Part shown: piece by piece, positions 1 through 4,049 of the stretch | Layout of the letters: every line of letters begins with the position of its first letter | Position numbering within the stretch: the stretch's first letter is position 1 | Source: a plasmid | Assembly (NCBI RefSeq): GCF_054482525.1 | Contig: NZ_JBTHVG010000005.1 | DNA length: 4,049 nt | Strand: one strand, 5' to 3' | The notes under the pieces: model-generated | What the model saw: only the letters and a program-made list of their open reading frames with translations | What the model was told of the DNA's origin: nothing | Database searches by the model: none | Program-made: the position numbers and the translations under genes

Positions 1-126
1 AACAGGAAGGATGCGTCAGGATCGTTTTCAGCTCGCTGCATAGCTATGCATGAAAGCGAATGGTGATCACTTTGGGAGCTTACGGTGTTCATACCGTCTG
101 TTTTCGACAGTTTTCTCTCCGGGAAG

Positions 127-474
127 CTAATCTGCCATAAGCCTGGATAACAGGGCACGGTGATACTCCGTAATAGCGATCAGCACCTCCGCATACTCCC
201 TGTCCCCGACACGCTTGCCGTCGATAAAGAGTTTTTTCTGTAACGCCCCCAGTCTCATAACTTCTTTCAGTACCCGATCATCAGTCAGTGAGTTAACTTT
301 CTTACCGAGAGCTGCCGCCCGTAAAAAACCGGAAACGGTCTTGCCGCATTCAGCAGCCCTTTTTCTGATTTCCTGGTCTTCTTCTGCCGTCAGACGAACA
401 GGGCGACTGATAGCCCGCCTGCGCGTATTACTTCCACTTCGTTTTGTCATAAAACATGGCTCCGTATCTGACAT
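127..474 (-). CDS. mobC: MobC-family plasmid mobilisation (relaxosome accessory) protein
   Basis: 115-aa ORF whose core (RLTAEEDQEIRKRAAECGKTVSGFLRAAALGKK...) resembles the MobC/MbeC family of small relaxosome proteins. It reads away from the adjacent bom/oriT-like sequence. An alternative start at M9 (ATG at 450) is preceded by GGAG at about 9 nt spacing and may be the true start. Confidence 0.8.
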   Translation of the reverse strand: MSDTEPCFMTKRSGSNTRRRAISRPVRLTAEEDQEIRKRAAECGKTVSGFLRAAALGKKVNSLTDDRVLKEVMRLGALQKKLFIDGKRVGDREYAEVLIAITEYHRALLSRLMAD

Positions 475-560
475 GGGTGTCGGGGCAAAGCCCTGACCAG
501 GGCAATTGTAATAGCGTGCATGTATGCGCGGTATAACAATTGCACATCCTGTCCTGTCAG
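475..560. other. bom/oriT-like transfer origin region (ColE1 type), nick position not determined
   Basis: Begins GGGTGTCGGGGC, which matches my recollection of the pBR322/ColE1 bom region, followed by the hairpin GCCCTG-acc-CAGGGC (~489-502) and the imperfect inverted repeat GCAATTGTAATA...TATAACAATTGC (~502-543). Lies immediately upstream of mobC. By analogy to the ColE1 nic region the nick would fall near 531/532, but this is not verified. Confidence 0.55.
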
Positions 561-733
561 CAAGCTCGAATTACCGACAAAGGCACGGCAGTTTTTTGGC
601 AGTGACAGTGTTGTCTGACAGAAATGCCCGTCAAAAAGCCAAGCGGCAGAATAGCGGCAGCAAAACAGTCGAAAAGTGGTACGCGATATAATCACACAAC
701 GCAGATGACAGACAGAACGGAGAAAACGAAAAG

Positions 734-928
734 ATGAACAAGCAGCAGCAAGCCGTACTCAACATGGCGGGATTCATAAAAAGTCAGAGCCTGACGCTGC
801 TCGAAAAACTGGACGCACTCAATGCCGACGAACAGGCCGCCATGTGTGAGAAACTGCACGAACTCGCAGAAGAACTCCAGAACAGCATACAGACACGCTT
901 TGAAGCGGAAAATCTTACCGGGATATAA
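734..928 (+). CDS. rop: Rop/Rom (RNA one modulator) protein, copy-number control
   Basis: 64-aa ORF MNKQQQAVLNMAGFIKSQSLTLLEKLDALNADEQAAMCEKLHELAEELQ... closely parallels ColE1/pMB1 Rop (recalled as MTKQEKTALNMARFIRSQTLTLLEKLNELDADEQADICESLH...). A GGAG Shine-Dalgarno lies about 8-13 nt upstream of the ATG (acggagaaaacgaaaagATG). Confidence 0.9.
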   Translation: MNKQQQAVLNMAGFIKSQSLTLLEKLDALNADEQAAMCEKLHELAEELQNSIQTRFEAENLTGI

Positions 929-1544
929 CGCATCCGGACAGGATGCAGAACGGCATAGAGGAGCGTAAGGAGAAAATGTCACATAAGGCGCTCTTCCGCT
1001 TCCTCGCTCACTGACTCGCTACGCTCGGTCGTTCGACTGCGGCGAGCGGTGTCAGCTCACTCAAAGGCGGTAATACGGTTATCCACAGAATCGGGGGATA
1101 AAACCGGAAAGAACATGTGAGCAAAAGACAAAGACCCAGAAGAAGGGCGCGCGGGAGGCGTTTTTCCATAGGCTCCGCCCCCCTGACGAGCATCACAAAA
1201 ATCGACGCTCAAGTCAGAGGTGGCGAAACCCGACAGGACTTAAAGATACCAGGCGTTTCCCCCTGGAAGCTCCCTCGTGCGCTCTCCTGTTCCGACCCTG
1301 CCGCTTACCGGATACCTGTCCGCCTTTCTCCCTTCGGGAAGCGTGGCGCTTTCTCATAGCTCACGCTGTTGGTATCTCGGCCCGGTGTAGGTCGTTCGCT
1401 CCAAGCTGGACTGTATGCACGAACCCCCCGTTCAGTCCGACCGCTGCGCCTTATCCGGTAACTATCGACTTGAATCCAAACCGAGAAGACACGACTTATC
1501 GCCACTGGCAGCAGCCACTGGTAACCGAATTAGAGGAGTTAGCC

Positions 1545-1574
1545 TTGAAGTCATGCGCCTGTTAAGGCTAAACT
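1545..1574 (+). promoter_or_regulatory. RNA I promoter (-35 TTGAAG, -10-like TAAACT)
   Basis: TTGAAG at 1545-1550 and TAAACT at 1569-1574, placed as in the pMB1 RNA I promoter relative to the RNA I 5' end. Confidence 0.6.
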
Positions 1575-1580
1575 GAAAGA

Positions 1581-1685
1581 ACAAGTTTTGGTGACTGCGC
1601 TCCTCCAAGCCAGTTACCTCGGCTCAAAGAGTTGGTAGCTCTGAGAACCTTCGAAAAACCGCCCTGCAAGGCGGTTTTTTCGTTT
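1581..1685 (+). ncRNA. RNAI: RNA I antisense copy-number control RNA
   Basis: ACAAGTTTTGGTGACTGCGCTCCTCCAAGCCAGTTACCTCGGCTCAAAGAGTTGGTAGCTCTGAGAACC...GCGGTTTTTTCGTTT parallels ColE1-family RNA I (pMB1: ACAGTATTTGGTATCTGCGCTCTGCTGAAGCCAGTTACCTTCGG...). It ends in a GC hairpin plus T-run. Confidence 0.85.
1656..1685 (+). terminator. RNA I intrinsic terminator (hairpin plus T-run)
   Basis: aaaaaCCGCCctgcaaGGCGGttttttcgttt: GC-rich stem CCGCC/GGCGG followed by six T. Confidence 0.7.
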
Positions 1686-1695
1686 ACACAGCAAG

Positions 1696-1724
1696 AGATT
1701 ACGACGAGATAGAAAGGATCTCAA
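1696..1724 (-). promoter_or_regulatory. RNA II promoter (-35 TTGAGA, -10 TAATCT)
   Basis: Minus strand reads cTTGAGAtcctttctatctcgtcgTAATCTc with a 17-nt spacer, closely matching the pMB1 RNA II promoter. Confidence 0.7.
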
Positions 1725-1763
1725 GTTCTCATATCATAAAAACAAGCTGACACATCCACGATG

Positions 1764-1967
1764 TTATACCTTTTGAATCGCTACAGCTTTAAACCCTTTA
1801 TCTGTTTTTTCTAATTTAAACCTAACTAAAATACCTTTACATATATCGACATCATGCCCTAAAAACAAAAAATCATCATACCGAAAGAAAACATCACGTC
1901 CACGCTCACGCCTTATAAAGCCATACCCTTTAACATGGTCATAAAAATTAACAAATCCATTTTCCAT
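1764..1967 (-). CDS. Cold-shock-domain (CspA-like) small nucleic-acid-binding protein; candidate retron effector/accessory protein
   Basis: Core GFVNFYDHVKGYGFIRRERGRDVFFRYDDF aligns to the CspA fold (GxVKWFNxxKGFGFI...DVFVHF) with RNP1-like KGYGFI and RNP2-like VFFRY. The ATG at 1967 lies 4 nt after the RT stop (TGA 1972-1974) and is preceded by AGGTGA, indicating translational coupling. The longest ORF extends to an upstream ATG at 2021 (85 aa) overlapping the RT 3' end; the true start is uncertain. Confidence 0.8.
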   Translation of the reverse strand: MENGFVNFYDHVKGYGFIRRERGRDVFFRYDDFLFLGHDVDICKGILVRFKLEKTDKGFKAVAIQKV

Positions 1968-1971
1968 ATAA

Positions 1972-3111
1972 TCACCTATCTGGAAGTAATGCCACGAGCT
2001 TACGTCTATATAGTTTTGCAAGATTCTTATTAGTCCGCCCTACTATATCAAAATCATAGAGCATCCTATCTATTTTCCTAATCTGATCATCAGTTAAAGG
2101 CGGCGTAAACTTATTTAGATAGTGCTTAGCCATCAACTTTAATTTAGATATCTTGTAATCATCATAAACTGGCATTATCTCAGAAAGAATCGCCCTCAAT
2201 TCAACCGCCTGGACATGCCCAAGCCTCGACATTTGAGCAACCTTGCCAGAGCATCTATTCCATAAATCATGGTACTCTTTCGTATGACGTTCATAAGCAC
2301 CTTGTTTTTTACATATATAAACTAAGTACCTGATATAACGTCTATTTTCTTTTGTTAACTTAGGAACACCATGCTTTACCCACAACCCAGTGACACTAAG
2401 TTTAGAAGACGAATCTTTTGAGTGCTCTATCGTTGTCTTACTTTCATTTATTGAAAGTCTGTACTGATTCACCATTCCGTGAACGAGTTTTATTACTTTT
2501 GTTTTTTCCTCTGATGAAAGATCCTTATCAGAGGATATAGTAATATCATCTAAAAGCCTTGAATATGAAAGCCCCATAGACTTCAATCTATTATAGAGAT
2601 TATACTCACTATTAAAAAATAAAAGATTTGCAATATAACTAGAACAGCACCCACCCTGAGGGACCTTATTATTCAACGTCACAAGTTCCGTTAAGCATAA
2701 AGAAACATCAGGAGAAAAACGCATTAAATTTTTAAAAATAGAACAAACATCTTTTTTACTAATGCTGGGATAAAAATTGGTGATATCAAGACATATAACT
2801 GTTCTTTTCCTAGTATGAACAGCGGCATTAGATATATAATCGCGACCACTTAACGCCCCATGCAAATAATGAGGGTAATCAATTTTCTCAAAAATCTCTT
2901 TATTTATTTTTTTTTGAATTCCTTTCAAAGATCTCTTGGGTTCAAAAATTTGCCTTTCTTTTTTATTCTTCCCTGTTTCAACCTTAAACTGCTTGTACGA
3001 CATCGATACAGACTTGACTATCCAGTCCAATCTTTTTCTTTCTATGCCTAACATCGCAGATAAAGAATCCAAAGATGCAACAGGAGTTCCATTAAACCTG
3101 GGTTTATTCAT
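1972..3111 (-). CDS. Retron-type reverse transcriptase
   Basis: 379-aa ORF with RT motifs in order: NAxxH-like SNAAVH (res 95-99), motif A CLDITNFYPSI (catalytic D109), motif B VPQGGCCSSYIANLLF, motif C YSRLLDDITIS (D188, D189) and VTG (res 240-242). It aligns motif by motif with retron Ec86 RT as I recall it (IDLEDFFPSL / LPQGAPSSPKLANL / YTRYADDLTLS / RKVTGLVI). The ATG lies 7 nt after the a2 repeat. Confidence 0.9.
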   Translation of the reverse strand: MNKPRFNGTPVASLDSLSAMLGIERKRLDWIVKSVSMSYKQFKVETGKNKKERQIFEPKRSLKGIQKKINKEIFEKIDYPHYLHGALSGRDYISNAAVHTRKRTVICLDITNFYPSISKKDVCSIFKNLMRFSPDVSLCLTELVTLNNKVPQGGCCSSYIANLLFFNSEYNLYNRLKSMGLSYSRLLDDITISSDKDLSSEEKTKVIKLVHGMVNQYRLSINESKTTIEHSKDSSSKLSVTGLWVKHGVPKLTKENRRYIRYLVYICKKQGAYERHTKEYHDLWNRCSGKVAQMSRLGHVQAVELRAILSEIMPVYDDYKISKLKLMAKHYLNKFTPPLTDDQIRKIDRMLYDFDIVGRTNKNLAKLYRRKLVALLPDR

Positions 3112-3118
3112 GATGTTT

Positions 3119-3401
3119 GAGTTAAAAGTCGATTAGTTAAAAAGTTTCGATACGTAATCTATTACTTTAAACATAATCAAGCACATAGAAAACAAAAACT
3201 GTGTTTTTTTCAGTGCCTCCAGAGAGCCAACCTCTCTTTTTTTCTTCATCTGACCGTCTCCAGAACAAGATGAAGAGCTCTTGGTTACGTTAATGTTGAT
3301 GTTGATAATAAACATGATGCAACTCCTATTGGTTATGAAATTTTGCCAGACCAGTAGGAAAGCAAGGAAAAACTCTATTGGCTCTTTGGGACTTTTAACT
3401 C
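3119..3401 (-). ncRNA. Candidate retron msr/msd non-coding RNA bounded by a1/a2 inverted repeats
   Basis: Perfect 12-bp inverted repeat: plus-strand gagttaaaagtc at 3119-3130 and gacttttaactc at 3390-3401. On the minus strand this gives 5'-GAGTTAAAAGTC (a1) ... about 260 nt ... GACTTTTAACTC (a2), then 7 nt, then the RT ATG. Internal hairpins include CTTCATCT-n16-AGATGAAG, AGAGAG-gttgg-CTCTCT and AAAAAC-aca-GTTTTT. Exact msr/msd boundaries and the priming G are not determined. Confidence 0.6.
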
Positions 3402-3684
3402 ACATTGCCAGACAATCGTCGCTATTCTTTTAGTGCTGATACACGCTCAGGGGCGTTCTCACCATTAATTAGCGGCCAGGCCGGTCATGATCTCATGCGA
3501 GATCGCCTTAAAAACAAGGCATCGGTTTCCTTGCGCAACATACACGTAACCATTTGTTAAAGAGCGAGAGCCAGGCGTGGTTCGCCCGCTTCGCTGATTA
3601 TTATAAAGTTTTTTATCTTTCTGTCACCAACAAGAAAGCGCCTTATCCTGCCAGCGATAGGCTAAAAGGTATGCAGCATGAGAT

Positions 3685-3921
3685 TCAAATCAACTCAGCT
3701 ACAAAGGCCATAACAACAATCCCAACCTCAGCATCGGCACTCAGGATAATTTTTGAACTAGCATCTCTTAAATTCTGACCGTCAAAGGTTGCTACTTTTT
3801 TTAAAGAGGCATCCCTTAAAACCTTGCCATCAAAAGTCGCTATTTTTCTCGAAAAGGCATCTCTTAAGGTTTTACCGTCAAACCGAGCAACGGTTTTTAA
3901 GTCATTGTTTTTATTGAAATA
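3685..3921 (-). pseudogene. Open frame encoding 16-aa tandem protein repeats with a hydrophobic C-terminus; no canonical start codon, so a possible decayed gene or non-canonical initiation
   Basis: Minus-strand frame from the TAA at 3922-3924 to the TGA at 3685-3687 translates to YFNKNNDLKTVARFDGKTLRDAFSRKIATFDGKVLRDASLKKVATFDGQNLRDASSKIILSADAEVGIVVMAFVAELI*. Differences between repeat copies are largely synonymous third-position changes (GCT/GCG/GCA, GAC/GAT, GGT/GGC, AGA/AGG, AAA/AAG). No ATG, GTG or TTG precedes the repeats; the nearest ATG (3903-3905) is offset by 1 nt and gives M-T-stop. Confidence 0.3.
3761..3904. repeat. Three tandem, diverged 48-bp direct repeats
   Basis: Units at 3761-3808, 3809-3856 and 3857-3904 each begin GCATC(T/C)CTTAA and share an (A/G)CC(G/A)TCAAA block and a T-run; identity is roughly 65-75%. 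Confidence 0.85.
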
Positions 3922-3955
3922 TTAATTTCTCACCAATAGTAATTTAACCAATTGT

Positions 3956-3985
3956 ATTTACCATAATCCCTTAATTGTACGCACC
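3956..3985 (-). other. cer: cer-type XerC/XerD site-specific recombination core (plasmid multimer resolution site; accessory arm extends toward and past the window end)
   Basis: Minus strand reads GGTGCGTACAA-TTAAGGGA-TTATGGTAAAT, matching the ColE1 cer core (XerC arm, 8-bp central region, XerD arm) as I recall it. Accessory sequences would lie on the XerC side at 3986-4049 and beyond. Confidence 0.8.
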
Positions 3986-4049
3986 GCTGAAACGCGCTGA
4001 ACGCGATTCTGACGCAGACACCGCAAAAAGAGATGTTTTACCCCGGGAA

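What the first reader, a model, noticed from the sequence alone, without database searches (positions are those of the whole stretch)
1..126. mobC and a bom/oriT-like site are present, but no relaxase gene follows; possible 8-codon relaxase remnant
In ColE1-type mob modules the relaxase gene follows mobC/mbeC. Downstream of mobC (minus strand, window 126 to 1) a short reading frame GTG ATC ACC ATT CGC TTT CAT GCA TAG (70-44) encodes (M)ITIRFHA-stop, reminiscent of the ColE1 MbeA N-terminus as I recall it (MIVKFHARG...), then terminates. No frame continuing to the window edge resembles a relaxase. One frame is open from about 92 to the edge (MNTVSSQSDHHSLSCIAMQRAENDPDASFL...) but looks unrelated. 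The plasmid may have lost its relaxase and depend on one supplied in trans.
Basis: partly seen in the sequence, partly recalled or inferred. Interest (0 to 1): 0.45.

Follow-up and report, generated by a model that had tools for sequence, protein, structure and literature searches.

The report
Plasmid dimer-resolution site, not relaxase remnant
The stretch after the mobilisation gene is the accessory arm of a ColE1-type (cer) plasmid dimer-resolution site, not a broken relaxase gene, and the plasmid belongs to a well-described group that carries only an R64-like transfer origin plus the helper protein NikA and borrows its relaxase from a large IncI-type plasmid.

Summary
The window is a complete circular plasmid of about 4.05 kb, so "beyond the window start" is simply the window end.

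The module is not ColE1-type. The "mobC" gene is a NikA homologue, 53% identical to NikA of IncI-complex plasmids. The oriT at 473-557 is 81-85% identical to IncI-complex oriT.

The 8-codon frame at 70-44 exists but is not a relaxase remnant:
- It shares only the 8-mer TTTCATGC with the mbeA start.
- Its start codon is absent in all seven other related sites compared.
- It lies inside a cer-type Xer site.

That site has a core at 3956-3985 identical to the ColE1 core. A palindrome at 35-52 sits where ColE1 has its ArgR box (114 versus 113 bp from the core). Homology to cer-like sites of plasmids that have no annotated nikA beside the site runs through window ~115-1.

This is the published NikA/NTP16 plasmid group (Moran & Hall 2017). 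It includes pMUT1, pU302S and NTP16; the last two were mobilised by IncI1 plasmids. Already known; low interest.

The parts
127..474 (-). nikA. It encodes a ribbon-helix-helix relaxosome accessory protein. The longest ORF is 115 aa; relatives are annotated from the internal ATG at 450 (107 aa).
   Evidence: ORF list. 52.9% identity, E 2.8e-33, to IncI-complex NikA. NCBIfam NF041264 at 112.7 bits, above the cutoff of 80. Same protein as in pMUT1 and pU302S.
473..557 (+). R64/IncI-complex-type oriT. It has an inverted repeat with 20-nt arms at 502-521 and 524-543. This is followed by the conserved nick region CACATCCTGTCC at 544-555; the nick position itself is inferred from the IncP/IncI consensus YATCCTG|Y, recalled from my own knowledge.
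   Evidence: 81-85% identity over 85 bp to the region upstream of nikA in two IncI-complex plasmids. Alignment A1. Inverted repeat. Literature: about 78% identity to R64 oriT, with 20-bp repeats (PMC9282650).
1..116 (-). Distal part of the accessory arm of a cer-type multimer resolution site. By analogy this is the ArgR/PepA-binding region. It continues at 3986-4049 across the circular junction, and it is essentially the whole interval the finding refers to.
   Evidence: Alignment with ColE1 cer. Cer-like sites of plasmids with no annotated nikA next to the site share query positions 43-229, i.e. window 87 downward, at 84-86% identity. A multiple alignment extends the similarity to about window 115. 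The arm is about 180 bp in cer (PMC5357621; PMC2655662).
35..52 (-). ARG-box-like element CATGCATAGCTATGCAGC, which contains the perfect 14-bp palindrome TGCATAGCTATGCA at 37-50. It is the positional equivalent of the ColE1 cer ArgR box GTTGCATAGGTATTCATA.
   Evidence: Distance to the XerC arm is 114 bp here and 113 bp in ColE1. It matches 10 of 16 specified consensus positions (my count) against 12 of 16 for ColE1. It is conserved in all cer-like sites aligned. ArgR binding is inferred, not tested.
44..70 (-). It is not a gene and not a relaxase remnant. Its last four codons, TTT CAT GCA TAG, overlap the left half of the ARG-box-like element (from CAT onward).
   Evidence: Coordinates. The start codon is GTG only in the window and pMUT1; it is CCG or CAG in pU302S, NTP16 and L007-L011. 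Only the 8-mer TTTCATGC is shared with the ColE1 mbeA start.
3986..4049 (-). Proximal part of the cer accessory arm. It includes a short GC hairpin followed by a T run, CGCGTTCAGCGCGTTT (3990-4005), at the position of the equivalent ColE1 element.
3956..3985 (-). Xer core site. XerC arm GGTGCGTACAA (3985-3975), 8-bp central region TTAAGGGA (3974-3967), XerD arm TTATGGTAAAT (3966-3956).
   Evidence: The core is identical to the ColE1 cer core. Backbone homology with pMUT1, pU302S and NTP16 stops at the outer end of the XerD arm, at window 3955-3956.
1..30 (-). Possible Pcer/Rcd equivalent, weakly supported. A -35-like ATGCAT lies just upstream at 51-46, with a 15-bp spacer to a -10-like TGAAAA at 30-25. 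The left arm of a conserved long stem, CCTGACGCA, follows, and the putative RNA would run on across the junction to about 3990.
   Evidence: Conserved stem CCTGACGCA...TGCGTCAGA plus a terminal hairpin in an RNAalifold consensus of 8 cer-like sites. The generic sigma-70 scan finds no promoter here. The position of ColE1 Pcer is recalled from my own knowledge, not checked.
1583..1683 (+). RNAI of the ColE1-type replicon. This places RNAII on the minus strand, the same direction as the cer/rcd-like element, which is the arrangement reported for ColE1-like plasmids.
   Evidence: Rfam RF00106 at 94.6 bits. 84% identity to the ColE1 origin. Orientation rule from PMC2831885.

Best explanation
Window 1-126 is not coding. 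About 116 bp of it is the distal accessory arm of a cer-type Xer multimer resolution site. The rest of that site (3956-4049) lies at the other end of the window, because the window is a complete circular plasmid.

By analogy with ColE1 cer, host ArgR would bind the palindrome at 35-52 and PepA the flanking DNA. This would synapse two directly repeated sites in a plasmid dimer, so that XerC/XerD resolve it at the core (3956-3985).

The site starts about 10 bp after the stop codon of nikA, just as ColE1 cer starts right after mbeA. The mobilisation module consists only of an R64-like oriT and NikA. In the proposed model NikA binds the oriT inverted repeat and recruits the NikB relaxase and transfer apparatus of a co-resident IncI-complex plasmid.

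Shown here:
- sequence homology, spacing and architecture of the site;
- absence of any relaxase;
- identity with the published NikA/NTP16 plasmid group.

Inferred:
- ArgR and PepA binding, and resolution activity at this particular site;
- the NikA-NikB interaction.
For: - The plasmid is circular and complete.
- No relaxase is present: tblastn with ColE1 MbeA gives best E about 1 and with NikB best E 3.6. NCBIfam scans of ORFs of 60 aa or more return only the retron RT, the Se72 effector and NikA/MobA.
- NikA is 52.9% identical to IncI-complex NikA, and the oriT is 81-85% identical to IncI-complex oriT.
- The cer core is identical to the ColE1 core.
- The ARG-box-like palindrome is at the same distance from the core as in ColE1, 114 versus 113 bp.
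- Cer-like sites of plasmids with no annotated nikA beside the site are homologous through window ~115-1.
- nikA is followed directly by this site in most relatives: 340 of 421 plasmid records cover at least 80% of window 1-600.
- Neither the short frame nor the 56-aa frame is conserved as an ORF.
- Literature: the NikA group lacks NikB, NTP16 was mobilised by R64 and pU302S by IncI1. pMUT1 is annotated with Cer next to NikA. Cer consists of a 30-bp core plus an accessory arm of about 180 bp bound by ArgR and PepA.
Against: - The ARG-box-like element matches the E. coli ARG-box consensus less well than the ColE1 box does (10 versus 12 of 16 positions), and ArgR binding is untested.
- PepA sites cannot be recognised from sequence.
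- Resolution activity was not shown for this exact site variant in anything I could read.
- The peptide resemblance to MbeA is nominally uncommon (39 of 5000 shuffles).
- No standard promoter was detected for an Rcd-like RNA.
Confidence: 0.93

Rival explanations
1. The 8-codon frame at 70-44 is the decayed 5' end of an MbeA-type (ColE1, MOB-HEN) relaxase gene that once followed the accessory gene.
For: IRFHA versus VKFHA at the MbeA N-terminus, a local score reached by only 39 of 5000 shuffles. In ColE1 the relaxase gene does start at the end of the accessory gene.
Against: - At DNA level only the 8-mer TTTCATGC is shared.
- The frame lies inside a conserved cer accessory arm that is also found in plasmids with no annotated nikA beside the site.
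- The start codon is missing in pU302S, NTP16 and L007-L011.
- The accessory protein and oriT are IncI-type, so the cognate relaxase would be NikB-like, not MbeA-like.
- ColE1 has both mbeA and its own ARG box at the equivalent cer position.
Confidence: 0.02
2. A historical reading compatible with the main explanation. The oriT-nikA module was captured from an IncI-complex-like oriT-nikA-nikB operon and nikB was lost long ago, leaving cer abutting nikA with no detectable remnant.
For: In IncI-complex plasmids nikB starts 10 bp after nikA. NikA and oriT are clearly homologous to the IncI-complex ones. All close NikA relatives sit on small contigs without a relaxase.
Against: There is no NikB-like sequence anywhere and no DNA similarity downstream of nikA. 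With 53% protein identity the split is old, and direct capture of nikA alone cannot be excluded. This says nothing about the function of 1-126.
Confidence: 0.3
3. One of the frames across the site is a real small protein: either the 8-codon frame, or the 56-aa frame that runs 92..1 and 4049..3971 and may correspond to the 'hypothetical protein' listed under this stretch in CP148311.1.
For: The 56-aa frame is open in the window and in pMUT1. A 'hypothetical protein' is listed alongside mobA under the nikA-stop-to-cer-core query in CP148311.1; I did not check that it is this frame.
Against: The frame is cut to 19 aa in pU302S and NTP16 and to 19-37 aa in other cer-like sites. It has no family match. 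It overlaps a functional DNA site whose conservation explains the sequence.
Confidence: 0.03

Closest known systems
NikA / NTP16 group of small ColE1-like plasmids (Moran & Hall 2017, Plasmid 89:42). Members include NTP16, pU302S, pCERC7 and pMUT1 of E. coli Nissle 1917.
   Same: - ColE1-type RNAI/RNAII replicon with rop.
- oriT-nikA-cer block 94% identical to pU302S and NTP16 and 99.6% identical to pMUT1 over about 714 bp.
- No nikB.
- A variable cargo segment that begins exactly at the outer end of the Xer core.
   Different: Only the cargo differs. Here it is the retron Se72 cassette, rather than the aph(3')-Ia/TEM resistance genes or the pMUT1 genes. The Xer core is ColE1-identical (8-bp central region) here and in pMUT1, whereas pU302S and NTP16 have a different core with a central region one base shorter.
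ColE1 cer (Xer-cer multimer resolution site with ArgR and PepA accessory factors and the Rcd checkpoint RNA)
   Same: - 30/30 identical core.
- Accessory arm of about 180 bp.
- Palindromic ARG-box-like element at the same distance from the core.
- Same orientation relative to RNAII.
- Site starts immediately after the last mobilisation gene.
   Different: The accessory arm is strongly diverged from ColE1: blastn aligns only about 58 bp, the core plus 28 flanking bases. The arm belongs to a different cer subfamily shared with many small Escherichia, Klebsiella and Salmonella plasmids. The ARG box matches the consensus less well, and the -10-like hexamer is poorer, so Rcd expression is uncertain.
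R64 (IncI1) oriT-nikA-nikB relaxosome module
   Same: oriT with an inverted repeat and the conserved nick region CACATCCTGTCC. The NikA ribbon-helix-helix protein is 53% identical.
   Different: nikB (the MOBP relaxase) is absent, and the inverted-repeat arms are longer (20 nt).
   Same: A small accessory protein gene sits next to oriT in a ColE1-type replicon. According to PMC9282650, NikA and MobC/MbeC are distantly related ribbon-helix-helix proteins; I did not test this here.
   Different: There is no MbeA, MbeB or MbeD, and no homology to ColE1 oriT or mbe DNA. The accessory protein groups with NikA rather than MbeC.

Membership tests
ColE1-type (MbeA / MOB-HEN) mobilisation module | MbeA-type relaxase gene following the accessory gene | tested here: not met
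   tblastn of ColE1 MbeA against the circularised window gives best E about 1. Only an 8-nt match to the mbeA start.
ColE1-type (MbeA / MOB-HEN) mobilisation module | ColE1-type oriT/bom sequence | tested here: not met
   blastn of the whole ColE1 against the window matches only the origin, rop and the cer core. The oriT aligns with IncI-complex oriT instead.
NikA / NTP16 plasmid group | NikA protein essentially identical within the group and about 53% identical to IncI1 NikA | tested here: met
   328 plasmid records at 99% identity or more. 52.9% identity to IncI-complex NikA. Literature figure of 53%.
NikA / NTP16 plasmid group | R64-like oriT with 20-bp inverted repeats next to nikA | tested here: met
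   PMC9282650.
NikA / NTP16 plasmid group | No NikB or other relaxase on the plasmid | tested here: met
NikA / NTP16 plasmid group | Multimer resolution site downstream of nikA with variable cargo adjacent to it | tested here: met
   Homology with pMUT1, pU302S and NTP16 ends at window 3955-3956, the outer end of the XerD arm.
NikA / NTP16 plasmid group | Mobilisation by an IncI-complex helper plasmid | not testable with these tools
   Shown experimentally for NTP16 (R64) and pU302S (IncI1) only. Inferred for this plasmid.
cer-type Xer multimer resolution site | Core of an 11-bp XerC arm, a 6-8 bp central region and an 11-bp XerD arm | tested here: met
   GGTGCGTACAA-TTAAGGGA-TTATGGTAAAT at 3985-3956, identical to ColE1.
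cer-type Xer multimer resolution site | Accessory arm of about 180 bp on the XerC side, with an ArgR box about 110 bp from the core | tested here: met
   Palindrome at 35-52, 114 bp from the core against 113 bp in ColE1. The arm is conserved across cer-like sites. The consensus match is only 10 of 16 positions.
cer-type Xer multimer resolution site | ArgR/PepA-dependent, XerCD-catalysed resolution of dimers | not testable with these tools
   Requires in vivo resolution assays or in vitro binding.
cer-type Xer multimer resolution site | Pcer promoter and Rcd RNA within the site | tested here: inconclusive
   A conserved long stem and terminal hairpin appear in an alignment of 8 sites. No promoter was found by the generic scan, and Rfam has no matching family at the gathering threshold.

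The most novel reading that the evidence does not exclude
The perfect 14-bp palindrome TGCATAGCTATGCA replaces a canonical ARG box in this cer subfamily. It could be read by a regulator other than ArgR, or bind ArgR differently, giving these NikA-group plasmids altered control of dimer resolution or of the Rcd checkpoint. A second possibility is that the sharp cargo boundary at the XerD arm reflects ongoing Xer-mediated swapping of modules such as the retron between small plasmids.
Probability: 0.08. Interest if true: 0.35.

Novelty: already known. Interest (0 to 1): 0.08.

Why it matters
The result matters mainly as a correction. The interval is a regulatory DNA site for plasmid dimer resolution, not gene debris. 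The "missing relaxase" is the normal, published design of a widespread plasmid group that rides on IncI-type conjugative plasmids.

It is also a caution for annotation. PGAP names the accessory protein "MobA", and PLSDB/MOB-suite types relatives as carrying a "MOBF relaxase". Both can suggest a self-sufficient mobilisation system that is not there.

In practice, it means the retron Se72 defence cassette on this plasmid can spread wherever an IncI-complex helper is present.

Tried and rejected
- **Relaxase search.** tblastn of ColE1 MbeA and of two NikB proteins against the doubled (circularised) window gave nothing better than E about 1.
- **Homology downstream of nikA.** DNA comparison of the region downstream of nikA with the IncI-complex nikA-nikB junction shows homology in oriT and, more weakly, in nikA, and none after the stop codon.
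- **Intermediate NikA homologues.** I looked for homologues at 60-90% identity that might still carry a relaxase. The large protein search returned only close relatives and truncated variants on small contigs. The seven plasmid records in the 60-80% identity band were not individually inspected.
- **Rfam.** The gathering-threshold scan found only RNAI, with no Rcd or msr family hit.
- **Promoter and terminator scan.** No sigma-70-type promoter was found for an Rcd-like RNA. The scan requires a 16-18 bp spacer, so it would miss a 15-bp-spacer promoter of the kind I recall for Pcer.
- **ARG-box consensus scoring.** On its own this is not discriminating, because AT-rich cargo DNA scores as high. 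The assignment rests on position and homology.
- **Primary papers.** Rychlik et al. 2001 (PMC99502) is not held in the library. Moran & Hall 2017 was not read directly; I cite it only through papers that describe it.

Full report
**What the window is**

Megablast against PLSDB shows 16 plasmid records that cover at least 80% of the window (the top dozen about 97-100%) at about 98% identity. Most of these are circular plasmids of 4.02-4.15 kb from E. coli, Salmonella and Shigella. A fragment spanning window 620..1 joined to 4049..3900 aligns without any gap to the circular record NZ_CP103484.1. The window is therefore a complete plasmid opened at an arbitrary point. "Beyond the window start" is the window end.

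The layout is as follows:

| Feature | Coordinates |
|---|---|
| Accessory gene (nikA) | 127-474 (-) |
| oriT | 473-557 |
| rop | 734-928 (+) |
| ColE1-type origin, with RNAI at 1583-1683 (+) | about 960-1725 |
| Retron Se72 effector | 1764-2021 (-) |
| Retron reverse transcriptase | 1972-3111 (-) |
| Xer core site | 3956-3985 (-) |

**Check of the observation**

The frame GTGATCACCATTCGCTTTCATGCATAG is at 70-44 on the minus strand.

The similarity is limited to IRFHA versus VKFHA. Its local score of 23 is reached by 39 of 5000 dinucleotide shuffles of 1-126. At DNA level the only shared string with the mbeA start is the 8-mer TTTCATGC. By my arithmetic about 0.2 such matches are expected by chance between stretches of 120 and 135 nt.

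**No relaxase anywhere**

- tblastn of ColE1 MbeA and of two IncI-complex NikB proteins against the doubled window gives no hit better than E about 1.
- NCBIfam scans of ORFs of 60 aa or more return only a retron-type reverse transcriptase, the Se72-family effector and the accessory protein.

**The mobilisation module is IncI-type, not ColE1-type**

- The 115-aa protein is 52.9% identical (E 2.8e-33) to NikA of IncI-complex plasmids. It passes the NCBIfam "MobA" equivalog model NF041264 at 112.7 bits against a cutoff of 80.
- Across PLSDB its homologues fall into two sets. One is a tight set at 95% identity or more on small plasmids (381 records). The other, below 60%, is mostly on conjugative plasmids and is led in the listed rows by IncI-complex NikA.
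- In the two IncI-complex plasmids examined, nikB starts 10 bp after nikA. NikB begins VNAVIPKKRRDG as translated from its GTG start codon, which is unlike the short frame.
- Window 475-557 is 81-85% identical to the oriT upstream of IncI-complex nikA. It has an inverted repeat with 20-nt arms (502-521 and 524-543) and the conserved nick region CACATCCTGTCC.
- ColE1 shares no oriT or mbe sequence with the window.

**What 1-126 really is**

The 30-bp ColE1 cer core GGTGCGTACAA-TTAAGGGA-TTATGGTAAAT is present unchanged at 3985-3956 on the minus strand. In cer, an accessory arm of about 180 bp bound by ArgR and PepA lies on the XerC side of the core (PMC5357621; PMC2655662). On this circular plasmid that arm is 3986-4049 followed by 1 to about 116.

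- A local alignment with ColE1 cer runs from the ColE1 ARG box (TGCATAGGTATTCATACG) to the core. It places the window palindrome TGCATAGCTATGCA (50-37) at the equivalent position, 114 bp from the core against 113 bp in ColE1.
- A search with the stretch from the nikA stop to the core finds 2311 plasmids. Many have no annotated nikA under or beside the match, yet match query positions 43-229 (window 87 downward) at 84-86% identity. I fetched five of these.
- A multiple alignment shows the similarity continuing to about window 115. There ColE1 has the very end of mbeA and this plasmid has the end of nikA.

The interval in the finding is therefore almost entirely the distal accessory arm of a cer-type site. 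The codons TTT CAT GCA TAG of the "remnant" overlap the left half of the ARG-box-like element.

**Neither frame is a conserved ORF**

- In pU302S, NTP16 and five other cer-like sites the position of the GTG start is CCG or CAG.
- The 56-aa frame is cut to 19 aa in pU302S and NTP16. It is cut to 19-37 aa in L008-L010, and L007 and L011 have no equivalent ATG.
- The DNA is conserved but the reading frames are not, which is what a protein-binding DNA site predicts.

**Possible Rcd equivalent**

Between the ARG-box-like element and the core, eight aligned sites share a long stem (CCTGACGCA...TGCGTCAGA). They also share a short GC hairpin followed by T residues just before the XerC arm.

The hexamers ATGCAT (51-46) and TGAAAA (30-25) are 15 bp apart. 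They sit where I recall ColE1 Pcer to be, which is my own knowledge and was not checked. The generic promoter scan finds nothing here, and Rfam has no family for this RNA. I treat this as inconclusive.

The cer/rcd-like element and RNAII point the same way, as reported for all ColE1-like plasmids compared in that study (PMC2831885; RNAI strand).

**Comparison with what is known**

The oriT-nikA-cer block is 99.6% identical to pMUT1 of E. coli Nissle 1917 and 94% identical to pU302S and NTP16. In all three the homology stops at window 3955-3956, the outer end of the XerD arm.

This is the group defined by Moran & Hall (2017), as described in papers I could read:
- Small ColE1-like plasmids with the same NikA (53% identity to R64 NikA).
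- A conserved R64-like oriT with 20-bp repeats.
- No NikB.
- Various cargo segments adjacent to the multimer resolution site.
- NTP16 is mobilised by R64 (PMC9282650).
- pU302S was later shown to be mobilised by IncI1 plasmids but not by IncX plasmids (PMC8623487).
- pMUT1 is annotated with a Cer region next to NikA (PMC10859263).

The cargo here, retron Se72 (Retron-Sen1), has been known to be plasmid-borne since 2001 (Rychlik et al. 2001, as cited in PMC6868368).

**Verdict**

- The ColE1 framing and the "relaxase remnant" are wrong.
- The stretch is the accessory arm of a cer-type dimer resolution site in a member of a well-described plasmid group.
- Nothing here is new. Interest is low.

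Noticed in passing
window 1764-3111 (-): A complete retron Se72 (Retron-Sen1) cassette. The reverse transcriptase (1972-3111) gives NCBIfam retron RT hits. A cold-shock-domain effector (1764-2021) passes the Se72 effector model at 84.2 bits against a cutoff of 82. This is the plasmid's cargo and is a known plasmid-borne retron.
   Followed up: partly
window 3685-3951 (-): A frame encoding three repeats of about 16 aa (…ATFDGKxLRDAS…) and a hydrophobic tail is annotated as an 89-aa hypothetical protein in NZ_CP103484.1. In the window a single mismatch creates an in-frame stop near its start. The underlying DNA carries 44-bp direct repeats of about 75% identity (3761-3804 and 3857-3900). It may correspond to the repeat-flanked 'hairpin-containing ORF' discussed for Retron-Sen1 (PMC6868368).
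   Followed up: partly
window 3955-3956 (outer end of the XerD arm): Homology with pMUT1, pU302S and NTP16 ends exactly at the outer edge of the Xer core. This fits exchange of cargo modules at the resolution site, as the title of Moran & Hall 2017 implies.
   Followed up: partly
window 3956-3985 compared with L012 (pU302S) and L013 (NTP16): The window and pMUT1 have a ColE1-identical core with an 8-bp central region. pU302S and NTP16 carry a different core (GGTGCGCGTAA-TGAGACG-TTATGGTAAAT, one base shorter) joined to the same accessory-arm subfamily. This suggests hybrid sites formed by recombination at the core.
   Followed up: no
PLSDB records for pMUT1 (L002), pU302S (L012) and NTP16 (L013): MOB-suite typing lists 'relaxase MOBF' for these plasmids, although none of their annotated features is a relaxase and published analysis finds no relaxase in this group. 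PGAP names the ribbon-helix-helix accessory protein 'plasmid mobilization protein MobA'. Both labels can mislead automated mobility calls.
   Followed up: no
window 82-97 (+): A terminator-like hairpin on the plus strand, ACGGTGTTCATACCGT followed by CTGTTTTCGA, lies within the cer accessory arm and points towards the 3' end of nikA. It could stop transcription entering nikA in antisense. Function unknown.
   Followed up: no
window 734-928 (+): The Rop ORF, annotated as Rop in all relatives, gave no NCBIfam hit at E of 0.01 or better. This is a minor gap in the database or in sensitivity.
   Followed up: no

Follow-up and report, generated by a model that had tools for sequence, protein, structure and literature searches.

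Which conjugative system could mobilise a small ColE1-type plasmid whose putative origin of transfer lies upstream of rop, beside the gene for a relaxosome accessory protein? The question is raised by the 4,049-base stretch of DNA analysed here (the window), in which a first-pass annotation had read positions 475-560 as a parallel to the bom region of ColE1 and pBR322, placed out of its usual position next to a mobC gene and diverged around the predicted nick, which could mean a different relaxase specificity. The strings quoted for that parallel are indeed present at 475-560.

Gene order and cargo of the plasmid

The window is an essentially complete small circular plasmid. Sixteen PLSDB records match it at ~98% identity over at least 80% of its length, and these are mostly plasmids of 4.0-4.15 kb from E. 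coli, Salmonella or Shigella. The accessory gene, which we call nikA (minus strand, 127-450 or 127-474 depending on the start codon), belongs to the ribbon-helix-helix (RHH) type and is divergent from rop (plus strand, 734-928), an ORF that carries a Rop-family annotation in near-identical plasmids. The segment under study lies between the two genes, confirming the gene order first described. The ColE1-type origin region (963-1725; 84% identical to ColE1 604-1395), with RNAI inside it (1583-1683; Rfam RNAI, 94.6 bits), is found beyond rop. The transfer origin (475-557) is thus upstream of rop and on the far side of it from the replication origin, as had been noted, and the rop stop codon is separated from the origin homology by 35-60 nt only. 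The statement that bom lies between rop and the origin in ColE1 and pBR322 also holds: in ColE1 (NC_001371), rop occupies 1803-1612 and is followed by GGGTGTCGGGGC at 1521-1510, by CTGGCTTA at 1469-1462 and then by the origin. A simple scan of 400-1000 detected no sigma-70 consensus promoter for nikA or rop.

The cargo is a retron of the Se72 family, which sits between the replication origin and a cer-like multimer resolution site. Its reverse transcriptase (RT; minus strand, 1972-3111, 379 aa) has its best NCBIfam matches among retron RT families, all below the curated cut-offs, and its cold-shock-domain effector (minus strand, 1764-2021) matches the retron Se72 effector family at 84 bits, against a cut-off of 82. 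Within the upstream retron region that we considered (3133-3640), the part from 3400 to 3640 recurs with 88% conservation in plasmids of 4,261 bp from Klebsiella and Serratia, which likewise have an RT and a cold-shock-domain gene, and because of this conservation it may hold the msr/msd RNA. An Rfam scan of the window returned RNAI only and no retron ncRNA family. Further on, a 48-bp tandem repeat (3761-3882; 2.5 copies, 72% matches) encodes 16-aa repeats of the form ATFDGKxLRDAxxKK. The ORF that contains it (minus strand, 3687-3953) corresponds to an 88-aa hypothetical protein in near-identical plasmids and is disrupted in the window by an early TAA stop (GAA to TAA). The cer-like site itself (minus strand, 3950-4007) is 89.7% identical to ColE1 3887-3944 and contains, on the minus strand, GGTGCGTACAATTAAGGGATTATGGTAAAT, which we take to be the XerC/XerD core.

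The oriT family, the adjoining gene and the NTP16 group

To which oriT family does the segment belong? BLASTN of 440-730 against 72,556 PLSDB plasmids returned 3,067 records, which include two very different kinds of match. Small plasmids with the same nikA-oriT-rop stretch account for 376 records that cover at least 80% of the query, and ~1,575 conjugative plasmids match 475-557 only, at roughly 79-87%. We examined five of the conjugative plasmids (IncI-gamma/K1, IncI1/B/O and relatives, and one Pectobacterium plasmid), and in all five the IncI-type match lies directly upstream of nikA, followed by nikB where that gene is annotated. For direct comparisons, pESBL-305 and other I-complex plasmids served as references for the I-complex, and NTP16 for the small-plasmid group. 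With the oriT that precedes nikA-nikB in pESBL-305, 475-557 (plus strand) aligns at 74/85 positions (87%, E=5e-23). This match and the folding of the single-stranded segment (z=-5.97) set 475-560 far apart from chance, and the earlier reading of it as an origin of transfer was right. ColE1, in contrast, aligns in BLASTN with 475-498 only (22/24, E=3.6e-5).

We then aligned the two parts of the segment independently. The first 24 nt resemble the IncI and the ColE1 family to the same degree. The remaining 62 nt match the IncI oriT at 50/66 positions, a score reached by 0/2000 shuffles, whereas their match to ColE1 is gapped (38/67) and equalled by 24/2000 shuffles (~1%). CTGGCTTA is absent from the segment, and homology to ColE1 does not run through the nick (CTGG/CTTA). 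The parallel with the ColE1 bom thus stands for 475-498 and gives way in the other 62 nt, which are of R64 type; judged by these alignments, the likeness to bom is essentially confined to the left-hand hairpin. We conclude with high confidence that 475-557 is an R64/IncI-complex-type oriT, carried together with its own nikA on a plasmid that lacks a relaxase.

The adjoining gene had been called mobC, an assignment that we replace. The long form of the ORF (115 aa) starts at ATG 474, a codon that abuts the oriT and is not preceded by a Shine-Dalgarno sequence. Its product is 53% identical to the NikA of IncI plasmids over 102 aa (E=6e-38), scores 66 bits with the NikA-like Pfam family PF21983 and is matched by PDB 2BA3, the N-terminal RHH domain of R64 NikA (E=2e-5). 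The Pfam MobC family PF05713, which does match the ColE1 protein, gave no match in the window protein, and BLASTP of the window protein against ColE1 MbeC, a MobC-family protein, found no similarity. We consider the ATG at 450 (107 aa) to be the likely true start, as it is preceded 9 nt upstream by GGAG and the gene is annotated from this codon in RefSeq relatives. The window NikA is also matched by NCBIfam NF041264 at 112.7 bits, and because NCBIfam calls this NikA-like protein 'MobA', misleading 'mobA' labels have spread in RefSeq.

Does the plasmid encode a relaxase of its own? In a tblastn search of the circularised window with NikB and ColE1 MbeA the best hit had E=2.5, the ORF list shows no relaxase gene, and no nikB or mbeA remnant was found downstream of nikA. 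With nothing better than E=2.5 for NikB or MbeA, the plasmid is therefore without a relaxase. MOB-suite types some plasmids of the same group as 'relaxase MOBF', though they are without a relaxase as well.

The accessory protein is nearly invariant among small plasmids. At least 99% identity to the window NikA was found in 328 PLSDB records (100% in several) with very different cargo, and 95-99% identity in a further 53. From these values, seen on small plasmids only (at least 95%), identity drops to at most 55% on conjugative plasmids, and no conjugative NikA closer than 53-55% was found among the 72,556 PLSDB plasmids.

The window plasmid is a member of the NTP16 group (NTP16, pCERC7, pU302S, pMUT1), to which pMUT1 of E. 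coli Nissle belongs. Positions 1-874 are 94% identical to NTP16; the match stops inside rop, ~55 bp before the stop codon, and resumes elsewhere in NTP16, a pattern consistent with an insertion in NTP16. The conserved oriT block of the group extends over 108 bp of the plus strand, from 475 to ~582, and this block is identical at 107/108 positions in pMB9635_5, at 105/108 in a pMUT1-like plasmid and at 102/108 in NTP16. The NTP16 NikA differs by a one-residue deletion in the 1992 sequence. According to PMC9282650, the group was defined by Moran and Hall in 2017. One and the same NikA, with 53% identity to that of R64, is found in its members, among them pCERC7, pU302S and NTP16, and all are without NikB. 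[quoted passage not shown] In the group, it is this variable cargo that adjoins the cer-like site, and cer is listed among the elements of pMUT1 (PMC10859263). The group is also known as MOBRNA type 5 (PMC6807383) and its oriT corresponds to the 'pEC34A-type oriT' of oriTDB; an 'R64-like' oriT family has been recognised (PMC10123127), and pCERC7 has been cited for its acquisition of the R64 oriT region (PMC11389934).

Thus, the oriT type, the 20-bp repeats, the invariant NikA and mobilisation by R64/IncI1 are already known from published work, and no new biology is implied by the oriT assignment. Its main value is one of annotation correction: the family is often labelled 'mobA/mobC, mobilizable, MOBF/MOBP' by automatic annotation, yet its members have only an oriT and an accessory protein. 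The oriT type also tells which large plasmids can spread the small one, together with a cargo that is an anti-phage retron here and consists of resistance genes in relatives.

Anatomy of the oriT and predicted mobilisation

As single-stranded DNA, the 475-560 segment folds into two hairpins. The first is repeat B (plus strand, 479-497), in which GTCGGGGC (479-486) and GCCCTGAC (490-497) enclose an AAA loop within the 24-nt module 475-498; it forms in the single-stranded fold and is invariant in 10/10 R64-type oriTs. The second is repeat A (plus strand, 502-543), an imperfect 20-nt inverted repeat with arms at 502-521 and 524-543 that are 85% complementary. In an alignment of 10 R64-type oriTs the arms of repeat A co-vary, 5/15 pairs being changed on both sides. 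Overall, 95.7% of the repeat A cells in this alignment are paired, compared with 30-50% when the register is slid, and 0/500 shuffles reach the observed pairing. A compensatory pair is seen even within the small-plasmid group, where GCAATTG...CAATTGC of the window corresponds to GTAATTG...CAATTAC of the pMUT1-like plasmid. The right arm (524-543), proximal to the nick, is the presumed binding site of NikA.

The nick region, ACATCCTG|TCC (plus strand, 544-554), directly follows the right arm, which ends at 543. This 11-mer, ACATCCTGTCC, is invariant in the alignment of 10 oriTs and identical in 11/11 related loci, highly diverged oriTs included. For R64, the nick is reported (Furuya and Komano 1991/1997) to follow the G of ATCCTG, at a distance of 8 nt from the repeat. 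In the window, CATCCTGT conforms to the nick consensus of the MOBP family, (C/T)ATCCTG(C/T) (PMC3772185), with the R64/MOBP-type CATCCTG|T at 545-552. From this consensus and the R64 position, we predict the nick between G551 and T552 on the plus strand, 8 nt 3' of the repeat. The nick that had been placed by analogy with ColE1 (CGCGG/TATAAC, ~530) has to be moved: the ColE1-equivalent position falls inside the right arm of repeat A, which is the arm bound by NikA in R64, and the predicted nick is ~22 nt further downstream. The accompanying suggestion, that the nick context implies a relaxase specificity unlike that of ColE1 MbeA, was right.

Could the segment nevertheless be a displaced, nick-diverged ColE1/pMB1 bom, cut at ~529|530 by MbeA/MobA (MOB-HEN/MOBP5) from a co-resident ColE1-like plasmid? 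The ColE1 bom agrees with its first 24 nt at 22/24 positions, the alignment of the remainder is weakly better than chance (38/67; 24/2000 shuffles), and its polarity relative to the replicon is as in ColE1. We give this possibility next to no credence, on several grounds: (i) the nick-proximal 60 nt are of R64 type (50/66, 0/2000 shuffles) and include the invariant ATCCTG box, which is absent from ColE1; (ii) the ColE1-equivalent nick would lie within an inverted-repeat arm; (iii) the product of the adjoining gene resembles NikA, lacks a MobC domain and shows no similarity to MbeC in BLASTP; (iv) true ColE1-type boms with an intact CTGGCTTA exist apart and are even found side by side with R64-type oriTs in two small plasmids (one of 1,551 bp), so that the ColE1 and R64 types are two distinct oriT types; and (v) IncX helpers, which mobilise mobC-mobA plasmids, failed with pU302S, a plasmid that is mobilised by IncI1 (PMC8623487).

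The left module is the part that the two types share. As GGGTGTCGGGGCnnAGCCCTGACC (window 475-498; ColE1 1498-1521), this hairpin module is nearly unchanged in R64-type and ColE1-type oriTs, and three oriT types (R64, ColE1 and CloDF13) have different nick-proximal halves and one distal hairpin in common. In CloDF13, positions 9752-9777, GGGTGGTCGGGCGTGAGCCTGAC, resemble the 24-nt module, a likeness that may reflect common ancestry or shared function. The CloDF13 nic was mapped within GGGTG/GTCGGG, as quoted in PMC5935869, so that the relaxase of CloDF13 nicks in this counterpart of the module (GGGTG/GTCGGGCGTGAGCCTGAC). Besides being a termination hairpin, the left module, GGGTGTCGGGGC-AAA-GCCCTGACC (475-498), could be an independent, widely shared recognition element, and the oriT a composite in which a further nick or recognition site lies latent at ~479|480, for use by CloDF13-type (MOBC) or other systems. 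We regard this as quite improbable; if true, a latent second site in the left module would widen the helper range.

Nick-like motifs also occur elsewhere in the window, which contains three matches to YATCCTGY against 0.32 expected. The nick-core 10-mer CATCCTGTCC occurs a second time, without mismatch, on the minus strand at 936-945, with its YATCCTGY match at 938-945. It lies within a 6-bp hairpin (GCATCC/GGATGC; 930-946) just after the rop stop codon, in the place that bom has in ColE1, and is conserved in two relatives. No repeat-A-like inverted repeat was found beside the 938-945 motif; it is probably a relic or a palindrome of the terminator-like kind, and may also be due to chance. The octamer TATCCTGC at 3644-3651, identical to the RP4 nick octamer, was considered as an extra oriT and judged a chance occurrence: its surroundings are found only in ~30 retron-cargo plasmids, one record of which is typed conjugative, and the DNA around it showed no similarity to conjugative plasmids.

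How would the R64/IncI-complex-type oriT at 475-557 be used? The plasmid's own NikA, an RHH protein, would bind the nick-proximal right arm (524-543) and recruit the NikB relaxase, which a plasmid of the I-complex (IncI1, B/O, K, Z) in the same cell would provide in trans. NikB would then cut the plus strand 8 nt from the repeat, at ATCCTG|T (551|552), and stay on the 5' end. The cut strand would be exported 5' to 3' through the type IV secretion system of the helper, rop entering first, followed by the replication origin, the retron cargo and cer, with nikA last. When the nick region returned, the strand would be re-joined, the hairpins of repeats A and B acting in termination. On this proposal, the plasmid would depend on the NikB relaxase of an IncI-complex helper.

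We infer that the window plasmid itself is mobilised by an I-complex helper from what is known of its relatives. NTP16 is mobilised by R64 (PMC9282650) and, as noted above, pU302S by IncI1 and not by IncX plasmids (PMC8623487); F transfers pU302S weakly (PMC9282650). Of these two mobilised relatives, NTP16 is the one whose oriT was compared directly with that of the window (102/108).

Is IncI1 the cognate helper? Given a NikA identity of 53-55% and an oriT identity of ~87%, the best helper may not be a classical IncI1 plasmid. The mechanism could then be the same with another, possibly unsampled, conjugative lineage as the cognate helper, bearing a better-matched NikB-like relaxase, and mobilisation by IncI1 would be cross-talk, an idea raised by the authors of PMC9282650. 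The gap in NikA identity, which passes from at least 95% on small plasmids only straight to at most 55% on conjugative ones, points in this direction, as do the 20-nt (not 17-nt) repeat arms and the different spacer. We still hold it to be unlikely, because IncI has nearly the same sequence in the nick box and in the NikA-proximal half of the right arm (CGGTAT-ACAATTGC), because R64/IncI1 does mobilise NTP16 and pU302S, and because the 72,556 PLSDB plasmids include no closer conjugative NikA.

Alternatively, the segment could be a relic that serves here only as a nikA operator or promoter or as a structural hairpin, and no longer as a transfer origin. The relaxase gene is absent from the plasmid, and deletion of nikA improved the stability of pMUT1, so that the module is dispensable for maintenance (PMC10859263). 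This alternative appears very improbable to us in view of the perfect conservation of the 11-nt nick box across highly diverged oriTs, of the compensatory arm substitutions, found also within small plasmids (GC..GC in the window, GT..AC in the pMUT1-like plasmid), of a NikA that keeps at least 99% identity in 328 records whose cargo differs widely, and of the experimental mobilisation of relatives.

Placement among Col plasmids and comparison with known systems

Is the position of the oriT beside nikA, and not between rop and the origin, an anomaly? It had been presented as a departure from the norm, but the same arrangement is fixed in NTP16, pCERC7, pU302S and pMUT1. Elsewhere among small Col plasmids, the placement varies. 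A 2,495-bp plasmid carries an R64-type oriT (575-651) downstream of rop, in the classical bom position, and is without nikA. The 1,551-bp plasmid, also without nikA, carries an R64-type oriT (797-892, plus strand) and an inverted ColE1-type oriT (~1048, minus strand). In pEC156, orphan R64-like and F-like oriTs are both functional (PMC4743918). Given this variation among small Col plasmids and pEC156, the modules are therefore shuffled freely on these replicons. The site beside nikA is the ancestral layout of the module, as in R64, and reflects an oriT-nikA module acquired from an I-complex transfer region. It is ColE1 that departs from this layout, with rop between its mob operon and its bom.

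How does the window compare with known systems? With the oriT of R64 and the I-complex it shares the 8-bp hairpin of repeat B, a long imperfect repeat A and then ACATCCTG|TCC, with the predicted nick 8 nt on, and in both the oriT abuts the start of nikA. It differs in having 20-nt instead of 17-nt arms, a different central spacer and 2 nt fewer between repeats B and A; its NikA is 53% identical only, and nikB is absent, the relaxase being needed in trans.

The likeness to the bom of ColE1/pMB1 covers the 24-nt left module GGGTGTCGGGGCnnAGCCCTGACC (22/24), the replicon type and the polarity relative to rop and the origin. The nick-proximal module and the nick sequence differ (CTGG/CTTA in ColE1, cut by MbeA), and ColE1, unlike the window, has an MbeC with a Pfam MobC domain, a bom between rop and the origin, and a relaxase in cis.

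Orphan R64-like oriTs (pEC156, pKPN2, the pSe-Kan type and pBuzz-like 'pOriT') resemble that of the window in their R64-type nick region and in the need for a relaxase in trans. In contrast to the window, plasmids of this kind are without nikA, and their oriT may sit in the bom position or beside a ColE1- or F-type oriT.

Closest of all is the NTP16 group, which has the NikA, the oriT, the nikA-oriT-rop-ori order, the cer-like site and the lack of a relaxase in common with the window. Only the cargo beside cer differs, a retron in the window plasmid and resistance or toxin-antitoxin genes in its relatives.

Follow-up and report, generated by a model that had tools for sequence, protein, structure and literature searches.

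A p15A-type RNA I control region beside a pMB1/ColE1-type primer and origin in a small natural retron plasmid

To which replicon type does the origin of this small plasmid belong, and is it all of one kind? The stretch of DNA analysed here, which we call the window, is 4,049 nucleotides long. A sequence-only reading had proposed that the RNA I/RNA II control region is p15A-like, that rop and the origin-proximal segment are of pMB1/ColE1 type, and that the whole is a mosaic replicon with p15A-type incompatibility and Rop-modulated copy control. The strings quoted in its favour are present in the window, the RNA I string at 1527-1622 and ggtaatacggttatccacagaatc at 1069-1092. The interval it singled out, 1545-1724, is the exact span between the -35 hexamers of the RNA I promoter (TTGAAG) and of the RNA II promoter (TTGAGA, minus strand).

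The plasmid and its replication region

The window is a complete small circular plasmid. Plasmid p8GC-4kb (NZ_JBTHUQ010000006.1) of E. coli strain 8GC, which comes from mink in China, matches it at 100% in circularly permuted form and on the reverse strand. About twelve further plasmids of ~4.05 kb from E. coli, Salmonella and Shigella are 98-99% identical over their full length, among them pMB9635_5 (98.6% identity to the window) and pUWI-PP98.2. The other plasmid record inspected in the strain 8GC assembly is a 107-kb RepA plasmid. The features of the window are given below, each with the basis of its assignment where there is one to name.

127-474, minus strand: NikA-like mobilisation protein (family assignment)
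734-928, plus strand: rop, encoding a Rop/Rom family protein of 64 aa (PF01815, PDB 1rop)
about 963-1727: ColE1-type origin (homology)
963-1521, minus strand: RNA II primer body and origin-proximal DNA of pMB1/ColE1 type (identity over 994-1521, ColE1 homology from 963)
1157-1172, minus strand: origin motif GGCGTTTTTCCATAGG (position by homology to ColE1/pMB1)
1161-1688, minus strand: RNA II pre-primer, about 525 nt (inferred from promoter and origin positions by homology)
1502-1524: conserved 23-bp block CCACTGGCAGCAGCCACTGGTAA, nearly invariant in all 16 of the 16 origins aligned
1522-1700: p15A-type copy-control module, comprising the RNA I promoter and gene, the initial ~167 nt of RNA II, and the -10 hexamer of the RNA II promoter
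1545-1574, plus strand: RNA I promoter, TTGAAG at 1545-1550, 18 nt spacer, TAAACT at 1569-1574 (positional homology to ColE1/p15A)
1581-1688, plus strand: RNA I, antisense repressor with three stem-loops and a rho-independent terminator (Rfam; ends by homology)
1724-1696, minus strand: RNA II promoter, TTGAGA at 1724-1719, 17 nt spacer, TAATCT at 1701-1696 (homology)
1764-2021, minus strand: cold-shock-domain (CSD) effector of the retron (family assignment; 'retron Se72 family effector protein' in RefSeq)
1972-3111, minus strand: retron reverse transcriptase (family assignment)

The origin motif GGCGTTTTTCCATAGG is invariant across the aligned pMB1, ColE1 and p15A sequences, and we take it to be the conserved site of RNase H processing and of the RNA-to-DNA switch in ColE1. 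The hexamers of the RNA II promoter are likewise the same in all three references, and the spacer between them is lineage-specific. A generic sigma-70 and terminator scan of 1480-1780 did not pick up the promoter of RNA I, that of RNA II or the terminator of RNA I; its sole match, 1710-1737 on the plus strand, fits no known element. As the scanner missed both promoters, their assignment is by homology only.

Among the open reading frames with a family assignment (NikA-like protein, Rop, reverse transcriptase and CSD protein) there is no Rep initiator, and the RefSeq gene list for the identical p8GC-4kb holds the same four genes only. The plasmid is of the Retron-Sen1 (Se72) kind; in Mestre et al. 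2020 (PMC7736814) this retron is entered as the one of type V, partnered by a CSD protein. This family has been known since 2001, going by the 4,053-bp retron plasmid of S. Enteritidis that PMC5841774 credits to Rychlik et al. 2001 (J Bacteriol 183:2852). Altogether the plasmid is made up of at least four modules, namely a nikA-oriT-rop backbone, the pMB1/ColE1-type primer and origin, the p15A-type control module and the retron cargo.

Segment identities and the breakpoint

The p15A and pMB1 reference origins were checked against deposited records. The p15A origin is found at 100% over 706 nt in the BL21(RP), BL21-RIPL and Rosetta2(DE3) assemblies, and in Rosetta2(DE3) its neighbours are cat and genes for rare-codon tRNAs; this is the backbone of pRARE2, which derives from pACYC. 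The pMB1 origin agrees at 99.9-100% with pUC57-type plasmids. References for ColE1 (NC_001371) and CloDF13 (NC_002119) were taken directly from the database. Identities were counted per segment on a MAFFT alignment of the window with p15A, pMB1 and ColE1:

Control region 1522-1700 against p15A: 169/179 = 94.4%, 0 gap columns
Control region 1522-1700 against pMB1: 69.1%, 28 gap columns
Control region 1522-1700 against ColE1: 69.7%, 30 gap columns
Primer and origin segment 994-1521 against pMB1: 94.1%
Primer and origin segment 994-1521 against ColE1: 92.6%
Primer and origin segment 994-1521 against p15A: 78.6%, 44 gap columns

Both parts of the original claim are borne out by these counts: the control region is nearer to p15A than to pMB1, and aligns to the former without a gap, and the origin-proximal segment is pMB1/ColE1-like. 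Against p15A the window shows local lows of 51% at 1077-1165 and of 63% at 1301-1400, and it aligns with ColE1 DNA from 963 onwards. Opposite window position 1545, pMB1 and ColE1 have 25-28 additional nucleotides, which are absent from the window and from p15A. Because of this indel, the RNA II of the window is ~27 nt shorter than the 555-nt RNA II of ColE1. The transcript is itself composite, with a 5' part (~167 nt) of p15A type and a 3' part of pMB1/ColE1 type.

The position of the change was located on 148 informative sites, those where the window agrees with either p15A or pMB1 but not with both. To the left of the breakpoint, 86 sites are pMB1-type and 9 p15A-type; to its right 49 are p15A-type and 4 pMB1-type. 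The maximum chi-square of 98.3 places the breakpoint at 1529-1534 and was reached in none of 10,000 permutations. Relative to the classical references p15A, pMB1 and ColE1 the origin is a mosaic, as proposed. The breakpoint lies immediately to the right of the 23-bp block CCACTGGCAGCAGCCACTGGTAA, which is likely the crossover site for homologous recombination.

A wider view was obtained from a panel of 16 origins, including ten more natural plasmids that span the range of control-region similarity, again compared per segment. In the left segment, the window falls into a ColE1/pMB1 clade (92-99% mutual identity) together with pUWI-PP98.2, pMB9635_5, E. albertii pEA35_4, a Shigella 2.69-kb plasmid, pMB1 and ColE1. 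The p15A clade of this segment (83-96% mutual identity) comprises p15A, pFAM21845_4, three Klebsiella plasmids, a qnrB19 plasmid and pLAO30. Identity between the two clades is 77-81%, and that of the window to the p15A clade 77-80%. In the right segment, the group of the window lies within the p15A-type clade (88.7-100%) and has ~69% identity to pMB1/ColE1. Such an incongruence between left and right segment is the pattern expected from recombination.

The same data can be read without any recombination in the lineage of the window. Window and p15A would then have kept the ancestral control region, the ColE1/pMB1 branch would have changed fast or gained a foreign module, and the 'mosaic' would be an artefact of taking ColE1/pMB1 as reference. 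In the left segment, the group of the window does stand apart from pMB1 and ColE1 (94.1% to the first and 92.6% to the second, which share 95.1% with each other). Selection for compatibility diversifies RNA I regions, and the window's nearest left-segment relatives differ from it in loop III. CloDF13, too, is slightly nearer to the p15A-type control region (65.7-68.9%) than to the pMB1-type one (60%). However, this reading needs opposite rate ratios on different branches: window and p15A differ by 21% on the left and 6% on the right, window and pMB1 by 6% on the left and by 31% plus the indel of 25-28 nt on the right. The boundary, moreover, is sharp and lies beside a conserved block, and plasmid pST90-3 is a clear crossover of the same two clades elsewhere. 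We therefore regard a history without recombination as improbable.

In plasmid pST90-3, the origin resembles that of ColE1 as far as about window position 1265 and that of p15A past this point; the Rop of pST90-3 is identical to that of ColE1. Since its crossover is at another point, exchange between both clades inside the origin has occurred at least twice. The reading we prefer is that the origin of the window is, with high probability, a recombinant of two deep ColE1-family clades, and that it works as a natural RNA II-primed, RNA I-controlled replicon without Rep.

The mosaic is somewhat patchy. At 1410, 1415 and 1436 the window has p15A-like bases, where pEA35_4 and the Shigella 2.69-kb plasmid have pMB1-type ones, and at 1468-1485 it carries lineage-specific changes. 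Both observations point to a history of more than one event and not to a single clean exchange.

Modular evolution of ColE1-like plasmids is well documented, and an exchange between p15A and pMB1 types within the origin is an unsurprising variation of it. Ares-Arroyo et al. 2021 (PMC8683028) treat recombination at oriT/cer and co-integrates, not exchange within the origin, and in the literature searched we found no explicit account of a p15A/pMB1 mosaic inside a natural origin.

RNA I, Rop and the predicted incompatibility

The Rfam model RF00106 (RNAI) matches 1583-1683 on the plus strand with 94.6 bits (gathering score 47, E = 1.3e-17). Homology to the ColE1 and p15A transcripts puts the first base of RNA I at A1581 and its 3' end near 1686-1688. 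Folding predicts the three canonical hairpins, with a minimum free energy of -39.5 kcal/mol and z = -3.9. Only three positions separate the transcript from that of p15A: 1623 (C instead of U) and 1642 (U instead of A), which belong to stem II, and 1686, which lies in the 3' tail; loops I-III and the 9-nt single-stranded 5' tail are identical. With RNA I of pMB1/ColE1 it shares 68.5% identity; hairpins I and III differ, and loop II (UUGGUAG) alone is common to both. The two stem-II substitutions alter the predicted geometry of stem II and, going by this model, could shift the binding kinetics.

Replication would follow the standard ColE1 mechanism, as summarised in PMC8683028 and PMC3478263; from homology to that system we infer promoter use, the primer processing site and the effect of Rop. 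RNA II would be transcribed leftward from the promoter at 1724-1696, form a persistent hybrid at the origin and be processed near 1161-1165 to give the leading-strand primer. RNA I would bind the 5' end of nascent RNA II by loop-loop 'kissing' contacts and so block maturation of the primer. Rop would presumably stabilise the kissing complex and thereby lower the copy number. Because the exchanged block comprises RNA I with its promoter as well as the whole of its target, the repressor still fits the RNA on which it acts, and the chimera is viable.

The rop gene is present and looks functional, as had been claimed. Its product matches Pfam PF01815 (E = 2e-30) over model positions 1-57 of 57, and PDB 1rop with E = 2.6e-16. 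In the alignment with the PDB Rop, residues K3, N10, F14, Q18 and K25 are kept; these reportedly make up the RNA-binding face of the protein (Predki et al. 1995).

As a sign of pMB1/ColE1 ancestry, the role in which it had also been cited, rop does not hold up. Global alignment of the window's Rop with that of ColE1 gives 52% identity and local alignment 57%; the protein is equally far (52% global) from the Rop of pFAM21845_4, a plasmid with a p15A-type origin that is 100% identical to p15A in the control region and 95.7% in the left segment. With blastn, the rop DNA of the window gives no alignment to ColE1. Moreover, rop occurs in 7 of the 10 natural plasmids sampled that have a p15A-type control region, and in 59% of Enterobacterales ColE1 plasmids (Ares-Arroyo et al. 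2021, PMC8683028). Taken together, these findings mean that rop is no marker of ColE1/pMB1 descent. The Rop proteins of pEA35_4, the S. sonnei 2690-bp plasmid and pMB9635_5 are 88-95% identical to that of the window. Judged by these similarities, rop belongs to the nikA-oriT-rop backbone module (1 to about 960) and not to the ColE1/pMB1 lineage.

In the ColE1 family, incompatibility is conferred by RNA I (PMC3478263). ColE1/pMB1 and p15A form separate incompatibility groups, with the RNA I loops as a key determinant of compatibility (bioRxiv 10.1101/2021.11.25.470029). Since the window shares its loops and 5' tail with p15A, a p15A-type specificity is predicted for the window: the plasmid would probably cross-react with p15A/pACYC replicons and be compatible with pMB1/ColE1 replicons. 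As a whole-origin p15A replicon the window does not qualify, with 994-1521 lying outside the p15A clade, and a pMB1/ColE1 specificity is not indicated either, its RNA I loops not being identical to those of pMB1/ColE1. By every feature examined the window is a member of the ColE1 family, and by its RNA I one of predicted p15A-type specificity.

Could the p15A-like control region nevertheless be functionally distinct, such that the plasmid is compatible with p15A through the stem-II changes, the RNA II context, Rop dosage or copy number? The altered stem-II geometry would fit this possibility, as would the pMB1-type sequence of RNA II beyond nucleotide ~167, and a directed-evolution study cautions that compatibility cannot be fully predicted from the sequence of the loops alone (bioRxiv 10.1101/2021.11.25.470029). 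Against it, the very elements that start the pairing of RNA I with RNA II, loops I-III and the 5' tail, are those without a difference from p15A, and RNA I of the window would face only 2 mismatches in 106 nt on p15A RNA II. We consider a distinct specificity unlikely, and p15A-type specificity remains our prediction.

Distribution and comparison with known plasmids

The mosaic origin is widespread. A query spanning the junction (1290-1700) finds single-piece matches at >=90.8% in at least 60 PLSDB plasmid records, which come from Escherichia, Shigella, Salmonella and Klebsiella. A count of 1160 records at 80% coverage was discarded as a number of mosaics, as it is non-discriminating: separate BLAST pieces in one record are merged into one place. 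The p15A-type control region per se occurs in more than 1,000 PLSDB records and in 588 of 5,426 complete E. coli genomes.

Mis-assembly, or contamination by a chimeric laboratory vector, might also create such a mosaic. Both parental-type origins are common in laboratory vectors, and vector-derived origins do occur in public E. coli assemblies. However, the window has diverged by 5-6% from each vector origin in the respective segment, the same junction recurs across the four genera in dozens of independent records, which represent many countries and many hosts, and the plasmid family was described in 2001, according to the attribution of the 4,053-bp S. Enteritidis plasmid in PMC5841774. Divergence from the vectors and recurrence of the junction effectively refute an artefact, to which we assign a negligible probability.

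Uniform similarity to a single known replicon, which the sequence-only reading had held to speak against a mosaic, is thus seen or not seen depending on the replicon chosen. With p15A, pMB1 and ColE1 it is absent. With existing natural plasmids it is found, since the whole origin of the window is 95-100% similar to theirs throughout (100% in p8GC-4kb). The mosaic is a real but ordinary product of recombination, present in many wild plasmids of the ColE1 family, and it marks an old and widespread lineage rather than a new construct.

These observations also bear on replicon typing. MOB-suite places pMB9635_5 in rep_cluster_2350 together with ColE1, and pUWI-PP98.2 in cluster 2370. As pMB9635_5 clusters with ColE1 and yet has a p15A-type RNA I, cluster-based typing does not track RNA I specificity; on this property, whole-origin similarity and cluster typing are silent. 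In practice, the prediction for wild Se72-type retron plasmids of this lineage is incompatibility with pACYC/p15A vectors and coexistence with pBR322, pUC and pET vectors, which is relevant to their cloning or to their study in native hosts.

More tentatively, small ColE1-type plasmids may repeatedly, and under selection, change their incompatibility specificity by swapping the ~180-bp control module at CCACTGGCAGCAGCCACTGGTAA, an idea that we put forward as possible though rather doubtful. If it were true, a retron defence plasmid could coexist with colicin or resistance plasmids of ColE1/pMB1 type, and replicon typing based on similarity would mispredict compatibility. The locus is in any case a clean natural example of modular exchange in a ColE1-type origin, and the understanding of how the replicon works is unchanged by it.

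Among known systems, the small Retron-Sen1 (Se72) plasmids (p8GC-4kb, pMB9635_5, pUWI-PP98.2 and the 4,053-bp S. Enteritidis plasmid) show no substantial difference from the window. They vary among themselves mainly in a hypervariable stretch at 1100-1160, which adjoins the origin.

Next come E. albertii pEA35_4 (2.57 kb) and the 2.69-kb plasmid of Shigella sonnei/flexneri. They have a nikA-oriT-rop backbone like that of the window, with 94-97% identity over 1-1000, and their origin is pMB1-type on the left and p15A-type on the right, as in the window. Their cargo is another one, without a retron, and loop III of RNA I is two bases apart (CCUGCAAGG against CUUGCAGGG). Given this difference in the loop, the two plasmids probably have a specificity unlike that of the window.

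The classical replicons each resemble the window in one part. In p15A (pACYC177/184 and pRARE-type plasmids), the control region is near-identical to that of the window and lacks the same 25-28 nt, whereas primer body and origin differ; the pACYC-type reference stretch is also without rop, which the window has. In pMB1 (pBR322/pUC) and ColE1, the primer body and origin, the origin motif, the RNA II promoter hexamers, the Rop family and the mechanism are as in the window, whereas the control region with RNA I loops I and III is different.

Retron operon and its distance to the primer promoter

Positions 1764-3402 (- strand) of the window represent a complete type V retron, which resembles Retron-Sen1/Se72 and contains the following elements.

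Features of the retron
3118-3130 and 3390-3402, perfect 13-nt inverted repeat
1972-3111, - strand, reverse transcriptase (RT) ORF of 379 aa, RVT_1 domain with E = 1.8e-15
1764-2021, - strand, cold-shock-domain (CSD) effector ORF, CSD with E = 9.5e-8

The inverted repeat is located directly upstream of the RT start, and its two halves look like the a1 and a2 arms around msr-msd, for which they are our candidates. In an Rfam search of the window, no retron ncRNA was matched at E < 1. The longest RT and CSD effector ORFs overlap by 50 nt (1972-2021). The start codons of both genes are uncertain, since RefSeq annotates shorter versions than these longest ORFs: the annotated effector comprises 204 nt, while the annotated RT comprises 1032 nt in p8GC-4kb versus 1140 nt in pMB9635_5.

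The operon, in the order RT-CSD, shares its strand with RNA II and is transcribed towards it. The operon's stop codon at 1764 is separated from the downstream RNA II -35 hexamer by a mere 40 nt or so, and no terminator-like hairpin was seen in between (window 1728-1763). Read-through from the retron could pass into primer transcription and link retron expression to the copy number. This same -35 hexamer marks the exact end of homology to other ColE1-type origins.

Variation within the origin and candidate backbone elements

Adjoining the origin on the DNA-synthesis side, positions 1100-1160 are hypervariable even between plasmids that are otherwise 98-99% identical. Approximately 15 differences between pMB9635_5 and the window fall within this stretch, and almost none elsewhere in the origin. 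This concentration points to gene conversion acting locally or to a relaxation of constraint.

An imperfect 20-nt inverted repeat (502-543; GCAATTGTAATAGCGTGCAT / ATGCGCGGTATAACAATTGC, 85% complementary, gap of 2 nt) is situated between the nikA-like gene and rop. We consider it a candidate oriT or NikA-binding site. A relaxase gene is absent from the whole window. In addition, an imperfect tandem repeat was found at 3761-3882 (48-nt unit, 2.5 copies, 72% matches), a region whose sole annotation in relatives is a hypothetical protein. Rychlik et al. reportedly described, in 2001, an ORF of unknown function that is required for retron DNA synthesis.

p15A-type sequences in other records

The RefSeq 'chromosome' of Rosetta2-DE3 (NZ_CP083274.1) includes pACYC-derived pRARE2 DNA at 1055-3500 of its comparison sequence (L003), with cat, the p15A origin and rare tRNA genes. 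Either mis-assembly or integration accounts for this vector DNA within a chromosome record. The chromosome records of BL21(RP) and BL21-RIPL match the p15A origin, too; the flanking genes were examined for Rosetta2 only.

The K. pneumoniae plasmid L009 (NZ_CP138753.1), a ColE1-type plasmid of 3.5 kb, has a p15A-type control region and carries two different rop genes (2162-2353 and 2824-3015), whose proteins are 76% identical. In the S. Typhimurium plasmid pST90-3 (NZ_CP050737.1), the origin is ColE1-like up to the homologue of window position ~1265 and p15A-like from there on. Its Rop is identical to ColE1 Rop and its mob genes are of the ColE1 type. The pST90-3 origin is a mosaic that has arisen independently of the one in the window.

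Follow-up and report, generated by a model that had tools for sequence, protein, structure and literature searches.

The window, by which we mean the whole 4,049-nt stretch of DNA analyzed here, is, as judged from its sequence, an entire plasmid of the ColE1 type, about 4.05 kb long, that carries a known type V retron, Se72 (Retron-Sen1). The following features were identified.

127..474, minus strand: mobA, NikA-like mobilization protein (NCBIfam NF041264, 112.7 bits versus 80)
734..928, plus strand: rop (Rom), modulator of RNA I/RNA II pairing (Pfam Rop PF01815, 104.9 bits versus 25)
1135..1688, minus strand: RNA II pre-primer and ColE1 origin block (homology; predicted stem-loops 1 to 3)
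1583..1683, plus strand: RNA I, antisense copy-number regulator (Rfam RF00106, 94.6 bits versus a gathering score of 47, E = 1.3e-17)
1696..1724, minus strand: RNA II (primer) promoter, read directly from the sequence
1725..1726, no strand: left boundary of the cargo with the replicon, 1 nt upstream of the RNA II −35
1725..1763, minus strand: 39-nt gap between the stop codon of the cold-shock-domain (CSD) gene and the RNA II −35 (alignment)
1738..1789, minus strand: weak terminator-like element (RNA folding)
1764..1967, minus strand: retron Se72-family effector, a 67-aa CSD protein (NCBIfam NF038236 and Pfam CSD)
1972..3111, minus strand: retron reverse transcriptase (RT), 379 aa (Pfam RVT_1, 57.7 bits versus 29.6)
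3133..3315, minus strand: 60-aa ORF between the ncRNA and the RT (ORF list)
3280..3599, minus strand: putative retron ncRNA region, approximate (inverted repeat and multi-lineage alignment)
3600..3627, minus strand: near-consensus sigma-70 retron promoter, GTGACA-16-TATAAT (11 of 12 matches)
3685..3951, minus strand: extra cargo ORF with 15-aa tandem repeats, VATFDGKxLRDAS.. (translations compared)
3956..3985, minus strand: cer (XerCD) recombination core, GGTGCGTACAA-TTAAGGGA-TTATGGTAAAT (exact match)

The features of a ColE1-type replicon were present, namely, RNA I, an oppositely oriented RNA II promoter past the 3' end of RNA I, the homologous origin block after it, Rop, and cer. RNA I lies on the plus strand, which places RNA II on the minus strand, and the 3' hairpin of RNA I is a strong terminator (AACCGCCCTGCAAGGCGGTT followed by a T-run; −10.6 kcal/mol over 20 nt). 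The hexamers and spacing of the RNA II promoter were intact (−35 TTGAGA at 1724-1719, a 17-nt spacer, and −10 TAATCT at 1701-1696), and CTTGAGATCC...CGTCGTA(A/G)TCTCTTG in the promoter block was invariant among the aligned relatives. Transcription of RNA II would start at about 1688-1687, with the 3' end and origin placed approximately, some 555 nt from the start, by analogy with ColE1. Positions 949-1725 were homologous to more than 5000 ColE1 plasmid records, and this homology suggests that replication here depends on DNA polymerase I and is primed by RNA II after processing by RNase H. The mobilization protein also gave a Pfam NikA-like match (66 bits). The exact match to the cer core had an expectation of 0 by chance, and the sequence at 3956-3985 is that of the ColE1 cer core.

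Outside this backbone, the plasmid carries the Se72 retron promoter, putative ncRNA, RT, and CSD effector, together with one extra ORF. The retron promoter was the best promoter-like site in the window, 1.9 kb upstream of the RNA II promoter, and it was kept 516 to 524 nt upstream of the RT start in L003, L024, L025, and L027 (592 nt in L029). Promoter-like sites as a whole showed no excess (9 found versus 6.6 ± 2.7 in shuffles), and those near the junction, at 1710-1737 on the plus strand and at 1902-1875 and 2051-2023 on the minus strand, each matched at 9 of 12 positions. The putative ncRNA region is flanked by a 17-nt inverted repeat (3282-3298/3536-3552), and its 5' part (ACGGGCGAAC...AAGGCGATCTC) was conserved across lineages; a search of Rfam returned no family matching this region. 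The 60-aa ORF contains a perfect 9-bp hairpin (3243-3251/3268-3276), and a gene of 61 to 62 aa was called at the matching place in L023-L029; it is probably the "hairpin-containing ORF" described for Se72 (PMC6868368). The RT was 99 to 100% identical to the annotated RTs of retron Se72 plasmids, and its best NCBIfam matches were retron RT families, all beneath their cut-offs. The CSD gene begins 4 nt past the RT stop codon and is also annotated by PGAP in identical plasmids. Its product matched retron_eff_Se72 (NF038236; 85.2 bits versus a cut-off of 82) and Pfam PF00313 (33.4 versus 27), with CspD and the antiterminator CspE as the next-best families, both under cut-off. Type V retrons carry a small CSD effector (67 to 86 aa) directly downstream of the RT (PMC7736814), and the passages on this class in PMC7736814 and PMC6868368 equate the CSD effector type with plasmid-borne Retron-Sen1 (Se72). 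For the Salmonella Se72 plasmid, a 72-nt reverse-transcribed DNA and phage resistance are reported in the relevant passage of PMC6868368. For the extra repeat ORF, the annotations of L004 and L020 give a hypothetical protein, and a weak, subthreshold Pfam Bflower_2 match was obtained; in the window, this ORF is interrupted by an in-frame TAA at 3924-3922.

The window was 98 to 99% identical to plasmids annotated with the retron Se72 effector. A Retron-Sen1 (Se72) plasmid of Salmonella Enteritidis, 4,053 bp in length, was reportedly described by Rychlik et al. in 2001, and Mestre et al. in 2020 are said to have defined the type V class that covers this retron. Like that plasmid, ours is a ColE1-type plasmid of about 4.05 kb with a retron RT, a CSD protein, and a small hairpin-containing ORF, and it differs in the in-frame stop of the repeat ORF; size, gene content, and family assignment, rather than an alignment of the sequences, lead us to infer that the two plasmids are the same.

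The limits of the cargo were defined by comparison with retron-less plasmids, as the initial annotation had suggested. Homology to two retron-less siblings, L002 and L014, stopped at 1725 in BLAST searches and resumed at 3956, so that the backbone 3956..4049+1..1725 was shared at 94 to 99.7% identity, while the slot between the two junctions held different genes in these siblings. In 59 retron-less ColE1 rows, drawn as part of a spread sample of about 5000 ColE1 matches, 40 stopped exactly at 1725 and none reached past 1735. These comparisons place the insertion junctions at 1725|1726 and 3955|3956, the latter being the outer XerD-arm edge of the cer core, and they delimit a cargo slot at 1726-3955 with the RNA II −35 and the cer/Xer core (3956-3985) as its fixed edges. 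The block 1726-3955 has 36% GC, compared with 50 to 54% for the backbone. This difference, together with the presence or absence of the block in an otherwise near-identical backbone, identifies it as a horizontally acquired island, in agreement with the earlier proposal, and its AT-rich composition reflects foreign cargo.

A maximum-likelihood change point was found at 1674 (support interval, 1667-1708), where GC content drops from 55.7% to 34.3%, with a log-likelihood ratio of 43 versus at most 9.5 in 200 shuffles; the right-hand change was weak (log-likelihood ratio of 8 to 9). Thus, the sharp shift noted in the initial annotation was real, but it does not begin at 1764, since the homology junction lies at 1725|1726, and the AT-rich block does not end near 3400, since the cargo runs to 3955, up to the cer core. 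The compositional break itself sits within the AT-rich RNA II promoter region. Its position inside the promoter and RNA II 5' region, and not at a gene end, is what would be expected if the step were a chance fluctuation or mere promoter AT-richness and not foreign DNA. However, chance does not account for a ratio of 43 against a shuffle maximum of 9.5, promoter AT-richness does not account for 36% GC across the entire 1726-3955 block, and the slot is polymorphic for presence and absence among sibling plasmids. The GC statistics and the sibling comparison thus already refute this reading, and we give it practically no weight.

The mosaic agrees with that described for ColE1 plasmids by Ares-Arroyo et al. 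(2018), in which the conserved region starts at RNA II and has 51.7 to 59.4% GC and the variable region has 32.4 to 52.5% (PMC5864857). The window fits this pattern, with 36% cargo, a 50 to 54% backbone, and a conserved block starting from RNA II; in contrast to that work, the edges are given here at single-nucleotide resolution (1725|1726 at the −35, 3955|3956 at the cer XerD arm). We found no mention of retrons in PMC5864857. Small ColE1 plasmids are known to exchange cargo that is bounded by Xer/cer sites (Tran et al. 2012, as cited in the relevant part of PMC8683028), and one cargo edge here likewise falls exactly at the cer XerD arm. In contrast, the left edge had no second Xer-like site within 1726-1763 with up to 2 mismatches allowed. 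Cargo exchange between two Xer sites was therefore rejected for lack of an Xer half-site at this edge, where the conserved origin homology simply stops.

The CSD gene ends with the stop codon TAA at 1766-1764 on the minus strand, codirectional with RNA II and 39 nt from the −35, in line with the roughly 40 bp estimated earlier. By our own count from the alignment with the Klebsiella lineage, the promoter-proximal 18 nt of the gap (TTTT.ATGA.ATGA...) were 78% conserved, compared with about 24% for the distal 21 nt. This conservation upstream of the −35 between two lineages hints at an UP-like element or the tail of a terminator. A consensus scan (GC-rich stem of at least 5 bp, loop of 3 to 8 nt, U-tract directly after) found no canonical terminator on the minus strand from the retron promoter (3600) to 1725. 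The initial annotation had seen no hairpin with a U-tract between the CSD gene and the −35; this holds for canonical terminators, but RNA folding revealed an imperfect 46-nt hairpin at 1789-1744, with arms AAGCUG/CAGCUU, which encloses the CSD stop codon and is followed by G1743 and U5 (1742-1738). The predicted hairpin had an energy of −12.0 kcal/mol (−0.26 kcal/mol per nt), a stem probability of about 0.98 in the nascent-RNA ensemble, and a z-score of −1.6 versus shuffles, 15 of 200 of which folded equally well. An analogous hairpin was found in L003 (−13.7 kcal/mol), and in the Klebsiella lineage it ends in a U-run (z = −2.5); none comparable was found in L024 or L025. Rho-dependent termination was judged unlikely by the rule of thumb that rut-like transcripts are C-rich and G-poor, as the transcript across 2000-1683 is G-rich and C-poor (C/G ratio, 0.19 to 0.76).

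The layout therefore provides the basis for read-through that the initial annotation had proposed: same strand, a 39-nt gap, no canonical terminator, and a conserved promoter 1.9 kb upstream. The retron operon runs in the direction of both RNA II and replication, and over the 39 nt between its end and the −35 nothing but the weak, noncanonical hairpin with its U5 intervenes. A fraction of the RNA polymerases that initiate at the near-consensus retron promoter therefore probably read on across the RNA II promoter, which would yield 5'-extended RNA II-like transcripts that also bear the RNA I target. If this flux were appreciable, a modest rise in copy number would be expected, since pre-primer would be more abundant, RNA I would be titrated, and the convergent RNA I promoter would suffer interference. 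The predicted RNA II fold kept stem-loops 1 to 3 with leaders of 40 to 80 nt; longer leaders altered the minimum-free-energy fold, and we give such unreliable long-range predictions little weight. Our main reading, to which we assign a probability of roughly 0.7, is that 1690-1770 spans the point where the conserved replication core of ColE1 meets an exchangeable cargo slot and that some retron read-through, plausible from the sequence layout, crosses it incidentally. We infer in this way that read-through occurs, that it acts in the direction given above, and that it matters little.

The RNA II promoter is intact and self-sufficient, and a plasmid variant separates it from the retron, so read-through is not required for replication. 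In this variant (NZ_CP039839.1, whose record is short and linear, with the transposon ends collapsed), the retron is parted from the RNA II promoter by an insertion of the Tn3 family that has 5 bp duplicated at 1764-1768, and the plasmid is presumably viable. A reading of this record as the retron in another backbone, with the match stopping exactly at 1764, was rejected; the record represents the same plasmid, interrupted by the transposon.

The arrangement was also compared with that of related plasmids. In 9 of 11 informative retron-less ColE1 plasmids, for which PLSDB annotation is incomplete, the nearest annotated upstream gene was codirectional with RNA II, with gaps of 43 to 819 nt, and a clear terminator before the RNA II promoter was present in only some relatives (L008 and L016). 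Thus, a codirectional upstream gene, often lacking a terminator, appears from these sequences to be a common compact ColE1 layout and not special to this plasmid, so that read-through is, most likely, a side effect that the plasmid tolerates and not a circuit dedicated to control. The same orientation occurs in pBR322/pMB1 vectors, where the upstream gene (bla in pBR322) is codirectional with RNA II. The RNA II promoter hexamers of the window match the pMB1/pBR322 primer promoter and, with their 17-nt spacing, are identical to those of pBR322. In pBR322, a transposon end and the bla terminator lie between bla and the RNA II promoter, whereas the window has only the weak hairpin and U5 there. 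As a classical rule, strong-promoter or unterminated transcription disturbs ColE1 replication (Stueber and Bujard 1982, as summarized in passages of PMC3061898 and PMC6565834), although the experiments summarized there reportedly used promoter positions other than the one here. Nothing specific on read-through into the RNA II promoter was found in the secondary descriptions covered.

Among ColE1 retron plasmids, the order RT-CSD-RNA II promoter was kept without a canonical terminator in four lineages, with RT identity down to 72% and spacers of 38, 38, 62, and 84 nt, and all four kept the near-consensus retron promoter. This order and the conserved promoter are new here, while the GC mosaic of conserved and variable ColE1 regions and the Se72 retron plasmid were already known. 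Retention in four lineages could mean that the coupling was selected and is not incidental, in which case the operon would be deliberately unterminated and retron expression would set or modulate copy number, with read-through serving as extra pre-primer or an RNA I sponge or occluding the RNA II promoter. The CSD effector might even help polymerase to pass the weak hairpin, given that CspD and the antiterminator CspE are its next-best families, albeit below cut-off. In Rep-type plasmids, moreover, the CSD gene and a convergent rep gene overlap at their 3' ends, so that there, too, retron transcription is directed into the replication module. Against this, most of the sampled retron-less ColE1 plasmids share both the orientation and the absence of a terminator, neither the length nor the sequence of the spacer is conserved, the RNA II promoter is intact, and the Tn3 insertion variant exists. 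Furthermore, the four retron lineages co-diverge with their origins (origin identity, 77 to 83%), which points to one ancestral linkage and not four independent events. On balance, we consider deliberate coupling unlikely. Still more doubtful is the broader idea that Se72-like retrons on small plasmids are wired into replication control, tuning copy number and defence dosage: in ColE1 hosts, the unterminated operon would feed 5'-extended RNA II and RNA I-titrating transcripts, in Rep-type hosts it would enter the overlapping rep gene in the antisense direction, and the CspE-like effector would possibly melt the weak hairpin.

The opposite possibility is that the hairpin at 1789-1744 with the G-U5 at 1743-1738 works as an intrinsic terminator and that essentially no read-through occurs. 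Judging from the folding model, this element could terminate a sizeable fraction of transcripts: the hairpin is predicted to form in the nascent-RNA ensemble with a probability near 0.98, a single nucleotide separates it from U5, its Klebsiella analogue (z = −2.5) ends in a U-run and has one stem pair changed from A-U to G-C, and the T-run and the sequence beyond it are conserved between two lineages. However, hairpin and U5 together fall short of a canonical terminator, as the 46-nt structure has internal loops, an AU-rich stem base, and five U residues only, and its −0.26 kcal/mol per nt compares with −0.5 for the RNA I and L016 terminators. A z-score of −1.6, matched or exceeded by 15 of 200 shuffles, and the lack of an equivalent hairpin in L024 and L025 also argue against efficient insulation, which we regard as improbable. 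Compared with these alternatives, incidental read-through at the core/cargo boundary remains the reading that we prefer.

In large part, these results redescribe the standard conserved/variable boundary of ColE1 plasmids on an already characterized retron plasmid, and their practical value lies in a nucleotide-precise map of the cargo slot, from the RNA II −35 to the cer XerD arm, and in a simple testable prediction. Substantial read-through would mean that a defence element acts directly on the copy number of its own plasmid and, with it, on its own dosage and the plasmid burden; this would be a neat case of cross-talk between cargo and backbone and would be relevant for cloning retrons with native flanks on ColE1 vectors.

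Two of the ColE1 retron lineages were added by protein-based look-ups. A contig scan with the conserved upstream motif TTTTNATGAWATGANNNCTTGAGATCC returned two contigs only, both of the same lineage and probably contaminants of unrelated assemblies, and no further lineages. The retron Se72 plasmid was present in 25 of 5426 complete E. coli genomes.

The window is a complete small ColE1-type plasmid of 4049 bases. On database comparison, it showed 98 to 99% full-length identity to plasmids of approximately 4.05 kb from E. coli, Salmonella, and Shigella, which are annotated with a reverse transcriptase (RT), a "retron Se72 family effector protein," MobA, and Rop. Its main features were the following.

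Features of the plasmid
127-474, minus strand: MobA/NikA-like protein (family scan)
734-928, plus strand: Rop (Pfam, 104.9 bits)
1583-1683, plus strand: RNA I (Rfam, 94.6 bits)
1724-1719 (TTGAGA), 17 nt, 1701-1696 (TAATCT), minus strand: RNA II promoter, read from the sequence
1764-1967, minus strand: 67-aa cold-shock-domain (CSD) protein (NCBIfam Se72 effector, 85.2 bits, above the cutoff of 82 bits)
1972-3111, minus strand: retron RT (RVT_1, 57.7 bits)

Since Rfam places RNA I on the plus strand, the primer RNA II must be on the minus strand. According to the literature, the system is Retron-Sen1 (Se72), a plasmid-borne type V retron with the CSD protein as its hallmark (PMC6868368; PMC7736814). 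The junction region was found at 100% identity in 25 of 5,426 complete E. coli genomes.

The sharp change in base composition described in the initial annotation was borne out: maximum likelihood over positions 1000 to 3100 placed a GC change point at 1674 (support interval, 1667 to 1708), with 55.7% GC to the left versus 34.3% to the right and a log-likelihood ratio of 43 versus at most 9.5 in 200 shuffles. However, the limit of about 3400 proposed for the AT-rich block is not a real boundary, as the GC change there was weak (log-likelihood ratio, 8 to 9); the block at 3685 to 3955 again had 36% GC. The comparison with retron-less relatives that had been proposed defined the junctions at 1725 and 3956. 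Two such siblings, L002 (NZ_CP011435.1; 2,677 bp) and L014 (NZ_CP151309.1; 2,690 bp), have the backbone 3956 to 4049 plus 1 to 1725 in common with the window at 94 to 99.7% identity and hold unrelated genes at the position of the retron cargo, between identical end points, which places the cargo, as judged by alignment, at 1726 to 3955 and not from 1764 onward as first thought. On the left, a single nucleotide separates the junction from the RNA II -35 element downstream. Homology ended exactly at 1725 in 40 of 59 retron-less rows, drawn from a spread sample of the 5,000 best plasmid matches to 1560 to 1860, and extended past 1735 in none (0/59); the left edge at the -35 element is a property of the whole family, beyond this backbone. 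An exact ColE1 cer XerC/XerD core, GGTGCGTACAA-TTAAGGGA-TTATGGTAAAT, lies at 3956 to 3985 on the minus strand, and the outer edge of its XerD arm is the right junction (3955/3956). Thus, the slot is bounded by cer on one side and by the RNA II -35 element on the other; no Xer-like half-site was found at the left cargo edge. ColE1 plasmids combine a conserved region from RNA II (51.7 to 59.4% GC) with a variable region (32.4 to 52.5% GC) (Ares-Arroyo et al., PMC5864857), and the AT-rich island beside the RNA II promoter is this known mosaic. Identity to L002 was also mosaic, at 99.7% over mob-rop (1 to 948) and only 91.7% over the origin block (949 to 1725), which implies that recombination took place with a breakpoint between these two regions and suggests joint inheritance of the origin and the retron as one segment.

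The best promoter-like site of the window, GTGACA-16-TATAAT (11/12; 3627 to 3600, minus strand), is conserved in five other lineages, lying 516 to 524 nt upstream of the RT start codon in L003, L024, L025, and L027 and 592 nt upstream in L029. Being near consensus and conserved, this promoter is probably strong and would fire in the direction of the RNA II promoter, at a distance of 1.9 kb. Downstream of it, a highly conserved transcribed block (approximately 3480 to 3595, minus strand), ACGGGCGAAC..GGCTCT.GCTC.TTTAAAAAATGGT.ACG...AAGGAAACCGATGCCTT..AAGGCGATCTC, is common to the same five lineages and L005, down to approximately 60% RT identity. The block is presumably the type V retron ncRNA, with no matching Rfam family; an inverted repeat was found at 3282 to 3298 and 3536 to 3552. 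The codirectional order RT-CSD-RNA II promoter was kept in all four ColE1-borne lineages and, because their origins diverged in step with the retron (77 to 83% identity), is one old linkage and not four independent events. More distant relatives are carried by small Rep-type plasmids (from Hafnia, Edwardsiella, and metagenomic contigs), in which the Se72-like CSD gene and a convergent replication initiator gene, rep, overlap at their 3' ends by 4 to 12 nt (3862 to 3873 in L005, 519 to 522 in L006, 3225 to 3230 in L027, and 2306 to 2314 in L029); this leaves no room for a terminator, and convergent transcription into rep would be expected.

As noted initially, the CSD gene ends near the RNA II -35 element on the same strand: the stop codon (1766 to 1764) and the -35 element (1724 to 1719) are both on the minus strand, with a 39-nt gap. 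The accompanying statement that no hairpin plus U-tract lies between them held only in part. A consensus scan of the minus strand from the retron promoter to the RNA II promoter gave no terminator-like site, but a weak, imperfect 46-nt hairpin (1789 to 1744, minus strand; arms AAGCUG/CAGCUU), with the CSD stop codon inside it, directly precedes G1743 and five U residues at 1742 to 1738. In the Klebsiella lineage (L003, NZ_CP149830.1; 81% DNA identity and 85% RT identity), a spacer of equal length carries an analogous hairpin (-13.7 kcal/mol; z = -2.5) that ends in a U-run, with one A-U stem pair replaced by G-C. The metagenome lineages L023/L024 (RT 78% identical) and L025/L026 (72%) have nonhomologous spacers of 62 and 84 nt, in which no comparable hairpin plus U-run was found. 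From 2000 to 1683, the transcript-sense strand is rich in G and poor in C (C/G, 0.19 to 0.76) and, by rule of thumb only, does not resemble a site of Rho loading. Overall, a canonical terminator is absent from all four lineages, two of which have a weak one at best.

Among 11 retron-less ColE1 plasmids with an annotated neighbor (orientation taken from match strands), the nearest upstream gene was codirectional with RNA II in 9, with gaps of 43 to 819 nt, and divergent in 2. The gap between this gene and RNA II contained a clear terminator in L008 and L016; L011 had only a marginal one, inside the gene, and the scan of the same gap gave none in L002, L013, L015, and L019. A terminator-less codirectional layout is not very unusual. 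Additionally, a natural variant of the window plasmid, L001 (NZ_CP039839.1), carries a Tn3-family element at 1764 to 1768, exactly where the CSD gene stops, which has duplicated a 5-bp target (TTATA), as expected of such an element, and parts the retron from the promoter of RNA II. The transposon was called from its terminal inverted repeat, GGGGTCTGACGCTCAGTGGAACG, with ends at 1 to 245 and 4400 to 4656. This insertion indicates that the retron and the RNA II promoter need not be contiguous, as read from a short, linear record that holds the transposon ends only.

In ColE1 control, the ratio of RNA II to RNA I sets the initiation frequency. We infer that some of the polymerases that start at the retron promoter would pass the weak hairpin and its five U residues and transcribe through the RNA II promoter, yielding read-through RNA II molecules with long 5' leaders. 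In predicted folds, RNA II stem-loops 1 to 3, the RNA I target, were unchanged with leaders of 40 to 80 nt, so extended transcripts should retain RNA I binding and could mature into primer as well. By the ColE1 control logic, the copy number would be raised by extra RNA II-like transcripts, by RNA I titration, and by collisions with the RNA I promoter, which is convergent. If the RNA II promoter were occluded, native transcripts would only be exchanged for extended ones. A modest positive effect on copy number is therefore predicted if the flux is appreciable.

We regard such read-through as probably a tolerated by-product of a compact plasmid (probability, roughly 0.7), which we rate above its rivals given the intact RNA II promoter, the frequency of this layout among relatives, and the insertion variant L001. 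These observations also argue against a selected coupling of retron transcription to replication, which we consider unlikely; a genuine link between type V retrons and the control of plasmid replication seems more doubtful still. Efficient termination between the retron and the RNA II promoter would fit the predicted energy of the 46-nt hairpin (-12.0 kcal/mol) and its stem probability of approximately 0.98 in the nascent-RNA ensemble, but the hairpin reaches only -0.26 kcal/mol per nucleotide, versus approximately -0.5 for the RNA I terminator and the clear terminator of another ColE1 plasmid, with a z-score against shuffles of -1.6, and termination of this kind is likewise improbable.

Already known are the plasmid and its retron (Rychlik 2001, via PMC6868368; type V in PMC7736814) and the classical rule that unterminated transcription can disturb ColE1 replication (Stueber and Bujard 1982, as cited in PMC3061898 and PMC6565834); a literature search gave nothing specific on read-through into RNA II. 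No new kind of system is established. What is added here is a nucleotide-level map of the slot from the RNA II -35 element to the cer XerD arm, the weak hairpin with its U-run, which the initial annotation overlooked, and evidence that the layout, with its lack of a terminator, and the near-consensus retron promoter are both conserved across lineages.

Public annotations label a 53-aa ORF inside the RNA II/origin block (1415 to 1576, plus strand) a "replication initiation protein," with equivalents in L002 (451 to 612), L008 (1006 to 1167), and L014 (1200 to 1361). To our knowledge, ColE1 replication needs no plasmid-encoded initiator, and for this reason the label looks like a propagated misannotation. 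Near-identical copies of the plasmid appeared in an "uncultured Oscillospiraceae" MAG (L021, CAUABB010000120.1) and in a 340-bp, very-low-coverage contig of a Bacillus wiedmannii assembly (L022, NZ_LOBC01000087.1); these occurrences of an enterobacterial plasmid are most likely contamination or misbinning. These two contigs, of the same lineage as the window, were the only ones returned by a scan of genome contigs with a conserved DNA motif, which added no further lineage.

Directly upstream of the RT, a 60- to 62-aa ORF was called at the same position in every lineage (3133 to 3315, minus strand, in the window; 2794 to 2979 in L023, 1716 to 1901 in L024, 1321 to 1506 in L025, 1675 to 1860 in L027, and 735 to 923 in L029). 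The window's putative ORF contains a perfect 9-bp hairpin (3243 to 3251 and 3268 to 3276) and could correspond to the "hairpin-containing ORF / alternative msr" reported for Se72. Another cargo ORF, absent from the Klebsiella lineage, consists of 15-aa tandem repeats (VATFDGKxLRDASLKK), with three repeats in the window (3685 to 3951, minus strand) and in L004 (3491 to 3757) and five in L020 (NZ_CP099355.1; 2645 to 2983). Its sole family match was a weak, subthreshold one to a "5-fold beta-flower" family, and the N terminus found in relatives is disrupted in the window by an in-frame TAA (3924 to 3922) and a shortened A-run.

Follow-up and report, generated by a model that had tools for sequence, protein, structure and literature searches.

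The cold-shock-domain gene of Retron-Sen1 (Se72), a known retron of type V carried on a small ColE1-type plasmid, and a conserved small open reading frame in the leader of the same operon

The stretch of DNA analysed here, hereafter called the window, is 4,049 bases long and represents nearly the whole of a small mobilizable ColE1-type plasmid. Apart from the leader region, treated further below, it carries the following genes and RNA, among which a small gene for a cold-shock-domain (CSD) protein, lying next to a reverse transcriptase (RT) gene, is the main subject of this report:

127-474, minus strand: MobA/NikA-like gene
734-928, plus strand: Rop gene
1583-1683: RNAI (Rfam, 94.6 bits)
1764..1967, minus strand: CSD gene of Retron-Sen1 (Se72), 67 aa, from ATG 1967 to TAA 1766..1764
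1972-3111, minus strand: retron RT of type V, 379 aa (PADLOC RT_V)

RNAI was the only match in an Rfam scan of the window, which returned no retron RNA family. A megablast search of PLSDB yields 16 plasmids aligned to 80% or more of the window; the best matches, 98.6% identical to it, are 4.05-kb plasmids from E. coli, Shigella and Salmonella. In the matching records the CSD open reading frame (ORF) is annotated as a 204-nt CDS, labelled "retron Se72 family effector protein", and is found directly 3' of a "reverse transcriptase family protein". One of the differences between the window and the database plasmids, which amount to about 1.4% in total, is a stop codon within an unrelated hypothetical ORF.

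The product of the CSD gene, in its 67-aa form, scores 85.2 bits against NCBIfam NF038236 ("retron_eff_Se72"), a curated equivalog model with a cut-off of 82, and 85.7 bits against the PADLOC model CSD_V. The Pfam CSD family, PF00313, matches residues 21-84 of the longest, 85-aa form of the ORF over model positions 2-65 of 66, with E=1.5e-7, which is far beyond chance. A preliminary description of this DNA, made from the letters alone, had proposed a minimal CSD protein associated with a retron, and on this point curated models and public annotation agree. The RT is matched over its full length by PADLOC RT_V (423.2 bits, E=2.6e-127), the best of 67 models, followed by RT_VI and RT_IV with 242 and 219 bits, respectively; its relatives in the PDB are the RTs of retrons Ec86 and Ec67. 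The catalytic motif features RLLDD (codons 185-189, about 2545-2559) in place of YxDD: LLDD or LIDD is present in all of the 10 type V RTs compared, as opposed to YVDD in two type VI RTs.

According to Mestre et al. (2020), type V is defined by a clade 3 RT accompanied by a CSD protein of 67-86 aa, the described member being Retron-Sen1 (Se72). The matches to NF038236, CSD_V and RT_V, taken together with this published definition, securely identify the ORF as the CSD gene of the already known type V Retron-Sen1 (Se72), and the finding is therefore the rediscovery of a known element. The same ColE1-type plasmid of about 4.05 kb, leader RNA, RT and CSD gene are found in Retron-Sen1 as in the window, and nothing substantive differs. 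The preliminary description, which spoke of a candidate, had missed that the element is a long-known one.

The CSD ORF may be read from two starts, located near the point where the RT gene ends, and the elements to be considered are:

1764-2021, minus strand: longest form of the ORF, 85 aa from TTG 2021
1968..2021, minus strand: upstream extension, open for 18 codons from TTG 2021, overlapping the 3' end of the RT gene in another frame
1972..1977, minus strand: AGGTGA, the Shine-Dalgarno-like element of the CSD gene, whose own TGA is the RT stop codon

As first described, the longest ORF begins at 2021 and gains 18 residues (MQNYIDVSSWHYFQIGDY), which overlap the RT C-terminus in a different frame; the sequence agrees. 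The same is true for the internal ATG, at 1967..1965, which can be read in the sequence 4 nt (TTAT) after the RT stop codon, a TGA at 1974..1972, with AGGTGA as its Shine-Dalgarno (SD) sequence. In this plasmid no stop interrupts the 24 codons which precede the ATG in the CSD frame, and CSD proteins of other type V lineages have 5-18 additional N-terminal residues, to which the published range of 67-86 aa is due. The open frame, the additional residues and the size range given by Mestre et al. (2020) could all be taken to favour, as the actual product, either an 85-aa protein initiated at TTG 2021 or an RT-CSD fusion generated by frameshifting near the RT stop. The comparison of relatives speaks strongly against both. 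In a related Klebsiella plasmid, the RT and CSD proteins of which are 84% and 64% identical to those described here, the position of the TTG is occupied in the CSD frame by a TAG, and no start codon is found from there to the ATG; the Hafnia locus has an in-frame TGA just two codons 5' of the ATG, and the Edwardsiella one features no start codon upstream of it. Moreover, the TTG lacks an upstream SD, and the 1972-2021 region is kept as the RT C-terminus (LAKLYRRKLVALLPDR versus LAKDYRSKLRALLPER), not in the CSD frame. RefSeq calls a CDS of 67 aa in the E. coli, Klebsiella, Hafnia and Edwardsiella relatives, and the NCBIfam and PADLOC models begin to match within the first four residues of the 67-aa form. 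The TTG start and the frameshift fusion, hardly credible in view of the stops found upstream of the ATG in relatives, were rejected.

Sequence comparison securely places the true start at ATG 1967, and most probably the 1968..2021 extension does not belong to the translated CSD protein. The preference for this ATG expressed in the preliminary description is shared by the comparative data and by RefSeq, whereas the start had also been called ambiguous, and this ambiguity is apparent only. The tight translational coupling that had been proposed from this sequence alone is supported by further loci. In all of the nine type V loci compared, which are of plasmid and metagenomic origin, the CSD start falls in the interval from 8 nt before to 4 nt after the RT stop, and a purine-rich element is located 5' of it; the arrangement of this junction supports coupling of the two genes as a conserved property of the family. 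Ribosomes finishing the RT, 4 nt upstream, would thus make the CSD protein, and its amount would be tied to the level of RT.

The CSD core had been described as beginning at ATG 1967 and as containing RNP1- and RNP2-like motifs, and it is indeed recognized both by the Pfam CSD match and by alignment to CspA and CspB: the RNP1-like KGYGFI, residues 13-18, aligns with KGFGFI, and the RNP2-like VFFRY, residues 26-30, with VFVHF. AlphaFold2, provided with an alignment of 39 sequences, canonical Csps included, predicts a five-strand antiparallel beta-barrel (OB fold) with a pLDDT of 91.7; the pLDDT obtained for the 67-aa protein from its single sequence is 44. When the former model was compared by Foldseek with known structures, TM values of 0.85-0.91 and rmsd values of 1.2-1.9 were obtained for Bc-Csp of Bacillus caldolyticus, Salmonella CspE and E. 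coli CspA, and Csp sequences in the PDB match the CSD protein at 1e-6. A search of the PDB returned no solved structure for any component of a type V or a type IV retron. According to the preliminary description, a predicted structure devoid of an OB/CSD fold would have spoken against its reading; the prediction does give this fold, and the protein can be securely assigned a canonical OB/cold-shock barrel of five strands, on which the aromatic RNP1/RNP2 surface is intact.

The fold and the aromatic RNP1/RNP2 surface are shared with CspA, CspB, CspE and CspD, and sequence identity to CspA, CspB and CspD ranges from 29 to 35%. The CSD protein differs from these proteins in being encoded within a retron operon, in having a Phe at the position of the canonical Trp8, and in being unusually basic, with a pI of 9.2 versus 4.5-5.8 for CspA, CspB and CspD, because of an RRERGR patch which follows RNP1. 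The signature "IRRE.GRDVFF" is common to this protein and to other CSDs linked to RTs. As judged from the predicted fold and the motifs, a protein with such an intact aromatic surface and basic charge almost certainly binds single-stranded DNA or RNA.

Identity with CspD was considered and rejected, since the scores, 33.8 bits with TIGR02381 and 26.3 with NF011574, are to be compared with cut-offs of 115.4 and 147, respectively. With the NCBIfam CspE equivalog model, too, the protein stays far under the cut-off.

Retron-Sen1 (Se72) was reportedly described by Rychlik et al. in 2001 and by Pilousova and Rychlik in 2011. It is reviewed by Simon et al. (2019) as a plasmid-borne retron having a cold-shock ORF, and a 72-nt DNA, made in dependence on the RT, has been reported for this retron. 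The Se72 retron protects E. coli from one of twelve phages tried, providing an anti-lambda defence, and 9 out of 10 lambda escape mutants fall in the gam-bet-exo operon. Gam by itself is toxic to cells carrying Retron-Sen1, an effect of this trigger which was independently reproduced in 2025, and transformation of a recB deletion strain with the Retron-Sen1 plasmid is reduced more than 60-fold. Protection from phage lambda takes the form of growth arrest, which is induced by Gam, an inhibitor of RecBCD, or when RecB is lost; the way in which such systems watch RecBCD is given as still undetermined in a preprint of July 2026. In a preprint presenting a census of retrons, type V is not named. 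Published defence studies name the CSD protein as the effector, a label which rests on gene position, and no direct test of the CSD protein alone as a toxin was found in our literature search.

In our opinion the gene described here is, very probably, the known CSD gene of the type V Retron-Sen1, coding for a translationally coupled 67-aa OB-fold protein, the nucleic-acid-binding "effector" of a particle composed of RT, non-coding RNA and msDNA. The CSD protein would be a subunit of this particle, and would work by binding nucleic acid, not by catalysis. According to the consensus view it would be kept inactive on the single-stranded nucleic acid of the retron itself; RecBCD inhibition would alter the latter and release the protein, which, once freed, might coat cellular single-stranded DNA or RNA, so that replication or translation would stop. 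A growth-arresting effector, released from retron nucleic acid, is to be regarded as the default, unproven, interpretation. The earlier proposal that the protein may interact with msDNA or RNA as a nucleic acid binder, rather than act as a classical toxin, fits the surroundings of the gene, and we found no paper contradicting it.

Cold-shock proteins are usually harmless chaperones, which counts against a role of the CSD protein as a toxin. Two observations count against its being the effector as well: CspD, the best-known toxic Csp, is not a close match, and the operon contains another small ORF which is likewise conserved and toxin-like in its features. This ORF is embedded in a conserved leader of about 490 nt, extending from a promoter-like site to the RT, in which the following features were identified:

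3627..3600, minus strand: promoter-like GTGACA-16-TATAAT, scoring 11 of 12 in the promoter scan
3403..3627, minus strand: conserved 5' part of the leader, from the promoter-like site onward, kept in Klebsiella and Hafnia
3413..3407 and 3351..3345, minus strand: two copies of GTCTGGC
3118..3402, minus strand: structured RNA arm enclosing the small ORF (fold z-score -4.2)
3327..3323, minus strand: AGGAG, SD of the small ORF
3133..3315, minus strand: conserved small ORF, 60 aa, between the 5' part of the leader and the RT

A perfect 13-nt inverted repeat, 3402-3390 / 3130-3118, closes the RNA arm in an a1/a2-like manner, and an inner helix, 3389-3378 / 3230-3219, is found within it; compensatory changes were observed in both helices by RNAalifold analysis of 8 loci. 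A third helix, in which 3552-3536 is paired with 3298-3282, corresponding to codons 5-12 of the small ORF, covaries in the Hafnia and Shigella loci. An RNA starting at the promoter-like site and reaching as far as the 3' arm of the closing repeat would measure about 475 nt. A structured RNA with flanking inverted repeats, 5' of the RT, is thus found here, as is expected for a type V retron.

A leader so strongly structured (z = -4.2) lends some support to a different role of the CSD protein, which might mainly be a cofactor of the RT, that is a chaperone melting the highly structured template for the synthesis of the unusual Se72 DNA, with no direct part in killing. Cold-shock proteins are, as a matter of general knowledge, established RNA chaperones, and the tight coupling of CSD translation to that of the RT is in line with such a task. 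In the work of Rychlik and coworkers of 2001, production of the small DNA is said to have needed three ORFs, namely those for the RT and for the cold-shock homologue, together with one to which no function was assigned; the reported need for the cold-shock ORF points to a role in reverse transcription. A "destabilization of RNA secondary structures" is proposed by Mestre et al. (2020). We nonetheless consider this reading unlikely: growth arrest is left unexplained by it, and either the small ORF or some other effector would be needed. Since it requires another effector, this explanation is compatible with the one based on the small ORF, discussed below, and the two are not exclusive.

An ORF equivalent to the small one, 60-68 aa long and ending 21-39 nt before the RT, was found in all of the nine type V loci, and gene callers predict it in most of them. 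Shuffling indicates that such an ORF would occur by chance with a frequency of about 1-2% per locus, and the identity of the encoded proteins among diverged loci is as low as 15-35%. A profile search assembled a family of 26 protein clusters, every one annotated as "hypothetical"; no Pfam or PADLOC model matches the ORF, nor is it listed for type V by Mestre et al. (2020). The type V small proteins are basic, with charges from +3 to +10, and feature a hydrophobic C-terminal segment. The ratio dN/dS falls weakly below unity (0.17-0.6), one pair giving a value of about 1, and is confounded by the overlapping RNA structure: because the conserved residues coincide with RNA helices, part of the apparent "protein" conservation may be conservation of the RNA.

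An SD is present 5' of the ATG of the small ORF in 9 out of 9 loci. Its predicted probability of being unpaired is 0.11-0.22 in eight of them and 0.41 in the remaining one (L011), the overall values being 0.31-0.41. In eight of the nine loci GTCTGGC occurs exactly twice, at equal relative positions: the first copy immediately precedes the closing helix, and the second lies in a hairpin, at about 3372-3323, whose 3' arm pairs with the SD of the small ORF. By virtue of this duplication, reverse-transcribed DNA or the CSD protein could open the hairpin which pairs with the SD.

A comparable organization has been reported for type VI retrons, Retron-Vpa2 and Retron-Eco12, by Zhang et al. (bioRxiv 10.1101/2025.10.22.683967). 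These feature a hybrid RNA (hyRNA) of about 470 nt and a small toxic protein requiring its hydrophobic C-terminal helix, with sequestered ribosome binding site (RBS) and start, 7-nt conserved direct repeats, and an accessory protein, predicted from the outset as the DNA-binding associate of the RT, which represses the system. Type VI is sister to type V within RT clade 3, and in both types the operon includes a small nucleic-acid-binding protein and a small ORF within a long structured leader; a paired RBS, here a predicted one, an a1/a2-like closing repeat and short direct repeats are likewise common to type VI and to the locus under study.

It is conceivable, and we advance it tentatively, that the CSD protein is not the toxin, but a nucleic acid binder which serves a type VI-like hybrid RNA as regulator or chaperone, and that the killer is the 60-aa protein encoded by 3133-3315 on the minus strand, whose RBS would be kept base-paired until the trigger arrives. 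As the counterpart of the HTH protein of type VI, the CSD protein would then hold or remodel the RNA or the msDNA. The maintenance of the small ORF in place and size in nine out of nine diverged loci, the conserved SD, predicted to be paired in eight of them, the covarying helices surrounding the ORF and the fixed positions of the duplicated GTCTGGC all argue for this reading, as do the similar lengths of the leader RNA and of the type VI hyRNA and the fact that the sister clade works by exactly such a logic.

Other observations argue to the contrary, or set the locus apart from type VI. Comparison by hhalign revealed no homology of the type V small ORF to two small proteins from type VI, the probability being 0.2% for the Alteromonas one, and the small proteins of type VI are acidic and helical, in contrast to the basic ones of type V. 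The weak dN/dS signal, and the overlap of the conserved residues with RNA helices, also weigh against a protein-level function of the ORF. The accessory protein is an HTH protein encoded upstream of the RT in type VI, and a CSD protein encoded downstream of it in type V; no HTH gene is interposed here between the small ORF and the RT, which starts 21 nt after it, unlike in the type VI loci compared (L021 and L022). Type VI is triggered by Beta plus Exo, Retron-Sen1 by Gam alone; type VI shows no detectable msDNA at rest, whereas abundant baseline DNA is reported in the literature for Retron-Sen1. Finally, the position of the CSD gene, downstream of the RT, is that of the membrane effector in type IV. 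Retron-Eco6 (Ec48), which belongs to the latter type, is the closest characterised relative by its RT and responds to the same trigger as Retron-Sen1, whether RecBCD is inhibited by Gam or recB is lost. The gene for its effector follows the RT immediately or overlaps with it, as the CSD gene does, but encodes a protein with two transmembrane helices and not a CSD.

The gene, its family name, the plasmid and the phage-defence phenotype are already present in the literature and in RefSeq. The conserved small ORF and the riboswitch-like leader make more concrete the question of how inhibition of RecBCD is sensed by type V retrons, and how a cold-shock domain of 67 aa could bring growth to a halt. 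The small ORF is a part of the locus which goes beyond the earlier finding, and which bears on the interpretation of the CSD protein. Should the reading based on a hybrid RNA be true, the logic of type VI would extend to a second retron type, built with non-homologous parts, and the name "effector", under which the CSD family is filed in databases, would be wrong.

The retron leader RNA of the window encloses a small open reading frame, which was found in all nine type V loci compared, and carries two copies of a short motif:

3118-3627, minus strand: retron leader holding the small ORF
3133-3315, minus strand: small ORF within the leader, conserved but unannotated, encoding a basic 60-aa peptide with a hydrophobic C-terminus
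3407-3413 and 3345-3351, minus strand: heptamer GTCTGGC

Covarying helices surround the small ORF (3133-3315), and its Shine-Dalgarno sequence is predicted to be base-paired. A leader of this type, with an enclosed small ORF and a predicted paired Shine-Dalgarno, is reminiscent of the toxin-encoding hybrid RNA of type VI retrons. In 8 of the 9 loci GTCTGGC is present in exactly two copies at fixed positions: the one at 3407-3413 lies immediately 5' of the a1-like arm, the 5' strand of the closing inverted repeat, while that at 3345-3351 falls in a hairpin, the 3' arm of which pairs with the Shine-Dalgarno of the small ORF. The heptamer could be a pairing site for the reverse-transcribed DNA, or else a protein-binding site.

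L023, an unannotated type V retron of Halomonas sp. PA16-9 (NZ_CP040452.1, 1176-2917), lies on a 1.8-Mb replicon whose record is nearly devoid of annotation, and comprises a small ORF, a reverse transcriptase (RT) of 393 aa (42% identical) and a cold-shock-domain (CSD) protein of up to 84 aa, the CSD and RT genes overlapping by 14 nt. At L004, on the Edwardsiella piscicida plasmid p2 (NZ_MZ098225.1, 50-522), the CSD gene is whole (67 aa, 42% identical) and the RT is broken, annotation covering just a 90-aa C-terminal fragment and tblastn recovering two RT pieces; this may be a retron in decay, or a CSD gene kept alone.

The retron module is also found on plasmids of 4.15, 4.26 and 4.66 kb, and on larger ones, in Escherichia, Klebsiella and Serratia. 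In the window it ends about 80 nt from RNAI, and its surroundings include:

1-1730: plasmid backbone
127-474, minus strand: MobA/NikA-like gene
734-928, plus strand: Rop
1583-1683, plus strand: RNAI, in the ColE1-type origin
3685-3951, minus strand: hypothetical 88-aa ORF, annotated in sister plasmids
3750-3893, minus strand: three tandem 48-nt repeats within this ORF

Each 48-nt unit encodes the 16-aa repeat xATFDGKxLRDASxKK, and the ORF weakly matches Bflower_2 in Pfam (E=2.5e-4). It is disrupted in this window, because a single G-to-T change creates a TAA stop at codon ten (3924..3922).

The RT itself departs from the usual retron YxDD at its catalytic motif:

about 2545-2559, minus strand: RLLDD (LLDD), RT residues 185-189

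L[LI]DD occurs in all ten type V RTs compared, and YVDD in two type VI relatives. The LLDD motif may be linked to the unusual DNA product described for Se72.

What the first reader, a model, noticed from the sequence alone, without database searches (positions are those of the whole stretch)
2545..2556. RT catalytic motif C reads LLDD rather than the canonical YxDD
In the alignment with Ec86 RT (YTRYADDLTLS versus YSRLLDDITIS), the position normally occupied by the tyrosine of YADD is leucine here (L186-L187-D188-D189). Both catalytic aspartates and the motif A aspartate (D109) are present, so the enzyme is probably active. The tyrosine to leucine change at a residue that normally contacts the incoming nucleotide is uncommon and may alter substrate selectivity or processivity, or mark a distinct RT subclade.
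Basis: partly seen in the sequence, partly recalled or inferred. Interest (0 to 1): 0.4.

Follow-up and report, generated by a model that had tools for sequence, protein, structure and literature searches.

The report
Retron Se72 reverse transcriptase LLDD motif
The LLDD sequence really is the catalytic loop of the reverse transcriptase of retron Se72, a well-known plasmid-borne phage-defence system, and leucine in place of the usual tyrosine is a fixed, already documented trait of this branch of retron enzymes, so the finding is correct but ordinary.

Summary
Window 2545-2556 (minus strand) encodes L186-L187-D188-D189 of a 379-aa reverse transcriptase (RT), and an ungapped HMMER alignment puts YSRLLDDITIS on Ec86 YTRYADDLTLS. 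The window is a complete ~4.05 kb ColE1-type plasmid carrying retron Se72 (Retron-Sen1, type V): ncRNA, RT and a cold-shock-domain effector. The retron module is 100% identical to annotated E. coli plasmids.

Leucine at the Tyr position is invariant in 116 of 116 full-length homologues, down to 37% identity (114 LLDD, 2 LIDD). It also occurs in sampled type IV and type VI relatives. Among the 150 nearest 50%-identity cluster representatives the residue is Y in 74, L in 43, F in 32 and H in 1, with at least about 32 changes on a neighbour-joining tree. So LxDD is a lineage signature of type V, nested in a branch where Y, F and L interchange.

It is not new. [quoted passage not shown] The literature reports that Se72 makes DNA in vivo and defends against lambda, so the enzyme is active. 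Any effect of leucine on processivity or substrate choice is untested.

Verdict: real, correctly aligned, already known, low interest.

The parts
2545..2556 (-). RT motif C core L186-L187-D188-D189 (the finding)
   Evidence: Translation. Aligned ungapped to YADD of Ec86 RT. Lies at the turn of the beta-hairpin formed by strands 181-186 and 189-194 in the AF2 model.
1972..3111 (-). Retron type V (Se72 family) reverse transcriptase, 379 aa, stop codon included
   Evidence: ORF list. Pfam RVT_1 1.8e-15. PADLOC RT_V 2.6e-127, covering positions 1-374 of the 385-position profile. Best PDB fold matches are all retron RTs. Annotated as a reverse transcriptase in identical plasmids.
2785..2787 (-). 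Motif A catalytic aspartate D109 (LDITNFYPS)
   Evidence: Aligned to IDLEDFFPS of Ec86. Invariant in 60 relatives and in all 137 representatives scored at that column.
2815..2829 (-). Retron-specific region X motif NAxxH (N95-A96-A97-V98-H99)
   Evidence: Residues 93-98 read ISNAAV. H99 is invariant. Motif definition from Mestre et al. 2020.
2386..2394 (-). Retron-specific region Y triplet V240-T241-G242
   Evidence: Residues 236-244 read SKLSVTGLW. V240 and G242 are nearly invariant. Aligned to VTG of Ec86.
1764..1967 (-). Cold-shock-domain effector (67 aa), retron Se72 family effector, stop codon included
   Evidence: Pfam CSD 9.5e-08. PADLOC CSD_V 7.4e-25. NCBIfam NF038236 scores 85.2 bits against a cut-off of 82. 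Annotated as such in L001 and L002. The same RT-then-CSD order is found in L003, L004 and L005.
3118..3402 (-). Retron ncRNA (msr-msd region) closed by inverted repeats a1 (3402..3390) and a2 (3130..3118)
   Evidence: 13-nt perfect inverted repeat with 259 nt between the arms, ending 6 nt before the RT start codon. RNA fold -79.7 kcal/mol, z = -4.24. L003 has the same arms and L005 has different but complementary arms. The alifold consensus keeps a1/a2 and an inner stem. The boundaries of the reverse-transcribed part were not mapped here.
3600..3627 (-). Sigma-70-like promoter candidate for the retron operon (GTGACA-16-TATAAT)
   Evidence: Matches 11 of 12 consensus positions, the best in the scanned region. 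This is a consensus match only, and its function is inferred.

Best explanation
LLDD is the functional motif C of the RT of retron Se72 (Retron-Sen1, type V), carried on a small ColE1-type mobilizable plasmid.

D188 and D189, together with D109 of motif A, bind the catalytic metal ions. L186 fills the hydrophobic position that in most RTs is a Tyr packing against the primer end. L187 fills the 'x' position next to the incoming nucleotide. Leucine at the first position is an inherited signature of the type V lineage. That lineage sits within a wider group (types IV, V and VI; clade 3 of Mestre et al. 2020) in which Tyr, Phe and Leu have replaced one another many times. The box is best described as 'hydrophobic-hydrophobic-Asp-Asp', as in telomerases.

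The enzyme is active. It copies part of the upstream ncRNA into a short DNA. With that nucleic acid it is thought to hold the cold-shock-domain effector in check until a phage inhibits RecBCD (lambda Gam), and the effector then stops cell growth.

Shown here: the identity and placement of the motif, its conservation and distribution, and the membership of the locus.
Taken from the literature: DNA synthesis, defence, and the RecBCD trigger.
Inferred: the structural role of L186 and the sequestration model.
For: - Sequence and alignment place L186 on the Tyr of YADD.
- Typing: RT_V 2.6e-127 and CSD_V 7.4e-25; the effector passes the NCBIfam equivalog cut-off.
- The whole window is 98.6% identical to 4050-4052 bp E. 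coli, Salmonella and Shigella plasmids annotated with a 'retron Se72 family effector'. The retron module is 100% identical to NZ_CP066843.1.
- Leu is invariant in 116 of 116 homologues of at least 330 aa, at 37-99% identity. Three of these, at 44-54% RT identity, keep the RT-CSD gene order.
- Nearest 150 representatives: Y 74, L 43, F 32, H 1.
- Sampled typing: RT_IV-best proteins carry L in 5, F in 2 and Y in 1; strong RT_V hits carry L; type VI loci include LTDD and LIDD.
- Neighbour-joining tree: the query lies in a pure-Leu clade of 25 representatives, with at least 32 changes overall and an inferred root state of Tyr.
- The AF2 hairpin geometry fits motif C, and the best fold matches are retron RTs.
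- Literature: the title of the Ec48 RT paper ('LVDD in the YXDD box'), and reports that Se72 synthesises DNA. Se72 defends against phage. Se72 is triggered by lambda Gam and is toxic in delta-recB cells, as is Ec48. hTERT has LVDD, ciliates LTDD and yeast LADD, and L866Y has only a slight effect in hTERT.
Against: - No biochemical test of L186 exists for any retron in the searchable literature. No paper in the library holds both 'retron' and 'LLDD'.
- Absolute invariance of Leu in type V, against free Y/F/L exchange in the sister groups, suggests some lineage-specific constraint that a 'neutral signature' reading does not explain.
- Se72 is reported to make an atypical product with no detected 2'-5' branch, so an active-site adaptation cannot be excluded.
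- The tree used is a quick neighbour-joining tree of cluster representatives. The count of 32 changes is approximate.
- No type IV, V or VI retron structure is solved, so the contacts made by L186 are inferred by homology.
Confidence: 0.85

Rival explanations
1. Leucine is a functional adaptation. L186, possibly together with L187, tunes primer grip or processivity for the unusual chemistry reported for Se72: a short 72-nt product, no detected 2'-5' branch, and second-strand DNA synthesis. Alternatively it could be tied to the RecBCD-guarding role shared with Ec48.
For: - Leu is invariant in 116 of 116 type V RTs, while the sister groups vary.
- Both retrons known to guard RecBCD, Se72 (LLDD) and Ec48 (LVDD), carry Leu.
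- In Tetrahymena and yeast telomerase, changing this Leu to Tyr alters processivity.
- Se72 is reported to depart from the standard retron product.
Against: - Ec48 has LVDD and is described in the literature as producing a multicopy single-stranded DNA, msDNA-Ec48 (reference titles).
- Type IV RTs also include FIDD, FVDD and YVDD members. Type VI RTs, which have unrelated HTH partners, include LTDD and LIDD. Leu therefore tracks neither one effector nor one product type.
- L866Y is nearly neutral in hTERT.
- The association of Leu with other features, such as the C-terminal extension, is confounded by phylogeny.
Confidence: 0.12
2. Alignment artefact: the true YxDD tyrosine is another residue (for example Y183), and the box is shifted.
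For: A tyrosine (Y183) lies three residues upstream and is invariant.
Against: - Ec86 also has that upstream Tyr (YTRYADD against YSRLLDD), so Y183 aligns with the first Y, not with the YADD Tyr. The alignment block covering residues 108-209 has no gap.
- MAFFT alignments of 116 and 150 relatives give the same register.
- The AF2 model puts residues 186-189 at the hairpin turn.
Confidence: 0.01
3. Degenerate or inactive RT: the non-canonical box marks a catalytically dead scaffold protein.
For: Departure from the YxDD consensus.
Against: - All three catalytic Asp residues are invariant under strong conservation.
- The ORF is full length and 100% identical across many plasmids.
- The literature reports RT-dependent DNA production by Se72.
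- Active RTs with LxDD are known, namely telomerases and Ec48.
Confidence: 0.02

Closest known systems
Retron Se72 / Retron-Sen1 (type V retron; Salmonella Enteritidis low-molecular-weight plasmid, Rychlik et al. 2001; Pilousova & Rychlik 2011)
   Same: Effectively the same element. It is a ~4.05 kb ColE1-type plasmid with ncRNA, RT and a cold-shock-domain effector. The window is 98.6% identical to annotated plasmids and the retron module is 100% identical. PADLOC RT_V and CSD_V and NCBIfam retron_eff_Se72 all match.
   Different: No difference in the retron module was detected against NZ_CP066843.1. Outside the module, a neighbouring hypothetical ORF carries a stop codon in this window.
[quoted passage not shown]
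   Same: Leu replaces Tyr at the same position of the box. The RT belongs to the same clade (clade 3) and has a similar length of about 390 aa. Both systems are triggered by RecBCD inhibition. Sampled RT_IV-best relatives carry LVDD, LIDD or LTDD.
   Different: The second residue is V in Ec48 against L here. The effector is a two-transmembrane protein rather than a CSD protein. Type IV is not fixed for Leu (FIDD, FVDD and YVDD members). The Ec48 sequence itself was not retrieved here.
Retron Ec86 / Retron-Eco1 RT (type II-A), the canonical YADD retron RT with solved structures
   Same: Same fold (TM-score 0.78 normalised to Ec86, top PDB hit). The catalytic Asp residues, NAxxH, VTG and the flanking 'Y(S/T)R..DD(I/L)T(I/L)S' context are all shared.
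   Different: YADD against LLDD. About 23% identity. Ec86 lacks the roughly 60-aa C-terminal helical extension. Its effector differs (a nucleoside deoxyribosyltransferase-like protein, against CSD here).
Telomerase reverse transcriptase motif C (hTERT LVDD, ciliate LTDD, yeast LADD)
   Same: A naturally occurring Leu-x-Asp-Asp box in an active RT that copies a short RNA template. The first residue contacts the primer (PMC1851649).
   Different: There is no homology beyond the generic RT palm. The best sequence and fold matches of this protein are retron RTs, not TERT. This is a resemblance in one motif only, reached independently.

Membership tests
Reverse transcriptase (RVT_1) active enzymes | Motif A Asp plus two Asp residues in motif C | tested here: met
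   D109, D188 and D189 are present and invariant in relatives. Pfam RVT_1 scores 57.7 bits against a cut-off of 29.6.
Reverse transcriptase (RVT_1) active enzymes | Canonical Tyr (or Phe) at the first position of the YxDD box | tested here: not met
   L186 aligns to the Tyr of Ec86 YADD. Leu is found in 116 of 116 homologues. This is a consensus feature rather than a requirement: telomerases and Ec48 are LxDD.
Retron RT | Region X NAxxH motif between RT2 and RT3 | tested here: met
   N95-A96-A97-V98-H99, with H99 invariant. Definition from Mestre 2020.
Retron RT | Region Y VTG triplet in RT7 | tested here: met
   V240-T241-G242, aligned to VTG of Ec86.
Retron RT | Fold closest to solved retron RTs | tested here: met
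   AF2 model with pLDDT 95.1. The top 18 Foldseek PDB hits are all retron RTs, with Ec86 first at E 1.1e-18.
Retron (tripartite system) | Structured ncRNA next to the RT gene, closed by inverted repeats a1/a2 | tested here: met
   13-nt perfect inverted repeat at 3402..3390 and 3130..3118, ending 6 nt before the RT start codon. Fold z = -4.24. The repeat geometry is conserved, with changed but complementary arms in L005. There is no Rfam family hit.
Retron (tripartite system) | Priming from the 2'-OH of a conserved branching G, giving 2'-5' linked msDNA | not testable with these tools
   A review states that the Se72 msr lacks an apparent priming G and that no 2'-5' linkage was observed (PMC6868368). 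A conserved AGUC/GAC was seen at the inner end of a1/a2 in 5 loci, but nothing can be concluded from it.
Retron (tripartite system) | RT-dependent synthesis of a short DNA in vivo | not testable with these tools
   Reported for Se72 in the literature cited. The primary papers are not held in the library.
Type V retron (Se72 family) | RT of the type V group | tested here: met
   PADLOC RT_V scores 423.2 bits, against 242.1 for RT_VI and 218.9 for RT_IV.
Type V retron (Se72 family) | Small (67-86 aa) cold-shock-domain protein encoded next to the RT | tested here: met
   A 67-aa CSD ORF starts 4 nt after the RT stop codon. CSD_V 7.4e-25. NF038236 scores 85.2 against a cut-off of 82. Definition. 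Synteny is kept in L003-L005.
Type V retron (Se72 family) | Anti-phage defence triggered by RecBCD inhibition | not testable with these tools
   Literature only: lambda Gam triggers Se72, and Se72 is toxic in delta-recB cells.
Telomerase RT | TERT-specific architecture; best homology to TERT | tested here: not met
   No TERT appears among the sequence matches in PDB or among the top 50 fold matches. Only the LxDD box is shared.

The most novel reading that the evidence does not exclude
The strictly fixed Leu-Leu pair in type V retron RTs could be a mechanistic adaptation rather than a neutral signature. By removing the Tyr ring and hydroxyl that grip the primer end, it might allow the atypical initiation, early termination or second-strand synthesis reported for Se72. 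On this reading, reverting it (L186Y) would change the DNA product and thereby the arming of the cold-shock effector.
Probability: 0.1. Interest if true: 0.45.

Novelty: already known. Interest (0 to 1): 0.1.

Why it matters
It matters little beyond correct annotation. The window is a known plasmid-borne type V retron, and the non-canonical box should not be taken as a sign of an inactive or novel enzyme.

The one useful point is a clean natural experiment. Leu is fixed in type V, while Y, F and L interchange in sampled type IV and VI relatives. No structure of any type IV, V or VI retron was found in the PDB copy searched. An L186Y/F swap combined with a structure could show what the first residue of the YxDD box does in retron RTs. 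That could be relevant to engineering retron RTs for DNA production.

Tried and rejected
- **Shifted alignment (Y183 as the real box Tyr).** Rejected by the ungapped HMMER alignment to Ec86 and by two multiple alignments.
- **Inactive RT.** Rejected because the Asp triad is invariant and DNA synthesis is reported.
- **Leu tied to a single effector type.** Rejected. LxDD is found with CSD (type V) and with HTH partners (type VI), and in RTs that score best against the PADLOC RT_IV model.
- **Rfam search.** It found only the plasmid RNAI and no retron ncRNA family.
- **Primary Se72 papers.** The 2001 and 2011 papers could not be read because they are not held. Statements about them rest on a review and on my own recollection.
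- **Literature searches.** Searches for 'retron' + 'LLDD' and for type V retron / cold-shock / RecBCD papers from 2021 onwards found nothing. The retron census preprint contains none of the type, clade or motif terms searched.
- **Covariation scan for residues coupled to L186.** It recovered mainly the presence of the C-terminal extension. That is a phylogenetic signal, not a compensatory contact.
- **Control search of an Ec86-like (type II) clade.** I ran no further search on this. That classical retrons use YADD is taken from the review.

Full report
**What is at the coordinates.** Window 2545-2556, read on the minus strand, is CTT TTA GAT GAT, which encodes Leu-Leu-Asp-Asp. The surrounding translation is SMGLSYSRLLDDITISS. 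These are residues 186-189 of a 379-aa ORF at 1972-3111 on the minus strand. The ORF matches Pfam RVT_1 (E 1.8e-15). Among solved structures it matches retron RTs, with Ec86 best at E about 2e-22. In that alignment the block covering residues 108-209 has no gap and pairs 'ysrlldditis' with 'ytryaddltls'. L186 therefore occupies the position of the YADD tyrosine, L187 that of the alanine, and D188/D189 the catalytic pair. D109 in 'LDITNFYPS' pairs with the motif A aspartate of Ec86. The nearby invariant Y183 corresponds to the first Y of Ec86 'YTRY', so the box is not shifted. An AlphaFold2 model built from 60 relatives (mean pLDDT 95.1) has strands at 181-186 and 189-194 with L187-D188 at the turn, which is the usual motif C hairpin.

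**What the locus is.**
- The whole window matches complete circular plasmids of 4050-4052 bp from E. coli, Salmonella enterica and Shigella flexneri at 98.6% identity over 100% of its length. The window is essentially one whole plasmid.
- The backbone is ColE1-like: RNAI at 1583-1683 (Rfam 94.6 bits), Rop at 734-928, and a NikA/MobA-like protein at 127-474.
- The cargo is a retron. PADLOC types the RT as RT_V (E 2.6e-127), well ahead of RT_VI and RT_IV.
- Four nucleotides after the RT stop codon lies a 67-aa cold-shock-domain ORF (1764-1967). It matches CSD_V (7.4e-25) and passes the NCBIfam equivalog cut-off for 'retron Se72 family effector protein' (85.2 against 82 bits). It carries that annotation in the matching plasmids.
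- Upstream of the RT, a 13-nt perfect inverted repeat (3402..3390 and 3130..3118, with 259 nt between the arms) ends 6 nt before the RT start codon. The enclosed RNA folds well below shuffled controls (z = -4.24).
- In related loci the same repeat geometry recurs, with identical arms in a Leclercia-type locus and different but complementary arms in a Vibrio cholerae locus. A consensus fold keeps the closing stem and an inner stem.
- The RT carries the retron hallmarks NAxxH (N95..H99) and VTG (V240-G242) (definitions).
- The retron module 1764-3420 is 100% identical to E. coli plasmid NZ_CP066843.1 and is present in 28 PLSDB plasmids.
- This is retron Se72 (Retron-Sen1), which Mestre et al. 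2020 list as the named example of type V in their Table 1. It was first described on a low-molecular-weight Salmonella Enteritidis plasmid (reference list). My recollection that the plasmid was 4,053 bp is not tool-verified.

**How common the leucine is.**
- Among 116 homologues of at least 330 aa found in the 5.8-billion-protein collection (37-99% identity), the position is Leu in all 116. The box is LLDD in 114 and LIDD in 2.
- Three such RTs, at 54, 48 and 44% identity (Leclercia-type, Pseudomonas, Vibrio cholerae), are each followed directly by a 67-72-aa CSD gene. The Leu-bearing family is therefore the type V family.
- Further out, among the 150 best representatives of 50%-identity clusters (E down to about 1e-34), the position is Y in 74, L in 43, F in 32 and H in 1. 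The second residue is mostly V, I or L rather than the Ala of classical YADD.
- PADLOC typing of 30 of these representatives:
  - Proteins scoring best as RT_IV: Leu in five (LVDD, LIDD, LTDD), Phe in two, Tyr in one.
  - Proteins scoring strongly as RT_V: Leu.
  - The shorter (about 315-330 aa) relatives: a mix of Y, F and L.
- Two of the short Leu-bearing relatives (LTDD, LIDD) sit directly behind a Cro/C1-type HTH gene and a small 76-79-aa gene. That is the type VI arrangement described by Mestre et al..
- On a neighbour-joining tree of 138 near-full-length representatives, the query lies in a pure-Leu clade of 25. That clade is nested in a group of 33 (30 L, 2 F, 1 Y). Parsimony needs at least 32 changes at this column, with Tyr inferred at the root. 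The tree is quick and approximate.
- In short, Leu is fixed in type V and present in sampled type IV and VI relatives, in a branch where Y, F and L interchange readily. Mestre et al. place types IV, V and VI in their clade 3.

**What is already known.**
[quoted passage not shown] From my own knowledge, not checked here, this is the Ec48 (type IV) RT. The same group described msDNA-Ec48.
- The 2019 review states that retron RTs typically have YADD, with variants such as YCDD in Ec107.
- Se72 has been re-examined as a defence system. It protects against one phage in the Millman et al. screen. Lambda escape mutants map to the gam-bet-exo operon. Gam expression is toxic only with Se72 present, and the system cannot be established in delta-recB cells. 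The authors note that Se72 and Ec48 share closely related RTs but unrelated effectors.
- No paper in the searchable library holds both 'retron' and 'LLDD'. The explicit statement that LLDD is invariant in type V may therefore not be written down, but it follows directly from public sequences.
- Outside retrons, telomerases naturally use the same box (hTERT LVDD, ciliate LTDD, yeast LADD). L866Y in hTERT causes only a slight loss of activity with no change in fidelity or processivity. The equivalent swaps changed processivity in opposite directions in Tetrahymena and yeast. The second residue (V867, equivalent to HIV-1 M184) is the one that governs nucleotide incorporation.

**How it most likely works.** D109, D188 and D189 bind the catalytic metal ions. 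This is inferred from homology and supported by their invariance. L186 supplies a hydrophobic surface under the primer end in place of the Tyr ring. L187 lines the nucleotide pocket. These roles are inferred from HIV-1 RT and hTERT as summarised. No type IV, V or VI retron structure was found in the PDB copy searched, and the best fold matches are Ec86, Eco2, Eco7, Ec78, Ec83 and Eco8. The RT copies part of the 285-nt ncRNA into a short DNA. The review reports an atypical product for Se72 with no detected 2'-5' branch. The RT-nucleic acid complex is thought to restrain the CSD effector until RecBCD is inhibited (model). How the CSD protein arrests growth is unknown.

I hold the 'inherited, tolerated lineage signature in an active enzyme' reading at about 0.85. 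The alternative is that the fixed Leu is an adaptation to Se72's unusual synthesis or to RecBCD guarding. The strict invariance in type V keeps that alternative alive. It is weakened because Leu also occurs with other effectors, because type IV contains F and Y members, and because Ec48 is described as making an msDNA. I give it about 0.12. Misalignment and a dead enzyme are effectively excluded.

The alignment, the intact catalytic residues, the expectation of activity and the 'marks a subclade' idea are right. 'Uncommon' holds only against classical YADD retrons. Within this branch, and in telomerases, LxDD is ordinary, and it has been in the retron literature since 1996. Describing the Tyr as the residue that contacts the incoming nucleotide fits the second residue of the box better. 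Effects on selectivity or processivity remain untested.

**Verdict.** A real feature, correctly read, belonging to a well-characterised element. Novelty: already known. Interest: about 0.1.

Noticed in passing
window 3685-3951 (-), stop at about 3922-3924: An 88-aa 'hypothetical protein' annotated in the near-identical plasmid NZ_CP066843.1 is interrupted here by an in-frame TAA (Glu to stop; the plus strand has A at 3924 where L001 has C). The ORF contains three tandem units of about 16 aa (VARFDGKTLRDAF / IATFDGKVLRDAS / VATFDGQNLRDAS). TRF reports a 48-nt period with 2.5 copies at 3761-3882. Function is unknown.
   Followed up: partly
window 3133-3315 (-): A 60-aa ORF lies entirely inside the retron ncRNA. 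ORFs called at the same place in two distant type V loci (L003, 97 aa; L004, 66 aa) share M-I-x-I-N-x-N-x-N-V...SGD...K (44% and 31% identity). Whether this reflects a small protein or only RNA-level conservation is unresolved. It has no NCBIfam match. It may be the 'ORF of unknown function' / 'hairpin-containing ORF' mentioned for Se72 in the review.
   Followed up: partly
window 3405-3413 and 3343-3351 (minus strand reads GTCTGGCAA): A 9-nt exact direct repeat, with one copy just 5' of a1 and one inside the ncRNA. Both copies are conserved in all five type V loci aligned (TTGTCTGGCAA ... ACTGGTCTGGCAAAA). This could be a protein or RT recognition element. It was not tested.
   Followed up: no
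window 3390-3394 and 3128-3130 (inner end of a1/a2): The inner end of the closing stem is conserved as A-G-U-C pairing with G-A-C in all five loci, although the rest of the arms differ in some of them. The review says Se72 has no apparent priming G. This conserved G might deserve a look as a candidate.
   Followed up: no
window 3600-3627 (-): A near-consensus sigma-70 promoter (GTGACA-16 nt-TATAAT, 11 of 12) lies about 190 nt upstream of a1. This implies a long leader before the ncRNA, or a separate upstream transcript.
   Followed up: no
RT residues about 300-379 (window 1975-2214, -): Type IV/V RTs carry an extra, confidently modelled helical C-terminal extension (helices 301-311, 318-334, 341-357 and 362-373). 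It is absent from Ec86 and from the short type VI-like relatives. Its presence is the feature most associated with Leu at position 186, probably through shared ancestry. R359 is nearly invariant.
   Followed up: partly
whole window 1-4049: The window is a complete circular plasmid. Matching records are 4050-4052 bp and align across their origin. Variants of 4148 bp and 4261 bp exist. A Klebsiella/Serratia version carries a retron module that is only about 82% identical, so the retron is moving among Enterobacterales on small mobilizable plasmids.
   Followed up: partly
PDB search with the RT model (not a window coordinate): Structures are solved for retron types represented by Ec86, Eco2/Ec67, Eco7, Ec78, Ec83 and Eco8, and for a type I-A complex. 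No type IV, V or VI retron appears among the listed matches in the PDB copies searched.
   Followed up: yes

What the first reader, a model, noticed from the sequence alone, without database searches (positions are those of the whole stretch)
3119..3401. 12-bp perfect inverted repeat brackets a structured non-coding region immediately upstream of the RT: candidate msr/msd with a1/a2
gagttaaaagtc (3119-3130) and its exact reverse complement (3390-3401) sit about 260 nt apart, with the downstream copy ending 7 nt before the RT start codon. This is the arrangement expected for retron a1/a2 repeats that pair the ncRNA ends. The interior contains several hairpins (CTTCATCT-n16-AGATGAAG, AGAGAG-n5-CTCTCT, AAAAAC-aca-GTTTTT), a short direct repeat (ATCAAC x2 then ATTAAC) and a duplicated CCAATAG(A/G)G motif. 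The spacing is at the long end for retron ncRNAs, so the msd may be large or the true a1 may lie closer in.
Basis: seen in the sequence. Interest (0 to 1): 0.7.

Follow-up and report, generated by a model that had tools for sequence, protein, structure and literature searches.

The report
Retron Se72 leader RNA closing helix
The inverted repeat is a real, conserved RNA helix in the leader of the already known plasmid retron Se72 (Retron-Sen1), but it encloses a conserved 60-residue protein gene rather than a non-coding msr/msd, and the likely DNA template lies just outside it.

Summary
**Observation:** confirmed. The repeat is perfect over 13 bp (3118-3130 / 3390-3402). A repeat of at least 12 bp arose in 0.5% of shuffles. 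It is kept at the same place in 18 type V retron loci (RT identity 100-42%), with compensatory changes.

**Context:** the window is a 4.05-kb ColE1 plasmid about 98.6% identical to known plasmids carrying retron Se72/Sen1 (type V: RT plus cold-shock-domain protein).

**Interpretation:** partly right. The helix (X/X') probably acts as an a1/a2-like priming duplex. In the sister retron Ec48, the sequenced RT-DNA starts inside the equivalent arm.

Three points need correcting:
- The interior is not non-coding. It holds a conserved 60-aa ORF (3315-3133) with a Shine-Dalgarno sequence and indels only in multiples of three.
- The msd-like variable hairpin (about 3474-3421) lies 5' of the repeat, outside it.
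- A second covarying long-range stem (3552-3544 / 3290-3282, the a1/a2 used in the retron census) crosses X/X'. The RNA of about 475 nt is therefore a pseudoknot or a switch.

The anatomy matches the "hybrid RNA" recently described for type VI retrons. The system is already known. The type V hybrid-RNA reading is the new part.

The parts
3600..3627 (-). Promoter of the retron leader: -35 GTGACA (3627-3622), -10 TATAAT (3605-3600). Predicted transcription start near 3593.
   Evidence: Best sigma-70 match in 1700-4049, 11 of 12 positions. The TATAAT is conserved in homologues. The start site is inferred, not mapped.
3573..3587 (-). H0: 5' hairpin GGGCG-AACCA-CGCCU, followed by the conserved GCUCUUUAA leader.
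   Evidence: 3 of 5 pairs covary, 98.6% paired. The same hairpin-plus-leader motif occurs in type VI loci L144 and L145.
3544..3570 (-). 5' strands of the long-range stem P1: P1a CUCUC 3570-3566, P1b GCUCUU 3565-3560, a1 UGGUUACGU 3552-3544.
   Evidence: RNAalifold picks these helices unprompted. Double changes occur in 2 of 5, 1 of 6 and 5 of 7 pairs. The a1/a2 ends equal the census Sen1 ncRNA ends.
3489..3533 (-). First-arm base and msr-like hairpins: P2 5' strand CAAGGAA 3533-3527, P3 GCCU/AGGC 3520-3505, P4 GAUCUC/GAGAUC 3504-3489.
   Evidence: P2 is 100% paired with 3 of 7 pairs covarying. P3 has 2 of 4 covarying. P4 is invariant.
3421..3474 (-). Variable hairpin, the msd-like element and probable reverse-transcription template.
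   Evidence: The segment between GACCGG and UUGUCUGGCA is 64-68 nt in 17 of 18 loci, with unrelated sequences that each fold as a hairpin. The census 'bacterial donor location 83;129' maps to 3470-3423. The template role is inferred.
3403..3420 (-). Conserved leader GACGAUUGUCUGGCAAUG between the hairpin and X, containing direct repeat 1 (GUCUGGCAA, 3413-3405).
   Evidence: Nearly invariant in 14 loci. The repeat pair is kept down to 42% RT identity. It resembles the Ec48 leader GCCGACGACAUUACGUAC, which is reverse transcribed.
3390..3402 (-).
   Evidence: Perfect 13-bp complement of 3130-3118. 6 of 13 pairs have double changes and 95.5% of cells are paired. Further compensatory variants occur in distant loci.
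3378..3385 (-). Y, 5' strand AGAGCCAA, which pairs with 3230-3223.
   Evidence: 4 of 8 pairs have double changes and 95.5% of cells are paired.
3363..3369 (-). P2 3' strand UUCCUUG, which closes the first arm.
3299..3358 (-). Second arm: a hairpin CCUACUGGU/ACCAAUAGG (3358-3325) that pairs the small ORF's Shine-Dalgarno AGGAG (3327-3323) and shows direct repeat 2 (GUCUGGCAA, 3351-3343) in its loop, then the AUG hairpin AUGUU/AACAU (3315-3299).
   Evidence: The SD is paired in 16-17 of 18 loci, with different stem sequences per clade. The AUG hairpin is 94% paired. The alignment-based count for the SD hairpin is weaker at 77%.
3133..3315 (-). Conserved small ORF (60 aa, MFIINININVTKSSSSCSGDGQMKKKREVGSLEALKKTQFLFSMCLIMFKVIDYVSKLFN), including its stop codon.
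   Evidence: Present in all 18 type V loci. 11 of 11 indel events are multiples of 3, against 11 of 42 upstream. Codon-position differences are 82/65/125. The family has 43 clusters, all 'hypothetical'. AF2 predicts a disordered N-terminal half and a helix at 31-59. Translation is not shown.
3277..3290 (-). a2 ACGUAACCA (3290-3282) and P1b 3' strand AAGAGC (3282-3277), lying inside codons N-V-T-K-S of the small ORF.
   Evidence: The coding and pairing overlap can be read directly from the sequence.
3243..3276 (-). Third-arm hairpin UCUUCAUCU/AGAUGAAGA with the conserved loop UCUGGAGAC (codons S-G-D).
   Evidence: 9 of 9 pairs have double changes and 83% of cells are paired.
3223..3236 (-). P1a 3' strand GAGAG (3236-3232) and Y' UUGGCUCU (3230-3223), inside codons R-E-V-G-S-L.
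3118..3130 (-).
   Evidence: It holds the same position as the Ec48 arm GACCGUACGUAA, 22 nt before that RT's AUG.
1972..3111 (-). Retron reverse transcriptase, type V (379 aa).
   Evidence: PADLOC RT_V at 2.6e-127. 99-100% identical to RTs of many small plasmids.
1764..1967 (-). Cold-shock-domain protein, annotated as 'retron Se72 family effector'.
   Evidence: NF038236 scores 84.2 bits, above its cut-off of 82. PADLOC CSD_V at 7.4e-25. The start at 1967 follows the annotation in relatives.

Best explanation
The interval is the 3' two-thirds of a structured leader RNA of about 475 nt. The leader runs from about 3593 to about 3115 on the minus strand and belongs to the plasmid-borne type V retron Se72 (Retron-Sen1).

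**The helix.** The 13-bp inverted repeat (X 3402-3390, X' 3130-3118), together with an adjacent 8-bp helix (Y 3385-3378, Y' 3230-3223), folds the 3' end of the leader back onto its first arm. It lands immediately 3' of the msd-like variable hairpin. X' sits between the stop codon of a small ORF and the RT start codon.

**What X/X' does (inferred).** It is the priming duplex, the functional counterpart of a1/a2. Reverse transcription starts at or inside X and copies the conserved leader and the variable hairpin 5' of it. That gives a product of about 72 nt within roughly 3390-3474. Priming does not use a canonical branching G.

**What X/X' encloses (shown).** The enclosed stretch is not plain non-coding RNA. 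It carries a conserved 60-aa ORF whose ribosome-binding site and AUG are locked in two hairpins. The anatomy is the same as the 'hybrid RNA' of type VI retrons.

**The crossing stem (shown).** A second covarying set of long-range helices (P1a, P1b, a1/a2 at 3552-3544 / 3290-3282, and P2) crosses X/Y. The RNA therefore forms a pseudoknot or switches between two folds.

**Possible coupling (inferred).** The crossing could link reverse transcription, translation of the small protein, and translation of the RT, which has no Shine-Dalgarno sequence.

**Shown versus inferred.** The helices, their covariation, the ORF's coding constraint and the homology of the layout are shown. The priming role, the product coordinates, translation of the ORF and any switching are inferred.
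For: **Identity.** RT_V 2.6e-127, CSD_V, and NF038236 above its cut-off. At least 16 near-identical plasmids are annotated 'retron Se72 family effector'.

**Helix X/X'.**
- Perfect over 13 bp. The chance of at least 12 bp is 0.005.
- 6 of 13 pairs have double changes and 95.5% of cells are paired. The whole structure is 94.3% paired, against 48.7% or less in slid controls.
- Distant loci carry UAAGUUGAGAGUC/GACUCUAGACUUA, AAAAGAGAAGUC/GACUUCUCUUUU and GAAGUUAGGUAUC/GAUACUUAGCUUC.
- G-U outnumbers A-C 8 to 2 in X/Y.

**Priming role.**
- The Ec48 locus has the same X-Y...Y'-X' layout, with X' 22 nt before the RT AUG.
- Its template-proximal arm pairs at -30.7 kcal/mol downstream against -15.5 upstream.
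- The census RT-DNA 5'-GTACGTAATGTCG starts inside X.
- Simon et al. [quoted passage not shown]

**msd outside the bracket.** The variable segment keeps a constant 64-68 nt. The census bacterial donor site 83;129 maps to 3470-3423. The Haliea ncRNA bounded by X/X'-type ends made no RT-DNA.

**ORF.**

**Parallel with type VI hyRNA.** Zhang et al. 2025 describe an RNA of about 470 nt with three arms. The RBS and AUG sit in the second arm, the 3' end anneals to the first arm through inverted repeats, and direct repeats lie in the loops. Type VI loci share the 5' hairpin-plus-leader motif and a repeat bracketing their small ORF.

**Energetics.** The two crossing helix sets are nearly isoenergetic when each is enforced alone (-136.6 against -133.2; unconstrained -137.6).
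Against: - No transcript or RT-DNA ends were mapped here. The two primary Se72 papers are not held, so the mapped 72-nt product could not be compared with the prediction.
- The census a1/a2 stem covaries at least as well (5 of 7 pairs). It is followed by a G in the window (3543), and the distance from a2 to P2 is also exactly 72 nt (3291-3362).
- A human-cell editing construct with its donor at 203;220 (inside 3291-3362) gave 0.198% precise edits, 1.7x Eco1. That hints this region may be reverse transcribed.
- The Ec48 analogy rests on layout and short leader similarity, not on a statistical alignment.
- Some of the ORF's 'protein' conservation (NVTK, SGD, EVGS) coincides with RNA helices and loops. 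Part of the amino-acid conservation may therefore be a by-product of RNA constraint.
- The codon-position skew is modest, and the pairs counted are not independent.
Confidence: 0.6

Rival explanations
1. Canonical-retron model. The real a1/a2 is the census pair (3552-3544 / 3290-3282). Priming is from the G just 3' of a1 (3543). The template is 3291-3362, which contains the small ORF's RBS and first codons. X/X' is only a scaffold or regulatory helix, for example closing the ORF domain, occluding the RT start, or marking a processing site.
For: The a1/a2 stem has 5 of 7 pairs with double changes, and RNAalifold chooses it unprompted. The census authors used it for Sen1. The distance from a2 to P2 is exactly 72 nt. 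A donor placed at 203;220 in human cells gave 0.198% precise editing, 1.7x Eco1.
Against: The base after a1 is not a conserved G: A, U or C appear in several loci. 3291-3362 is among the most conserved stretches, which is unlike an msd. The sequenced Ec48 RT-DNA starts in the X-equivalent arm, and Ec48 has no upstream partner. The literature summary places the msd outside 'the ORF flanked by repeats' and reports no branching G. The census bacterial donor site is in the variable hairpin.
Confidence: 0.25
2. X/X' and the crossing P1/a1-a2 stem are mutually exclusive conformers of a riboregulator. The main job is translational control of the small protein and/or the RT. Priming happens elsewhere, for example from a processed 3'-OH that folds back locally.
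For: The two helix sets cross and are nearly isoenergetic. The SD and AUG of the small ORF are sequestered. The RT lacks an SD, and X' lies 6 nt before its AUG. Duplicate AAGAGC and GCUCU motifs allow alternative pairings. In type VI retrons, RNA structure represses translation of the small protein.
Against: The two sets share no nucleotides, so they can coexist as a pseudoknot. Nothing in the sequence forces exclusivity. The Ec48 parallel links X to the start of reverse transcription.
Confidence: 0.1
3. The repeat acts at the DNA level, as a protein operator, recombination site or mobile-element ends, or is a chance match in AT-rich DNA.
For: Inverted repeats in DNA also co-evolve. The region is AT-rich.
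Against: The chance probability is 0.005 or less. The repeat is kept in unrelated plasmid and chromosomal backgrounds, always between the small ORF and the RT. G-U pairs are tolerated on the transcribed strand: 8 against 2 A-C, plus further wobbles in L006 and L142. It brackets only the small ORF, not a mobile unit.
Confidence: 0.03

Closest known systems
Retron-Sen1 (Se72), the type V retron on a 4,053-bp Salmonella Enteritidis plasmid (Rychlik et al. 2001; Pilousova & Rychlik 2011; seen here only through PMC6868368)
   Same: It is essentially the same element. The backbone is a ColE1-type plasmid of about 4.05 kb, with an RT, a cold-shock-domain gene and an upstream ORF flanked by repeats. 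The census Sen1 ncRNA matches 3552-3282 apart from two 1-nt indels. The known function is defence against lambda, triggered by Gam and RecBCD loss.
   Different: There is nothing structural. The window differs by about 1.4% from database plasmids. This work adds covariation support for the helices, the crossing topology, and the family-wide conservation and coding constraint of the small ORF.
Type VI retron hybrid RNA (Retron-Vpa2, Zhang et al. 2025 bioRxiv 10.1101/2025.10.22.683967; Retron-Sen3, Garcia-Rodriguez et al. 2026 bioRxiv 10.64898/2026.04.27.721009)
   Same: Both are structured RNAs of about 470 nt containing an msr-msd arm plus a small ORF. The RBS and AUG sit in stem-loops. The 3' end anneals back to the first arm through inverted repeats. 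Direct repeats lie in the loops, a conserved stem-loop lies upstream of the 5' repeat, and RNA covariation runs inside the coding sequence.
   Different: Type V has no HTH gene and carries a cold-shock-domain gene after the RT. The small proteins show no sequence similarity (hhalign probability about 0.1%). Se72 makes abundant DNA constitutively according to the literature, whereas Vpa2 does not. No held paper describes a hybrid RNA for type V.
Retron-Eco6 (Ec48), type IV
   Same: It is in the same RT clade. It has the same X-Y...Y'-X' fold-back, with X' about 20 nt before the RT AUG. It has a similar GCGACGA-type leader between the msd hairpin and X. It is also a RecBCD guard.
   Different: The bracket is only 75 nt and contains no ORF. 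X' contains an internal G (GACC-G-UACGUAA) that could serve as a branching G, whereas the Se72 X' has none. The effector is a two-TM membrane protein.
Canonical retron a1/a2 (for example Retron-Eco1/Ec86)
   Same: An inverted repeat brings a primer-side strand next to the 3' end of the template.
   Different: In the canonical layout, a1 is at the 5' end, is followed by the branching G, and the repeat encloses msr plus msd. Here the template-side arm (X) comes first, the primer-side arm (X') is at the 3' end, the msd lies outside the bracket, and no G follows X'.

Membership tests
Retron (general) | Retron-clade reverse transcriptase | tested here: met
   PADLOC RT_V at 2.6e-127 over residues 1-373. 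The next best matches are RT_VI and RT_IV.
Retron (general) | Adjacent structured ncRNA with a long-range inverted repeat, conserved among relatives | tested here: met
   The structure is 94.3% paired, against 48.7% or less in slid controls. 29 pairs have double changes. No Rfam family matches.
Retron (general) | Production of RT-DNA (msDNA) from the ncRNA | not testable with these tools
   Reported for Se72 in the literature, as summarised in PMC6868368. Spacer-seq coverage of the Sen1 msd is reported in Zhang et al. 2025.
Type V retron (Mestre et al. 2020) / Retron-Sen1 (Se72) | Clade-3 RT with a small cold-shock-domain protein encoded next to it | tested here: met
   The CSD gene lies 4 nt after the RT stop. 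NF038236 'retron Se72 family effector' scores 84.2, above its cut-off of 82. PADLOC CSD_V at 7.4e-25. The type V definition is in PMC7736814.
Type V retron (Mestre et al. 2020) / Retron-Sen1 (Se72) | Sequence identity with the described element | tested here: met
   The census Sen1 ncRNA aligns to 3552-3282 with two 1-nt indels. The whole window is 98-99% identical to plasmids carrying the annotated system.
Canonical a1/a2 bracket of msr-msd | The inverted repeat encloses both msr and msd | tested here: not met
   The msd-like variable hairpin (3474-3421) lies 5' of the 5' arm. The enclosed 259 nt are mostly a coding ORF. A Haliea construct bounded by the equivalent repeat gave no RT-DNA.
Canonical a1/a2 bracket of msr-msd | A conserved branching G immediately 3' of the primer-side arm | tested here: not met
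   X' is followed by AACAUC in the window and by varied G-free sequences in homologues. X' has no internal G. The literature also notes no apparent priming G.
Canonical a1/a2 bracket of msr-msd | The repeat is conserved with compensatory changes at the equivalent position | tested here: met
Canonical a1/a2 bracket of msr-msd | Reverse transcription starts at the template-side arm | tested here: inconclusive
   This holds for the homologous arm of Ec48, using the census RT-DNA sequence. It was not measured for Se72.
Type VI-like hybrid RNA (hyRNA) | A small ORF embedded in the same structured RNA as the msr-msd, with its RBS and AUG in stem-loops | tested here: met
   The ORF 3315-3133 lies between X and X'. 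The SD and AUG are paired in 16-17 of 18 loci. A contiguous transcript is inferred only from the single strong promoter.
Type VI-like hybrid RNA (hyRNA) | The 3' end anneals to the first arm through inverted repeats, with direct repeats in the loops of arms 1 and 2 | tested here: met
   X/X' and Y/Y'. GUCUGGCAA occurs at 3413-3405 and 3351-3343 and is conserved down to 42% RT identity.
Type VI-like hybrid RNA (hyRNA) | [quoted passage not shown] | tested here: not met
   No HTH gene lies between the small ORF and the RT in any type V locus. A CSD gene follows the RT instead.
Type VI-like hybrid RNA (hyRNA) | The small protein is homologous to type VI SPs and is the toxic effector | tested here: not met
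   There is no similarity to the SPs of L144 and L145 and no PADLOC hit. Toxicity cannot be tested here.

The most novel reading that the evidence does not exclude
Type V retrons, including the long-studied Se72, may be 'hybrid-RNA' retrons like type VI. Under this reading, the conserved and unannotated protein of about 60 aa encoded inside the leader has a basic middle and a long hydrophobic C-terminal helix, and it is a toxic effector or co-effector. The cold-shock-domain protein would be a nucleic-acid-binding regulator rather than the toxin. The X/X' fold-back, which crosses the P1/a1-a2 stem, would couple self-primed reverse transcription to translation of the small protein and of the RT. 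The fold-back bracket would then be ancestral to retron clade 3: empty in type IV, and ORF-bearing in types V and VI.
Probability: 0.3. Interest if true: 0.7.

Novelty: already known. Interest (0 to 1): 0.38.

Why it matters
As reported, the finding rediscovers retron Se72/Sen1. This is a characterised anti-phage system that guards RecBCD. The repeats flanking its upstream ORF were already noted in 2011, as relayed by Simon et al. 2019.

The follow-up has some value for specialists:
- **Inconsistent ncRNA boundaries.** The published working boundaries for type V retrons disagree. The census used a1/a2-type ends for Sen1 and X/X'-type ends for Haliea. Both helices are real and cross each other, which may explain why minimal RT-plus-ncRNA constructs of this clade perform poorly.
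- **An overlooked gene.** A conserved, unannotated small protein gene sits inside the leader of every type V locus examined. Its anatomy mirrors the type VI hybrid RNA. That raises the question of which protein is really the effector in Se72.
- **Practical consequences.** Correct boundaries and the correct template position matter for engineering these retrons as DNA-writing tools.

Tried and rejected
- **Rfam.** A search at E up to 10 found only the plasmid's RNAI and no retron family.
- **Primary papers.** PMC99502 and PMC11114809 are not held. The mapped 72-nt product could not be read, and a search for 'sdsDNA' or 'msDNA-Se72' found nothing useful.
- **Genome scan.** The motif GGCGATCTC..CATGAGATCATGACCGG found one contig, a near-identical plasmid.
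- **Metagenome scan.** The direct-repeat pair gave 120 hits, but only 3 were real type V loci and the rest were chance.
- **Strand test.** G-U against A-C was only mildly informative for X/Y (8 to 2) and uninformative for the nested helices (16 to 14).
- **Small-protein annotation.** PADLOC gave nothing and a profile search returned only 'hypothetical protein'. There was no similarity to two type VI small proteins. The AF2 model is a single helix with a disordered N-terminal half, so no fold search was run.
- **Interior hairpins rejected as conserved features.** AAAAAC/GTTTTT is 33% paired. The local AGAGAG/CTCTCT hairpin is 74% paired and is outcompeted by P1a and Y.
- **Local hairpin CAAGG...CCTTG.** Rejected in favour of the long-range P2 CAAGGAA/UUCCUUG helix plus the GCCU/AGGC hairpin, because the local version breaks in the Hafnia-type loci.
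- **Canonical upstream a1 in Ec48.** None was found.
Full report
**1. What the window is.**
- The window carries a ColE1 RNAI (1583-1683, 94.6 bits), a Rop gene (734-928) and a MobA gene (127-474, minus strand).
- On the minus strand it has an RT (3111-1972) followed by a cold-shock-domain (CSD) gene (1967-1764).
- PADLOC calls these RT_V (2.6e-127) and CSD_V. NCBIfam calls the second 'retron Se72 family effector', above its curated cut-off.
- At least 16 plasmids of about 4.05 kb from E. coli, Salmonella and Shigella match the whole window at 98-99%.
- This is therefore Retron-Sen1 (Se72), the type V retron first found on a 4,053-bp Salmonella Enteritidis plasmid (PMC6868368; PMC7736814).
- It defends against lambda and is triggered by Gam or loss of RecB (10.1101/2022.08.27.505566).

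**2. The observation.**
- Perfect repeats of at least 12 bp arose in 0.5% of 2000 dinucleotide shuffles of 3050-3500, and of at least 13 bp in 0.15%.
- The minus-strand RNA 3410-3112 folds with the arms paired and z = -4.2.
- The listed interior motifs exist, but their conservation differs widely (section 5).

**3. Homologous loci.**
- I collected 18 type V loci with RT identities from 100% to 42%. They came from plasmids, metagenomic and genomic contigs and a motif scan.
- The adjacent helix Y/Y' (3385-3378 / 3230-3223) has double changes in 4 of 8 pairs.
- The whole tested structure is 94.3% paired, against 48.7% or less when partners are slid, and no shuffle reached the observed values.
- The five most distant loci keep a complementary pair at the same two positions with different sequences.
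It was tested and the repeat survives.

**4. A second, crossing stem.**
- The retron census (Khan et al., PMC10849725, supplement) lists a Sen1 ncRNA that maps to 3552-3282, with ends UGGUUACGU...ACGUAACCA.
- RNAalifold picks this stem unprompted and extends it with GCUCUU/AAGAGC and CUCUC/GAGAG. It also finds CAAGGAA/UUCCUUG closing a first arm.
- These helices covary: a1/a2 in 5 of 7 pairs, P2 in 3 of 7 and P1a in 2 of 5.
- In transcript order the elements run a1, X, a2, X'. The two sets therefore cross.
- They share no nucleotides and are nearly isoenergetic when each is enforced alone: -136.6 against -133.2, with the unconstrained fold at -137.6 kcal/mol.
- The RNA is therefore either pseudoknotted or bistable. 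Sequence alone cannot decide which.

**5. The interior is largely coding.**
- *Position.* Every locus has a small ORF ending 18-43 nt before the RT AUG. In the window it is 3315-3133 and encodes 60 aa.
- *Start signals.* It has an AGGAG 7 nt before the AUG.
- *Indels.* All 11 distinct indel events in the ORF columns are multiples of three, against 11 of 42 in the upstream columns.
- *Substitutions.* Differences by codon position are 82/65/125.
- *Family.* A profile search finds 43 clusters, all 'hypothetical protein', with no Pfam domain.
- *Structure.* AF2 predicts a disordered N-terminal half and one helix at residues 31-59.
- *Dual use.* RNA helices run through the coding sequence. a2 lies in codons N-V-T-K, Y' lies in E-V-G-S-L, and the conserved S-G-D is the loop of a hairpin.
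- *Interior hairpins.* That hairpin, CUUCAUCU/AGAUGAAG, has double changes in 9 of 9 pairs.
- *Sequestration.* The ORF's SD and AUG sit in two hairpins in 16-17 of 18 loci.

**6. Where the template is.**
- The only part that behaves like an msd lies between GACCGG and UUGUCUGGCA. It is 64-68 nt in 17 of 18 loci, its sequences are unrelated, and each folds as a hairpin. In the window this is about 3474-3421, which is 5' of X.
- The census 'bacterial donor location 83;129' for Sen1 maps to 3470-3423.
- For the other type V retron in the census (Haliea), the ncRNA was bounded by the X/X' equivalent and gave no RT-DNA.
- The type IV sister Retron-Eco6/Ec48 has a 12-bp perfect repeat, UUACGUACGGUC / GACCGUACGUAA. 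Its 3' arm is 22 nt before the RT AUG, and it also has a Y-like helix.
- The Ec48 template-side arm has no upstream partner (-30.7 kcal/mol downstream against -15.5 upstream). Its sequenced RT-DNA (5'-GTACGTAATGTCG...) starts inside the 5' arm.
- By homology, X/X' is the priming duplex of this clade, and the product copies the RNA 5' of X.
- From the base after X (3403) to the 5' base of the hairpin (3474) is 72 nt, the published size of the Se72 product. However, a2 to P2 (3291-3362) is also 72 nt, so the number does not discriminate between the models.
- The absence of any G after or inside X' fits the published statement that Se72 lacks an apparent priming guanosine and a 2'-5' branch. The title of the 2011 paper ('self-priming initiation') fits as well.
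- The priming model remains an inference.

**7. Comparison with known systems.**
- Zhang et al. 2025 describe the type VI 'hybrid RNA'. It is about 470 nt with three arms: msr-msd, then RBS plus AUG in stem-loops, then the rest of the small ORF. Its 3' end anneals to the first arm through inverted repeats, and direct repeats lie in the loops of arms 1 and 2.
- The window matches point for point. From the strong promoter at 3627-3600 (11 of 12) to X' is about 475 nt. GUCUGGCAA occurs at 3413-3405 and 3351-3343, and this repeat pair persists down to 42% RT identity.
- Type VI loci also share the 5' hairpin (GGCGAAC loop) and the UUCUUUAAAA leader.
- The differences are real. Type V has no HTH gene, has a CSD gene instead, and its small protein is unrelated in sequence.
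- No held paper extends the hybrid-RNA idea to type V.
- Simon et al. 2019 relay that the ORF 'flanked by repeat regions' was already noted for Se72.

**8. Verdict.**
This is a retron leader, and the repeat is a real and probably priming-related RNA helix.
- It is partly wrong. The interior is not non-coding, the repeat does not bracket the msd, and it is not the only long-range stem.
- The element itself is already known.
- The part that may be new is the family-wide evidence for a pseudoknotted, ORF-bearing leader in type V retrons, and what that implies for which protein is the effector.

Noticed in passing
window 3685-3951 (minus strand); tandem repeat 3761-3882: An ORF encodes three copies of K(I/V)ATFDGKxLRDA, generated by a 48-bp tandem repeat (2.5 copies). 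It is annotated 'hypothetical protein' in the near-identical plasmid NZ_CP103484. In the window it carries an in-frame TAA where the relative has GAA.
   Followed up: partly
window 3412, 3350, 3264, 3223 (minus-strand starts): UCUGG occurs four times on the transcript. Three copies sit in hairpin loops: the two GUCUGGCAA direct repeats, and the arm-3 loop UCUGGAGAC that also encodes the invariant S-G-D. This may be a repeated protein-binding motif.
   Followed up: partly
window 3565-3560 versus 3386-3381 and 3282-3277: AAGAGC occurs twice, so the 5' strand GCUCUU has two possible partners. GCUCU also occurs four times. This allows alternative pairings.
   Followed up: no
window 3112-3135: The RT has no Shine-Dalgarno sequence. 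The small-ORF stop codon lies 21 nt upstream of the RT AUG (18-43 nt in homologues), with X' in between. A ribosome terminating on the small ORF would melt X/X', so translational coupling is possible.
   Followed up: no
census supplement (PMC10849725), terminals 544 and 553: The two type V ncRNAs in the retron census were given different kinds of ends: a1/a2-type for Sen1 and X/X'-type for Haliea. Sen1 also has two different donor sites recorded (203;220 and 83;129).
   Followed up: yes
L146 1-1523 (E. coli ATCC 43896, Ec48 locus): A second gene annotated 'RNA-directed DNA polymerase' lies divergently just upstream of the Ec48 ncRNA.
   Followed up: no
L143 949-1158 (Vibrio cholerae type V locus): A small ORF (69 aa) sits at the usual place between X and X' but lacks the NxNxN and SGD motifs of the family. 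The X/X' helix is intact.
   Followed up: partly
window 1-1700: The retron rides on a minimal mobilisable ColE1 backbone (MobA, Rop, RNAI/oriV). Relatives at 60-85% RT identity sit on other small Col-type plasmids in Klebsiella, Serratia, Hafnia, Pectobacterium and Edwardsiella. This retron lineage is largely plasmid-borne.
   Followed up: partly

Follow-up and report, generated by a model that had tools for sequence, protein, structure and literature searches.

Do the three 48-bp tandem repeats of a small E. coli plasmid belong to a gene, even though the frame that they keep open has no start codon? The stretch of DNA that we analyzed, called the window below, is 4,049 nt long and is a complete circular plasmid, which matched p8GC-4kb (NZ_JBTHUQ010000006.1, assembly GCF_054405225.1) at 100% identity over its full length; the host of p8GC-4kb is E. 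coli strain 8GC (mink, China). An earlier note, made from the letters of the window, had pointed out the repeats at 3685-3921 and had offered a recent frameshift, non-canonical initiation or a recoding site as explanations for the missing start.

Layout of the plasmid

The plasmid is a ColE1-type replicon with RNAI at 1583-1683 (Rfam, 94.6 bits). RNAI was the sole match when the whole window was scanned with Rfam at E ≤ 1, and nothing was found within 3685-3921. The features outside the repeat locus are as follows.

734-928: Rop
474-127: MobA-like gene
3956-3985, minus strand: cer-type XerC/XerD core site, GGTGCGTACAA-TTAAGGGA-TTATGGTAAAT, directly upstream of the repeat ORF
3600-3627, minus strand: sigma-70 promoter-like site, GTGACA-16-TATAAT (11/12), likely the retron promoter, downstream of the repeat ORF
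3118-3402, minus strand: retron Se72 msr-msd region, with a perfect 13-nt inverted repeat (a1 3402-3390, a2 3130-3118)
1972-3111, minus strand: type V retron reverse transcriptase (RT) (Se72 / Retron-Sen1), PADLOC RT_V E = 2.6e-127 and RefSeq annotation of relatives
1764-1967, minus strand: Se72 cold-shock-domain effector, PADLOC CSD_V 7.4e-25 and NCBIfam retron_eff_Se72 85.2 bits (cutoff 82)

The site at 3985-3956, which we take to be the ColE1 cer core (the cer consensus), was an exact match with 0 expected by chance, and it was found in 16 relatives examined. Generic ColE1 plasmid similarity ended at about 3940-3950. With the cer core in this position, the site reads as the junction between ColE1 backbone and cargo, so that the repeat gene is the first item of the cargo beyond the Xer site.

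Downstream of the repeats, the RNA fold of the msr-msd region closed on a1 and a2 (z = -4.2). Experiments have validated Se72 as a defence system, which responds when RecBCD is inhibited (10.1101/2022.08.27.505566), and the retron has been described as a three-part system in which the repeat gene is not included (PMC7736814; 10.1101/2022.08.27.505566). The gene order of cer-like site, repeat ORF and retron was also present in Klebsiella and Serratia 4261-bp retron plasmids, and the Klebsiella plasmid carried a diverged, unannotated 48-aa homologue of the repeat protein in the same position (tblastn). The block of 82-87% similarity shared with these plasmids started at the retron promoter-like site. 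Because the retron has its own promoter-like site (3627-3600) and the similarity block begins there, it appears as a module separate from the repeat gene. The repeat ORF lay outside the high-similarity block, and homologues without a retron were found elsewhere, which speaks against the ORF as a component of the type V retron.

Coding signal of the repeats

The repeat ORF consists of two parts.

3754-3897, minus strand: tandem repeats of 48 bp (16 aa) in three copies, for each of which a single beta-hairpin 'petal' is predicted (AlphaFold, 112-aa and 80-aa alleles)
3685-3753, minus strand: a degenerate last hairpin (KIILSADAEV), a hydrophobic helix GIVVMAFVAELI and TGA 3687-3685 (translation; AlphaFold helix)

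Tandem Repeats Finder (TRF) gave a period of 48 nt at 3761-3882 (2.5 copies, 72% matches, score 132), and a repeat search gave three in-register 48-nt copies at 3750-3893, which were 67-73% identical. When set in codon register on the minus strand, the units were 3897-3850, 3849-3802 and 3801-3754, encoding KTVARFDGKTLRDAFS, RKIATFDGKVLRDASL and KKVATFDGQNLRDASS, and all three were in phase in one frame, as the earlier note had claimed. Stop codons were present inside the units in all five other frames. The differences between units numbered 10, 14 and 24 at codon positions 1, 2 and 3, respectively. The note had described these differences as mostly synonymous and at third positions; a clear synonymous excess was indeed present, but only half of the differences (24 against 10 + 14) fell at third positions. 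The bias persisted in a codon-aware comparison by the Nei-Gojobori method, which gave pS of 0.57-0.85, pN of 0.20-0.26 and pN/pS of 0.28-0.37 between units, in this frame only, and which agrees with the claim that selection acted on a protein rather than on a DNA-level iteron. We infer that the divergence of the units with synonymous bias is the legacy of past protein selection, not a sign of current expression. Iterons and other DNA-binding repeats were ruled out by the codon-position statistics and by the ColE1-type replication.

Alleles in related plasmids

Megablast searches found the locus in about 20 plasmid records and in 25 records of complete E. coli genomes. Twenty relatives, in which the region was 96-100% identical, were tabulated for the 5' end of the ORF and the number of repeats. 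The ORF was intact in relatives with 98-100% identity. Two start arrangements, 7 nt apart, were found among them, and the following elements decide between the two.

3930-3934, minus strand: GGTGA, Shine-Dalgarno-like (SD) motif, separated by 3 nt from the ancestral ATG downstream of it (read from the sequence)
3933-3931, minus strand: GTG inside GGTGA, alternative in-frame start in A5 alleles, used by gene callers for P0001 and P0179
3949-3951, minus strand: TTG in the repeat frame, PGAP start of an 88-aa CDS in the A5 relatives L001, L009 and L019
3908-3912, minus strand: A5 tract (A6, A7 or A8 in relatives), whose length sets the frame (A6 with ATG; A5 and A8 with GTG/TTG)

The tract falls at codons 6-7 of the ORF. 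When it has six A, an ATG at 3926-3924 (window numbering) opens the frame of the repeats, and the product starts with MNISIKNND. A6 alleles with three repeats encode 80 aa (L013, L041), those with four encode 96 aa (L012, L017), those with five encode 112 aa (L002, L007, L008), and that with seven encodes 144 aa (L011+L010). When the tract has five A, the ATG frame stops after 9 codons and the repeats are open only from GTG 3933-3931 or TTG 3951-3949, with a product of 82 aa (from GTG, MRNEYFNKNND) or 88 aa (from TTG) according to the start chosen. A5 alleles had two repeats (L020), three (L001, L009, L019, L042) or four (L006). The A8 allele P0002 was back in the GTG frame. Broken alleles were also found: L014 had an A7 tract, L018 had an A5 tract with an extra 1-nt deletion, and in another case an IS26-family (IS15) insertion removed the 5' end of the gene.

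Among near-identical plasmids the copy number of the 48-bp unit was 2, 3, 4, 5 or 7, and it always changed in frame; such changes would arise through slipped-strand or unequal recombination between units. The three-repeat states were abundant, and the A5 form was as common as the A6 form: about 450 contigs carried A5 products, against 346 with the 80-aa product that starts at ATG. Both A5 and A6 were found on one haplotype, in 4051-bp versus 4052-bp plasmids, and A5 was present on at least three sequence backgrounds (the L001 type, L006 and L020). In many records the gene was mis-annotated or unannotated, with a TTG start, with a 'pentapeptide repeat' label, or missed in Klebsiella plasmids.

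Judged by the sequence upstream of each start, the ATG appears to be the only one with a convincing SD motif, the GTG and TTG of A5 alleles having no obvious one, which suggests that A5 alleles are poorly expressed or silent. The gene of the window may have been silent already before the nonsense change described below. Alternatively, GTG could be a functional start, as A5 alleles are so abundant. The pattern of A5 alleles fits a mutable on/off tract or else repeated, tolerated loss of the gene.

The lesion in p8GC-4kb

The minus strand of the window reads TAA, 78 codons and TGA from 3924 to 3685. As the earlier note had claimed, this TAA at 3922-3924 is followed by no in-frame ATG, GTG or TTG ahead of the repeats; an in-frame start appears only with the ATG of MAFVAELI, 8 codons ahead of the stop. 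Its nearby ATG, 1 nt out of frame, was likewise found, at 3905-3903. Comparison with the relatives located the cause at one base.

3924-3926, minus strand: ATT where relatives have the ATG of A6 alleles (alignment, allele table, comparison with L001)
3922-3924, minus strand: TAA from the same substitution, GAA in all relatives; as codon 4 of the ORF that starts at GTG, it ends the repeat frame

The window carries an A5 allele with three repeats and, in addition, a private G>T substitution at 3924 (C>A on the plus strand), which changes GAA to TAA in the repeat frame and ATG to ATT in the other frame. From 1342 to 3987, only four differences separated the window from L001, and of these 3924 alone fell within the ORF. 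Of the 25 complete E. coli genomes in which the locus was found, a single one, the record of p8GC-4kb itself, had the T at 3924 and was the sole 100% match to the window; the approximately 20 PLSDB plasmids examined all lacked this T. The PGAP annotation of NZ_JBTHUQ010000006.1 has no CDS at the repeat locus, where every other matching record has a 'hypothetical protein'.

These data indicate, with high probability, a real small gene whose allele in this region was inactivated recently. Because the repeats are no longer reached from any start codon, the plasmid most likely does not produce the protein. The suggestion of a gene recently inactivated by a 1-nt frameshift was therefore right as to the inactivation, but the lesion is the nonsense change at 3924. 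The frameshift had been read against the wrong ATG (3905-3903), whereas the actual 1-nt offset is that of A5 versus A6 relative to the relatives' ATG at 3926-3924. An intact version with an in-frame ATG, which the note had proposed to look for in homologous plasmids, was found in L002, L007, L008, L012, L013 and L041, and the run of A that it had flagged was polymorphic among relatives (A5, A6, A7 and A8). Its other suggestions, non-canonical initiation and recoding, were unneeded and found no support, the relatives using ordinary start codons.

Alternative explanations

An assembly or sequencing error would make 8GC really G at 3924, with an ordinary A5 three-repeat allele open from GTG or TTG. 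The presence of the T in a single one of the 25 E. coli complete genomes and in 0 of about 20 PLSDB plasmids would be expected from such an error, as would the fact that 3924 is the sole difference within the ORF from the closest relatives. However, the change is a substitution in non-repetitive sequence and not a homopolymer-length call, and the remaining cargo region was clean in comparison with the relatives; moreover, a real knockout is unremarkable, because independent disruptions of this gene (A7, the 1-nt deletion, IS15) are common elsewhere. We regard an error as very unlikely. It is also unlikely that the locus is a phase-variable contingency gene, in which the A-tract switches between the SD-ATG frame (on) and a poorly initiated frame (off), the repeats vary the size of the protein, and the window is fixed in the 'off' state. 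Length polymorphism that alters the frame or the protein size was found among close relatives (A5-A8, 2-7 repeats): all four tract lengths occur, A5 and A6 share a haplotype (4051-bp versus 4052-bp), A5 stands on at least three backgrounds, near-identical plasmids have 2-7 repeats, and the A5 and A6 three-repeat states are both abundant. However, five to six A are short for classical slipped-strand switching, some of the tract lengths could be miscalled homopolymers, the ORF is kept open in two of the three frames so that the 'off' state is putative, and the lesion of the window is an irreversible point mutation rather than a tract change.

Two further explanations keep the locus as it stands in the window. 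Translation of the window copy could start at ATT 3926-3924 and shift by -1 on A-AAA-A, or it could read through the TAA or use a non-standard start. The GGTGA motif is still 3 nt upstream of the ATT, and the ATT frame crosses the A5 tract, where tRNA-Lys could slip. However, two inefficient steps would have to succeed one after the other, just 9 codons follow the ATT before a TAA, and nothing points to selection for recoding, because the relatives reach the same product through ordinary start codons, which makes this route extremely improbable. Equally hard to credit is a function of the repeats as DNA or RNA (iterons, Xer accessory-protein sites, or retron ncRNA or template) with the ORF incidental. 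DRT2/neo systems are template-encoded repeat ORFs beside a reverse transcriptase, which a start-less repeat ORF beside an RT superficially resembles, and the repeats here do sit between the cer core and the retron promoter. However, the substitutions are biased to synonymous ones in one frame only, and the peptide repeat and the helix are retained in homologues of 47-55% aa identity, the DNA of which diverges. Homologues also exist without the retron or the cer site, the retron template is bounded by a1/a2 (3402-3118), well downstream of the repeats, and ColE1-type replication (RNAI 1583-1683) needs no iterons. A template-encoded repeat ORF of the DRT2/neo kind was ruled out in particular, since the RT is that of a type V retron, its template is delimited by a1/a2 at 3402-3118, and the relatives have ordinary starts and stops.

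Protein family and predicted fold

The repeat family of the protein is most likely the beta-flower (Pfam PF21785 Bflower_2, clan CL0395), which is catalogued and unstudied. The 112-aa intact allele matched PF21785 with 19.8 bits (i-E 7e-4), a score below the inclusion level of about 27 bits quoted in PMC10584680. PF21785 matches at E ≤ 1e-3 were obtained for 9 of the 10 aligned homologues, the best at 3.5e-12. Enterobacterial homologues that were 47-55% identical and had PF21785 matches were found in a set of 5.8 billion proteins; their repeat was KDDRLRTIATFDGKTL and their tail SIVVLAFAARLF. An alignment-profile search of 1.84 billion cluster representatives gave 263 clusters (50% identity) at E ≤ 1e-3, with members of mostly about 94-110 aa. 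A sequence-profile search of the PDB gave nothing meaningful (FliG, E = 0.023; ParD, E = 0.37), and the searches with PADLOC, NCBIfam and PHROGs gave no family match to the repeat protein, only short weak partial ones.

AlphaFold2 predicted 12 short strands and a C-terminal helix at 102-111 for the 112-aa allele (pLDDT 90.5, pTM 0.76), and 8 strands and a helix at 68-79 for the 80-aa three-repeat allele (pLDDT 79); in both models the helix covered GIVVMAFVAELI. Foldseek against AFDB50 gave TM scores of 0.84-0.92 to proteins of about 110-140 aa labelled 'cell wall-binding' or 'MORN repeat variant', and the best meaningful PDB match of the model was 1zxu, a Tubby-like protein, with weak similarity. 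Beta-flowers have 8, 10 or 12 strands in 4-, 5- or 6-fold arrangements of hairpin petals (Durairaj et al. 2023, PMC10584680), often with a C-terminal hydrophobic helix that is enclosed by the barrel in many members (PMC10584680). Labels of the 'cell wall-binding' and 'MORN repeat variant' type are listed in the same paper, and the relationship to Tubby-like proteins is illustrated there with 1ZXU (PMC10584680). Because the models and the features of the fold matches agree with this description, each 16-aa unit is predicted to be one hairpin of a shallow beta-barrel, and the hydrophobic tail would be the C-terminal helix of the fold. According to the models, three, four and five repeats, each with N- and C-terminal half-units, would give 8-, 10- and 12-strand barrels, the four-repeat case being extrapolated. 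The repeats of the window had D-A-F-S, D-A-S-L and D-A-S-S at the place of the [DNEQ]xxG hairpin-tip motif, which they do not match; the motif was present in the distant homologues P0032, P0033 and P0034 (DAHG, DAKG and EYQG), and it has been termed only semiconserved (PMC10584680).

Gene neighbourhoods of the homologues

We also analyzed the genes around homologues of the repeat protein. On 4773-bp Klebsiella ColRNAI plasmids, a close homologue adjoined a radical-SAM gene that matched viperin (pVip) in part. Other close homologues were directly 3' of a type I restriction-modification (R-M) hsdR gene, beside a TacA/TacT-like pair (contigs L022, L023, L028 and L029), and one was about 1.2 kb from the Bunzi genes BnzA/BnzB (E about 1e-200). 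Close homologues thus stood repeatedly beside defence systems (retron, type I R-M, Bunzi and viperin-like), which is suggestive, as a lead and not as an enrichment. One distant homologue followed two KAP-NTPase genes with PifA-, QatA- and PDC-S20-like matches; among the other distant members, L035 and L031 had housekeeping-like neighbourhoods, and L037 was near an AAA_16 NTPase and an integrase, with no PADLOC match. Because the contexts of the distant members were mixed, the association with defence is not generalisable past the enterobacterial branch.

The fold clan and the gene neighbourhoods, which together are the basis for any assignment, point to a small lipid- or membrane-associated or protein-binding accessory in mobile cargo beside defence genes as the most likely class of role. 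A more specific proposal, that the enterobacterial branch is a hypervariable accessory of mobile defence cargo, in which the repeat number sets the barrel fold and the A-tract acts as a frame switch, seems quite unlikely. If it were true, the accessory could modulate the system beside it or the carrier element, or protect either of them, and the frequent knockouts, that of the window included, would reflect a cost-benefit trade-off and not neutral decay. The gene would then travel at the edges of defence cassettes (after the ColE1 cer Xer site, or as the last gene of a type I R-M island), and its repeat number would map onto 4-, 5-, 6- and higher-fold barrels.

Significance and comparison with known systems

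The apparent anomaly of the locus is removed by these results: instead of a start-less or recoded gene, the plasmid has a gene that a single base change has knocked out and that sister plasmids keep intact. The window thus holds a pseudogenised allele of a known family or, less likely, a miscalled base. The series of 2-, 3-, 4-, 5- and 7-repeat alleles is a natural test of how far a repeat fold tolerates a change of symmetry, and the four defence neighbours, with the position at the cer junction, are a lead on how small plasmids exchange defence cargo.

In comparison with known systems, the plasmid protein resembles beta-flowers in its predicted short hairpin repeats, shallow barrel and hydrophobic C-terminal helix, and in its size of about 95-140 aa and bacterial origin. 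It differs from them in that its repeats are unusually similar to each other, and the repeat copy number is polymorphic (2-7) because of this likeness; it also scored below the inclusion level, its tip motif is degenerate, and the copy in the window is non-functional. Some sources label the protein 'YjbI with pentapeptide repeats' or 'pentapeptide repeat-containing'. Pentapeptide-repeat proteins are likewise small, repetitive, bacterial and rich in F, D, G and L, but they form a right-handed quadrilateral beta-helix, whereas a hairpin barrel is predicted here; the assignment was ruled out by the period of 16 instead of 5 and by the lack of a Pfam pentapeptide match.

Retron Se72/Retron-Sen1, composed of msr-msd, RT and cold-shock-domain effector, is the immediate downstream neighbour of the repeat gene on the same strand. 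In Neisseria and Haemophilus, for example, there are phase-variable contingency genes that combine homopolymeric tracts with tandem repeats in frame. The plasmid gene shares with them a 5'-proximal, frame-setting homopolymer and in-frame coding repeats that vary in number; in contrast to them, its tract has 5-8 nt, and its product is a putative cytoplasmic or membrane-associated plasmid mini-protein rather than a surface antigen.

Xer junction and start of the cargo

Resemblance of generic ColE1 plasmids to the window stopped at about 3940-3950, beside the following site, and the repeat gene and the retron therefore start exactly at the Xer junction.

3956-3985, minus strand: cer-type XerC/XerD core site, exact match

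We take the sequence at these positions to be the ColE1 cer core. In the window, the TTG of the repeat ORF, which is the annotated start in A5 relatives, lies 4 nt downstream of this core. A cargo beginning at the Xer junction is what would be expected if cargo were exchanged via Xer recombination.

Retron region and its promoter-like site

Three features of the window belong to the retron region:

3600-3627, minus strand: near-consensus sigma-70 promoter-like site, GTGACA-16-TATAAT
3133-3315, minus strand: 60-aa ORF with an ATG start, inside the msr-msd region bounded by the inverted repeat a1/a2 (3402-3118)
1972-3111, minus strand: retron reverse transcriptase (RT), full 379-aa ORF present

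The a1 repeat lies about 200 nt downstream of the promoter-like site, and the 60-aa ORF contains a 9-nt hairpin (3243-3251/3268-3276). The RT was annotated as 1032 nt (343 aa) in the window's own RefSeq record, whereas it was 1140 nt (379 aa) in relatives. One of the differences between the window and L001, a close three-repeat relative, affects RT codon 5 (position 3098; Arg versus Lys).

The promoter-like site was kept in a Klebsiella plasmid, and strong similarity between this plasmid and the window begins there. The plasmid also carries an unannotated repeat-protein homologue:

L003 (Klebsiella pneumoniae, NZ_CP149830.1), about 3429-3286, minus strand: 48-aa homologue, MSVTIKDDRLRTIATFDGKPLKDDRLRTIANVNGSVGGVVVAFAARLF, GTG start

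This homologue has the retron promoter on one side and a cer-like site on the other; the gene order was the same as in the window, but the DNA was not conserved.

Damage and rearrangement in other records

Independent damage around the repeat gene was also present in other records. In L021 (CP034256.1, 528-752), an IS26-family (IS15) insertion replaced the 5' end of the gene, giving a chimeric 74-aa CDS, and in L015 and L016 the cer side was removed by Tn3 or IS26 just upstream of intact copies (upstream of 668). The E. coli PEC240 chromosome (L008, NZ_CM168014.1, 460-3954) carries the plasmid segment between two IS26 copies. This segment includes a replication-initiation gene and the genes for the retron RT and effector, and its 112-aa repeat gene is intact.

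Neighbours of repeat-protein homologues

The neighbours of the more distant family members L031 and L035 look like housekeeping genes. Other homologue loci were as follows:

L004, 1710-2000 with 2535-3425: beside a viperin-like radical-SAM gene
L030, 3894-4187: following KAP-NTPase genes with PifA/QatA-like matches
L024-L027, about 6001-6507: about 1.2 kb from Bunzi BnzA/BnzB
L022, L023, L028 and L029, about 6001-6195: directly 3' of type I R-M hsdR

In L022, where the homologue is chromosomal, a stretch about 400 nt further downstream (about 6560-6600) ends in ...GGTTCGATTCCGAGTCCGGGCACCA. It resembles the 3' terminus of a tRNA gene and may be a remnant of an island attachment site. At the hsdR loci, a TacA/TacT-like pair was found close to the homologue.

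Follow-up and report, generated by a model that had tools for sequence, protein, structure and literature searches.

Does the XerC/XerD crossover core lying near one end of the analysed DNA, a 4,049-nucleotide stretch hereafter called the window, belong to a complete multimer resolution site (mrs), and what adjoins it on either side? In the preliminary description of this DNA, a cer-type core was recognised on the minus strand “at the window edge”, its ArgR/PepA accessory sequences were expected to extend beyond the window, and the lack of any such accessory region was to be taken as a sign of a minimal or non-functional site. Our analysis indicates that the locus is very probably the complete cer-type mrs of a ~4.05-kb circular ColE1-type plasmid. 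It is an ordinary resolution site of a known kind, in a known plasmid group.

Plasmid circle, gene content and group

When compared with circular plasmids of 4050–4054 bp from E. coli, Salmonella and Shigella, the window was ~98.5% identical over 100% of its length. Moreover, window positions 3701–4049 joined to 1–400 aligned without a gap over 749 bp with the circular relative L003 (NZ_CP103484). Since the junction from 4049 to 1 is gap-free in a circular relative, the window is a complete circle, and the location of the core at an edge is merely an artefact of linearisation. The circle was opened 64 bp from the core, and on the XerC side the next base after 4049 is window position 1. The window represents a complete ~4.05-kb circular ColE1-type plasmid with retron Se72, nikA and an R64-like oriT, and the following features were located on it:

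1972–3111, minus strand: retron Se72 reverse transcriptase (RT)
1764–2021, minus strand: cold-shock-like retron effector
734–928, plus strand: rop
1583–1683, plus strand: RNAI of a ColE1-type origin (94.6 bits)
127–450, minus strand: nikA-type relaxase-accessory gene (from the ORF list; Pfam NikA-like, 66.3 bits against a cut-off of 27)
502–543: inverted repeat of 20 bp with a 2-nt gap, 85% complementary, adjoining nikA

The gene at 127–450 is annotated as mobA or nikA in relatives, and the inverted repeat next to it fits an R64-like oriT with 20-bp repeats, as described for small plasmids that bear nikA and are devoid of a relaxase (PMC9282650). The plasmid belongs to those ColE1-like plasmids that bear nikA and lack a relaxase, among them pCERC7, NTP16 and pU302S; the nikA/oriT small-plasmid group was described by Moran & Hall 2017, as cited in PMC9282650 and PMC6807383. 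Both this group and the presence of variable segments adjoining its resolution site have thus already been described.

A relative, L001 (CP148311.1, 8002 bp, deposited as a “complete” record), consists of a 4001-bp unit, with two repeat copies, that is present twice head to tail. It could be a genuine unresolved dimer or, more likely, a long-read assembly artefact.

The crossover core

The 30-mer GGTGCGTACAATTAAGGGATTATGGTAAAT occurs once in the window, without mismatches, at 3956–3985 on the minus strand. It is identical to positions 3909–3938 of ColE1 (NC_001371), and hence the core had been correctly recognised as an exact copy of the ColE1 cer crossover core. In 200 dinucleotide-preserving shuffles the 30-mer was never matched, even with 3 mismatches allowed. 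The core is divided as follows:

3985–3975, minus strand: XerC arm GGTGCGTACAA, 11 bp
3974–3967, minus strand: central region TTAAGGGA, 8 bp
3966–3956, minus strand: XerD arm TTATGGTAAAT, 11 bp

This agrees with the published layout of Xer cores, at which an 11-bp XerC arm and an 11-bp XerD arm enclose a centre of 6–8 bp (PMC5357621), and with the core expected of a cer-type site (PMC5357621, PMC2699498). The exact 30-mer is present in 646 plasmid records, while the arm and core together were found at >=80% coverage, that is at least 80%, in 739 plasmid records, 17 of which reach at least 99% identity. Distant plasmids among the 739 records have kept exactly the part between the ARG box and the core, in line with selection on the site.

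A weak two-copy tandem repeat of 15 bp at 3932–3960 (score 42) takes in the final 5 bases of the XerD arm. Its copies read TAAATACAATTGGT and TAAATTACTATTGGT on the minus strand, and it may be due to chance.

Accessory arm, ARG box and orientation

As the window is the whole circle, the accessory arm is not missing; it continues across the linearisation point and comprises these parts:

3986–4049, minus strand: core-proximal accessory arm; the blocks CTTTTTGCGG and CGTTTCAGC adjoin the core, with A/T tracts at −44, −54 and −66
1–126, minus strand: distal accessory arm, ending at the nikA stop codon (127–129)
35–52, minus strand: ARG box 18-mer CATGCATAGCTATGCAGC, a candidate ArgR site

On the XerC side, the minus strand thus reads from 3986–4049 into 1–126, giving 64 + 126 = 190 bp of accessory arm, bounded by the nikA stop codon. 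Cer-type sites have ~180 bp of ArgR/PepA-binding accessory sequence adjoining the XerC arm (PMC2699498), and the 190 bp found here correspond to that length. The accessory sequences that had been expected beyond the window therefore lie inside it, and with a 190-bp arm carrying an ARG box the site is complete rather than minimal.

Within the ARG box lies a perfect palindrome, TGCATAGCTATGCA, at 37–50. The pattern TGMATNNNNATKCA matches the window once, against 0.03 matches expected by chance, and the palindrome aligns opposite the ARG box of ColE1, TGCATAGGTATTCA. We have aligned 11 sites, namely those of the window, ColE1, the NTP16-like pOSAK1, ColE7-K317, Klebsiella plasmids and others. Measured from the centre of the palindrome to the base at which the core begins, the spacing is 107 bp for the window and 106 bp for ColE1, and it stays within 106–108 bp across all 11. 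The search for an ArgR box about 100 bp on the XerC side, proposed in the preliminary description, is thereby answered with a single predicted ARG box at that distance. Compared with the ARG-box consensus, this box deviates at positions 5 and 14 and in the central WWWW (its centre is AGCT). Its right half reads ATGCA versus ATTCA in ColE1, and ATGCA is also found in the aligned Klebsiella sites. Judging by these letters, the box seems a little further from consensus than that of ColE1. The most conserved positions of ARG boxes, G4, A6, T7, A12 and T13 (PMC6640053), are all satisfied in the 18-mer.

Four A/T tracts lie equally far from the core in the window and in ColE1 (−168, −92, −66 and −44), although the stretch is only 53.5% identical between the two. 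Phased A/T tracts that are conserved have been described at cer-type sites (PMC2831885). A Fourier analysis of AA/TT periodicity showed no clear ~10.5-bp peak in the accessory arm, and for this reason the tract positions were used instead. PepA lacks a well-defined recognition sequence (PMC2831885); a role for PepA is suggested here by the homology of the arm to nmr and cer, together with the conserved A/T tracts.

In ColE1-like plasmids, the mrs and RNAII follow the same direction (PMC2831885). In our plasmid RNAI is on the plus strand, so that RNAII is on the minus strand, and the core reads from XerC to XerD on the minus strand, parallel to RNAII. The same holds for ColE1, NTP16 and plasmid p3 (NZ_CP023374, 3173 bp).

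Proposed mode of action

Beyond this observed anatomy, spacing, conservation and orientation, and the homology breakpoints described below, we infer protein binding, recombination activity and plasmid stabilisation by analogy with known sites. By homology to cer and nmr, ArgR would bind the ARG box at 35–52, and PepA would bind the flanking accessory DNA (3986–4049 and 1–126). ArgR and PepA together would wrap the two sites, directly repeated in a plasmid dimer, around each other, pairing both cores (3956–3985), which would be bound by XerC and XerD of the host. XerC would then exchange the first pair of strands, leaving a Holliday junction to be resolved by the cell. Dimers would in this way be converted into monomers, which may protect the stable inheritance of a multicopy plasmid that is partitioned randomly. 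The outer edge of the XerD arm is at the same time the boundary between the conserved backbone and a variable cargo, here the retron module. The nearest experimental support for dimer resolution comes from ColE1 cer, with an identical core, and from NTP16 nmr, with an arm that is ~91% identical (cited in PMC7315355).

Pcer and the Rcd RNA

According to the preliminary description, cer sites on ColE1 plasmids encode the checkpoint RNA Rcd as well; an expectation of Rcd did not hold for this plasmid. The XerD-side flank is 25% identical to the rcd region of ColE1, as for random sequence, and a BLAST search of ColE1 3939–4060 against the whole window gave no match; the body of a ~70-nt Rcd RNA, running from the core into the XerD-side flank, was accordingly not found in that flank. 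On this sequence comparison a ColE1-type Rcd RNA gene is absent from the plasmid, which is the reason why Pcer and Rcd could not be placed before.

The alignment to ColE1 still defines a position equivalent to that of the promoter:

3974–4001, minus strand: Pcer-equivalent position

TACAAT at 3979–3974, inside the XerC arm, is presumably the −10 hexamer. The −35 equivalent is presumably TTCAGC (4001–3996), at which ColE1 has CTGAAC. TACAAT is retained because it is part of the XerC arm and is thus kept by necessity. Pcer is known to lie within cer, with a 15-bp spacer (PMC4393325, PMC5935869).

A promoter and terminator scan of 3650–4049 found nothing, and it also misses the known Pcer in ColE1. 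Likewise, the Rfam search of the window gave no Rcd-like match, and neither did ColE1's own rcd region; Rfam is evidently without an Rcd family. Folding z-scores of the presumed Pcer transcript, for which the coordinates were guessed, were +0.52 for the window, +0.31 for ColE1, +0.89 for p3 and −1.99 for NTP16. As the promoter scan, Rfam and folding are equally negative on the authentic Pcer and rcd of ColE1, they carry no weight.

The cargo side of the core

On the other side of the core, the site ends and the cargo begins:

3685–3955, minus strand: start of the variable cargo, outside the site, directly abutting the XerD arm and holding an ORF with three 48-bp repeats

The repeats at 3761–3921, left unexplained in the preliminary description, do lie on the XerD side of the core as stated there. 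Tandem repeat finder and the translations show that they are built from a 48-bp (16-aa) unit, (V/I)A(T/R)FDGKxLRDAxxxK. They belong to a small ORF at 3685–3951 on the minus strand, which is annotated in relatives. Among the retron plasmids the repeat is found in 2, 3 or 5 copies, and a poly-A run just upstream varies from A5 to A7. In the window, codon 10 of the ORF is TAA, position 3924 being A where a relative has C. Homologues of the ORF were found in close relatives of this plasmid only, and its sole Pfam match is below threshold (Bflower_2, 21.5 bits against a cut-off of 38). It may be a real gene, or else a contingency-like locus or non-coding DNA.

For all of the compared plasmids without the retron (p3, NTP16, ColE1 and others), homology goes no further than 3955, where the XerD arm has its outer edge. 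Plasmid p3 is 99.6% identical to the window over 3955–4049 plus 1–450, a segment comprising the core, the accessory arm and nikA, and is unrelated to it immediately beyond. The closest retron relative differs from the window at 57 positions within the backbone segments 1–121, 503–1341 and 3988–4046, versus only 3 positions within 1342–3987, giving a divergence of ~4% in the backbone and ~0.1% in the retron cargo. The ori/rop segment at 503–1341 is close to neither p3 nor this relative. From the p3-like part and the part shared with the retron relative, the junction is therefore placed at 3955–3987, in 33 bp that contain the core. Furthermore, the mean divergence among five retron plasmids is 9.8% in the 130 bp on the accessory side, compared with 2.3% in the 130 bp on the cargo side, figures that are descriptive only because the pairs are not independent.

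On sequence grounds, the mosaic junction and the contrast in divergence are in keeping with a site at which exchange actually takes place. For ColE1-like plasmids, Tran et al. 2012 and Zakharova et al. 2002 (cited in PMC6764390 and PMC8683028) have put forward such exchange at the Xer site. The mosaic pattern is also compatible with homologous recombination inside the conserved arm.

Plasmids of 4261 bp from Klebsiella and Serratia share the origin and the retron region (window 1159–3640) at ~81.5%, and they carry neither the repeat ORF nor this mrs. From the limits of this match, the conserved retron unit ends near 3640, and 3641–3955 is therefore a separate piece of cargo.

A more far-reaching proposal combines these elements. 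The cer core would be a working cargo-swap junction for the Se72 retron module between nikA/oriT ColE1 backbones, the module would include the repeat ORF of variable copy number that abuts the XerD arm, and the −10 of Pcer would give a dimer-dependent transcription into the cargo instead of Rcd. Taken as a whole, we consider this scenario unlikely.

Alternative explanations

What might be questioned in the first place is whether the site works well, for some cer-like sites resolve dimers poorly, namely mwr (PMC2699498) and, according to a title cited in PMC6764390, fpr. A weak or defective site of this kind would be a conserved backbone segment and a recombination hotspot that contributes little to stability. 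The ARG box of our plasmid, less consensus-like than that of ColE1 in its right half (ATGCA) and centre (AGCT), would be in line with such a deficiency, since relatives of cer can be deficient via the ARG box or the central region (PMC2699498; for fpr, the title cited in PMC6764390), and the dimer-length record of 8002 bp points the same way. Yet the core does not differ, in the central region or elsewhere, from that of the fully active ColE1 cer, the same ARG box is found in NTP16 nmr, which according to a citation in PMC7315355 recombines with cer in vivo, and hundreds of plasmids keep strictly to the spacing and the A/T tracts, all of which makes a weak site improbable. Even less can be said for a chance resemblance of the 30-mer, or for an isolated minimal Xer site devoid of an accessory arm. 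The apparent truncation at the window end is the only point in favour of this explanation, and it is refuted by the absence of matches in the shuffled sequences and by the 190-bp arm with its ARG box across the circular junction; we regard its probability as negligible.

Another explanation would add to the function of the site rather than diminish it. The complete cer-type site might also retain a Pcer-like promoter that is activated in dimers, with a transcript running into the repeat ORF and retron cargo or acting as a non-homologous checkpoint RNA. The −10 TACAAT is indeed retained, with a −35 equivalent at the same place as in ColE1, and in relatives the annotated ORF begins at 3951, only ~16 nt downstream of where transcription would be expected to start. 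However, a retained −10 proves nothing in this respect because the XerC arm sequence forces it, and TTCAGC matches TTGACA at only 3 of 6 positions. On the favourable side, there is also a precedent for a cargo promoter inside such a site, at which PR of the EcoRI restriction-modification operon of pMB1 is built into cer and the central-region TTAAGG serves as −35 (PMC7315355). By inspection, TTAAGG at 3969–3974 on the minus strand of our plasmid has no acceptable −10 at a spacing of 16–18 bp downstream, and a pMB1-like PR was rejected. Downstream of the core, neither a terminator-like element nor an unusually stable structure was detected, by two tests that fail on ColE1 too. Moreover, the right flank differs in every plasmid lineage, and hence it holds no conserved RNA, and the repeat ORF in the cargo is broken in the window. 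A promoter function of this kind is thus unlikely, and we retain the complete cer-type resolution site as the explanation of the locus.

Significance

For the plasmid itself the result matters little beyond its correct annotation, as it carries a full stability site rather than a truncated one. It corrects the expectation that every cer-type site encodes Rcd, and it adds one more case at which the XerD-arm edge of an mrs is the boundary between backbone and cargo, here for an anti-phage retron. This is relevant to the way in which small multicopy plasmids gain or exchange defence or resistance cargo. The idea of cargo exchange has been published before (Tran et al. 2012 and Moran & Hall 2017, as cited in PMC6764390, PMC8683028, PMC6807383 and PMC9282650).

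Comparison with known systems

The alignment with ColE1 cer that had been suggested at the outset gave a divided result. The 30-bp core is identical in the XerC arm, the 8-bp centre TTAAGGGA and the XerD arm, and the ARG box is found at the same distance (106 versus 107 bp) with the same orientation relative to RNAII. In contrast, the accessory arm is not of the cer type but of the NTP16 nmr type. It is 53.5% identical to ColE1 from the ARG box to the core; distal to the box, identity drops to ~25%, about as for random sequence. Pcer also differs in its −35 region. ColE1-type plasmids match the site of the window only over the core plus ~22 bp.

NTP16 nmr shows the reverse pattern. Its accessory arm is ~91% identical to that of the window, with an identical ARG box, and both nmr and the site of pOSAK1 have the same neighbours (nikA immediately distal and oriT beyond) and the same XerD arm. 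On the other hand, nmr differs in its XerC arm, GGTGCGCGTAA, and in a centre of 7 bp, TGAGACG; for both of these the window agrees with ColE1. The XerD-side cargo of NTP16 and pOSAK1 is lsoAB, unrelated to the retron of the window. From these alignments, the site is best read as a natural composite of an nmr-type accessory arm and a ColE1 cer-type XerC arm and central region. Zakova & Szatmari 1995, as cited in PMC7315355, reported that cer and nmr recombine in vivo. We rejected a simple Xer crossover between nmr and cer as the source of this composite, given a XerC arm of the cer type with DNA of the nmr type immediately outside it; a crossover in the central region would not produce a cer XerC arm beside an nmr-type flank.

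The mwr site of the Klebsiella plasmid pJHCMW1 belongs to the same class, being dependent on ArgR and PepA with ~180 bp of accessory sequence (PMC2699498). It differs in its reportedly poor ARG box and its reported dependence on osmolarity and supercoiling (PMC2699498). The Klebsiella sites that we have aligned, which we suspect to be mwr-like, carry the same exact cer core as the window and, like it, have ATGCA as the right half of their ARG box; in the left half they have CGCAT where the window has TGCAT.

Finally, psi of pSC101 and the chromosomal dif share the same XerC/XerD core design, with 11-bp arms and a centre of 6–8 bp (PMC5357621). In psi, however, ArcA acts with PepA and both recombinases exchange strands, while dif needs FtsK and is devoid of an accessory arm (PMC5357621). 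With its ARG box and its cer core, the site of the window belongs with cer rather than with psi or dif.
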